Positions 1 through 64,000 of a stretch of DNA of 64,000 nt are shown piece after piece (position 1 is the stretch's first letter; each line of letters starts with the position of its first letter). The notes beneath the pieces were generated by a model that saw only the letters and a list, made by a program, of their open reading frames with translations, was not told the origin of the DNA and did not search any database. The DNA is taken from contig OZ176054.1 of NCBI GenBank assembly GCA_964247055.1, positions 2,294,001 to 2,358,000 on the forward strand. Reading direction: 5' to 3'. A program made the translations under genes and the position numbers. The stretch is from Paragordius varius (lineage: Eukaryota > Animalia > Nematomorpha).

Positions 1-986
1 AACTGGTAGCATTGCATATGTCTCGTGCCTACTTCGATAATTAATTTTTTAAGTTTGATATATACAGTAGCGTATGCAGTAAAAGATTGTTAGTGCAAAA
101 TAATCTTAATGAACACAAAACAGGGGGACAATTTTCATATATTAATTATTATTCAGTCCTATTTAAACATATCAATAATATCCCCCTGTTTTGTGTTCAT
201 TAAGATTATTTTGCACTAACAATCTTTTACTGCATACGCTACTGTAACATTTTATTTTTCATGAAAATTACCTAAATGTGAAATAATTAGGTTTTAATGT
301 GTAAATATCTATTTACTTAAATACAACGCATTCATATCAGTGCTTCGATTCAAATTGGGGTAGTTAGATGCCTAAAATTAAATATTTTAAAATATTGAAT
401 AAATTAAAACCATGGCAAATGTTTGCACCTATATGACTTATAACCGTAATATAATAAAATTATTCACAGAGGTAAAACCCAAAGCTAAAAATTTAGCCAC
501 CATGACATGTGAGCATAAGCTAAATGTAAAAATAATGCAAAATATACCACTTTTACTGTTTATATCAATGTTAAAGATTTAAAAAAGTAATCTTAATTTT
601 AGGCTTAGAATCATATAAACACGAGATTTTACGGAAATGTTTTAAAATAAAAATGGGTCCAACTGGTTTGATACGGAACTTTTTATCTAAAACTATTTTG
701 ATATTTTGGCTTATATATATAATTTTTAATAGGATAGAAGCACTAATTTAAATTAAAACCGTTTGTTTCAGTATTTTTTCAAAAATTTCAACTTAAATAT
801 TATCTGGCGTATACTACCCCAATTTGAATGAAGGACTGATATGAATGTGTTGTATCTAAGTGTTAAATAGATGTTTACACATTAAAACCTAATTATTTCA
901 CATTTAGGTAATTTTCATGAAAAATAAAATATTATATATCAAACTTAAAAAATTAATTATCGAAGTAGGCACAACACTTGCCAGTT
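1..986. mobile_element. Non-autonomous long-TIR (foldback/MITE-like) element, repeat family A; left end may lie outside the window
   Basis: Bases 1-62 plus 247-372 are the near reverse complement of ~806-986 (e.g. CATGAAAATTACCTAAATGTGAAATAATTAGG vs CCTAATTATTTCACATTTAGGTAATTTTCATG; AACTGG at 1 vs CCAGTT at 981-986). The ~430-bp core recurs at ~9250-9690, 33620-34140, 34740-35190 and 50270-50600. Confidence 0.8.
65..244. mobile_element. Young Tc1/mariner-type MITE (180 bp) with TA target-site duplication
   Basis: Perfect 64-bp TIRs (65-128 and 181-244, CAGTAGCG...CGCTACTG) around a 52-bp spacer, flanked by TA at 63-64 and 245-246. CAGT...ACTG ends with a TA TSD are typical of the Tc1 group. 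Confidence 0.92.
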
Positions 987-1091
987 CTCCAATAAGATAT
1001 GTAAGGGACATATTGCAATGATATTATATCTCTCATATATGTGTACCGAAAAGGGACATGTAAGTACATATAAATATATGTGTACATGTAA

Positions 1092-2903
1092 TCTATATAT
1101 TTATAAAAATAAAAAGTGGTGGCTTTGTGATCTGTTTCCGGAAAACCGGTAGACCCATTCAAATCTAAATATCAAAAAAATATGATCATTAATGAATGCC
1201 CCGACAATAGCTTCGTAAAAATTCTATAAGGATTTTAGGTGTTCCCTGTTAAAAGGCAAAAATTATAGTCAAGCGTTTCTTTGATGATAGCTGCTGGGTA
1301 GGGAGATACCCGCTAAAAACTGACCCGTCATATCGAAGCTTTTGGGGCTAAATTTTAAAAAACCTCTCAGGCCATATGAGTTCAATAACTGCTTAAAATA
1401 TTATCCGTAAAGCGCTTTTTTGTATCATGCCTCTGGGTAGGGAGCTACCTGCCTACAACTGCGCCACCATATTAAAATTGCGTTGTTTAGGAGTTAATTT
1501 TCAGAAAACTTATCAGGGGTAAGTTTTATAAGGGTCTGAAATATTACCCGTAAAAAGGCAAAAATTTAAGCCGAGCGCTTTTAAATTAGCGGTTAAATAG
1601 GCCCTTTACGCCCTAAAAAATGCGCTATCATTGAACTATTATTTAGTTTTGAAGCCATTTTTCCATAAACTATTAAGAGCATATGGAATGAATGATGATT
1701 CCAGGTATTCCCATAAAGGCTAGAAATATCGAACGTCTTTTTTATATTGGCCTCTGGTTAGGGAACTACCCGCCTAAAACTGCGCCACCATATCAAAATT
1801 GCGTTGTTTGGGAGTTAATTTTCAGAAATCCGGCCATATAAGTTTAAGGGCCTGAAATATTACCCGTAAAAAGGCAAAAATTTAGGTCGAGCGGATTTTT
1901 TAAATTAGCGGTTAATTAGGCTCTGGGAAGGGGGATACCCACGTAAAAATGTGTCACTATATCGATAAAGCATGCCTTTGGAGCCATATTTCAGGAAACT
2001 TATGAGACTATGTGAGTTCAATAAGGGCCTAAAATATTTATTACCCCTTAAAAAACAAATATTTTAGTATAGGGGGTTATTTCAATGAGTCGCTAAAAGT
2101 TTTACGCTCTGAAAATTCGCCGCTATAGAAAAATTTTTTGTTTTGAAGCAATATTTTTTTAAGAACTTATAGGAACATATGGACTCTATAATTCCAGATA
2201 TTCCCCATATAAAGACAAAAATTTTGCCCGACCCTTTTTTATACCTGCCTCTGGGTAAGAAGCTACCCGCCAAAAACTGTGCCACTATATAGAAATTGCG
2301 TTTTGGAATTAATTTAAAACTTATGCCATATGAGCACATTTAATGTTCGAAATATTACCCGTAACTAGGTAAAAATTAAGGTGACCTTTTTTATAGCCAT
2401 TAATTTGGGGCCTTTATCCCCTAAAATACGCCATCATATAACGATTATTTAGTGTTGAGGTATTTTTTTGAATTACACATGAGACGATGGTTTCAAAGAT
2501 GATTCCAAATATTTTTCCTATAATTAGCGCTTTTTCCACATAGGCCTATGGATAGGGGTCTACCGGTTTAAAACTGAAACGCCACACAAAAATGGCGTGG
2601 CTTTGGAGCTAATTTTCAAAAAACTTAAGAAGCCATACGAGTTCAATAGGCTTTAAATAATACCCATAAAAAGGTAAAAATTATAGTATAGCGGTTTTTT
2701 TCCGTTAGCCGTCAATTTGGGGCCTTTACACCAGCAAACAATGTATCAGTATGAAGGCACCGTTTTGAAAATCCTCTGAGATCATAGTTATTAAATAATG
2801 TTTCAAAATAATCCACATATATGGATCATTTTATTGTCCCCTTTTTTCAAATAGCCCTCCCCCCTCCCCCAGAAGCCGAAGGTCTTCCTCGGGTTTACAC
2901 TAG
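1092..2903 (+). mobile_element. Probable non-autonomous Helitron with an internal tandem array
   Basis: The 5' end reads A|TCTATATATTTATAAAAATAAAAAGTGG (1091/1092). The 3' end is an imperfect GC-rich hairpin (CCGAAGGTCTTCCTCGG, ~2876-2892) followed by CTAG (2900-2903). The next base is A rather than the canonical T. Confidence 0.6.
1230..2760. repeat. Degenerate tandem array, ~155-bp unit x ~10, with ~315-bp dimer periodicity
   Basis: AAATATTACCCGTAAAAAGGCAAAAATTT recurs at ~1540, 1855, 2352 and 2655. CCTCTGGGTAGGGAGCTACC-like motifs recur at ~1293, 1429, 1751, 1922, 2247 and 2545. Confidence 0.8.
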
Positions 2904-5901
2904 ATGTTTATATACTTGTAAAACAACTTTTAAACGTAAAAAAAGCCACACACATTCAAAAAAAATAACAATATTAATTTCTATGAATTATTGTAATTTT
3001 CAGGATTTACTGTAAATACCCTTTTAGCCATTTCAAGGTCTATAATAATCCTCTTTACAAAATTTGGTTCTGTATCAGTAATGTTCACTAATTTAGGTCA
3101 AAAACATTTTTTGTCCCAAAAGCCATGCACCATATTATACCGACAAATATTGCTTGGATCTTTGTATACGCAGATAATTACTTTAAATAAGTACATCAAA
3201 TATATTAAATCAATATTTCAGAACCATGAAAAAAACGTTTGTGCGATTTTATGAGATTCATCAATAAATGCCCTTTGCCTTTTGGAAATTTATATGTTTA
3301 ACGTTTTCTTAGCCTTTTCACCATGCTTCAAAAATATTTTAATATTCAAACATTTTTGCCTCCGGATTTTTTGAATCGCCAATATAACAGGTGAATAAAT
3401 TTAAATTATGGTTTTAATAAAAATAATTGACCTTGAAATAATTTAAAATTTCATATTCAGAAAATTTCGATGTTTGTTGTTAAAATCATCTGTTTACAGT
3501 CAATGAAACTCTCTAAATTGGGACGCTAGAAGTTAGAAAACTGTAAATACCACATTTTTAATAAAACATAGTTTGATAATTGAATATTATTAACCAAAAC
3601 AATTTTAATATCAGTAGTTTATTTACAAGTTTAAGCTCTGAGAAACTATTCCAAAATGTAATCATCTACAAAAAAGGTAAATAAGTGGTTAGTCAAAAAA
3701 AATTGATAATTGCATACACACAACCCTAAAATATTCATAAACCAATTAACTGTAAACGAATTATATTTCGGGCATTCCTGTATGTGCCCTGTTACAGCCT
3801 TTCTTATTGGTTGTTAGATGCCATTTACACTTTTACTTTCACTTTTTTATGGATATGTGATGTTTCTTGTCTTAGAGCTTTTTAACTATTATTAAAATTT
3901 AATTAATGCATTTTATTAGCCACTTTATTTAGATTATTTAGAAAATCCGAAAAAAGGGGCGGCAAAAAGTTTCATGTAATTAGTTTACATTTGTTTTTTT
4001 CCACAAAAATATTTATTTGTGCGACCCCCCCCCCCACCTAAAGGCCATAAAATAGATCATAAATTGGCCCATGATCATTGAGGCTATTTTACATATATTC
4101 GGTATCGCTTTGCGATACAAAACTGATCCCAAAGAAAAAATTGCAAAAAAATGAAAATTATTTAACCGTTTTTATCAAAAAATGAGCAAATTAGTCAAAA
4201 AATCTCCTGAGAGTAATAAAATTTGATTTACTCATAATTTAGTGCCTTTAGATAAAACCATTTGTCAGCCTAAAAAAGTTTCTTGGATGATATATGATTT
4301 AAAAAAAACCTTAATGAAATTTTTATATAAACTAACTGTTATTATTTAAAAATCTGATTAATTTGTATAAATAGATGCTAATTTCACAACTCTTATTCAT
4401 GTATTAACTATTAATTTTGCTAAGTTTTTACCACTTAGATTCATAGGAAAAAATTTATAACAATTGTTAAAAAGCAGCTAATGCTGAAAATCAGTAATCT
4501 TGCTTTATTTTCCTTTTATGTCCACGTGATATCATTTTTTTCAAATTATTATTTAAAAAAATATTGGATCCGAAATTTTGAGATTTTGATACGCCTAACT
4601 ATGATATTTTGTTTAAATTCAAAACCAATATCTTGTAAAATATCATGTTTTCAAAATGCTAAGATAATGCATAGTAGATTAATTTAAACTGAACGCTTTA
4701 TCTTACTTTTTAACCTAACTCATTTTATAAATAAGCAGAGAAAAACTCGATTATTATTTTAAATATTTAATTTAATTTCCAATAATTCTACTTTGTTTTT
4801 TTGTCACTTTTTTACCTTCATAAAATAAATATTATATTCATGGATATTAAAAACACTTTTATTCTGTCTAATAAGGCAAAAATTTAGCAATTTGAGTATT
4901 TCAATCTTTCATCATTTAAATTTAATTTCGTTTAAAAAGCAGTATCAAATAAACTTCAGTTTCATAAAAATTACGAGTTGTTTGTCACATAAAAATTCCA
5001 ATCAGATTTAAAACCGGTTCTGGTTCCCCAACCACATATTTGAACCGAAAGAGTTTTAGTTTTAACTAATTAGAAGTTAATCTTACACTACATTACTGAG
5101 TGTTTTTTGTAATAATTTTTAACAACATCTAAAAATACTAGAGTTAATGGACAAATACTCGTCTTTACAGAACTGCGCAACTTTTACAGAGACTCTATTG
5201 ACCCCCCCATCAAATTTCACAATGATAATTTATATTATTTTTGGTTCAAAATCTAAAATGTTTGTTGAAAAGCTGGAGACACAACTTGATTTGTTTTGGT
5301 AAAAGTGGAAGCCCTACTTAAGTGTCAGACAATGGGCATGTACGTTCTAGAATTGAGGTATATGTTAAATTGTCAAAACTAAACTATATACCTGGTAACT
5401 AATGAATATATTTTGAAGTGGGTTTTTTTTAAATATTTTTGATAATATAAAGAATATTTATTTATATGATTACAATCGTATTAAGTTTTGCAAAAAACCT
5501 CTTAACAATGTCGCCTTTTCCCCTTTGAACTAGGTATAAAATGAAAAACCTCCTATTTACCAATATAAAAATATTAAAATTATATTTAAACTTTAAATTC
5601 AAATGCATATTTGTAAAAATAAACTTCCTAATTTGTACATAAATGTATGACAATTTTACCGTAGAAATTATTTAATCATATCAATACTATTACAAACTGT
5701 TTGTAAATCAGGAACAAATATTAATGTATTATTATCATTTATTTATTAAAAAAGCGTTTGTGTAATAATGTATTGATCAAAATATTGAATAACCCATACT
5801 CCGAAATTGCATTAAAAAAGTAATTGATGCATTTATAATTTTAATAAAAAAATTTGCTTGCATTATATATAGCAAATATATATATCAAATAATTTATAGT
5901 T

Positions 5902-7173
5902 TCATAATTTGTCAGCTGCCACGTTTAATTTGGCCCAAAATTCATTTTCTGGCCCTGAATAGAGGCTTAAGAATCCCTTAGTATTGACCAACTTTAAAGC
6001 AATTTTGTCCATATCATAAAACATTAGGATTATGGAATCTGCCGACTCGGGTACATAAAAGTTAGACAAGAGTTGCGAAATAAAAAAGGTTACGTATGTT
6101 TTATCTGATACATTAATTAGCGTAATAGGTACATTGTTATCAGTATTTTTATCATTTGGATTGTTTGAGCGAGATTTTGTTCCATAAAATCCGCTTGAAT
6201 TAGGCTCAGTCCTAAGGCGTTTGTTTGGTGTCAATGGTACAAAATCGTAATTTTGGCTATGGACAGTCTTCTCATTATTATAATGGCTCATATCAGTTTT
6301 GTAAGCGTAAGAAGATTTTGTTTCAAGTGTAACTTTTTCAGCTTTTATCTTAGCCTCAATGCTATTCGAAATGGTTTTAAGTTGGTTGATGAAGTACTTT
6401 TTAGCAGTATAATCTTGTTGAAGTGCTTTGTATTCTACATTATACAACAGCCAAGTAAAATTGTGTATTAGGTTTAGAATATCTGTCATATTATATGGGT
6501 AAGGGATTTTTTGTTTGTTTTGCAACATATTCTCAACGCATTTTGACGTTTGTGGTATATGAATTTTTGCATTTATAGTCTTATATGAAACGAAATATTT
6601 GTTAAAAACATTCGTATCAAGTTTAGATATTGGACGATTTCTGGATCTAATACTCGTTTCGAGTTGACTTAAATGGTTTGACATAAATTTTCTGCTGTCA
6701 TTTTTAATAACTGAAGATTCTAAGCTTTTCTCTGTTTTCTTATCATTGTTTGGCATCATACTATTATTAAATTCATTTTTATCCATAGGCAGGTATATGT
6801 TCTTATAAGGGACTCCGGTGTACCCATTTAAAAAATAGTTTATCGATTCCTTCACTAAATTAGATGATTCACTTTTATCTAATTTCGCCTTAAAAATAAC
6901 GCTTTCTGGTCGTCGAGTTAGGTTGGCATTTATAACTTTAGATAAATAATTGTGTAATGATTGTCCAATAGCATAACTTAACTCTTTTCCTTGGGTCGAG
7001 ATAGTGGGATTTTTCTGTTTATTCAAATTAAAATACATCCCCGCTTTGTTAAAAGTGCATGATACATTTTCAATCGATGGTACATTTAAAATCATGACTT
7101 TTCTAACATTAGTCATAGGTATTTCATCTAGATGTAGAAAACATTGATATAATAGTGAAATTAATTTAATCAT
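5902..7173 (-). CDS. Intronless hypothetical protein, 423 aa, no recognised family
   Basis: A 1272-bp ATG-to-stop ORF in sequence where chance ORFs rarely exceed ~100 codons. It contains TPNKRLR (CDK-site/NLS-like) and a predicted helical segment (LQQDYTAKKYFINQLKTISNSIEAKIKAEK). Confidence 0.75.
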   Translation of the reverse strand: MIKLISLLYQCFLHLDEIPMTNVRKVMILNVPSIENVSCTFNKAGMYFNLNKQKNPTISTQGKELSYAIGQSLHNYLSKVINANLTRRPESVIFKAKLDKSESSNLVKESINYFLNGYTGVPYKNIYLPMDKNEFNNSMMPNNDKKTEKSLESSVIKNDSRKFMSNHLSQLETSIRSRNRPISKLDTNVFNKYFVSYKTINAKIHIPQTSKCVENMLQNKQKIPYPYNMTDILNLIHNFTWLLYNVEYKALQQDYTAKKYFINQLKTISNSIEAKIKAEKVTLETKSSYAYKTDMSHYNNEKTVHSQNYDFVPLTPNKRLRTEPNSSGFYGTKSRSNNPNDKNTDNNVPITLINVSDKTYVTFFISQLLSNFYVPESADSIILMFYDMDKIALKLVNTKGFLSLYSGPENEFWAKLNVAADKL

Positions 7174-7311
7174 TTTTATTGAAATTAATTTTAAGGCAAA
7201 TAAATATAAAGTTTATCATAATGATAAGCGCCTTAATCTGTTGAGCTGGATATTCGAAAGAAATTTAACACTAGTATATAAAACAACAACAAAACTTTAT
7301 TAATTTAAATC

Positions 7312-7540
7312 CAGTAAAACGAGAGCTATTATTGGCCATTGCAGTTTTTGAATGGCTAAAAGGGTATTTAATTCACCACATAATTAAAATTGTGAAGAAA
7401 AAAGTTACCGTGGCGTCTGTTTGAATTTAAATATGCTGTTAATAATTTTAATGTAGCTGATAAAAATGATTTATGTAATACGTATACCAACAGATATATA
7501 AATTAAATACCCATTTAGCTATATAAATGTCAAAGTGGCA
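7312..7540. mobile_element. Short internally deleted copy of MITE family B
   Basis: Begins CAGTAAAACGAGAGCTATTATTGGCC and ends with TACCAACAGATATATAAATTAAATACCCATTTAGC, matching both termini of the 19913-20707 element. Confidence 0.55.
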
Positions 7541-10500
7541 TACCATTTTTTTAAAAATTCACATTACCGATTTTTATGACCAAGAACGATACTGACATGT
7601 GAGTTTCCAAAACGGAGTTATTTTGTTTATAATAGTTTTCAAAATTACTTTACAAAAACACATTGTTTTATATTCGGTCCAAAATTAGCCCATTATTTTT
7701 GAAAACACAAAAAATGGTTAATTAACGGTATGGCTGGCTGCTTTTGTTAATTCACCTATTTAGAATAATATGGTTGAAATGTATTTTATATTAAAGCAAT
7801 TTTCTTTCTAAACTCAAACAATTTTAATGAAAGCAAGCGGAAAATATTTTTTTTCTTGAAACATAATCGAGCCATAAATTTTTTTGCATGGAGCCAAAAA
7901 AGTTCTAAGTTGCAATTTCTATCTTGTATTTTAAATTTTAATCTGTTAAAATCTTTAAGGGGTTTAATTTTCCCCATGTTTCTTATATAGGCTATTACCT
8001 TCACAAACCATGGTATTTATTGCGATAATAGAGTATAGGATTAGGACGAAAGCTATCATATTGGGATCCGTTTATAGATAGAAATGATAAAAATAAAAAT
8101 AAAAATTAAATTTTATTAATTTTGTTTTAGATTTATATAGGTGTTAAAATTTTACGGTTGAACGTACAAACCTTTTTCAAAAGCCAAACACTCTGGTTAC
8201 CAGCCATGCAATTTTTTTAAAAATAGGTTTATCTAAAATGTTAGTTGACCTCTCTAAAGTGTGTGTATATATAAATAAAATTAAAATTGTTACATGGATA
8301 TATATTTTTAGTTTGCAGTGTAAAAAATTTGTAAAAGTTAAAGGGGTACATAGAGATCTATTTAAAAACCAAGATTTAACAAAATTATAAAAATATTTAG
8401 GCATTAACTCTAAAAATTTGATTTACAAATAAAATTGAACTATGTCTAAAAATACAAACACTATTTTAACTCTATTTTATAATATACATGATTTTAATTA
8501 GAGTACAAATATAAGAATATCCCAAATTAATTGCATCTCAGCTTTCAAGTGTCTATTTATATCAATACATGTACTTTGTGTAGAAGCTAGCTAAAATATT
8601 TCAGGAAATGTACTCTTAATGATATTTTATAAATAAATTTTGCGAACTGATAACATATTAACACCTAAAATTTGTAGCCAAGAGCATTTTCATTAGAATA
8701 TCTTGAATTAATAATAGAACAAATTTAAAAATATACATTCTTTAGTTTTAGGCGCATGTATCAAAAAATTTTTTTTAAATGTAATGGAAAAGAATCTTCA
8801 TCTTAAATTGCTACCAGTTTTTTCGGGAATCACATGCAAATTAATGTATTTTATGGTACAACAATGTAATTAATTAACTTAAAAGGGATTCAAATGCATT
8901 TTAGCAGTAATTTTTTATATTTTATACTCTACGTTTCAATCGGGTTTTGGAGCCTATCGGGACTCTGCAAATCAGAAACTGTAGATAATGTGAGCTTCCA
9001 TATCTAATAAAGGAGAACAATTAACAACTAACACAACAACTTTTAACATAGTATTTTTTTTACAAGTATTAGCTCTGAGGTACAAACCTGCCCAAAAATT
9101 TATTTGACTCAAAAAGAAAAAAATGAGTGTTAATACTTTTGTCGTAGTTATTTGATTCGAAAATTAAATTTGGACCGAGTTAACACTTGGATACAACACA
9201 TTTATTTCATCTGATTCGAATTGAGGTCTTTGGGGCCCCAGGCCTATTTAATAGCAAATATTTGTAAAAATAAACAAATTGAAGCCATTTCAAAAAATTT
9301 CACTTTTAACATTAATGCAACGAAATATAAGAAAAGATTCATTAAAAAAACCTGATATCACTTATTTTATGGATAGACCTCAAGGTAAAAATTTGGTCAT
9401 GACAGTGCATCTAAATATAAAAATAATGCAAAATAAATCACTTTTTCTGTTTATATTGATGTTAGATGTGATTTAAATCCGAAAACTAGATTTAATTTTT
9501 GCTTTAGAATCAATTAAACACAATATTTATCAAAAAAAGCAAAATAAAAATGGCGTCGAAGTAGTTTAATGAATTTTTTAAACTTAATTATGTTTAGATA
9601 TTTTGGCTTTTTATACATTATAGGTGCATAAATTTAAACTATAACAGTTTCGTGTAGTAGGTTTTAAAAATATCAACTTAAATTTAATCTAGGGGGCTGA
9701 CAGCCTGGTAAAAAAATGTGCAGTTCGCATTTATATCCTCCCATCTTCCCACGCATATATTTCAAAAGTTTGTATTTTATACCTGGCGAAATTTAGTTGT
9801 GTCCCCCAGGTCGGGAATCTGTTTTATACATAAATTATTTGAATAATACGATTGTCCACATATTTTATACTAGTTTTTTTCAAATCAAATATACAATTGG
9901 TTATGTTTACTATAAATATATTATAACTCATAAGCATTATAACTATCATGTTTGAAGAAAGGTTCCACAAATCTAAGGAATATTACATGGTTGGCACATT
10001 AATTTAAATTATAATTTATAAATTATTATATAAATAATATATTTTAAAATAAATAATTTACAGAAAATTTTTACGCTATATTTACATATAATCATAGTAA
10101 TTTAAGTATAAATAATCCTTTCAAGATACGATTGACAAATTGATATTTGATATGCATAATCACAGAATGGGGACTGAAGAAAAACATTGAAAAATAAACA
10201 AAAATAAAATGACCAATATATAATGATTTCCTTTTCACAAATTTCTATAAGACATATTATATAAATCATAATCTATTATTCTACCATTTAAATTTCAGAG
10301 ATAGATAATTAAAATGTTTATGATGCAGGCACACGTTCAATTCGTTTCGGAATTTTTAGTGATTCTGGTTTTTTTTTCAAGAGCATTTTGAAATGATGTA
10401 ATAGAAACATGTCATACATAATGTGGAAATCGTGTTAAATTTCCCCTAGTATTAGTCATCTTTTTTTATAATGTTGATGTTATTAAGAAAATAATGACGT

Positions 10501-11194
10501 TAAAATTTTATCTGAATTATTGTGTTTTACGACGTGTATTAATGAAGGATGCTTTGTATTAAAGTTTATCCATTTCTTTACTACATTTACTCAAGGATAT
10601 ACCAGAAATAAAAACTTTGATCAATTTATCATTTTTGCATTTTAAATATAAGCTATATAAGGGATTTGTTAAATGGATGGATTAATGCGCGAAAATCCTC
10701 AATAATTTATCAATATTTAGTTATAGGCAACCAAAACTCAAATATTTGCGTGAGATGGCATTGGTATTACATAGAAAAAGGTTTTTAAAATCTATATCAT
10801 TTTCAAGCTAACTTTACTATACTTTGTTTTTTGCAAATTAGAAAACCCCGTAACTTCCGAAGATATCATCAAAGTTGTCTTTTAGTTAATATATTTTAAA
10901 AATTTTTTAATATATGATATACTGGACATGAGTGGTAAAATCATGGATATTATTTTTAGGAATTTACGTAAGTTTCACCATTCTCATGATATTATATGCA
11001 ATGAGGCTTATCTAAACAAATTTTCCATCAAGTTTGCACATTTTGCTAAAATCGAAGAATCGCAGCTACTTGTGTAAGAAGTAATCTGTGAATATGTTTA
11101 AAAGTTTTAACAGGTGGTTTTATAATCTGTCACAGTCACGGTAATAAATCCATTATTAACAAGGCAAATCCCTAATCGCAATACTTATTATGTT

Positions 11195-11196
<2 letters not shown>

Positions 11197-11227
<31 letters not shown>
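11197..11227. repeat. (AT)n microsatellite
   Basis: About 15 uninterrupted AT units. Confidence 0.95.
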
Positions 11228-11228
<1 letters not shown>

Positions 11229-14120
11229 TACAATATTCGTTTTTATGTTATTCTGTTTAAAGGTTCATTAATAAAATTATTTTGAACTATTTGAAAGGGA
11301 CTTCTACCTATAAACCAAAATACTAAAGAAATATAAATTTTATAATAGAAAAACTATGCACTCCCTGTAAAAAGGTGTTTTAAAATGTATAAACATTACA
11401 TAATTTTTTTCTAAATTAAGTATCCATAATATCTATCTGCTCAGAATAAATTTAAAAACTCTTATTCAATATTACAGTTCCAATAAATTAATATCTATAT
11501 TTTCCATGTATCTTCAGTAGATGATAATGTGTTTTTATAATCAAAAATTTTGCCTCCCATATGATGCAAGATACTTTCTTGCAATTAATGATGATTTTTT
11601 GCTTTAGAATATAATATTAATTATTTTAGTTACACTTAACTGTTTTTCACAAAGGGGTTTTGCGTTGATTTCAAGAAAAAATTTGAAATTTTTCGAGATC
11701 CTATAAAATCAACACATTGTTGTATTTGATTTGAAGGAATCGGTTTTTACCAAAAATTATTAAATGCTTGCAACGTATATTTTTTGATTTTGGGAAAATT
11801 TACAATTTATTAGACCCCGGACTATCGAGTTTAGACAGGTATGATAAACAAATAGTATCATGGTGTATATAATTTACAATAAATAAAACCAATTTTATTT
11901 ATTTTAAATAATGTACATCAATGTATAGGGATGTTTAACGAGTAATTATATCAGTCATGTGTTAACCTCAAAAAAATTATAAATATAATATTGCGATTTT
12001 CAATTAATTAAAATAAATTAATTTTTAAATTCAATATAAATCAATCATAAACTAAAATACCTACCTATATATCATTGTTAACTATGAATTTTTTTAAGCC
12101 AAAAATTATACTTTGTCTAATATGCATAAAGTTTCAGAAGTGGTTATTTTTTAGGGTATTTAAGCCAATCATTTTTGATATATAAGCTGGTTTAAAGGTA
12201 TCCTAACCAATTTAAATCTTTATCATACTCTAAAGTTGGGGTAATAAATTTTGGGCCACTACGTTTTGTGAGTAAATATCCAAATTTTCATAAACACTTA
12301 AAAAATTATGTAGCTTCGCATGTGTAAATTTAAATTAACCTTAACCCCATATTAAATATTGAAACAAATATTTTTTTCACAATTGAATTTTATGGAGATT
12401 ACGACAATTTAATTATATATTTATATAATACTTTACCATGTAAATAGGAATCATCGAAAACTAAAAAATAGTAAAATACTCATGAATATTAATTAAAAAT
12501 TATTTTAAAAAATAATTAATTAAATGTTACAATTTAAAATAACAGCAACAATGTGTTTTAAGAAAATCTAAATCTCATTAATAATATATTAAGGTATTTA
12601 TGGCCAAAATAAGTCTTTGAAGTTCCATAAGAAATAATCATATATTAATTTAATAATTATATTTTAAGATTTACATTAAGCCAAATTAATTTTTAAAATC
12701 CGATATTTTAATTAATTTTGTTATTATCACCTTTAAGAAATTTAACCATAAACTATTTTCGTTTGTCCATAAAAACCAATTATTTTTATTTTTTATAACT
12801 TTTATATTTTCTTAAAAACAGGAAAATATTTTTGAGCGCAAAAACCTGAAAATTAATTAAATTAATTTACTTCCACTATATAGCGTTGATTTTCAAAACA
12901 TTGCCCGAATTCGGCCATTTATAAATATTCCTTAAATATGGAAATAATGTTATACTATCAAAAATTAATATATCGCCTTTTCGTGTACAAAATATTTAGC
13001 AAAAAAATTGATTTTTCCTTCCCTAAAATAGCTAACGACGTAAAATAATAAAGATACAAAATTTGATGTTTAATTCTAAATCCCGACGCCGGAAAATAAT
13101 GATAAATTATTCAAAGTGGCTTTCACCCGCAGTGTTTCTTTGCATAAATTTATGGTTTAATGACCTTAAACTAATTTGGAAGTCAAACATATAAAAGGTT
13201 GTTTTATTCAATTTGTTAAATTCGAATGGTGTTAAACAAGATGTAAAAAATAACTAAAAATTTTCTTTTGTCATACTAACATTTATGCATTAAAATTCCC
13301 GTTTTTAGATATTAAATCGGTTTAATTGCCAACCAATTTTTTGAGACTTTTATCCATTACAGTAAAATATTATAATAGAATATAAAACATTGAGAAATAA
13401 ATGTTTAATCGCTGATATTCTTTTCTATGATTACAATTGGATATAAAATGGAATGTTTAACCAATTGACACCTCTGTTTTATTTCGTAATACCAAACGAT
13501 TATATCAAAATTTGGCTTTTATTACTTTTTATGTTTTGTTTTCTAATTTTTTACTATACTTTATTCGTTTTTAAACTAACCTTAACTTGACAATTAAAAT
13601 TATTAATTAATCAGTAACGAAAATTTTAAAAACACAAAAAATTATAAATTTTGACATCATTTAGGAAAAGATGAAAAAAGGTATATAACACAAAATCAAC
13701 AATAATAAATTAAAAAATCATATATTTTTTTATAAAAAAAAGAATTATATTTGTAAGACCGATAATACTATCTCCCGTTTATCTCTCAAGGGAGTTAATG
13801 TTATTAGCAACGCTGATGTGCTAAAAAGAGATAGATTGCTTTTCTTTTAATTACAAGCCGTGAATTTTTATAGCAAGTAATAATACCCCGTATCTCGTTG
13901 ATTTAGACTATAAAATTTCAATTTCTTATAAAAATAATTTCCCTATCTCCAGTTTTCTCAAATATAATTATAAAACAAACTTTTAATAATTATTTTGCAA
14001 AAAATAAAATACATTTAACGGCAATATCTGAAAGATAACACGAAGTCTTTTAAAAATGGCAAAAATTAGGGGCTCTTTGTCGGTTAATCATAATTATTAT
14101 GAAGATGTAATGGTATAGTC

Positions 14121-14470
14121 AGGGTACAGGAATTTTGGAGGGCTAGAGTTCAAACCCTGAAATTGAAGTTTTCCAATGACTGTCAGCCCTTGGCAGGCGA
14201 ATGTTAAAGCATCTACAAGTTCTGATATACCATTTTTCAGATAAAAGCAACATTTTTCGACCAAATGCAACCTTTTTTCAAGCAAAGACAACATTTTTTA
14301 AGCCAATGCAGCATTTTACCAAGCAAGTGCATCTCATCCAAACGCAACATTTCGGTTGATTTTACTTAAAAATGTTGCGTTTACTTGAAAAAATGTTGCT
14401 TGAAAAAATGCTGCGTTTGGTTAAAAAAATGTTGCTTTTGACTAAAAAATGGTATTTAAGTCTCTACCCT
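14121..14470. mobile_element. Foldback-like element with inverted arrays of a ~21-bp unit
   Basis: Termini AGGGTAC... / ...CTACCCT. About 5 units containing GCAACATTTTT (14240-14350) face about 5 units containing AAAAATGTTGC (14370-14455). No clear TSD. Confidence 0.65.
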
Positions 14471-15783
14471 TTAATAAAAAGGAAAAAAGATACTCTAATT
14501 ATAATAAATATATGAGTAAAAAAAATTTACAATTTTTTCCACACCGTTTGAGATGTTTTAATGCAAAAATACTATGATTTTTATGATTCAATTGGCCGGT
14601 CTCTACACCCTTTCCTACATATAGTATTTTTATGGTGTTGAAACTACAAGGTTATATAGCCCTATTTAAATAGTCCTAAAATTATTTTCCCAAAAATTTA
14701 TATAAAGTTTTCAGACTTTTGTAACAGCATATTGGATGTTTGAAATTTTATAGGTACTTTATACTATTGAAACCTATTTGTTATTATTGTTTTATATGTT
14801 TTATTTTGACTGGTGACTTTTTAGCAGCCGTCACGGCCATGCACTTATGAATTCATTCAAAACAGGTCAGACCAAATCCCATTTGTATTTAAATATTAGC
14901 GAAGGTTTTCCTTAATGCCTGTTTGAAGGTTCTCGAGGTTGTCGAGCGATAACATGAATATAGTGGACCTACTATTTTTATCTGATCCTTGTCTATGTTC
15001 CATATTTTACATTCGTCTACAAACGTTGAGAAAACAGGCTCGCATATTTATCCCAATTTAAATCCAATCTTATCTAAATTCGGCAGTTACTTATGGTTTA
15101 TGGAAAATGTGTTTAGTGAGAAGCCGGACGGAGTATGGATATCCAAATATAGCGTGTCGCGTCTCACAGTAATACAATTCTTTCCAAGGTTTTTTCAAAT
15201 ATATAAAATATCTACTGGAATTTTATTTGCGTCTCGATTACCGTCGTATAATCATATTATATGCCTGCATTCACAGTTATTACAAATTTGGGTTTAAAAA
15301 TCAGTTTTTATAATTTGACATCATAAATTTTAATTTGTGTGGGTACGCCGGTTGTTATGCGTCGTTATATTGATTCTACCTTATTCACGACGTTTATACG
15401 AATGTTCATAATTTTAAGCTCCGGATAATTAGGTATGAAAAAATAAGGTTTTTTATTAATGAAAACATTTTCGACACTGCCAATACTTAACACATTAATA
15501 TTTCCTTTTGTTATAAATTACTTTAGTTAGATCCAAGAAATAAAATTTAATATATGCAAAGCCTCTTTAAAAATATTTTTGGTTACATTTTAGCATGATC
15601 ATTGCTTTATAAATGCACAATTATTCAATAAATTTAACAAGGAAAAATTTTAAAAACTGCTAGTATATTTTTTTGGATTTCACTGTTTATTATACATATA
15701 GAGGCCTACCGTGCTTCAGGGGATATGAACCAAATAATCCATACATATTTTAGTTAGATATTTTTATCTATATATTTTTTGAT

Positions 15784-15786
<3 letters not shown>

Positions 15787-15814
<28 letters not shown>
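15787..15814. repeat. (TA)n microsatellite
   Basis: About 14 TA units. Confidence 0.95.
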
Positions 15815-15817
<3 letters not shown>

Positions 15818-18800
15818 CGCTAAGAAGTTATACAAACAACATAGGAAAATTAAAATTGGATTTTAATTAAATTTCCTCTTTTTTCTCCTTATTTGTCGCT
15901 TTTGGTTTATAGGATAAACCATTTTTTTTAGTTATCTCACCAAGATAATTTTCAATATTTTAATATACTACCACATATAAAAATGATGATTTTTTATTTA
16001 TATATTCAATTATGAAAAAAAATTGTCATCACATTTATATATATATTGATTGAGTAAATAATGTAAATGTAACCAGCAACATATTTTAAATTTATAATCT
16101 AACAATTTTACCAATATATGTTTAATCTAGCATTATTCCTATATTTTGAAATAATAGTTTTCCAATTTTCAAAATCAAATTAATAAATATCCAATTCGAA
16201 AATAATTTTCCCTTAAATACAGCTAATTTAATTCTTGGCAGATTCTTTAGTTTCTAGTTTTGTTTGGAAATGTTTTTTACACTTCAAGAATGGATTTTTT
16301 TCAGAGTGACCAAGAAGAACAAGATTAATGAAGGTAGTATTACCAAAATACCTATATATATATATATATAGAATTTACCATAATAACGAGTGTAGTCTTT
16401 GCAAAATTAATTAATTTTTACAGTTTGCACAAAAAGCCAGACAACATTTTTTTGCTAATAATAAACCCCATTTAATATTTACCTTAATATAAATTTTTAT
16501 TTTCTATATATATTTAGCAATTTCTAATTTTTATTCATTTTTAGATTATGTGTGTATGTTTCGCGTGAGTCTCCAATAATTAAACAAGACAAGCTATTGG
16601 TGACAAATTCGTATTTATAACATCTCTACTCTATTACATTTTTTTTCAATGTGGAATAGATGTGCCTTTTAACATTACTATTTCATTTTTTTTGGAAAAA
16701 AATTTTTTTTTGCTGAAAATTATATCATTTTCTACGTTATGAGAAGCAAAAACAATTAACTATACCTATACCTATCTTCCACGCTTCACTGCAGGACATG
16801 ATGGATGTATTCCCATTAAAAAGGTTATAAGTTTGTTTCAAATAAATATCATTTTTACCTAATTTTTATTTTTAAAAAATATTATTTCAGTTATACTATA
16901 AAAATATATATAGCGTATTAAGTTCAGTTTTTTTGATCAAAGCTAGCTAAATTGTGCACAATTTTAATTATTTTTATGGTTAAGATTTTTAAAATGACAA
17001 TATTAATATATATTTATGTTTGTAGTCAAAGCTTTTAGTTTCTAAATATTTTCTCCTCTAAGAAACCAAAAGAAATAATTGTGGTCAAGAAATTTGTTTT
17101 TTTTCATCTTTTACAGAGTGTCTTTACAGAACAGCATATTAGTTTATCATAAATCTTAATTAAAAAATATATCTTAATATTTATGATGTTAGTACGTTAC
17201 CTAAAAAATAAAACACCAACAAGTCTTAAATACTAAAAGAAAATAAAATGTTTTTTGAATTTTCTATTAATTCCACTGAATAATTTATATATTTTTTTGC
17301 TTAAAGAAGTTTTCCCTTAACCTAATCCAAGATGTGCTGTATAATTACTCTAATTATGTCGACTGGATGTAATAATATTAATAATAAGTGATTTAATTTA
17401 ACCCACAAAGGTTTAAAATTAATATATTTGTCTGCTCTCATAAATTATTAAAAACTCTTCTGACATTTATTAAAATAACACACATATTTGTGGCAGATTT
17501 TAAGATACTATATTCTAAAATAAAACTATCGTTTTACCAATCAATTTTAATATGTTTATGTTTGTTAATTCGGGCTTTAAGGCTCAGTATTTTAAATTTT
17601 CAGCCATACTTTGCCTAAACAGAAAATTTTCAAATTTTTTTGTGAAATCACTATTTTACTTAGGTAAAAATATTTAAGAATTTGCAATCACTGGAATTAT
17701 ATTAATACTGGTTGTTTCGGTCAGGATATCTATAGTTTATAGTGTCAAATTACAAAAAAATAAAGTTTTGTTCAAGATGTTGGGTAATCCATCTTATTTT
17801 AGCTCCAATAACTTTTAAATAATATATAATTTAACCCCAAATATCCTAACTAAAACGTTTTCTTCTTAGATTAAAAATGTGAAATAAGTTTATGGTAATT
17901 AACTTCGGTCATTTTCTTTTTAAACATGTATTTATAATAAATTTAAAAATCTTATAAATTATTAAAAATAATTATGATAATGCTTTTGAGAGAAAATATT
18001 GATAAGTTCGGTAAATTTGTTTTAATTCCAGAAATCTATTCTAATTTTTAAAATTAATGTAAATTGTCAGCAAAGATAGTATGTAAAAGCATAATTGAAA
18101 ATTATAAATATTTTAGTCCTTTTAGTTATTTACTTTTTAAATTTAGTTTTAATAATTTTGCTTTTTGGGGTTTTAAAACGAATCATGAAGCAGTAAGACA
18201 CGTTAAAGTCTATTAGGTTTTAATATAGGTATCAAAACTACAACACAACTCTTATATAATATTTGTTTGCAGTTTATTAAACTGAAGCAGCCGAAATCAA
18301 TGAAATAGAAATAAATTTGATATTTTTCCTACGATAGTCTCTTTATAATTCGAATTACGATCCATAAATTTTTAGACATATTATCCAGCCACCATACTAT
18401 ATAATTGTATTAATCAGTGCCTATCACTTTCTATTATTATTTCACGAGTTAATTGTTGTGCTGACAAAGAAATCTGTAAATGTTTTGAAAAGTTTTTTGG
18501 TTTAGAAAAAAGCTTGTATAAAAATCTTTTTATAAAAAATTAATATTCATAATAGGTAGGTAGTTTCAAATAGCAAATCTATCTATCCATTTATTTTTGT
18601 ATTGCTCTAATTTTTTAGTTAATTTAGGATGACATGGTTGTATTAATTTATAATTCATATTCTACGATTTTGAAAGAGAGAGATATATAGGAACCTAAAG
18701 TCTTATATTTTGAATATAAATGTGTTTTATGTTTTATATATATACAAATATAAAATTTTTCGATTTTGAAAACTTAGAATATCTGACCAAGAATTTAAAA

Positions 18801-19912
18801 GCCTGACTAAAAAAATATAATTAAAATATCTCTACCAAAACTCAACACTGTTTATAACTAACTATGCCACTTTTTAATTTGCGTTCAAAATGCATTTGCT
18901 AATTAAATTAAACTGTTTAGCTAATAACTAATTTTTTGGTGGACTTATTTTGACAAGAGGTTAGTATATCATATTGTATTATCTAGAAAATTTTTTTGAT
19001 AATCATCAACTCTCCAAGATAATTTTGATTTATCTACCTTTAATATTTTATTTTCGTTTGGGCGTATGAGATTAGAATAAAACTCATATCATAGAACCAA
19101 TCGGAAAATGACTGTTTTTAACACTAAACAAGTATTAGTTATTACAGTTTTTTTAACGTCCCATCTCATCTGAAATTCACAACAAATTTTAATTGTCAAA
19201 TTACTGTCGACTAATTGAATTAACCACCATATTACTTTCTCAATTAGTGTCATAAAAATGATTAAAAAAGTGGTTTCAAAAGAGTTTATCTTTAAACAAT
19301 GCCATGAAAAAATTTCAACAGACTTTTGTTTTACTGCATCATCCATCTATTACGAATTCTCTAAATAAATTGGGCCCCAATAAAATTTTGGTATTAAATA
19401 ACCACCATAAAAACTTTAATAGATGATTTCTTTTTGTTTCAAATGGTGAAATTTAAAACAACTCTTTAAAGGACTATTTTATGTACAAAACTACATAAAA
19501 ATTAGTATTCTTCATGATATATTAAAATATTTTTTTATATTCGAAACGATAAAATAAATCATTGGTATTATTCATTTAAATAATTTGAAATAGCAAAATG
19601 CTATAAATTATATTCATTTCTCAATATTTAAATTTTAATAATGATCAATATTAAATGTGACAAATCCTATGGGATTTTTTTAGTAAAATCGAATTTTGAG
19701 ATTGAAATTAACTTACTTGATTTTCGAATTCAAGGTTACATCCTCCAAAAAAGTTTTATAATTATAAAAAATAATTAATCAAGTCGTATTTTCAAAAAGT
19801 TTACTCAAATTTAAAAAAATACGGGGCCTTCCCAATGTATTAAACTAAATAAATTTTTTGGTAAAATTTGAATCAAATTTAAAATATAAAATAAAAAACA
19901 ACCCTTTTTATA

Positions 19913-20707
19913 CAGTAAAGAGAGCAATTATTGGTCAATTCGGTATATTTCATATGGCTAAAAAGGTATTTAATTTACCAAATCTGTTGGTAAAATTAAG
20001 TTTTTCATTTACAATTTACAACATAATTTCATTACAAACAGGCGCCCTTGTATTTTTTACCAACAATTTTAATTAAAGTATGCATTTTAATAGTTGCTTA
20101 GTCATATATCCTTTATTTTATCTAAAATTTATTTTCTTTCGTTAAATGGGTATAAATATTTGGTAAAGAATGGAAAAAACAAAAGTTCTTGGTATTAACA
20201 ATATAATATTCATCAAAAAAGAGCTCTTGTTTTTTCATTCTTTACCAAATATTTATACCCATTTAACAGAAAAAATAAATTTTTTGATAAAATAAAGGAT
20301 ACATGACTGTATATTAGATATTTCATTTACAATTTACAACATAATTTCATAGCAAACAGGCGCCCTTGTATATTTTTACCCACAATTTTAATTACAGTAT
20401 GCATTTTAATTGTTATTTATTTCACACTATAGTTGGTCAATTCGCAACACAGTATGCGGAAAAAACAACTAAATGTTAAATAAACCTTTTTTTTACCATA
20501 CGTTGTTTATTTTATGTTATTTTATTAGTTTATATTCCTGTGTTAAAAATTGCCCAACTTAAGTGTGAAAAAAGTAACCATTGAAATTTATACTGTAAAA
20601 ATGTAACTAATAAAAATGAAAACTCCTACATACCAACAGACATGTAAATTAAATACCTATTTAGCCAATGAAAATACTAAAATAACCAATAATAGCTATT
20701 GTTAGTG
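19913..20707. mobile_element. MITE family B (~795 bp) with ~70-bp imperfect TIRs and TA flanks
   Basis: Left end TA|CAGTAAAGAGCAATTATTGGTC...TCTGTTGGTA mirrors right end TACCAACAGA...CCAATAATAGCTATTGTTAGTG|TA. Partial copies at ~7312-7540, ~22690-22830 and ~56480-56610. Confidence 0.7.
20100..20308. mobile_element. Nested MITE with ~90-bp inverted arms
   Basis: AGTCATATATCC...TTAAATGGGTATAAATATTTGGTAAAGAATG is mirrored by CATTCTTTACCAAATATTTATACCCATTTAA...GGATACATGACT. Confidence 0.8.
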
Positions 20708-23700
20708 TATTTATAGCAAGTTAATTCCATTATACCAATGCGCAAATTTGCCCTTCCACTCTAATACATTTTTGATGGATAAATAAATTTGTTAATGGCA
20801 TTAATTTGAGCAAAGTTTAAGTTAACCTCTGTACTGTGAGTTCAACATTTTTATAAAAAAATTAATAAATTTTCCAAGTATATAGGAAAAACATACTATA
20901 ATTTTTGGATTCGGATTTTTGATAAGTATTATATAAGATAAGGATCTAATCTATTTTGCGGTATAAACTTTGAATCTTTTTTCTTTTTGACTTCTCTCCA
21001 AGTTAAAATGCGTGACTTTTATAAAGTATCAATGGTAGATATGGTTAACCAAATATATTATGAAAATCTATTTCTGATAAAGTTTTGCCTTGGTTTTTAA
21101 CAAACTAAAAGGATTTTTTATCAATCAATATCCAATAGTTATTGAATAAATTCAAATTCGTTTCAAGCACTTCAAATTAAACTTAATTTTTATGAGAAGC
21201 AAATTTTTATTGTGATAATTTTTAAAACAAATTTTCAGTAGTATTTTGCAATCAAATAATTTGCCGCGTGTCTCGATATATCAAAAAGTAGAACAAAAAT
21301 AATATGACAGCACAATTTGTTAATATCAGCAAATCTTTTATGATTCCAATGCAGCAAATGCAATATAATTTGAAATATTGATTATATGCCATCCCTAAGT
21401 AATCTGTTTTTAAGATTATAAAGTATTTTATTCAATATCAATCAAATTAACTAATTACAATTTTAAATGAAAAATCGGGGTTTAATAACCATTTTTTTTA
21501 GTTTTGCTTATTTTTTCTAAATTATTTGATTCATTTATTAATGCTGAGTTATGTATTTAATATATCCATCGAATGTTTGGATAAAAACGGCTTATTCGAA
21601 TTAAACAATTTTTCGCTATTAATTTTAACATTATGTCGCGTTTTTATTGTGAACAAAATACTTATACGATTCTGTAATCGAAATTGCCAGGTAAATATGC
21701 ACGTTACACAATTTCATTCTTTGTTACCAAATTGTTTTATAATTACCTGGATTAATTTAAATAATTTTTTAAAATCTAAAATATTTTTAGATTAAAAAGC
21801 AAAAATATCCAATTTCTAGCAGAGAGTATCTTATTTCACCATAATTACGAGGTTTTTCATATTTATCTTTTTGTGGCTTTACTTAAACGATGTTAAAAAT
21901 AAAAATATTTAAATAGGCAATCTTTTTACCAAAATTTAATATATAATTATGGATACATTTATTAAGACAATTTTCCAATCAAGTTTTACATTTAGAAAAA
22001 AAGTAACCCAAAAACGATTTTTTAGCAATCATATACTTTAAATTTTTGATAAACATTTTTATCGCCCAGTCCTTTTCAATATAAAAAATTCAATTGATAG
22101 ATGCCTAATTTTATTTATATTGTTAATTGAAACATTTATCATATATTTTAAGTACTTTAATATACATTTATTTGCATCTTCTTGACTGATCTTCTTTATA
22201 ATATCAACGATGTTTTTTTCTAAATGATTTCATTCATTGCTCGTATTTTACATTAAAACCCATTCATTATTTGATTTTAAAGTTTAACAGAAATTTTTTT
22301 TTATATTTAATATATTTTTTTCATAAGCATAGAGTAAACTACCAATAATGATTAGAAATGAATTTCAATTTATTCCTCAACAATGAGCATTTGTAAAGGA
22401 TCAATCATTTTTCAATAGCTTTTTGTGATGTAATATAATTTTTTCCAATTATTAATCTTTTATTTAAATTTCTTTTGAACACATTTCTAAATCTAATTTA
22501 AATTAAATTTAAATTATTGAAAGTCGGCAAATTAAGCCATGCAATAAAATATTTACATTTTTGATAATTAAAGTCGAGATTAGGAAATGTGCAACCTTTA
22601 CGATTAACCAGAAAAGAGTTACAAAATGCAAGTTACGCTGTTTTACAAAAATTATCCCGTTAATTTTTAGCAAGCAATTTTAGCTAACCTGATATTTTAT
22701 TACAAACAGGCGCCACTGTATGTTTTTCTCCAGAGTTTCAATTAAATTTGTAAATAATAAAAATGAATAATTATCATACCGCCTAACTTGAAAAGCCCGT
22801 TTACATTTTAAATACTGATATGGCCAACAAGAATTTAGTTACTGTAGTGTTAGTTACAATCTTTTAATGGTAACTAAAGAAAAATATGGAGTAGGTATTT
22901 GCTTTTCTTTGCTTAGTGTATCATATTGAGTGGTTTTTTGTCGGTTAATTTCAAATTAATCATAATCATATTGTATTTGTATAATTTATTGTTTAACATT
23001 GTTTTAAAATATTGTCGTAATATCTTTTAGTTTTTGAAATATATGGTAACTTTAAGAGCCAAAATTAGATAGCTTTTGGTTCGATTGAAACAGTCCATAT
23101 TGAAATTTATCGAATTTTGCTGCTAAAATACAATCAAAAACATTTAAAAGTTTATCATGATTTTTTTAATTTTGACTTTTTTTAAAATGATTTTTGAATT
23201 ATGGGCCTAAAGGTCCATATAATACATATTTTTAATTTGGTTGATGTAGACTCCAAAAGGTAATAAAATGTTGAGGAGAATTTACGATTTTTAAACTCAC
23301 TTATATTTTTACCTATTCACCAATTATAAAAGTTATCAAGCCAATAATTGTCTCTTTGTATTATAATTACCGATTAAGGACAAAGTTTTTTTATTAACAA
23401 CTACCAGTTGCTGATATATTTGTCCTGATTAGGAAGTTATTTCCATATCCTATAAGAGTAAAATATTTTGGTTAAAAAGGGCAAAAATTAACAATATTAA
23501 AACTGGAAAAAATCTAAATAATGCTTAGTCTCATGATTAAATTTTAAAACAATTCCCACACCTATGCAACCCGAATAATCCACACTAATTTTTTTTAACA
23601 TATGCTCTATTTCTATATTTTGTAAACCAATATATAAAAATTACTCGTAACAAATACCAATGATATTAAATAATAGAAATATATAGGATAGAAAACCAAC

Positions 23701-26574
23701 CAATTTTCCAAAAAAAGTTAATTAACTTATTTGAAGGAGAGCCGTCTACACCAGACATGTATATGTATGTGTTGTAGGCGCTAAAAATTTAATTTTAATT
23801 TATTTTATACATAAATTACATTTTTTTGTTTTTGTTTTTAAAAAGTATATAGGATATGAATTGCAAATATTACTATATTTGATTACTTATTTTCTTTTCC
23901 TTTGTTAGAATGAACAAGCTTATTAACATTCAAAATTTTGATTCTGTGATCACTTAACAAGATATTTTATACTATACCAAACTCCAAAAAAGCTTATTTT
24001 ATCAGAATTTTAAGATCACTCATGTTATTATTAAGGGCTAATGTTTGATTTTTTACTCATGTAATAATAAGTCACAAATTTATTTGTCTGTGAAAAAAAA
24101 CTCCCAATAAGTTATATGTTGTATAATTGCATATTCATTGATCAATTTTAGTATTTGTGGTGATATATCATGTCTTCATCCTGTAACAATTTTTCCCCTT
24201 ATATATTGTATGCATTTTAAACTTGAGTTGCGTGATTTCATTATTTTAACAAATAATATCATAAAATAGCAACAACGGACGACTCTATTCATCACATATC
24301 ACAAAATAGTATTGATTTATTCATTCTAAATTAATATATGTATTTCATATATGTTATTTTTGAAATATATAAAGTCGTCACAAATACTATTTTATATTGA
24401 ATGCTAAATTTTAAGTTTCCCTCTCTCACGTCAGAATGGTCAATTAGAGGCGTTTTATTTTTTTGACATTTTTTATATCTTATTTATTCATATTGTAGAT
24501 ATACAAAACATACCGTTACTATTTATTAAAAGCTTTTCTTGAATTGTTGTCAAATGATAATATCCATAAATCATACACACTGTCCATATTTGAGCTATAA
24601 CAAGTGGTTAACTTTAAAAGCTTTGACACAACTAACACGTGTAAAATATTTTGTACTTAATTTTATTTTTGATTGGTTCACTTTTCCTTTTATTTTGCTA
24701 TAGAATTGGCTATACACATAAAATTTGGACATTTTAACCATTTCGAAAAATATTAAATCTCATTGTCTATAGTCGGGAGTTATAGTTGGCTTATGGGCTT
24801 TTAATTGGAGGGATAATTAAAATTTAAAGCAAACACTAAATTTAGAAACTGATTTACACCTTGAAAATACATAATTTATATCTCTCTTTAAATTAATTTG
24901 AATTTGATATCGTATTATTGACTGCATTTAAACTTAAATTGCAAGGTTGGATGGACAGTATGAGTAATTATATATTACTAATATTTCATCAATTATTGCT
25001 AGATAGCATACACAGTAAAAAGTCATTCATTCGTTTACTGATGTTAGCCAATAATTATGCTTTTTGCTGTATATGCTATCTGGTAGTATTTGATGAAATC
25101 CTAGAAATGTAGGTTAATATCCGATAATATTTGACCACTTCAAGTGAAATAGTTGTGGTTTAGTGAACAAGCGCGAAACTTGTCAGCGATTATTATTGTC
25201 GGACGGTTTCACATATCACTGCAGTTTGATATTTAGTTTTGTTTTAGGCACAAAATTTGTCATACGGAATTATAGTCTATGCAAGAAAACGAGAATTAAT
25301 AAATCTTATTATATTGTTTTTTTATGATTTCCCCTCAAAAAATTGTTTTCAATATTTTTAAATGCGTAACGACTGATTAAATAATAATCTATTCCATCCT
25401 GTTAACATTGTATTATTATGCTATTTTTGAATAGCCAAGATTGATAAATCATAAAACAACGTTGTTTTAGTAGAATATTACAATATTTGCATCTTTTTGG
25501 TTTCCTAGTGCAATGAATACTGTTAAATTTTAGCGTTCCAGGGTATATTTTTTAAAAAATATTTTTAAACATAGGCTCGAATTTATATTAAAAATTTCAG
25601 CAAAGTGAGTTCCCTTTAAGCATGATATTTATTTAGTATAGAATAATTAAAAGAAGTTGGTTTAATTTTAAACAGCCTTATAAGATCCCTTTACTTAAAA
25701 AAATCATATAACCTGTTAAATAGCAAAACTTGGCAAAATACAAAATTTTTAAATTTTTTAAATAAATTATTTCAAATTAACGACATCCATACAATGTATA
25801 TGTCCAATAATTTTCCGATAAAATATATTGTTACTTTCTCTAAAGCGTCGATGAAAAAAATAATTTAGGTAGATGGATTCGTTATAATTAAAATTATTAT
25901 CAATTTACCAGCTTAAATGGCAAATTTTACCTGATATTTTTTCATTCAATGTAAATTATTTTTCAACAAAATATTTTTACTATCGATTTTAAAAAATCAT
26001 CTTTGCACAACTAATCCCGAATATTGCATAGTTCTTAAGGTGTTTTACATCAAAAAAGCTAATATTAACAACTACATTTATATATTAAAACTTACTATTA
26101 TTATATGTATATTCAATAATCTTATATCATTGTAAAGTTTTCAATATACAGTCTCAATCCTATGCATGATATTAAAAATTGAATCTATTTAATCCTTTAT
26201 TTAATTTAATTCTTAGACGTCAGCATGACATTTTTGTCCACCAAGGAAAAAAAGGCAAATCCATTCAAAATAATGAAAACCATCCCAATTTTCTAGTTGT
26301 TTTAAAAAATTTTATCCGATTTTAACGATTAATATATTCTGAAATCCTAATGGAACTCTATCCATATTTTGAATTACTAAAGGGGTTTAACCACCCGAAA
26401 ATACTACGAAAATGGAATCTTTTTTAAACTACTTGAGCTAAGAGGTATGGCCTAGATATAAAAATTACATGCTTAAAAAACAACTGTTTTTAATAAAACC
26501 TACAACGCTATATTTTTTATCCCGTTGCAATAAAACATTTAATTGTTAAAAGAAGAACCTTATATATCACAGCA

Positions 26575-29054
26575 ATGTTTTCAACTTCTTTGACAAACCT
26601 GGAGAATTCAAACGCCATAGATTCTCCCCCCGCTACTGATGAAGGTATACCCATGGTTAAGATTCAAAAATTCATCTCAATATTTGTCCCATGCATTTTC
26701 AGTTTGATTGTGTTAATTGGTGTGGTAGGTAATCTGTTAGTTACGTTTGTGGTCGTTTCCAACCGCAAAATGCAATCTGTTACAAACATTTTAATCCTTA
26801 ACCTAGCCATTGCCGATTTGAGTTTCATTGTATTATGTGTCCCGTTCACTGCTATGATTTATGCCTTGTTCAGTTGGCCATTTGGTACGATGGCTTGTAA
26901 GCTTTACCAATACATGGTTAACGTGAGTGCATACGCTAGTGTTTATACGCTCGTTCTCATGTCGTTAGATCGATATCTTGCTGTAGTTTATCCCATCAAA
27001 TCAATGTCATACCGGAATCCCAAGAATGCTTGGAGATGGGCCGGTATTCTTTGGTGCATCATACTGCTTATAAATAGTCCAATCCTGTACCTGTATCAAG
27101 CTATTTCATATCAAACACCTGTGATGACGCCAACATCAAATAACCAAGGCGACAACAATAATAGAAATCTAAACCAAAATACGCAATCACCAATAACATT
27201 ATCTACTAGTTCCTTATTTAACTTGGAAAGTACGACTCCCCCCGTACTGGTCTCAAACCAAACAGCAACAACAACCGATTCCGTTACCAAATATGTGTGT
27301 GCAATTGCTATCAATGGGGAAGAGTTTGTTCAGGGTGCCCGTATCTTGTATGCCCTGTTTTTTGTTTTGGCTTACGTTGCCCCGTTAATCATTATTGTCT
27401 TACTATATTTTGGGCTCCTTCGTCGACTTTGGAAAAGTAAACCGGCCACAAGTATTGGAGCAGCGGGTGTTAAAACAACCATCGCCAATAAAGTTAATAT
27501 CAAAACCGGCAATAACCAGCCGCTAACTTATTCCGAACAACCACTCATGAAACAATCCCACAATTATTTGTTAAATAACACCCACCACGGCGATAACCAC
27601 GAAAACTGTGAAGATGAATGGGACATTGATGAAAATAGGGAAAGTCTCCTGATACCAAATCCACAGGAATCGATGAAAACAGACGTCCAATACCATCAAC
27701 CATTTCTACAGCAAAATCAAAGCAATTTAGTGAAAGAAGGAGAAGAAAATACTACAAAAAGCAAACAATTACGTTTTAAGCACTCAGACTCTACGATTCA
27801 CAATAATAATAATCTTACGTTCCTCCCGACCAAAGGTAAATCTAATCGATGGAACAAAGCTGCTATCATGTCCCATTTATCAGTCCGATCATTAAAGCAG
27901 CGCCAACAAAAAGCTAAAGAGCAACAACAAAAACACCTTTCTTTGTTAACACGATGTCAAACAGTCAATTCGCCTCCCTATGGCTCTACAAACATTGCAT
28001 CGAATCCGGCATATATAGATGATAAAGGTATGTATTTTTGTATTCCAAGTACCTTCCGTGTAAAAAACAGCTCCATATCTATCATTTATATGCTTTCACG
28101 GGCCGCATTTTTAACTATAAAAGCCGGCGGGCCGCATTCGTGGGTATTCATAAATTTTAATTTTAAATTTAAATCAATTTTGCCAAGATTTAATGCGCAT
28201 ATTTTTTGCAAATTATGAATTTCCAAATTTTTGGCGGCCCATAAAGCTCGGAGGGCCCCATGTTGGACTCCCCTTGATTTATAAGTGTTACCTATATATT
28301 TTTTTCTTTTTAAGAGAACTTTTGTGGAGTTGAGGAAGAAAATACAGGTCTGTCAGGCACCCAAGTCTTACAAAAAATCAAGGATCAAAAGTTAAAAGAA
28401 ACGCGACGCAGTAAACGCCGCGTAACACGTATGGTAACGATTGTCGTTATAATATTTGCCCTTTCCTGGTTACCGAATAACCTTATTTTTCTCATCATAC
28501 ATTTTGGTACGTATCCTGAGACGCCCTTGTTTATTGGCCTACAAATTTTCGCTCAATGTTTAGCGTACATGAATTCGTGTGTTAATCCCATCCTATATGC
28601 CTATCTATCGGACAATTTTCGCAAAGCTTTTTGCCTTATCCTAAGCAAATTTAGGTGTTGGAAACCATGCTTATTTACCGACAGTATCGCATTAGGGGTA
28701 ACCGGTATCAAAGATACGACTATGATAGATGAAAGAGCCGATACTGTAGGATATAAACCTGGTCGGATTCGAACATCTCTTCAACCAATTTTTCCTCTCA
28801 AAAGTAATAATAATGAAACTACTGCGACAAAGACAATAAAAAGCAACAAAAATAAAGCTCGCTCCAGTGCTAATGGTAAAAAGTTTGATGATTTTTCAGC
28901 CAAACAAACTCCACAGTTGAGTACGACGGATGAATTAACCAATACAACAACTATCTTTTCGCATAACGCAAACAGCTCACCAACAATCACTCCTGAAGTC
29001 AATGGATACTCCAATGTTAAAAGTATAACGGTACATAATATAAATCTTAACTAA
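26575..29054 (+). CDS. AstA-R: Allatostatin-A / galanin-type class A neuropeptide GPCR, ~730 aa; exons 26575-28027 and 28315-29054
   Basis: Seven TM segments with GVVGN, NLAIADL, AYASVYTLVLMSLDRYLAVV, SKRRVTRMV, FALSWLP and LAYMNSCVNPILYAYLSDNFRKAF, which match AstA-receptor signatures. The phase-1 intron AAG|GTATGT (28028) ... TTTTTAAG|AG (28314) joins the two ORFs in frame (2193 nt). Confidence 0.9.
28090..28276. mobile_element. Degenerate hAT-like MITE remnant in the GPCR intron
   Basis: Repeated CGGGCCGCATT motifs and a terminal ATGTTGGACTCCCCT, resembling the 57864-58096 element. Confidence 0.45.
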
Positions 29055-29504
29055 AAATATATGTTAGAAAACGAATATTTAGTAAGTTTAGATGTTTGAA
29101 ACAGTAAGTACTATTATGCTATATAAATTGTATGTGTAATTTATTGAAAAAAGCGTTTAATGTGTACATATCATATCCTTTAGCTTTGATTGCTTGATTG
29201 ATTGAATGATTGATTATGGCTGAATAGAGAGCTGATAAATGGTTGATATATAATCATTTAAGTGTAATAATTTATTTAATGGCAACAACATAATGTATTT
29301 TATAAACCAATCAATATATGATTCCGCTCTAATTTGACGACGGGAAAAAACGTTTACTACATTCATTTTATAATATTTTACAGTTTTTAATAAAATATAA
29401 TAATAATAATTGATTAAATATAATTTTTGCAACAACCATATCGTTCATTGATTTATTAATCAAATTATAATTTTTCTAACCAACACATATTTTAACATTT
29501 TTAG

Positions 29505-29996
29505 CTAACAAGTAATAAACCAACACCAAATTTTTATAATCCCATGTCGGATAAAAATATGACATCTAGTCTGACGACATCTACAAACCATCCCACAAAA
29601 TTAAACGATAAAATGGTGCAAAGTTTGGCATTAGAGAAATGCAAAATTCTTAAGACGGAGCAAACGTATCCCATATTAATCCCAACTGATGATATTAATG
29701 TGGATGAGATAAATAATGATAAAATCACCACCAGTAATCAATCAAAGGATAATATTACTAATTTGGATTTACAGGATTCTCTGGATTCTAACCAAACAAC
29801 TCCAATAAATAATCAGAATAAATATGATGATAAAACTAATGTCCAACCATCATGCCAAAATGTTGTGTCTAAAGCAATGATGAATAACACAAATTTCAAA
29901 GCAAATTCTAAGGATGCTCCTACGTTTGATACAGTTACAACAAATAACAAACATATTACAATCAAAAATGATGCCTTTAACATAGTTTATCTATAA
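29505..29996 (+). CDS. Probable additional or alternative terminal exon of the GPCR (163 aa, low complexity)
   Basis: Branch-point-like TTCTAAC (29474-80), acceptor TTTTTAG|CTA (29504/5) and an open frame to 29996. A phase-0 donor ACG|GTACAT at 29031 is frame-compatible. AATAAA overlaps the stop. Confidence 0.55.
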   Translation, partial: LTSNKPTPNFYNPMSDKNMTSSLTTSTNHPTKLNDKMVQSLALEKCKILKTEQTYPILIPTDDINVDEINNDKITTSNQSKDNITNLDLQDSLDSNQTTPINNQNKYDDKTNVQPSCQNVVSKAMMNNTNFKANSKDAPTFDTVTTNNKHITIKNDAFNIVYL

Positions 29997-30767
29997 ATAA
30001 ATATTTAATATTATATATATTAATAAAATATTTTAAAAGTTAGTGCAGAAGCGACAAAAGCATCATAATGAACATTAAAATTTAATTGGCAATTAAATTT
30101 TTTTGTAGTAGAAAGTAACCAAGAATTTTTAATTAGCCCCTTTCGGGCACTTTTTTTGGAAAAATATTATTTCCAAAAATTGCGGCTGATGAAATTTGGA
30201 ATTATCATAAAACGTTTACAGCCAATTATCCTCCCAAGTAATTGATTTAAAATATCACATATCATAAACGAGAGCCTTTTTTTCGCTTAGCTTCCCTTTC
30301 CTATCAAAAGCATGAATGGCAAATATTCCTCAAATATAGTCAGTCACTGAATGTAAAATCTACTAAGTGTAAGTCAAAAACGTTTACGAATCATAGAAGT
30401 TAAGCATATCTTATTGTAAAAATTAAAAATGATGACATATATATAGATTTCGAATTCGCCCTAAAATAGTTTGCGTGTTTTTAGGCCAAATAATTGAGAT
30501 TAAACATTTGTTTACTTGTAAAACAAAAAAATATAGATAATTTTTTATGTTAAATGTTTTATTGATAATGGTACAAATTATGATTAACAATTTTGACGTA
30601 ATGTACGTAATGTCTATAATTTAATTAGGCTTTGAGACATATAATTTGTTTTCCGGAATTGGAAATGCTAAAGGGTGAAAATGATATGTTAAGTTAATTT
30701 ATAATTAAAAATAACTTCGAATGGTGCGAGATGGTGACATATAAGTTTACACTAAATGGTATACATA

Positions 30768-31951
30768 CACTGTGTTCAAAAAAATTTCGCAATTTTTTTT
30801 TTCATATGATAGCTTATGACCAGCGTATTCATTAGCTGTAAATTAACGACCTAGTTTTTATATCAGGAGAAAATCGAAATCGGTAAAAAAGTGAAAATTA
30901 AGGATAATTCAAAAAATAATGATAAAAGTTGAGTTATAATGGTTGATTATCATTTTAGGTATTTTCTATATATAAATAGCCTAAAATCATATAAATAGGG
31001 TTTCTAAAAAATCTCAGATCGAAAGACGTTTTTCTCTTAACACACTTAAAAGTCAAAAAAATATTTTAAAACTATATGAAAATAATTTTTTTAATTACTA
31101 GCTAAACTCACTATTAAAATCTTAACATTCTTGTTTTTCAGTAAAAAAAACTATATCAAAAAAAATTTTTTTTTTATTTTTTCATTTTTCTGTCATCTGG
31201 TTTATGAATGTACAAAAAATTAATACTGCTTTATTTTGGAATTACATGAGTGGAAGTTATAAAGTATATATTTTATTCAAAATAGGAATTAAAAGTAGTA
31301 TAAAATCAACCAAATATCAGTACATATCCCAGTAAAAATAATAATTTATGTTAGAACAAAGTTAGAGGGATTTATACGGATTGTTGGTTGATATTCCATT
31401 ACTTTTAAATCCTAGTTGCATAAATTATATACTTTTTGAGTCCCAAAATAAAAAAGAATAAATTTTTTATACACTCTAACCAGATGACCAAAAATGCAAA
31501 AATAAAAAACAATATTTTTTAGTTTATTTTGATATAGATTTACTGAAAAACATATGAATGTTAAGATTTTAATAGTGAGTTTAGCTAGTAAATAATTTAA
31601 AAATTTCAATAGTTTCTTAAATATTTATTTGACTATAAGTGTTTTAAAATAAGAACGTCTTTTGATCTGAAATTTTTTTATAGAAACCCTATTTATATGA
31701 TTTTAGGCTATTTATATATAGAAAATATCTCCTAAAATGATAATCAACCATAATATCTCAACACTTTTAACATTATTTTTGAATTATCCTTAATTTTCAC
31801 GTTTTACCTGATTTCGATTTTCTCTTGATATTTTAGAAATTAGGTCGTCAATAAATTAAATTTTTGCGGCAAATGAATAAGCTAGTAATAAGCTATCTCA
31901 TGAAAAAAAAATTTTTGTTAAAAAAATTAACCCTCTTTTTTGCAATCAGTG
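30768..31951. mobile_element. ~1.18-kb foldback MITE with ~480-bp inverted arms and Tc1-like termini
   Basis: TA|CACTG at the left end and CAGTG at the right. ATTTTCTATATATAAATAGCCTAAAATCATATAAATAGGGTTTCTA (~30961) is mirrored by TAGAAACCCTATTTATATGATTTTAGGCTATTTATATATAGAAAAT (~31681). Confidence 0.85.
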
Positions 31952-32447
31952 CACATAGACCTGTTATGCAAAATGTCTATGTTTGGTGCTGCTGCCTGCT
32001 TGATTAAAAACCGTTTTATGCGACCAATTCGACGCTGATTTAAACTCTTTTTCTCATTTTAAAATAAAAAGTTTTAGTAACATATGTATTTATACATTTA
32101 GAGAAAAAATAACAACTCAGATTATTAGTTCTCTTAGGTCGGGAAAATTTTAAATAATTATTTCTAACTATAATATCTATCCATTACTAAAATCACTTCA
32201 AACACGTCCATAAATCAGCGAAACAATCTTTCTGTATATATCAATATAAATGCATAAAATATTTTATTGATTATTATTGTGTCATAACAAAAGCTTTTTA
32301 CATGGATTTATTAAAGGTAACTAAAATCACAGATACATAATTAAAAAATGAGAAGAGCCAAGCTCGCAATGATTGCGTATAATTAGTTATTGAATAAATT
32401 TCCTAAACATTGATATCAATTCTGATAAAAAAGCAGTTCTTATTCAT

Positions 32448-33515
32448 TTAGTCAGATTTGCTGTATTTACTGACAAGTTTAGTTTTAAATGAGTCAGCAT
32501 CGATATACTTTTCACGAACTTTTTGATAAATGACAGCGGAAGTGGTAAGGAAATTGCCCCAAAATAGAACCAGAAAAACAAAACTAATAACTGGCACTTG
32601 CCATTCATGGCACTCAGGCATTCGACTCAGTTTGTAAAGCGTGTATGCATTGTAGCCTTGGAAGAAATAACCGCCATAGAGAAAAGGTAGTAGGAAAGAT
32701 AAACCCTTCCACATCCAAGACTGAAATCCTTCGACCGTTATGTCCAACAAATTTTCTCGTTCGCCCAAAGCCTTAAGGCGATACAGGACACCCTTTTGGT
32801 ACTTGTACTGCAGTATTTGTAGGAAAGATATGTAAAGGGAAAAAGACATAAACTGACGTCGAAACGATTGATAGATGAAACCATCTGGCCAAGTTAAGAT
32901 AACACCACATAGGAAAGCTGATATGTAATGATGAAATATCCACCAACCCTTAATTTTTGATCCATTTAAACGTAAAATACTTTCGCGTATAGTAAGCGTA
33001 CAATAATACCAAACTAATAAAAAGCAGAATCCGGCATCAAAAGCCCGAAAAAACTGACGTAACAATAAATTAATGATGGATAAAACGGCAATAATCATTG
33101 TAACAGTAACTTTAAAATTTTCATAATTCTCTTTGTACTTAAATTTCTTTTCTTTGGTGGATAAAGTGAGATTCAAATCACCGAGTATTATTTTCAGGTA
33201 CAAACTATTTTTCTTCGGCAACGTACTTTCCATATCCTTGAGAACATCATTGGTCGAATATATTTTATGTTTAAGCTCTTTGATTTGGTTTACATGATGA
33301 GCATCTTTAAGGTGTTTTAAAGAATTTAAAATTTTTTTATTATTGTATTTGTGATGTTTGATAAGCTTTAAACAATGATCTTCGGAATCATGTAAATTCT
33401 TTAAGCATTTTGTATAATTTTCATAAGATTGCTCCAATGTACCGAATTCATTTTGTAAATTTTTCCAATTTTCAAGGCATTTCTCAAAAGTTTCGATTTC
33501 AACACCATCGCCCAT
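32448..33515 (-). CDS. TMEM120: TMEM120 (TACAN/TMPIT) family membrane protein, 355 aa, single exon
   Basis: N-terminal coiled coil followed by family motifs LSIILG-like LKIILGDLNLTL, KFKYKENYENFK, FLLVWYYCTLTIRESILRLNGSKIKGWWIFHHY and ITVEGFQSWMWKGLSFLLPFL. Confidence 0.95.
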   Translation of the reverse strand: MGDGVEIETFEKCLENWKNLQNEFGTLEQSYENYTKCLKNLHDSEDHCLKLIKHHKYNNKKILNSLKHLKDAHHVNQIKELKHKIYSTNDVLKDMESTLPKKNSLYLKIILGDLNLTLSTKEKKFKYKENYENFKVTVTMIIAVLSIINLLLRQFFRAFDAGFCFLLVWYYCTLTIRESILRLNGSKIKGWWIFHHYISAFLCGVILTWPDGFIYQSFRRQFMSFSLYISFLQILQYKYQKGVLYRLKALGERENLLDITVEGFQSWMWKGLSFLLPFLYGGYFFQGYNAYTLYKLSRMPECHEWQVPVISFVFLVLFWGNFLTTSAVIYQKVREKYIDADSFKTKLVSKYSKSD

Positions 33516-33616
33516 ATGTTATTGGAATGATTCCAAAATCTTAAAAAGTGTCATGTGCTGTTTTAAAATTGGACGTTTCTTATACATTTGGTATTATTAT
33601 TATATAACACTTTTAA

Positions 33617-35190
33617 ATTGGGATATTTAAATACCCCAGATATTATTTCGTTAAATATTATTAAAAACTATCAAAAGAAATGATTTAAATTTACACTCCT
33701 ATCCTAATATAAATATATATAAGCCAAAATATCTAAAAAATTGGTTTTGGAAAAAAATTTCATATCAAACTACTTGGACGCCATTTTTATTTAATAATAT
33801 TTTTGAAAAATATCGCGTTAAGATTAAAGCTAAATGCATATTTATATCACATATAATATTAATAAAAAGAAAAAAAGTGGTTTATTTTGTAATATTTTCA
33901 AATTTAAATATGCACACATGTCATGATGGCTAAACATTTTCGGATTTATCCATAAAAAAGTAAAATCAAGTATTTTGAATGATTTTTTTTATATTTCTGT
34001 TAAATAATATGATATAAGGGCAAACTATTGCCATGGTTTTGACTTCCATATTTTTTAAGTAATTAATTTTAAACAAACCTGAGTTATCCAACTACCCTAA
34101 TTTGAATCGAAGGACGGAAACGAATGTGTTGCATTTAATAATTAACCACATTTTCTAACTATTATATCATTTATTCTAATTGCATTAGCAATTAAAAAAA
34201 GTTAAAATCAAAAAATTGACGGTGAAAAATTTAAAATTAAGGTTTTTCACAATCAAGTTTTCTAAAAAAAATTTTGATTATGCGCCTAAAAGGTTAAAGA
34301 AAGCATATTTTTAAATTCGGCTAAATACGTTAAATTATTAAAATGTTCAAAAATTAAATCCCTCTGGGTATAAAACTAGCCAAAACAATCATGGATTGTT
34401 AATGATGCTGAACATTTTTATCACCTCAGAATTTAGTCAAAATAGGCGTTCGTCTTCAAATTTAAGTAGAATGTAAATTGTGTTTTTTTGCGAAAATTCC
34501 ACCATGAAAGCAAACAATAATTAAAATCCTGAAGGGATAATATGTCCACCATGATCGAAATCCATAGAAAAAGTTTTCATAATATCTTAAACCGTTTTAC
34601 CGTTTACATGTTTCAAAATAGGAATCACGGTTCAATAAAATTTTGCTAAAAATTAAATTTTTTAAAAAAGTTAACATTTTTAACACTTGGATGCATCGAT
34701 TTTAGTCCTAGATTCAAATTAGTGTTTAAAAAATTCTTTAAAAAAATGGAAGGAATCGAAACCATGGCAAAATTTTGCACTTATATAACATTAATAAATC
34801 GAAATATATAAAAAATTTATTCCAAAATACTGTATTTTACTTATTTTAAGCTAAAACCCAAAGGTAAAGTCAACGTGACATGTCTGCAATGGTAAAATTA
34901 AGAAAAAATACAAAATAAACCACTTTTTCCATTTCTATCAATGTTAGATATAATTTAAAAAAAAATTAGCATTAATTTTACATTTAAAATTGCATGAAGA
35001 CAATATGTTGCAAAAATAAAAATGGCGTCGAAGTAGTTTGACATGGAACTTTTCATTCAAATCTAGGTTTGGCTTATTTATATAATTTTTATTAGGATAG
35101 AAGCACGGGACCGTTTCCTTCAGTTTTTTTAAAATACTAATTTTAATTAAGTCTGGGGTATTTAAATACCCCATTTTGAATCGAGGTGTT
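33617..35190. repeat. Two family-A copies in inverted orientation (33617-34140 minus; 34740-35190 plus)
   Basis: AACTACTTGGACGCCATTTTTAT (~33770) vs ATAAAAATGGCGTCGAAGTAGTT (~35017). The outer ends carry the GGGGTATTTAAATACCCC palindrome or a variant of it. Confidence 0.7.
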
Positions 35191-36565
35191 TAAAAATTGA
35201 TACATGTATATTAATGATATTTTTTCGAATCAAGCATTTTAGCTTTTACTAAAAAACATTGTTTAGCAAAATGTGCACAGTTACCAAAGAAAAGTAAATA
35301 ACTTTCTTAAATGTTTAGACTTAAATCAAAAGCACCATGAACCTTTTATACTTTTCTTTTCGAATATATATTTCATCAGGATATTTATTTATGGACACGT
35401 TAATACTCCTTTAGCAAAAAAAATTTTTTTTAAATGATGGCGACGCAAAAGATTGAGATGATGAGTTTTTATAATTATTCATTACTTTAATATTTTTTAA
35501 AGTATGCGCTTAAAGGGCTATAGAAAGCATATATCCCAAAAGAAAATGAAGTTCAAAATTATTCGTAAACAGCATCATGATACTGATACATTTGCTAAAA
35601 TAAATATGGGTATTTTTATACTTCCAGATTATGTGCATAATGGTACCTAAAATTATAATATAAGTAACCAAATCAAATAAAAAAAAACGTTTTGTCCACT
35701 TCTATGGTAATCTAAATAAAATCACAATTTAGCGTACGATATTAAGTATAAAACAATTTATGGAAGCCAAATGCTAGTAAATTATAGTAAATAGATTAAA
35801 GATTGCACACAAAATTATATCTGGATAATACTTAAAAAATATTTAGACGTTTATTCTAAATAACCGCTTATAGAGGAGATTGACACTTTATCCACATCTA
35901 AAAATATTTTTTAAAAAAATTTGATTTATCTTTTAAAATATGGTTAATGATTAACTTTCATGATGTTTTTGGGAGGGGAGCGTATATCTTTCACGAAACA
36001 TTTTTTATTTAGCACAATGTGAACAAATTTAACGATTTTTCCATATGTAGTGACCACAAATTTTTAAACGATTCGTAAGGCCCAATATCATGAGCATTGT
36101 GAATCCTTATGCATTTTTAATTAGAATTATGCTTATTTTATCAATATTTTTGTGCACTTTGTATGTTTTTATCTGAGATGAAGATACCCATTTTAGTTAT
36201 TTCGTAGAAAGAGCTGGCCTCCTTAAAAAACTAAATGCCAAAATTAAATATACGCCAAATTATCATTCTTATATAACTTTTTACTAAAAGCATAACACAG
36301 AGCATACAAATAAATTTATTTGAAGATCTTTATTTTCAGATTATATCAATATTCATATAATAAAATTGGTTTTGTGTTGTAAGAGGGACTAATAGGGTTA
36401 TTTTCATTTTTAAGGTTTTTGCTCCATATCGAAAAAATCCAAAATTAGAATATATTTTGTTAATTTTTTTGTTGAAGGCTAAATAACTCATCCCCAAATA
36501 ATATAATTAGAATATATCATTTACTATACTTCAAAGCAAATATGAATCTAAATGTGGCCTATGAG

Positions 36566-38795
36566 TAAGGTGACCAGATTTTTTGAAGGAAAAAGCGGAA
36601 CAAATCTGAGAAAGGGGTGGGGGTATGGGAGTACAATTTTTATACAAAAAATTTATTCTAATATTTATTTATTTTTAACACAATTACGCTTTAAATATAA
36701 GAAAATATTTTATTCCTTGATACATTTTTATTTGAGTGAATGCGTTTTAGCAGATTGTCATCATTTTTTAAAATATTTTAAAAGTCTTCACAAGAATTTG
36801 TCAAATAATATTTGACAGATAAAATAGCCTTTAAAGTTTAAACATTTAAATTTGATTATTCCGATGTCCACACCCTGATTTACTGTGGAAAACGCGCTCA
36901 GTAGCAGCGTTGGTGTCAAGTTAAGATAGTGCAAATTCCACAATTTTTAAAATATTATTGTCTGGAACATAGTTTTCAAAATGATGAAATATTTCTACAT
37001 TTCTTTTCTACTGTATTTTTTTCTGTTGTCCATAATTTAAGTTTTTCATTATAATATATTTTTTAACTGATGATACTTCAGAAAAAAGATCATTTTCTGA
37101 AAAATTACTTTTTGGGAATTTTGGGGAGATGCAGATGTAATCAAATGATTGAACATCGCACCAATTAAATTCTGGTTTTAATCCAATGAAAATGATCAAT
37201 TTCATTGAATTGCACCCTCCAGTCTTCCAAATAATCTTTAAAGTTTTTAGAAAACTTTTTTATATGGTACAGGATATCTGGGCGATTTATTAAGCCTTGT
37301 TTTTCTAAATTATTTATAATATTCCGGATGGTTAATGGTATAAAATTATTTGCTAACCTTTCTAGACATTGGAATTTTAGGTTACTAACTTAATTAACTA
37401 CTTCGATTGCCGAAGTCATTTTCTATCAATTGAATAACATTTAAGAAAGAAGCTTTATTATGTAGTAACTCTAACCATATTTTTGTTCTAAAAACTTTTC
37501 CAAAGTTGTGTGACATTTGTCCTGTGATAAAAAATAGGAGTTTAAAGATAATACATTTTAAAATTCTTTCGATGGCTGGCAGAAGAGCTAACCAACGAGT
37601 TTTACGAAATCCAAGCATTTTTTGATATTGAACTTCTGCATTTTCACAGAATTCCTGCGTTTCAACGCGTACCGTGTATATAAAAATAGGAATATATTTT
37701 AACAACTACATTTTCCACATCTAGGGGTAACAAATCAGCTGCACACCCAACGCCAATAATGTTTTAATTAATCTGCTAATTTATGGAAAATATTTTTTGT
37801 TCCCTCCTAGCTTTTCCACCGAACTATTGGTGTTGTCAGCCCAATATGCGATGATTTTGTCTTTTAAATTATTTTTTTCTAGAATATCCATTATTGAAGT
37901 AAAAATTATGTCGGAATTTTCATCGAGTAGAGAAATAATCTAACATTTTTTTACACCGGTTTCTGGATCAAAATATCCTATTAAAGTGGGAAAAATATTG
38001 TTTCCTTGTGATTTGATGCATAAGAGTATAGCGATATGAAATTAATTTTAAGCAAATCTTTTTGTATTTCAGAAAATGCACGTAGCGAAAGGACATTGCA
38101 TACGATGGCTTCAGCCTTTGTACGGGCACGAATAACCTGTGAGGTACAATCCATAGATCTAAAGGATGATTGTGATTAACACGTGAAAAGATAACGCCTT
38201 CGGCTAGTGCCAAATTCTTTTCTTCCTCACCAAAAGCGGTTTTTTGATAAAAATCGCTAATTTTTTAAGTTGATGCCGCCATATATAAACATTTTTTATG
38301 TTTCCGTGTTTCCATATGCTTTGTAATATCATGCTTGCCGCCATGTGCTAGGGTGAATTCCCCCTCGCATATAAGACATTTAACAGATGATTCATTCTTC
38401 GTTTTTTTTGATAAAAGGAAATTGTTTATTTATCGTTGAATTTACAACCTCTTTTTGTACTCATATTTTTAAACTAATATAAGTATATAAAAATATTTTA
38501 TTACCTTAATTTTCTGGAGTAAACGTATAAGCTACCGATTTGTGGTATTAATTTTCTTTTTGATAATGTTGGCATTAGGAGTAGGGAGCAAAGTGTATAA
38601 TCATATAATATAAATTCGAAAAAAATAAATATTTTTTTAAAAATGAAAAATTTTAATTTAAAATTGATATAGATTTTAAGGATAACTAATGATAAAAAAT
38701 TTAAACGGATTAAAAAAATTTTTTATAAAAAATTTAAATGTATTTTAAATTTTTTTTTATATAATCGTGAAAAAGCGGGACGTCTGGTCACCCTA
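36566..38795 (-). mobile_element. hAT DNA transposon (probably Blackjack-like), decayed and internally deleted, 2230 bp
   Basis: TIRs TAAGGTGACCAGA / TCTGGTCACCCTA with an exact 8-bp TSD CCTATGAG (36558-65 and 38796-803). Minus-strand transposase fragments ([40 protein letters not shown]). Confidence 0.92.
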
Positions 38796-40893
38796 CCTAT
38801 GAGCTCTTCTAAAATCAAAAAATTATTTATTAAATTTTTTATTGAAGCGTATTTTATTTGCATGGAAACGGTAGGAAATTTTAAGATATTTCAAAAAAAT
38901 TGATAATAAGAGAATGCTTTAACATTCTGCCATCTCCTCTTTTGCTAAAAAACAGTCTTTGATTTTCAAGTTTTAGGTTAAATATGAATTGTGTTTTTCG
39001 CAAAAAAATCTACATTTGAATCAGAGCATATATGTGGCGTAATATTAGTTAAAATGTCAATAATATGTAAAAATGAAAATAAAATCTTCGGCTTTAAAGC
39101 AATTTTTTCAAAATAATATGTAGGCCAATTTAATATCAATTTTTATATGCATATATGGGTGAGATCTTAATCAAGCCCCATTCAATTGGTTTATTTGGCG
39201 AAGCTATAAAAAATGCGCTATCACATCCAAAAATATCCTGACTTTGAACCAATACTCCAGGAAAAAGACCCAATTAAAATTATATGACCATATATTTCCT
39301 TATCTATGCATTGATGGTAGTGCCACTGTCAAACCTCATCTCCCTTAAAGAGTATCAATTTCCAAAAAAATACAATCGTCATTTATCGCGTAAATGTTGA
39401 AATTTTACGGATAAAACGTAAAAATATAAAGACAAATATTTTTCAAAAGGCAACCATACCTTTTTAAACATTAATTTTTCTCATATAAATTATATAAATA
39501 CATTTTTAAAATATTTAATTAATTGTACCCACTACGCATCGTTTTCATACTTTGCAGTTTAAAACCATTAATTATTTTTAAAATAATTTAAATTTAAAAA
39601 GTATGATTGTTTAGAAAAAAATATTTATCTTTGTATTTTTACGTTCGCATAATTTCAGTTTTTACTGTATCTGTATACGCAGGAAAGCAAATTTGTTACA
39701 AGCACTCAATCTGAATATATCGATATATTTTATAAATGTAAATTGTGGACTCGGAAGGAATTATCCATGTATGTAGGCCCATACAAATCTAAATTTAAGA
39801 TTTTTTTTGTGATTTTTAATTTTGGCATCATAATAAAGTCAGTTTTAAATTGACAAATTTGTTAGGCCCCATATCGCATAGAAATATGGTTATTGAAGTA
39901 AAATACACACAAATATTTTTTGGACCATTTTTCGGAAAATGTTAGATTATAATTCATTAATGGTTTCTAGTTTTTTTCTTGTGAAAGCATAGGTTTTGGT
40001 CGAAAGCTGTTTGAATTAGTCCAATGAAGGGTGTTTTAAACTATGTAGAATATATCCTCTCATTGCAAAATCGTGATTTTGATAACCCCTAAAACCTCTA
40101 GCCCTACGGTATTCAAATGTAGGCCTTTACATTTTTTCTATGTGTGCGCTAATAATAGTCGGGCCACTATTTTAAAAACCTTATTCCCATATCGTTTCTA
40201 CAATGCAGCAAGCGTGCCATCATGATTCGTAAAACCTTAAATAAATCAAGTATGATAAGGCGATTTCCACCAATAATGCATTTCATAACTGATGATATTC
40301 TATGTAACTTTTTCACACTGTGAATTGTTTTGGATAGGGAATTTATTGGCAAATATTCCGTCCATATCTGAAATTATAATTTAAGCCAACATCTAAAATA
40401 TTTTAGTTATAGTCGATTTTTTGAATGGCATATACTTTTTCTATAGGCCAAAATGAAATATTTTGAAATTTAACACGAAAATTAAAATCTATTTCAATTT
40501 TCGGTAATTTTATTGAATCATAAGCATCGTTAAAAGTTTTCAAAAACACAATAAATTTTATGGATGGTTTCAGATCAATAAAAAATAAATTCATTTTATT
40601 TATTTATAACGTGTTTATAATTTTATTTTTCTAAAAAATATAAAAAACAAAAGCGTGAAACCAAAATTATTATTATGCCTTTTATTTTTTATTTTTTTAT
40701 TTTTTTATTTTGAAAAAAAAGTCATAAATATCTGTGAGTTAGTTGTTGTATATGAGCCAAAAATATTAAACAATTATTTTTTTGCAATTACATAAATTAA
40801 GTCTTTTGTTTTTTGTCACATGGTTTTTTTACCAATATTTTATATATTTTTTAGTTCTTTAAATTTTATATTTTAAATCCTACTATTTCAAGT

Positions 40894-43800
40894 ATGTTAT
40901 CAACATTTTCATCAAATCGATATCGTGATCCTTTCATGGGTGCGAATTCCAATCAACCCCAAAATAATATAAATCAACTTTATGATCTTGCCTTGTTTGA
41001 TGAAAAATTATTTTCTCCCCTAATGAAATCATCATCCAATTCATTCGCGGATAATTATTTTTTCTCAGGTTTACAAAACTTTGATGGCAACCTAAATCAT
41101 AATTATAATCTTTTCTCAAATCCGCAAAATTTAGGCTTAGAAATGGAAGATGTGTTTGAAGACTATCCCGAGCCTCCGAGCATAGGGGATAGCTTGAAAA
41201 AATTTAATTCTTCCAATGAAAATAATAAATTAATTTTAAATAATGATATATTTAATAACGCCTTTTTTGAAGGGTTTCCTGATACTACTTATTCATCTGA
41301 CACTTCACTCATGGATATGACAGATATTAGTTTTACCAAAATGCCACAACTTAATTTGGGGACAAAAAATCAACCATACCTAAATATTCACAGTGCAGAT
41401 CCCTTATTACCTCTGTTATATCAGGTAAAAAAATAATTGTAAATTTGGATTAATATCACCTTATTACCTATTTTCACAAATAATTTTTGCACAAATTAAT
41501 TGTTTAAAATATTTAAATATTTTGAAATATTTTTTTAAATCATTCTATAAATTCTATCCTAATTATATTCTTTTGTATAATATATTTTTTCATGATGAAT
41601 GAGTAAGGTGACCAGACGTCCCGCTTTTGGCGGGACAGTCCCGCTTTTTCACACTTTGTCCCGCCTCCCGCTACGTTTTAAAATGTCCCGCTTTTTCACG
41701 ATTATATAAAAAAAATTTTTTAATACAAATAAATTTTTTTATCCGTTTAAATTTTAAATTAAAATTTTTTATTTTTATTTTAAAAATATTTATTTTTTTT
41801 CGAATTTATATCATATGATTATACACTTTGCTTCCTACTACTACTGTCATCATTATCAAAAGCCAAGTTAATACCACAAATCGGTAGCTTAAAAGACAAA
41901 TTGATACCACAAATCGGTACCTTACAAGTTTATTCTAGAAAATTAAGGTTATATAATATTTATTATACTAATAGTAGTTTATAAATATGAGCACAAAAAG
42001 AGGTAATTCAACGATGAATTAATGAAAGATTTTCCTTTAGCAAAAAAACGAAGAATGAATCATTTGTTAAATGTCTTATATGCGAGGGGGAATTCACCCT
42101 AGCACATGGAAGCATGATACTACAAAGCATATGGAAACACAGAAACATAAAAAACGTTTAGATATGGCGGCATCATCTTACAAAATGAGCGATTTTTTTC
42201 GAAAAACCGCATTTGGAGTCTTTTCACGCCGTTAATCACAATCATTCCTTTAGATCTATGGACTGTATCTAGGTTATTCGCACATTATTCCATATAAAAT
42301 TTACATGTGCCCGTACAAAGGCCAAAGCCATTGTGTGCAATGTCCTTTCGCCACATGCATTTTCTGAAATACAAAAAGATTTGCTGAAAATTAATATCTT
42401 ATCCCTATACTCTGATGCATCAAATCACCATGAAGCAAAATTATTTCCCAAAATTTTAGATTTAATTTCTCTACCCGGTGTAAATTCCGAAATAATATTT
42501 ACTCCAATAATGAATATTCTAGAAAAAAATAATTTAAAAGACAAAATTATCGCATATTGCGCTGACAACACCAATACGAACTTTGGTGGAAAAGCAAGGA
42601 GAGGAACAAAAAATACTTTTCATAAATTAACAGATAATCTTAATCAAAACATTATTGGCGTTGGGTGTGCAGTGCATATAATACACAAAGCTATTCAAAC
42701 AGCTGCTGATTTGTTACCCTTAGATGTGGAAAATGTAGTTGTTAAAATATGTTCCTATTTTTATGTATACACGGTACGTGTTGAAACGATTAAAGAATTC
42801 TGTGAAAATGCAGAAATATCAAAAAATGCTTGGATATTGTAAAACTCGTTGGTTAGCTTTTATGCCAGCTATTTATCACGGGACAAATGTCCTTCAACTT
42901 TAAAAAAGTTTTTTGAAAGTGATTCTTCAAAAATATGGTTATTCTTACATAATCAAGCTTCTCTGTTTCAAAATGTTATTAAATTTATAGACGGTGACAA
43001 AATTTCGGCAATCGAAGTAACCAATGAAGTTAGTAACCGATAATTCCAATGTCAAGAACGGTTAGAAAATAATTTTATACCATTAATCATGCGTAATATA
43101 ATAAATAATTTAGAAAAACAAGGAATAATAAATCGCCAAGATATCCTGTACCATATAAAAATGTTTTATACAAACTGTAAAGATCATATGGAAGATTGGA
43201 CGACGCAATTCAATAAAATGGATCATTTTCATTGGATAACATTAAAATCAGAATTAATTGGTGTGATGTTCAAAAATCATTTGGTTATATCTGCTCCCAA
43301 AAATTCTCAAAAAGTAATCTCAGAAAATGATCTTTTTTCTGAAGTATCATTAGTTAAAAGATATATTAATAATGAAAAACTTAAATTATGGACAAAAGAA
43401 AAATACACAGTAGAAAAGAAATGGTTGGAAATATTTCATCATTTTGAAGCCAACTATAATACATACAATAATATTTTAAAAATTGTGGAATTCGCACTAT
43501 CTTTACCTGGAACCAACGCTGCTACTGAGCGCGTTTTTTAGTAAATCAGGCGTGGACATTGGAAAAATCAAATTTAAATGTTGAAACTTTAAAGGCCGTC
43601 TTATCTGTCAAATATAATTTGACAAATTCTTGTAAAGACTTTTCTACAATATTTTAAAAAATGATGACAATCTGCTAAAACGCATTCGCTCAAAAAAATA
43701 TACCAATGAATAAAATATTTTCTTATAATTATAAAGTTTTTTTGTTAAAAAATAAACAAAATTACTTAAAATATTGTATAAGTCTAATTTGTCAAATTAT

Positions 43801-46800
43801 ATTTGAACACATAAAATGGTTTTTATTCAACATTTAAATTTGGTTTCGTGTCCTTACTTAATTTACTGTGGAAAAACGCGTTCAATAGCAGTGGTTCAGG
43901 TAAAGATAATGCAAATTTTATAATTAAAATATTTTTGTATGGAACATAATTTGTTTAAAAATGATTATTTTAACCATTTCTATCCTACGTTTTTTCTGTT
44001 GTCCATAATTTAAGTTTTCATTCAATATATTTATTTAATAATGAAACTTCATAAAAAGTGTCATTGTGCACCGTCTTGTCTTCCAAATAATCGTCTCTGT
44101 TTGTATAAAACATTTTTATATTCTGGATATTCATTGAGCCTTGTTTTTCTGGATGTTTTATAATATTGCGATTAGGTAATGGTATATTTTCTAACCTTTT
44201 TTGACTTGGAATTTTGACCTTTGTCCTGTGATAAAAAATAGGATTCTAGGAGATCACATTTTTATAAATATTTCAATCGCTGGCAAAAGAGCTAACCAAC
44301 AGTTCTACAATATCAAGCATTTTAACATCTATATTTTCTACATCCAGGGTTAACAAATCAGTAGCTGACTGAATAGCGTTGTGTATCTGCCAATAATGTT
44401 TAATTAAGATTATTCGCTAAATTGTGAAAATATTTTTTGTGCCGCTTCTTGCATCACCCAGCGCACTTTGTGATGATTTCGTCTTTATTATTCTTTTCTA
44501 GAATATTACAATCACTTCACCCTTTGTTCGTGCACATGTAAATTTAATGAATAAGGTACAAACAACCTGTAAGGTACAAATTTTTTATTTTTATAATGTA
44601 TTTGTGTTAAAAATAAATAAATATTACAATAATTTTTTGTATAAAAATTATTGGTTGTACCCCCCAATGACCCCCCTCTCAGATTTGTCCCGCTTTTTCC
44701 TTAAAAAAATCTGGTCACCTTATGAATGAGTCATATCATAATTAGGCGCTTTTGCATATTTTATAATAAATTTTAACATACAATCTACCAACCACCCACA
44801 ATATAATATTCGCTTTTTGTGTTACATAAATCACTTCCGATTTTTCATTTTTTATCTTTTATAAATATATAGATGTATTTTTGACAGATAACAGATTCAT
44901 ATTTTTTATATTTATAATCAAAATTTTGAATGCTATATTAATATTTTTTGTAAATAATATATAATATATCAATGCCACCGGAAGTGATTTTTTAGGTAAA
45001 AACCACAATGTAAACACTCATCTTATCTAATCAATGTTATTTATTGTTTAAGTTTACAACGCCCAAAGTTATTTGTTAAAAATAATTGTTTTATTACAAA
45101 AAAATATTGTCATTTTTACTTATTAATAACAATTTAATGTTAATTCGAATATAATAATCTTTTATGTTACATAATAGGGTCATTATTTTTCATAACTTTC
45201 TCAGACCAATATTAATATGTGATAATATAATTTTGTTTGTAGATTAGCGTATCACAATCAAAAGGTCAGTAATCAAATGCTAAAATTTGCTGATCATTTG
45301 GTACTCAGAATAAAACATTTAAAAATTGTATTTGAAAAAGACTTTCGATACTTTAACTATTTATATGATTATCGGTTGTTTTAATTAGGTGTAGTCACAA
45401 GTTTTTACCTGTTTTTAGTAAAAAAAACATGTAATTTTAGAAGCAATTATTTATTTTATTTAAAATTGTTTATCGGCTTCTACATATTTCGCCCATCTCT
45501 CTCCGGTATTATATGAATTTTGTTTTCCACAAAACCATTGATGCGAGTTTTATTTGTCAGATGGTGCCAGGTCAGGAGATTTTAGCGGATGCGGAAGAAT
45601 ATCTCACCACAGCCATTTCAAGGCTTCTTTTACTGGTTTTTCTGTGTGAAGCGATGCATTGTCATGTAGTTGATTTATTTTGCTATTGTCTTCTGACCAA
45701 TTTCAGTCGTTTTTCGATAAATACATGTTTAAATTAATTATTTGTTGGCGATCTCATTGTGATTAACGGTTTCAACGGGTTTTAAATCTTAAAACAAAAT
45801 ACCGTCGTCTCAGTAGATTCAGAGCACGGTCTTTTTGCCGAAGCGATTTGGCGCTGGTATATAGACGGGTTTGGCACGAACACATTTATTTCTGTTTTGG
45901 AAATAAAAAATAAAGCCACTTCTCATCACCCTTACCAATTCGGTGGAAAAAAGATTTCCTCTCGTGATATTAAAGCGGGATCAAGTTCTTTTACGATTTT
46001 CGACTTGACGTTCATTCAAATTGTGTGGAACCCATTTACCGACGAGCTTATTAGTCCCCATTGCTCATTGACATCTATTCAATGTTTTCGTGATACATGT
46101 AAGGCTTTTATCGTGTCGTTAAGTTTGAGTAATGTCATCTCCAATAACTCTTGCACTTTAGCTTCTTTGAACTTGTGCGGTCTACCAAAGCGCCCACACT
46201 CTTTCATATGAGATTACAACTTTCAAATATTTTAAAACCATGTTTCCATGATTTAATCGATTGCACATACTCACCATATGTTTTTCCTGCAAACGAAAAC
46301 TTTCAACAACGTTTTCCTTCTGATGGCAATGTGTGCTGCAAATGATTTTTAGGCACCCGAATTTGACATAAATAATGAATGATGAAAATAAGACGCTCGT
46401 TTTTAATGAACTTAACTGCGTGTGTTTGTCGTTTAATGTCAGATTAACGAAATGGGCTATGTATCAAATTAGTCGTCTGCATACTTTTCGCTGACTTCTC
46501 TTAGTTAATCAGGAGGTAAACGACTACACCTGGCATAAAATGGTATCTTTTTCATTAAATTCATGATTGATCGTTCATTGCTAAAGATGTTTAATAAATA
46601 ATAGTTCATTTATTTTAGGATCCATACATTTGTCAAATTCCGCCAAAATGTCCTTTAGCCCTCTATTATTATAATAATGCGAATGTCTCAAAACTCAACC
46701 AAAACAATGCGATTGCACATAGAAGTTTCCAGTTCAAATCAAATAAAACATTGGAAACGAAAATTGGAGATTCAGAATATTATCGTAGATTTAGCTCAGC

Positions 46801-48522
46801 TTTAGTTGATAACTTTTTTGCCAATCAAGAAAATATTGACCCAACATTGGCACTCTATAACCCCACCCCAAACCCACGCCGCTCGAGGAGGCCCCCTGAA
46901 ACCGCTCATTTTGGCAAAAAGAATGCACTGGTATTTAATTTTACAACAACCATATTGACACGAGAGTTAAAATCAACAGTTAAAGTCAATGTAGACAACA
47001 ATATATTCAAGGGATCTGAGAATAGTAGAGAATCAATAACATTTAGACATAAAAGGACTATTTCACTCATCAATCTTAGTTTAAAAGAAAATCACAAGTT
47101 TGAAACCTCGAATAAAACTTTACAAATAAACCATATTAAGGATCTAAATTTTGTTGGAAAAAATCCAATTTCGTGTGATGCGACAAAGAAAGTTTCTGTC
47201 ACAGTCCATAAAAATAGACAGGAGATATTCACAAACTGTCTGAGCAATGCTAACGGCAATTATATTACCTTAAGAACGGCTGGACCTATTCAACGAAAAA
47301 CTGATTATAATTTTACGAGTACTATGCAGAACATTGATTGGCCCTCTGACATTAATTTTGAATATGAACTCAACAGTTATGAACACGGTTTTGAAAGTTT
47401 TGAAACACACCATATTAATGAAAATTGCCTGAATGAACCAAAGATTAATCATGTAAAAAGGAAAATCCGAAATAACAATCATGTAGAGAATGATTTGATA
47501 TCCAATTTCGATTCCCCCAATACTAATACAAATCAATGCTCGCTAAATGATTTAACTAAAAAATGTCGAAATAATGAACAAATCATCCCAATACCCAGAA
47601 ATCTTGAATTAGACTCAAAGTTTAGGGCTGCGATTTCAACGATACCCAAATGCAAACCGCGAAAATTAAAGAGAATGGCCAATGCAACAGAACTCGAGTC
47701 TAAACGAACCCATAAATGTCATTTTCCTGGTATACTTTTTTTAACATTAACGTTATCGATAGTTATTTTTTTATTTCAAATAGAAAAATCTAAGCTGCTT
47801 ACAGATTAATTTAATATATTGAAATGGTTAATTGTGTATCGAAATAATTTCTGATATGCCACAAATATATTTTAATTTATAGATTGTTCTAAGTCTTACA
47901 CAAAAAGTTCCCATTTACGTGCACACGAGCGCCTTCATACAGGTATATTAAAATTTAAATATATGTTCATATTTTAGGCCACAACTATTTTGATACCCTT
48001 ATTTGTTAACTCAATAGGTGTATGAATTGATTATAAATGATTCAATTATAACTTCCATCATATATTTTGAATAATAGATGTATTGAATGATAAACCAATT
48101 TATATAATAATATATATTATTTAATCTTTCTAAAAAAGTAACATTTCTATTATTTATATTATCGATAAATTTATGATATTATTAAAAATTATATAAGCAT
48201 AGATGATAAGAAAATATATATAATAAAACATTAAATGATTTGTTGGAACAACTCATCATAATAACGCAACTAATTAAGTGTTTAAAGTAAATTCTATGCT
48301 ATCATGTTTTTGGGAGACTAAATATATACATATTCAATTGTGTTAGGTGAAAAACCATATCGATGTAAATGGCCCAATTGCAAATGGACTTTTACGCGTT
48401 CGGATGAATTAACCAGGCATTATCGGAAGCATACAGGGGCAAAACCTTTCAGATGCCAAGTTTGTGGGAGGTGTTTTGCAAGATCTGATCATCTGTCTTT
48501 ACATGGAAAACGTCATGCATAA
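40894..48522 (+). CDS. KLF: Kruppel-like factor (KLF5/6/7-like), ~625 aa; exons 40894-41424, 46619-47729, 47883-47942, 48347-48522
   Basis: All GT-AG junctions are frame-compatible (1878 nt). The spliced C-terminus is [87 protein letters not shown], the canonical KLF triple C2H2. Joining exon 1 across the 5.2-kb intron is inferred from phase match and an acidic activation-domain-like composition. Confidence 0.85.
41604..44722 (+). mobile_element. hAT DNA transposon, 3119 bp, in KLF intron 1
   Basis: TIRs TAAGGTGACCAGA / TCTGGTCACCTTA with an exact 8-bp TSD TGAATGAG (41596-603 and 44723-730). Same family as 36566-38795. Confidence 0.95.
41987..43710 (+). pseudogene. Frameshifted hAT transposase
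   Basis: N-terminal zinc-finger remnant ([13 protein letters not shown]), [28 protein letters not shown] (CxxH), KTRW and [13 protein letters not shown], spread over several frames. Confidence 0.9.
45385..46533 (-). mobile_element. Mariner element (Mos1/mauritiana-like) with a decayed DD34D transposase, in KLF intron 1
   Basis: TIRs TTAGGTGTAGTC (45385) / GACTACACCTGG (46522-33). Minus-strand translation gives [48 protein letters not shown] and PERWAKYV, with many stops and frameshifts. Confidence 0.92.
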
Positions 48523-50693
48523 ACAATTTCTTTAACATTAATATACAGTATGTATATTAATGTTGGTCAATTGACATTTTTGTTAATAGCAATAAAGTAG
48601 CATATGGATAAAAAAGAACAAATGGTTGAGATAACAATTTTTCCTATCTTACAACATGAATTTAATTATGGACAAAATTTGTTTTATATACGCTAATGTT
48701 TGAGCAATTAGCCAACAACATTATTTGTGTATTGACAAAATTTTGATTTTGCTTCGTTTGCGCAACAATAGTATAACTACTTATAAAACATTTTTTTGTT
48801 CTCGTATATCCAAAAAACTTTAAATAAAATGTTTTGGATTATTATTAAAAAGTCTGCTTTTGAAATTTATAAAATAGATGGCAATACTTATAATCCAAGC
48901 TCTCATATTTAACGACTTGATATCAAAGCGATGTAAACTTTATAAAGTATGTAGGGGTTAGGATTAGGGATTAGTCTTGCACATTTGATAACATTTGTAA
49001 GATGTATTTAAGTGAGAATTAAAGTATAGTAATAGAGAGTATATAATATGATTATGAATTTTAATAAACATCTAAAATTAATCAAAATTGAATAACGCAA
49101 TGATGGCATCTATTGCTAAATCATAGGATCCGGTGAAAATTCTACTTTAAACAAATTATTGGATGTGCGATTATTTTATAATATTGAATTAAAAATCTGT
49201 TTATGACTTTTTAAAAAAAACACTATCCGTCACTTCACAACCCATCATTCTCATACATAATTATAAAACCTCAAAATGATGAATTAGATAAGAAGATAAT
49301 CAGATATTTATTTCTATAACCATCTCATAGGAAAAAGCTTAAATATTAGCTCTTCATGAAAATTGTCATGAATTCCGGGACTGATGATAGGATGCAAAAT
49401 TAGCAGTTTTGAATCTGAAGCCGGTGCCTGAGATTAGAGCAGGGTTAGGTCTCTTTGGGTTGAAACCAACCTAACGGCTCCACTTCTTGAACCAGCCTGG
49501 TTCTGGTTCTAACACTCCAAGTGATCCCCATATTTTTTTATTTTTTACATATTATTTATTTTTTAAAAAAATATGTGTAAATTTTTAGTTAAATAGTGCG
49601 TGATAACATTTCTCTGGGTTTCCATCAAAATGGTGATCATTAATTGCGTAATGTTAAAAAAATAAAAAAAATTGGATTTCAATCAAAATTTTATGATTAT
49701 TTGGGTAATAGATCGTCCGAAATCTGGATTAAAATAAATAGAAAAATATTAAAGTACTGCGGCGACATTTGTGTTGGACATCCATGTTCTAGAGTTAAGT
49801 TTGGGACAAAAATACGATTGAACTAAATAGCTGATTTTATCAAAGTTTTTGCTAATAAAATGGTATCTAAAAGCATACTAAAATTAAATATATCTAACCA
49901 TGATATATATCAACTTGCTTTGTATTTTCGATTTAAAATCTAAAGAAAAATAAATGGCGCGGAGAAAGTTGGAGATGAAAATTACACTCTTATTTAAAAA
50001 TTCATTTTATTGTATTATGCGCATAAAAGGCCAAAGTAAGCATATTATTAAATTCCTTTTAAAACCCTATATACCTTTTAAAATATTCAAATTCAAAATT
50101 GCTCTGTGATATAAAACTAGCGCAAAATGTCACGAAGTGTTATAGAATTTTGTAATCTAAGTGGTAAACGTCGATTCAAATTGTGGTTTCTACCAGACAA
50201 TAATTAAGTTGATATTTTAGAAAATCTACTGAAAGAAACGGTTTTATATAGAATTTTTTCCAAAACAAAGTTTTGTTTAAATTCGGCTTATTTCTATAAT
50301 TTTTTTAGAATGGAAGCATTTTATTTCCCAAAATTTTAGCAAAATTTCGTGTTTATTTTATTCAAAGCCTAAAATTATTGCATCAAATCTAACATTAATA
50401 TAAACAGAAAAAGTGGTTTATTTAGAATATTTTTAATTTTAGCTCATGCACACATGGGATGTTGGCTAAACATATTTGAGATATTTGAATAATTTTTTAT
50501 TATATTTCGGTTCTTTAATGTTATATAAGTGTAAACTTTTGCCAAGATTTTAATTTATTTTTATATAGGCATGGATCTAACTACCCCAATTTGAATCAAA
50601 GGAGTATTTTATCCTGCGATAGTAAATGCAAAAACACTTTTTAACCTTTATACTCAAAATATGCAATGAACTTTAAATTTCATCCTATTTAAC

Positions 50694-53600
50694 ATGCGCA
50701 GTGCATTTGAACAATATCTCCAGATGTTTTACGCATGTGTCTTAAGTTTTCTGGTAGGAATTTGGAAATTTGGCATAACTACAGTTAATGGCATGGAAAA
50801 TGGATTAGCATTGACACCACCAATGGGTTGGATGTCATGGCAACGTTACCGCTGTAATACAGACTGTGCTCTTCATCAGAATGATTGTTTAAAGTTTTTT
50901 TATAATATTATATTCAGTGAAAATTTGATAATGGATACTGCAGATGCTTTTGTTAGACTGGGTTTAAAAAAAGCAGGCTACACTTATATAATTATTGATG
51001 ACTGTTGGGCCGAAAATAACAGAGATGAGAACGGTGAACTGCAACCTGATGCAAAGCGTTTTCCACATGGAATCAAATATTTAGCTGATTATGTAAAATC
51101 ATAAATTTTATTATATATTTGATTTTTAGTCGAATTCATAAAAAACTGCTTTCGTTTTTTTAACGCATGAAGGATTGTTAACGGAATCATTGTTGTAAAA
51201 CCGGGTTAAAATTTTTTTCCCAATTTTTATTACTAATTCTGTTATTTTTTAAATAAAAGGCATATTAAAATACAATAAGTTTTTGTCGGTTATATCCATG
51301 TGTCCAAATGAAATATCTGTAAAAATTAGAACCGAAACAACAACCAAAACTATTTTAAGCAACAATATTTGGAATGGGGCAAATATATAAACCGTTTTTT
51401 AAAAACTATTCAAAACCGGAATTGAAACCGTAACGGCGGGATATAAAAAGAAATCCCGTTCTATTTAGATAAAAATATTTAGCAAAGAGACTCTAAATAT
51501 TTATAGTTTTTAATTGAATATACAGTTACATAAACTCGGTCTTAAGCTTGGAATTTACGCTGATTTTGGTACTTTTACTTGTCAACATTACCCAGGATCC
51601 GAATTTTATATAAAAACGGATGCTCAAACATTTGCTCGTTGGGATGTCGATTACGTTAAAATGGATGGCTGTTTCGCCGACCCTGGTCAAATGAATGATG
51701 GTAACAAATTTCGGTTTTTTATATTCATTCTTCAGGAATTTATTGTTTAAATTCCTTCATAAGACAGCCACATCAAATTTATTAAATACGCACACCTTTA
51801 AACCAATTAATATATGATTTTTATGGATATTTCCTCCAATTTCTTAATAACGTTTTAGTTTTATGGTAAAAATTGTTGAGATTTGGGTTATAATGAAAAG
51901 GGGAGTTTATTTTACTATACAACGTGTTTTTTTCTTTATAAAAGGTTACCCAGAGTTTTCCAAATGGCTAAACAAAACGGGGCGATCTATGATATTCTCT
52001 TGTAGTTGGCCTGATTATCAGAGTGATACTCAGCGGGTAACATTTTTTTATTTGATACATTTATAGTGTATATATAAAATATAATGGTGAAAATAAATAT
52101 AATTAACCATTTTTCCGAAACCAATAAACTTTTTTTAAATTTTATCACTTTTTATTATTATCGGGGGAAAAAATTTTACCAGTGATTATTTATTTTATGT
52201 TATGTTGATCATTAAATTTATTAAATATAATTATTATTATCCAATTCGATTCATATTTCCTCAAATATTAAACTTTAAACAAAATATATTATATAATATA
52301 GGCTAATTATACGTACATCTCAGAATTTTGTAATTTATGGCGTAATTACGATGACATCCAGGATTCGTGGGAAAGTGTACGTGCCATAATAAAATTTTAT
52401 GGAGATAAACAGACGGAATTAATAAACGCTGCGGGCCCAGGGCATTGGAATGATCCTGATATGGTTTTTTTTAGATTTAATTGGATTTTATTTGACACAA
52501 AAAATGGTTGAGATAAGAGGAATAGATTTAATAAATGGGATAATTGTCAAAAAGAAGGTTTTTTGATTTTAAAATATAAATGAGTGGAGTGAATAAAAAA
52601 AGAAACCCTTTAAGTGTTTCCTATGCACACTTTTTCAAATAAAGGGTTTCCTCATAATTCACATAAAAAACACATCTGATTAATACTCGAGTTTCCTTAA
52701 ACCATGCCTAAAACCGATTTAAGTATGCCTAAAGAAAAATTGATAGCTCTTCTAGTAAAGTAACTTATAAATATTTAATATTTTTATTATCCCTTAGTTT
52801 TAAACAAATCTATGGTGCCGTATATTGTAATTTAAAAAAAAGCCTATAAAATCTCCAAAATGATCTTTTGACAGAAACAAAGAAATATTACAATATAAAT
52901 TAGATTAGAAAGGCTATCGATAATATGAAAAGTTCGATAAAAAAAATATGATTTGAATATTACAACAGGGAACGTGGTTATTAAAGATAAGATCGAATCG
53001 GAGGAGATTTTCCTAAATTTATTAAAACAATCGAATCCGCATTTTGCATTTATAGCCGGAGGTGTTTCTGTGGGAGTGCCTCTAAAAGGTATAGATTTGC
53101 TTATATATAGAAACAAATTTAACGCCGTTCTCGCAGCTATCGAGAATAGCTGCCAGTTTTCAAGATACATCTCCATTGTTTGATTTCGAGGGCGATTTGG
53201 ATGATACGTCCAAATATAAGTTATAAATATATAAAATTGAGATGATCTCGATAATAATACCCATGTAGTAGTCAGACGCGAAAGATAAAACGAAGTCAGG
53301 TTTCTTTCGGATGATATATTAAAATTAAATTTTAGATAATTGTAAAAGGATTCAAGGCAGAAGGCAAAAACATCCCCAGGCCTTGGAGGATGAAGGTGAA
53401 TCAACAATTTTCCTATTAAATGAAAAATTGCAAAGATTACTAATGGTGAAGGAGTTGAGTGAAACTTATATCATCCATGATATTTTATATTATGATAATT
53501 TAAATAATAAATAGTTTTAATAATTATTTATGTAATTTCTCTGATTTGATTATATATACAAATTGTTATTTGACAAGAATCACTTAATAGAATTAAAATA

Positions 53601-56600
53601 TATGTAGGTTGCATAACATAATACGAATTGTGAATTGTTAAAAAAATAAAAAATATACGAGTTTGTAAATGGCTTTATACATAGTTATAATAAAAAATTG
53701 CAAAAATTATAATAGTTCATAAGAGGTCATTATCAATCATCGAGCGTAATATTTAATTTCGCCTTTTTATACCTAATCTTTTGGATCTTGAATTCTCTTT
53801 TTCGGTAGGCAAACACTGATCTTTATCTGATAAACCGGTCTCAATATCAGGTTCATCTTCTTCTATTTGGTCATTAAAATGCTTTGATATATTAGTGTAA
53901 AATTGCGCAAGATAATATGACTTTTGATAATTTTGGAAGAGCAATTCGAATTTTATTACCAAGTATGGGAAATCTTTTTTTAATTTGGCCAAATATGCGT
54001 TCAATAACACACCTACTTTTGAGTGAATTGTATTGAACTTCTTTTCATATAGACCAGTTGGATTTCTAAATGATGTTAAAAGTCAGGGGGATATTGCATA
54101 GCCGCTATCTGCAAGCATAGATGCATTAGCTTTAAAGTTTTTAGTAAATTTTCCAAGACTACTGCGTCTGAATATCCTGCTGTCATGTATACTTCCGGGA
54201 GAATTTATATCTTTGTTTATATAAAAGTGGGTGCAATCTATGGCTCTAACTATACCAGGCATCTTATATTGCTTTTGCCATAGGGTTTTTGCTTGAGAAA
54301 TTTCATCCATATTGCTAGGAAATTTGATCCATTCATGTGCTTTTGTCACAAAGGACAATTTAGTGAGTAGTATATCAATAGAAAACAAAGGTATTCTATA
54401 AACGTCCAGGTAGTGATGCCAATGAATATATCACTAGCTTGGATATAAATTCTCCCGGAAGTATGCATGACAGCAGGTTAAGACGCAGTAGTCTTGAAAA
54501 ATTTACTAAAAACGTTAAAGCTAATGCATCTTTGCTTGCAGATAGCGGCTATGCAATATCCCCCTGGCAATTTAGAAATCCAACTGGTCTATATGAAAAG
54601 AAGTTTAATACAATTCACTCAAAAGTAGGTGCGTTATTGAACTATTTGGCCAAATTAAAAAAGGATTTTCCATACTTGGTAATAAATTCGATTTGCTCTT
54701 CCAAAATAATTGCTCAATTTTACACAATATATCAAAGAAAGCATTTTAATGACAATATAGAAGAAGATGAATCTGATATTGAGACCGGTTTATCAGATAA
54801 AGATCAGTGTTTGCCTACCGAAGAGAAGAGAATTCAAGATCCAAAAGATTAGGTATAAAAAGGCGAAATTAAATATTACGCTCGATGATTGATAATGACC
54901 TCTTATGAACCATTATAATTTTTGCAATTTTTTATTTTAACTATGTATAAAGCCATTTCCAAACTCGTATATATTTATTTTTTTAACAATTCACAATTCT
55001 TATTATGTTATGCAACCCACATATATTTTAATTCTATTTAGTGATTCTTGTCAAATAACAATTTGTATATATAATCAATTCAGAGAAATTACATAAATAA
55101 ATATTAAACTATTTATTATTTAAATTATCATAATATAAAATCATGGATGATATAAGTTTCAACTCCTTCACCATTAGTAATCTTTGGAATTTTTTATTTG
55201 ATAGGGAAATTGTTGATTCATTTTCATCCTCCAAGGCCTGGGGATGTTTTTGCCTTCTGCCTTAAATCCTTTTACAATTATCTAAAGTTTATTTTTAATA
55301 TACCATCCGAAAGAAACCTGACTTTGTTTTATCTTTCGCATCTGATTAGTACATGGGGTATTATTATCTCGAGATCATCTGAATTTTATATAGTTATAAC
55401 TTATAATGGACGTATCATCTAAATCGCCCTCGAAATCAAACAATGGAGATGTATCTTGAAAACCGAAAGCTATTCTCGATAGCTGCGAGAACGGCGTTAA
55501 ATTTGTTTCTATATATAAGCAAATCTATACCTTTTAGAGGCACTCCCACAGAAACACCTCCGGGTATAGATGCAAAATGCGGATTCGATATAAATTTAGG
55601 TCCTCCGATTCGGTCTTATCTTTAATAACCACGTTCCCTATTGTAATATTCAAATCATATTTTTTTTTCATATTATCGATAGCCTTTCTAATCTAATCTA
55701 TTATAATATTTCTTTGTTTCTGTCAAAGGATCATTTTGGAGATTTTTATAGGCTTCTTTTTTTAAATTACAATATACGGCACCATAGATTTGTTTAAAAC
55801 TATGGGATAATAAAAATATTAAATATTTATAATTTACTTTACTAGAAGAGCTATCAATTTTCTTTAGGTATACTTATATTGGTTAGGCATGGTTTAAGAA
55901 AACTCGATAGTTAATCAGTTGTGTTTTTTATATGAATTGAAAGGAAACTTTTTCTTTGAAAAAGTCAGCATAGGAAACACTTAAAGGGTTTCCTTTTTTA
56001 TTCACTCCACCCAATGTGTTTTTTGTTATTTGAATTAAAACTGTTTTGGTTTTTTGGTTCCAAGTCAATATTTTTATTTCTGGTTCCTATTTCAACCAAT
56101 TTTCTAGAAAAAACGGATTTCGAAAACTTGTTAAATAGTAATCTAGGATGTTTTTTTACATTTTTAGGGATGACCTGTTGTTTCCAATGTAGTTATAATA
56201 ATGCTACCAAAATATAAGCAACTAAAATGTAAAATTTTTATCATGTTTTTCAAATAAAATAAAAAAATTTAATTACCATAAATCATAATGATGATTTGAA
56301 AAATAAGAATTAATTTTACGGATCCACTGTTTAAATATAAAAGCCTAGCGTCTTTGGAAATTTTATTTGACTGCCAAATAAGGCTAACTGCTTTAAATTA
56401 TTCGGCTTTGTTAAATATTTATGTATTACAATATACATGTCTAGTTTTTTTATCTAAAATTTCCAGATAGAATATATAGCAAAGAGCATTATTATTGGCT
56501 AGTATTAGTAAAAAGCGAAAAAATAAGTATTGGCCAATAATAATTCTCTTATCTTTATATGCTATCTGGTAATTAATAAAAAACTGGCAATATATTTTTA

Positions 56601-57088
56601 CTCATACTGTGTTTAAATATCATAATTTTTAAATAATATTTTATATATTTATCTTTTACTAATCGCAGCTAATTATTGGGAATTATGGTTTAAGTACGAC
56701 ACAAGCTCAAACTCAACTGGCTTTTTGGTCCTTACTATCTTCACCTTTGCTTATTTCCACAGACCTTTCCAATCTTGATCCCATTAGCTTGCGGATTATA
56801 ACGGATTCAGAGGCCATTGCTATAAATCAAGATGTTTGGGGTTTCCAAGGTGCTAGGATTCATACGGTATAAAGTTTTTCGATAAAAAATATATATATCT
56901 ATTGCATTTTTCTTGATTGTGTTGATTTATAATTTTTATATTTAGAATAGTTTGTTTGAATATTTATTACATCAAAAAAATATATATTTTATGTTTCCAA
57001 ACAACATAAACATATATCAAAGGATGTGATCCGTAGACACAGAATTGATATATTGAAGTCATTTCTATTTAATTAATTCAGTACATTG

Positions 57089-57123
<35 letters not shown>

Positions 57124-58745
57124 TTATAAATAACAAAAATGTGTTTTTTTTCATTAAATTTCGTATTAGGAAAATACGCCATAAAAACATTCAATCATCA
57201 ATTTTTTTGTTAGGCCGGTAAAATTGAAGTTTGGATGAAACCACTTTCTCATTCACGTTTTACTATACAAACGCAACATATTCAAACTCAAACCCAACAA
57301 ATTCCAATTAATTCATTTTTTTTAAACTCTTTGAATGTCAAAAATAATAATATATATTCTAGTCACCACACCTCTCCTATATTAAACACATTATTTAATG
57401 CAAGGACTAATGTAAGTCGTAAAGCTTTGTTCGATAACATGGCTTTCCTAGTTTATAATATGGGGGATGATGGAAGTCCCACGCCCTATACGTTTCGCCC
57501 TAAAATGTTTGGGTTAACTCAAGCTTCTGGGTATCGAGTTAAAACTATATTTCCATATAATAATCGACAAACGTATTTAATGGAAGATGAAACTCATATC
57601 AACAGTGTAGCTGGAAAAAGCAATAATATCCTAAATAGTAAGTAAAATACAAATTTGGCATAAATGCGAATAGTTTAAAAACATAAAAAGTATAAGACTT
57701 TCAAATTTTTATATCCACAACCAAATATTAATACCTTGTTCATTAAAACATTTATTAGCACCAATCTGAATAAGACAATGAGTTGACACGAAAATAAGTT
57801 TTTGATGGCTTTATATAATTTAACTGGAGAATATGGATCATTTCCAAAAATATTGGTTTAAACCAGGGATATCCAACATAAATGGCTTCGCGGACCGTAT
57901 TTCTGGATCGAAAAATCCGGCTGGGTGCATTTGTAAATTATATGGGCATTAACAAAAATTTTATAAGAATTTATAGACCTATTTACTATATTTATTTTAA
58001 CTTTGCTAGTCCATTGCCAAAATTCGGAAAGATTTTATTTTAAATTTATTGCGAGCCGCAGAAATATTTTGAAGGACCGTATGTTGAACGCCCCTGGTTT
58101 TGTTTAAACTATATATTTTCAATTATTATAAATTGATTTTTCCCACCTTTCATTAGATAATCTTAAAATTGAATTGAACTTTAATTTTTATGATAGATGT
58201 TATATGAAATGTAAAATAATTATAATTTATAATCTACAAATTCTATTGCCGAAATATTACATTTTTGATATAATATATTCGTTTGTGAATATAATGAAAA
58301 TTCCCTAGTGTTCAATTATATGCAATGAATGTATATCTGCCAACATTTTTGTGAATTTATCATTCATCATGGAAGAAAATGACCTTTAATATTAAAATAT
58401 TGTTTAGAATGACGTAATAATGTCAAATTTCCATTATTATTTAGATAATTATAAATAATAACATTATTAACTTTTGATAAACTATTTGATTACGGTACTT
58501 TTTTACAACATTGTATACTTCCAATCTTTTGAATGAAACAGAAGGGGTATTCAAGCGTTTGACTTTAGTGTTTGAAATTGCTAAAATTCCAAATTTTAAA
58601 ATATTTTTTCACATTTTTTTTAGATAATTATGGTGAATATGAAAACGAGGACGATTATATAATAATAAAACCCGAAACGAATGTTACCGTATTTGTGCCA
58701 CCTTCTGGAGTAGTTTATCTTCGAATAGAAGCGATTAAAACTTAG
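50694..58745 (+). CDS. NAGA: GH27 alpha-N-acetylgalactosaminidase / alpha-galactosidase, ~515-523 aa; exons 50694-51092, 51526-51700, 51945-52036, 52302-52463, 56669-56866, 57214-57637, 58624-58745
   Basis: Signal-peptide-like N-terminus, NGLALTPPMGW, IIIDDCW, LGIYAD, nucleophile YVKMDGC, SCSWP, acid/base WRNYDDIQDSW, GPGHWNDPDM, AIAINQD, IEVWMKPLS and C-terminal VPPSGVV. All junctions are frame-compatible (1572 nt). Confidence 0.92.
52582..56012. mobile_element. PIF/Harbinger-derived giant palindrome (arms 52582-54211 and 54442-56012; 230-bp spacer) in NAGA intron 4
   Basis: The arms are reverse complements along their length. DDE_4 transposase remnants include WIKFP, AIDCTH, DANEYITSLDINSPGSMHDSR and LADSGY. 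Termini GAGTGGAGTGAAT / ATTCACTCCACCC are both flanked by AAT. Confidence 0.92.
57093..57120. repeat. (TA)n microsatellite in NAGA intron 5
   Basis: About 14 TA units. Confidence 0.95.
57864..58096. mobile_element. hAT-type MITE in NAGA intron 6
   Basis: TIRs CAGGGATATCCAACATA / TATGTTGAACGCCCCTG. GTTTAAAC lies immediately to the left and recurs 5 bp to the right of the element, so the TSD is imperfect or displaced. Confidence 0.6.
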
Positions 58746-61700
58746 CAAACGTTTTATTGGACCAATATTTATAACATGTTCTTTTCTTACATTTAATGAA
58801 TATATCTCAAGGTTGTGGTATAATTAAAAACTATCAAAGAGCCAAATTTTAATTTATTTATTTATTTTTAATAAATTATATTTATTTATACTCTCATATT
58901 CTAGAAATTTCAAGATTGTTTTAAAAAAATCAAAACATCTTTTAAATTTTTATGAATTAGTTCAAGGGAAAAAACCATAATTGATTAAAAATTAATATTC
59001 CCCTAATATGGTGCGAAAAGGTTTCAGTAAAATAAATTAGAGTAAGGTTAAGTTTATTAAAATTTTCGTTAGTATAATTTATCCTTGTTTTAAAAAAGAG
59101 TTTAGAATAAATTTAAAAAAATCCCTTTACGTTACATCATATATATTTCAATGCAAAACCAGTGCAAGATTATCACTTTTTCATCTTTATACGTTATTAG
59201 AAATGTCCAAATATGTATATTTAATCAAGCAAAAATAATTTCTGTTTTTTATAAACTCTTTGATACGAGTTTGTGTGAGCCTGCATATATAAAGAGAAAA
59301 GTAACATTAATACAGTGATGGTATTGCTAATATATATATATATATATATAGCTATCTATAAGTGAGAGATGTTAGTAAAAAGTCTCATACCAAAAATGAA
59401 TAATAACCAACCAAACAAAAATCAATAAAAACCTCAAAAATATTTTTTAGGGAAAAACGTGTACATATAATAATAATGGATTAACTGCAGAGAGCGAACG
59501 TTTTTTTTGGATATTTTTATAAAATTCCTTCAATACATACCATTTGTGGCTACTCAATGTAGATTTGTCCGTAAAAAATTTGTATTTTTATGCTCGTGTT
59601 TAAGGTTGACAAAATTTGAAAAAGTTTGATTTTGCATATTTATGAGGAACATATCATTTATCTCCGCTTCATTATCTCTTCCATTTTCATAAATATATAT
59701 ATATATATTGGGTTTGATTGCTTTTTTACAGCAAAAAACACGGAGAATTTAAAACTATTTCATGAATTTGTGCGAATCTATTATTATTATACCTCTGGGA
59801 CTTGAGTTTTTGAATTGAAAAGGGCAAAATCGATTAAAAATTCCAGTAAATAATCTATTTTTTAAGCATGAAAATGGGAAATATTTGCAATAACTCAGCC
59901 TTTTTGATCCCATCTGTATCAACGGATTGTCATCAACAATTACAGCATTCTTGGAACCAATGTTTGCGATGGTGCATCCCACAAAAACAGTTTTAACATT
60001 TGTTTTATATTAATGCCTTGCCTATAAAATAAAATTAGGATATCGTAATTATTTTATTGTAAAATTTAATTGGTTAAACACTTAATTACATTTTATTTTT
60101 TATTTATTGGGCATTTTTTACTTGGGAATGATAAATTTATATAATTTTTGACTTTGGAAAAATACTGCTTGTCGTTGATTTTTCGCCTAGCCATTTGATT
60201 ATAAAGCTAGAATTTATTGTTTTTAAATAAATTTAGATGCCGATTTTTTAAAAATGTTTTGGATATGTGCCCAAAAGGCATAGAAGGTATATTTTTAAAT
60301 TTGGCTCATTAAAAGATAATTAATTGCTCTCTCGGTCAGAAAAGTACTTTAAAAGGAATTGATTGGAGTGTTGAAATAGATTTCTAGATTAAAAGATTAT
60401 ATGTAATTAATCTTTGTAAAAAGCAAAATTGGCTTGAGTCCAAATTACCTTAAGTTTCTGTCATATATATTTATCAATTTTTTAGTTTATCTTCATTAAT
60501 AAATATAGAATCTATTTGTATTTAATATAAATTTATATTATTATATATAAAACGGATTTTATCTTTCTCTATAGCTGTTACTTTATTTTAAGAGTTGCCT
60601 TTAAATTCTCTTAAAACTTGAATAAAAAATAGATGTTAAATTTATGCATATACTTTAGGCAACCTGTCAATATTCAATATATTATCATCCAAGAAGAATC
60701 AACCAAAAAGTCAGGACGGGTAATAATTAATTTATATAAATTGCCGATAAAACCGTATTATATTTAATTCAAAAATTTTAGACTGTGGCAATTACAAAAA
60801 TTATATGAGAACAAATTTCACTGGAAAGATGTGAAAAAATATGAGAGGCTTAGATTTCTAGTAAAGACTTAAAATTCATAAGATTGGATATAAAAGCTCA
60901 TAATATTATAAATAAAAAATTGAATCTTATTTTACAACTGCAACTAAATATGTTTATTAGCAACTTTTTCTGAAAATTAAAAACGTTAGTGTGTAAATAA
61001 AGTTTATCTGCATCGATACCCGAATGCAATGGCATGATGAATTTATTCGTATAACAAATGCGGTTAAAATACTAAAAAATATTTATTTTTTTAATTCTAT
61101 TTCGTATTAGAAAAACAAAAAACAACGTTTAGATCTAAAAAACCTTAATTACTTTTTAAACGAAGAACGCTACATGTTTCATTTTTTATCTAAAATATAT
61201 ATAATAAAACATAACCCAATACAGTGAAACCACTTTTTATGCATGCGGTACAGGTTAAAAATATCACTTACCTAAAAAAATTTGCCAATTTTATAAAATA
61301 ATTATCATTATCTAGCACATATTAAAAATTCATATCGTGCAATCTTGGCACTTTTTGTTCATTTTTTTACCACTCCATTGGTTTAGTTTTACATCCCAGA
61401 GCGATTTAAAATCTATTAAGCCGAATTTAAAATTATGCTTTCTTTAGCCTTTTAGATTATAAAAAATGTTAAACAATGTAAATTAAAAAATCCTCATCTC
61501 AAACCTTTTTGCCGCCATTTTCCCATATTTTTTAATCGCTTATGCAACAGGCAAATAAATGTATGGTTAGAAAATGAATTAATAAAATGCTTTCAGACTA
61601 CATTATACATGCAGAAACTTGATATATTTTATTATTATGAGCTCTTCATTTCAATCGTATTTTAGAGCTGTCCACATATAAGACTCTTGGAAGTTAAAAA

Positions 61701-63057
61701 ATTTTAAAAAATAGCTTTTTTATCTAACACATGAGACAACAATGTTTGAAAATTAAATTTTAACTAAAACAACGTTATGTAGTTTATTTACAAAATTGAG
61801 CTCTGGAAATATAAAACAACCTTACCGGGTAAACTAGGACAAAAAAGGAAAAGGTGATGAAGTGTTAAATTAGCTTATTGTAACGGGGCCTAAAATTTGA
61901 GTCTTTTAGAGCCCACCTCGAAAAGCTATTATTTAGTTGCTTTTATATTTTTCAAAATATATTAACAAAATATTTTGGTACAAAGCCTTAGCTTACACCT
62001 AAAATAATTAATTTGGTATAATGAGCGCTAATTTTGCCACTTTTCAGCTGAGTAATTATCAAAAGAATACTTCTTAAATAACTCCCTTATAGGTCTCAAA
62101 ACAAAAAATGTGAGATTTTAAAACTTTGTAAATTACATATAAGTATTATACCAGGATATTTTCTAAGGGCATTGAAGTACATATATATCTTGCTGGTGAT
62201 ATTAAAATTTTTAGGTTAAAAATAAATGGCAAGTATCTAAATAAACTATAAATAAAAATTATGAATGTCGGCTTTGACCAGTTTCCGAGACGTATAGGCC
62301 CCCAAAAATTCAATAATACTTTTTTACAAATGCGTCGAATATAATCGGCCCATTCTTTGAATTAAGCTCCGTTATTTGACACTGCCCCTGTAAAATATGC
62401 AAGAAAAACTAAATCCTAAAAATAATTTTTTAATCCAAGTTTTGAGTTTTTCAATGGAATTTTAAGTATTCCCAGTGTAAAAGCAAAATTTTTAGCCAAG
62501 AACTTTTTTAATCAGCCACTGTGCTGGGCTCCACCCTCTGTAAAATCCGCCATTATATAAAAATAACGTGTTTCTTTGGAAGAAAGCTTATGGAACCATA
62601 TACATTAAATAATAATATTGGATATTTGCCACTTAGAAGCAATAAAATCGTGTCTGCTTATATCTTTTTGTTTACAAATAACATATTATCAATTTACTTT
62701 TGATATTTTCGACTAAGTTACAGCGACGCTGGAAAAAACAAACTCTTAAATAATCTAGTCAAAAAATATATTACGGTATAGAGGAGTAATCATAATTAAC
62801 TCCTAAAAATTTTGCATTTAGCTTAAAAATTATCAATTTGAGAAAATTGATAGCGTCCTCAACTATTAGGCAATGTAAAGTTTAATTCGTTGTGGATATT
62901 TAATATTAAGATTATTAGACTGAGAAAACAATAATTTATGGTATCTGTATGGAAGATAATTAAACTGCTGAATTAAAATTGTAAAAAATTTGCAATCTAT
63001 TACTTTAAACTTTTAGGTTAATAGTTTCTATGCTTAAATTATTTTTTATATTTATAG

Positions 63058-63425
63058 CGCCATGGTTCTTCGGCTGTCTCAGCAGGGGTATCAAGCACCA
63101 TCAAATCTAAAAGTACGCTAAGCCTAAATTCTGATAAAAATACGATTGCTCATCATCAACAACCATATATAAATACCAACAATAAAAGTCATGGGGGGAT
63201 CATCCATTTACAATTACCTATTAGGGGAGCCGGTAATAAATTCCATAAAAAACTTTTTCGTTCCCTTTCCCGCAAAAAACGGCAACGTTCTCAAACGACA
63301 AACGATGAAATTTTACTGGCCAGTTGGAAAGAGAGTCCAACTAGCAATTCTCAAAACAATGAGCTTACTGACATATTTGATGCTGCCAATGAACAAATGG
63401 ATGTTGGGGAAAACAAATTTGATAA
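63058..63425 (+). CDS. Probable internal coding exon of an unidentified gene (RHGSSAVSAG...KKLFRSLSRKKRQRSQ...GENKFD)
   Basis: Acceptor TTTATAG|CGC, ~123 open codons in a frame the ORF track missed because it lacks an early ATG, and a candidate donor AA|GTAGGA at 63426. A phase-compatible 61-nt candidate upstream exon lies at 60659-60719 (QPVNIQYIIIQEESTKKSGR). Confidence 0.5.
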
Positions 63426-64000
63426 GTAGGATGAAGAATATTTTAACAAAAGGATTCTTTTATCAATTTTGTTTTTTGAACAAATTACTACTCATCTCAA
63501 TAATTAATTATGGTTCATCATGATAATATATGAAAAATCTGATGGTTGATAAATAATTATTTTAACCAACGGATATAACCTTGAATTTTACTTACTAATT
63601 ATGCACCTTAAAAAGCTTTAATCGATGCGGGAATACGTTAATAACTTAAAGAAACGTTTAAACCGCGCCGTTTTTATCAATAAATAATTGAACTAATTTA
63701 ATTTTATAGGGTTCTGGTTTGGGAAATAAAAAAACTGTTTTTGGATTTTTTAAAAAGTTATAAATTTGTTACATCGGGAAGATTTATCATTTTCAACCAT
63801 AACCTTAATCAACAATGTTGTTTGAAACATTACAATAAACAGTCAAATATTATTTTAGAATAGTTTTTGATTAAAACTAATAATCGATAACAACTATCTA
63901 CCTTTGACAAATTAATAAATATTTCTACCCAATTAGATATTTATATATAACTTTTAATTTTAAATTTTTTGTGCCAAAACAGATTTAACTTTTGATATTT

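Follow-up and report, generated by a model that had tools for sequence, protein, structure and literature searches.

A single-copy head-to-head palindrome of PIF/Harbinger 3' ends in an intron of a NAGA-like gene of Paragordius varius

Mu killer (Muk) of maize belongs to the Mutator superfamily, and production of siRNA and heritable silencing have been shown for it (PMC3440606). The composite insertions of maize Ac consist of two inverted, fractured Ac copies that arise by alternative transposition and re-replication, and dsRNA is transcribed from a flanking promoter (bioRxiv 10.1101/2020.01.07.897926). Derivatives of abortive gap repair, such as Ds from Ac, have retained termini and 1–2 bp of microhomology at the junction, and are mostly simple internal deletions keeping both different ends, (Rubin and Levy 1997, cited in PMC13668399). 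Birth of MITEs by microhomology likewise involves internal rearrangement with microhomology junctions (PMC3814204).

The palindrome described here is located at positions 52582–56012 (3,431 bp, by inverted-repeat search and local alignment) of the window, the whole stretch of 64,000 nucleotides that was analysed from contig OZ176054.1. Like Muk it combines a terminal repeat and a partial transposase in an inverted duplication through which a host promoter could read, but it is an animal Harbinger, it is intronic and its 3' part is duplicated, while Muk duplicates the 5' part. With the Ac composite insertions it shares the same end in inverted orientation, fused internal breakpoints and a perfect target-site duplication (TSD), whereas the maize events come with duplications of 0.3–3.2 Mb and a nearby second element, and here the host gene looks intact on both sides. 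The 1–2 bp junction microhomologies and retained termini are those of gap-repair derivatives, and the rearranged interior is that of nascent MITEs, but one end of the palindrome has been swapped for the inverted other. Terminal repeats and a 3-bp TSD are also found in MITEs of the Tourist/mPing type of PIF/Harbinger, but these are short, multi-copy and have a 5' and a 3' end, while the palindrome is 3.4 kb, unique and 3'/3'. The palindrome is real and of an already known kind of transposon by-product; probably it is a dead, non-autonomous same-end derivative of a PIF/Harbinger element of about 2.4 kb, most likely produced by a template-switch duplication of the 3' half.

The palindrome and its host intron

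The window has 27% G+C, and putative micro-introns and young Harbinger copies are found in it, features that set it apart from human DNA. The host is an intact-looking NAGA-like gene, and the exons on either side of the palindrome match Melibiase_2. The features of the locus are as follows, in window coordinates.

52302–52462, plus strand: exon of the NAGA-like gene before the insertion (...FCNLWRNYDDIQDSW...AGPGHWNDPDM), followed by the donor ATG/GTTTTT at 52463
52463–56668, plus strand: host intron of 4,206 nt, or 772 nt minus the element and one TSD copy
52579–52581: left TSD, AAT, a direct repeat of 56013–56015
52582–52609, plus strand: TIR at the outer end of the left copy, GAGTGGAGTGAAT..., which differs at one position from the family terminus GGGTGGAGTGAAT
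52582–54211, minus strand: left arm, the 3' part of Harbinger reversed, reference copy L043 from 6014 down to 4529
about 53753–54211, minus strand: C-terminal part of the transposase in the left arm, matching DDE_Tnp_4
54212–54351, minus strand: spacer part A, continuing the left copy (WIKFP...AIDCTH), reference 4430 down to 4291
54350–54441, plus strand: spacer part B, where the right copy begins (...DANEYITSL), reference 4434 onward
54442–56012, plus strand: right arm by alignment, the 3' part of the element with the terminus ...ATTCACTCCACCC
56013–56015: right TSD, AAT, read from the sequence
56458–56574: small palindromic MITE, also in the host intron but unrelated to the element, with 47-nt arms and a 23-nt loop
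56669–56866, plus strand: exon of the NAGA-like gene after the insertion (LIIGNYGLSTTQAQ...INQDVWGFQGARIH), its end inferred from the next GT

The palindrome begins 119 nt past the donor and stops 656 nt before the acceptor. It had been assigned to intron 4 of NAGA, and a NAGA-like intron it is, but the fifth one if a putative micro-intron of 24 nt at 50903–50926 is counted. This micro-intron also opens with GTTTTT, so that the donor, which is present as described, is not unusual within the gene. The NAGA-like exons were searched individually, by reference or in six frames, and the genome gave no six-frame match to Melibiase_2_C. For the small palindromic MITE, a first look found 334 candidates genome-wide at 76–83% identity.

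Local alignment pairs the left arm at 52581–54211 with the right arm at 54442–56013, with 1489 matches, 70 mismatches and 28 indels (up to 13 bp, totalling 85 bases), which corresponds to an identity of 95.5% when gaps are excluded and 90.6% when they are included. The 230-bp spacer (54212–54441) contains a minus-strand ORF with ...WIKFP...AIDCTH and a plus-strand reading, DANEYITSLDINSPGS. Each arm derives from the 3' part of a single PIF/Harbinger family, and the 5' end of the element is absent, a 5'-end probe matching only the terminal repeat of about 32 bp. The preliminary description, which had two 5'-truncated copies with the same end placed head-to-head, arms of about 1.6 kb with some 90% identity, a 230-bp spacer made of two transposase pieces, DANEYITSL deleted from the left copy and AAT at both termini, agrees with the alignment, the reference mapping and the ORFs throughout.

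Membership in the superfamily is given by the transposase, the termini and the TSD. DDE_Tnp_4 (PF13359) matches fragments at the inner ends of both copies with E=1.9e-6 and 1.6e-4, and the closest fuller copy, used as reference, with E=1.3e-34 and 2.3e-22. The family terminus, GGGTGGAGTGAATAAAAAAAAGGAAAC, is about 28 bp long and common to both ends of the element. A direct AAT repeat bounds the palindrome, and perfect 3-bp TSDs (TAT, TTT, TAC, ATA, AAA and AAT) flank all nine of the nine related 1.13-kb MITE-like copies; at the local base composition a 3-bp match of the flanks has a probability of about 0.028 by chance. About 50 such MITE-like copies belong to the family.

Autonomous PIF/Harbinger copies carry a second gene, which is Myb/SANT/MADF-like. 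The nine ORFs of the arms outside the transposase gave no Pfam match, and in copies this degraded, with frames perhaps interrupted by micro-introns, a second gene could be hidden from such a search. An exact look-up of five element ORFs and one host exon in a protein collection likewise gave no match.

Junctions, arm relationship and origin

Relative to reference L043 the left copy runs in reverse from 6014 to 4529 and then from 4430 to 4291, and the right copy from 4434 to 6014. Junction J1 (54211/54212), where spacer part A meets the left arm, spans the 99-bp deletion that has removed DANEYITSL and has 1 bp of microhomology, and the central junction J2 (54350/54351) has 2 bp, AA. On the reference the two breakpoints are only 3 bp apart, a proximity that by our own arithmetic has a chance of about 0.4% for random breakpoints, although the copy used as breakpoint reference (C5a) is itself rearranged, with TTT and CAC as flanks and no TSD. 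Because the deletion begins 3 bp from a junction with 2-bp microhomology, we propose a template-switch or fold-back repair event. A search of the 110-Mb assembly found J1 and J2 at no other locus.

A tree of the family places the two arms as sisters (bootstrap 100%), on branches of 0.0252 and 0.0251, so that they are equally diverged by about 2.5% each, and 13 derived sites are restricted to them; one old event therefore duplicated a single source copy. The only other head-to-head copy of the same family is located on contig C1, with breakpoints at 4214/4818 and TAA flanks, and its arms group together, apart from those in the NAGA-like intron. Descent of the two palindromes from one mobile ancestor was considered and rejected, as the two arms of each palindrome pair with one another in the tree, and no sites unite left with left or right with right arms across the two.

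In the sequence of events that we favour, the 3' half of one source element would have been copied twice in opposite orientations in a single event, with loss of the 5' end. The process was most likely repair or replication synthesis with a template switch, in which synthesis would proceed inward from the 3' terminus, halt at a discontinuity near reference 4431–4433 and be rejoined via microhomologies of 1–2 bp. Alternatively, the nascent strand may have folded back, the base of the hairpin being trimmed later. In the reading that we prefer, an ordinary element would have been inserted into the intron and then converted in place via its identical terminal repeats of 28 bp, or else the palindrome might have been integrated once, ready-made. 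Both arms would afterwards have decayed equally and apparently neutrally, leaving passenger DNA in the intron. Fold-back running into the flank was also considered and rejected, since the flanking 3-mers are direct AAT and not inverted ATT as expected. The unit is bounded exactly by termini of the transposase type and by a direct 3-bp AAT, and for this reason we take the ends to have been placed by transposase. In-place conversion, one transposition of the palindrome and a product of alternative transposition and re-replication like the Ac composites fit the data alike.

That the palindrome arose elsewhere and moved into the intron as a unit, mobilized by transposase acting on a pair of identical 3' ends, is the less probable course, but the exact transposon termini and the direct TSD are what it predicts. 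Normal elements of the family carry the same terminal repeat of about 28 bp and subterminal words of the GGAAAC type at both ends, and another Harbinger family of this genome, whose transposase is only about 45% identical to that of the palindrome's family, has identical inverted ends of about 572 bp at 97–100% identity at 15 or more loci, so that having long arms of the same end is no bar to mobility in this genome. This family has been amplified, whereas the palindrome, with arms of 1.6 kb, has single-copy junctions in the assembly; no donor site was found, the C1 copy has other breakpoints and its own sister arms, and an in-place conversion of a normal insertion predicts the TSD equally well. 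One transposition of the palindrome as a unit may have taken place, but the proposal that it is a proliferating giant MITE with two same ends is not supported: it has the termini and TSD of a mobile MITE, but multiple copies with the same internal structure were not found in the assembly. Two truncated insertions made independently side by side, or an element nested in another, would have a parallel in the adjacent and nested Harbinger copies that do occur, as in the cluster on contig C5 at 4.147–4.156 Mb. Truncation of the 5' end is however not a behaviour of cut-and-paste insertion, the outer flanks make up one matching TSD, there is neither filler nor an internal TSD at the centre, and neither arm has a closer relative than the other, all of which makes this origin extremely improbable. 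Almost as improbable is an assembly artefact from a fold-back or chimeric long read, palindromes being a recognized class of error in long-read assemblies, since the 70 substitutions and 28 indels with equal branches are unlike error-laden duplicate reads, the palindrome ends exactly at transposon termini with a TSD, and the unique flanks hold consecutive in-frame exons of one gene.

Such inverted duplicates are common in this genome. Fragments on opposite strands within 3.5 kb of each other are found at 11 of the 59 DDE transposase loci of the genome, and four of the 11 were verified as DNA palindromes, suggesting that members of the Harbinger superfamily here often undergo template switching or same-end events.

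Predicted hairpin RNA and its possible meaning

Since the palindrome lies in an intron and the gene looks intact, transcription is likely to read through it from the host promoter. The fold predicted for the intron RNA has -2492 kcal/mol and 1501 arm-to-arm pairs, the outermost between 52582 and 56012, so that the pre-mRNA is predicted to form an imperfect hairpin of about 1.5 kb that loops out the insertion; the RNA stem of about 1.6 kb suggested in the preliminary description is thus physically plausible by folding. Such a stem, it was suggested there, might also undergo ADAR editing or draw the donor towards the acceptor. A six-frame search of the genome gave no match to A_deamin, the deaminase domain of the ADAR type.

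That such a hairpin is kept as a source of silencing, in the manner of Muk, with dsRNA from the NAGA-like promoter being diced to siRNAs against this Harbinger family, seems to us improbable. Inverted partial transposase with a terminal repeat and the placement relative to the promoter of a flanking gene are common to the palindrome, Muk and the Ac composite insertions, and 26 stretches of at least 21 bp, up to 96 bp long, are perfectly paired in the predicted duplex. The palindrome shares perfect 21-mers at 204–660 positions with other copies of the family and at 16–27 positions with the young MITE-like ones, and the genome has one Dicer_dimer locus and two genes with Piwi domains. Against this, the divergence of 2.5% per arm together with the 28 indels is the neutral expectation, with no sign of maintained complementarity, all larger copies of the family that were examined are broken, and intronic hairpins usually leave with the lariat. 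A joint action of the Harbinger palindromes, several of which are intronic, as hairpin-RNA silencers of Harbinger families driven by host promoters is judged equally improbable; if true, they would play in an animal the part that Mu killer plays in maize, in a lineage for which only two Argonaute-family genes were detected.

The locus documents cleanly how a cut-and-paste transposon can become a long palindrome. Because another family has apparently been amplified with long identical ends, same-end events of this kind can seed new mobile lineages, and if the intronic hairpin should give rise to small RNAs, the palindrome would be a natural trigger by which a housekeeping gene drives the silencing of transposons.

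Architecture of the palindrome

An inverted-repeat search returned co-linear inverted matches forming a chain over window 52581–56013, and local alignment of the left half with the reverse-complemented right half divides it as follows.

52581–54211, left arm
54212–54441, spacer (230 bp)
54442–56013, right arm

Arm against arm there are 1489 matches, 70 mismatches and 28 indels (85 bases in total), an identity of 95.5% in aligned columns and 90.6% with gaps counted, so that the coordinates, the arm and spacer lengths and the "about 90%" identity of the preliminary description are correct. Of the mismatches, 40 are transitions and 30 are transversions, without a one-sided bias. The window, G000:C5:2294001–2358000, has a G+C content of about 27%, and the assembly has 110.6 Mb in 44 contigs.

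ORFs at both inner ends of the arms match Pfam DDE_Tnp_4, and a second (Myb-like) gene was not detected in a Pfam scan of the ORFs in the arms. Searched in six frames with DDE_Tnp_4, the genome gave 89 matches, the top one (C5:4147400–4147849) belonging to the DNA family of the arms. As reference we used the copy at locus L043 on contig C5, where the element spans about 3638–6016 with the transposase ORF from 4071. The left copy is reference 6014..4529 reversed and then 4430..4291, with a 99-bp deletion at window 54211/54212 (junction J1), and the right copy is reference 4434..6014 from window 54350, the two copies adjoining at window 54350/54351 (junction J2). The minus strand retains ...HEWIKFP...AIDCTH and the plus strand ...DANEYITSLDINSPGS, which is the stretch deleted in the left copy; the mapping thus bears out that two pieces of transposase are split between the strands, one of them missing from the other copy. 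A probe from the 5' end of the reference (L043 3634–4075) matches the palindrome only in the terminal repeat of about 32 bp and a few short subterminal words, so each arm is a 3' end and no 5' end is present, in agreement with the proposal of two 5'-truncated copies of the same Harbinger end.

In the region G000:C5:4147290–4155547 (L043 and L047) at least four partial copies of the family lie clustered, including a tail-to-tail pair with the 3' termini face to face across 232 bp, and the fullest of these copies lacks a matching target-site duplication (TTT vs CAC). The larger copies of the family are all broken among those examined.

The host gene

Six-frame matches to Melibiase_2 place the palindrome in a NAGA-like gene.

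50814–51107, Melibiase_2 match
51523–51708, Melibiase_2 match
51935–52051, Melibiase_2 match
52299–52469, Melibiase_2 match
56666–56833, Melibiase_2 match beyond the palindrome

The host intron has its donor ATG/GTTTTT at 52463 and its acceptor ...CAG/ at 56668, and measures 4,206 nt, or 772 nt minus the element; translation across it reads ...AGPGHWNDPDM and then LIIGNYGL.... With the exons examined singly, not as a spliced protein, the gene looks intact and the downstream exons remain open. It contains KMDGCF and YDDIQDSW, which we take from the human enzymes to carry the catalytic aspartates, and a CSWP motif that is presumably, by the same comparison, of the NAGA type. Two paralogues are found elsewhere in the genome. 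The first coding exon holds a putative 24-nt GT..AG micro-intron (50903–50926), which takes out nine residues presumably absent from the human enzyme. It starts with GTTTTT, as does the 4.2-kb palindrome-bearing intron, and such a donor is therefore unexceptional within this gene. The palindrome does lie inside a NAGA-like intron, as first described, but the number given, intron 4, becomes intron 5 if the putative micro-intron is counted.

The host intron also contains a small palindromic MITE (56458–56574, 47-nt arms and a 23-nt loop) of an abundant family (334 first-look candidates, 76–83% identical), and the next intron a (TA)n microsatellite (57098–57130).

Origin of the arms, junctions and termini

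Aligned alongside four other family copies, the two arms show 95.0% identity to each other and no more than 93.7% to any other copy. Over the 1,024 columns common to the six sequences, 13 derived sites are common only to the two arms, and none unites the left arm with the left arm of a second head-to-head copy on contig C1, or right with right. In the maximum-likelihood tree the arms pair as sisters (100% bootstrap) on branches of 0.0252 and 0.0251, indicating one source sequence and equal divergence since. Neutral decay following one duplication would predict such equal divergence, which together with the single source argues against two independent insertions having given the two arms as well as against an artefact of assembly. 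The C1 palindrome (L044 4720–9772, G000:C1:8198719–8203771) has different breakpoints, reference 4214 being joined to 4818 with 0–1 bp of microhomology. Its arms, one of which holds a 1.9-kb insertion, pair with each other in the tree with 70% support. The flanks are probably TAA/TAA, although a C-to-T change or 1-bp loss at the right terminus makes the flank ambiguous. Judged from these sequences it records a separate event of comparable age.

At J2, a 2-bp AA overlap connects ...GTCACAA (the reverse of reference 4291) with AAAGGACAAT (reference 4434), and the overlap at J1 is 1 bp. The deletion in the left copy begins after reference 4430, the right copy itself at 4434, so that only 2–3 reference bases (ACC) are found in neither copy. 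By our own arithmetic two random breakpoints would fall that near within about 1.7 kb with a chance of about 0.4%, which indicates that J1 and J2 are mechanistically linked. Both may have arisen by serial template switching at a single discontinuity in the template, near reference 4431–4433: synthesis from the 3' end would halt at 4434 and change strand to 4291, return to the same discontinuity at 4430, and switch again to 4529, copying outward to the terminus. Alternatively, the nascent strand may have folded back and primed at 4434, leaving a 140-nt loop, with later trimming in which one arm would lose 99 bp precisely at the loop-stem junction. Both schemes would fit the junctions.

The terminal 430 bp are common to about 50 loci in the genome. 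All nine examined are elements of 1.13–1.25 kb with distinct 5' and 3' ends (median pairwise identity 97.9%), starting with GGGTGGAGTGAAT and ending with ATTCACTCCACCC, and each is flanked by a perfect 3-bp duplication, A/T-rich but varying in sequence (TAT, TTT, TAC, ATA, AAA or AAT). The palindrome starts with GAGTGGAGTGAAT at 52582 and ends with ...CACTCCACCC at 56012. AAT borders it on both sides, as had been noted, and is a direct repeat with a chance probability of 0.028 for a 3-bp match, indicating that both termini were set into the site transposase-fashion. A fold-back simply running out into the flank is excluded, the repeat being direct AAT...AAT and not inverted ATT...AAT.

The precise return to the left flank could be explained by the identity of about 28 bp between the two terminal repeats, which would amount to in-place conversion of an ordinary insertion already bearing the AAT duplication. 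A same-end product of alternative transposition and re-replication, like the maize Ac composite insertions (bioRxiv 10.1101/2020.01.07.897926), is also possible by analogy. The preliminary description had the unit moving as a giant two-same-end MITE, but amplification is unsupported: a query spanning J1 and J2 (window 54170–54410) has no full-length match in the genome beyond its own locus, all others breaking at J1 or J2. That the palindrome, once formed, moved a single time as a unit is rather unlikely. Long identical ends are nonetheless no bar to mobility in this genome. A second Harbinger family, with about 45% transposase identity to the first, carries the same approximately 572 bp inverted at no fewer than 15 loci with 97–100% identity, and its copy at C6:3.943 Mb (G000:C6:3941528–3947801, L050/L051) has 1,448-bp arms of 98.9% identity around a 450-bp spacer, the outer ends passing into a TAAGACGG/TAAGATAG short-repeat tract.

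Predicted RNA consequences and related duplicates

The predicted fold of the intron (-2492 kcal/mol) has 1501 arm-to-arm pairs, the outermost being 52582–56012, with 119 nt from donor to stem and 656 nt from stem to acceptor. The predicted duplex contains 26 perfect runs of at least 21 bp, the longest 96 bp, and has perfect 21-mers in common with other family copies. Any consequences of the hairpin for RNA are inferred from this model, and a role in which the palindrome would be processed or edited as dsRNA, or aid splicing, is unsupported. The equal, indel-rich decay of the arm sequences carries no sign of selection to keep them complementary. Six-frame searching of the genome found one Dicer_dimer locus and two Piwi-domain genes and no A_deamin (ADAR/ADAT) match. 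A reduced complement of RNA-silencing and editing genes could explain this, as could limited sensitivity where exons are split.

The 89 DDE_Tnp_4 matches chain into 59 loci, 11 of which have opposite-strand transposase fragments within 3.5 kb (eight divergent, like the palindrome, and three convergent). The four inspected are all DNA palindromes, with arm identities of 76.7%–99.2%, and are of different ages.

L033, arms of 1186+ bp, 99.2% identity
L036, arms of 369 bp, 93.5% identity
L037, arms of 299 bp, 95.0% identity
L039, arms of 911 bp, 76.7% identity

Harbinger elements in this genome thus seem to have undergone inverted duplication repeatedly. Among the closest known systems are the maize Ac composite insertions and Mu killer (PMC3440606), a maize inverted duplicate of a transposon end. 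The observation is confirmed and the structural interpretation first offered is right. The palindrome is a further example of a known transposon by-product, with an unusually legible junction, and the genome is rich in products of this kind.
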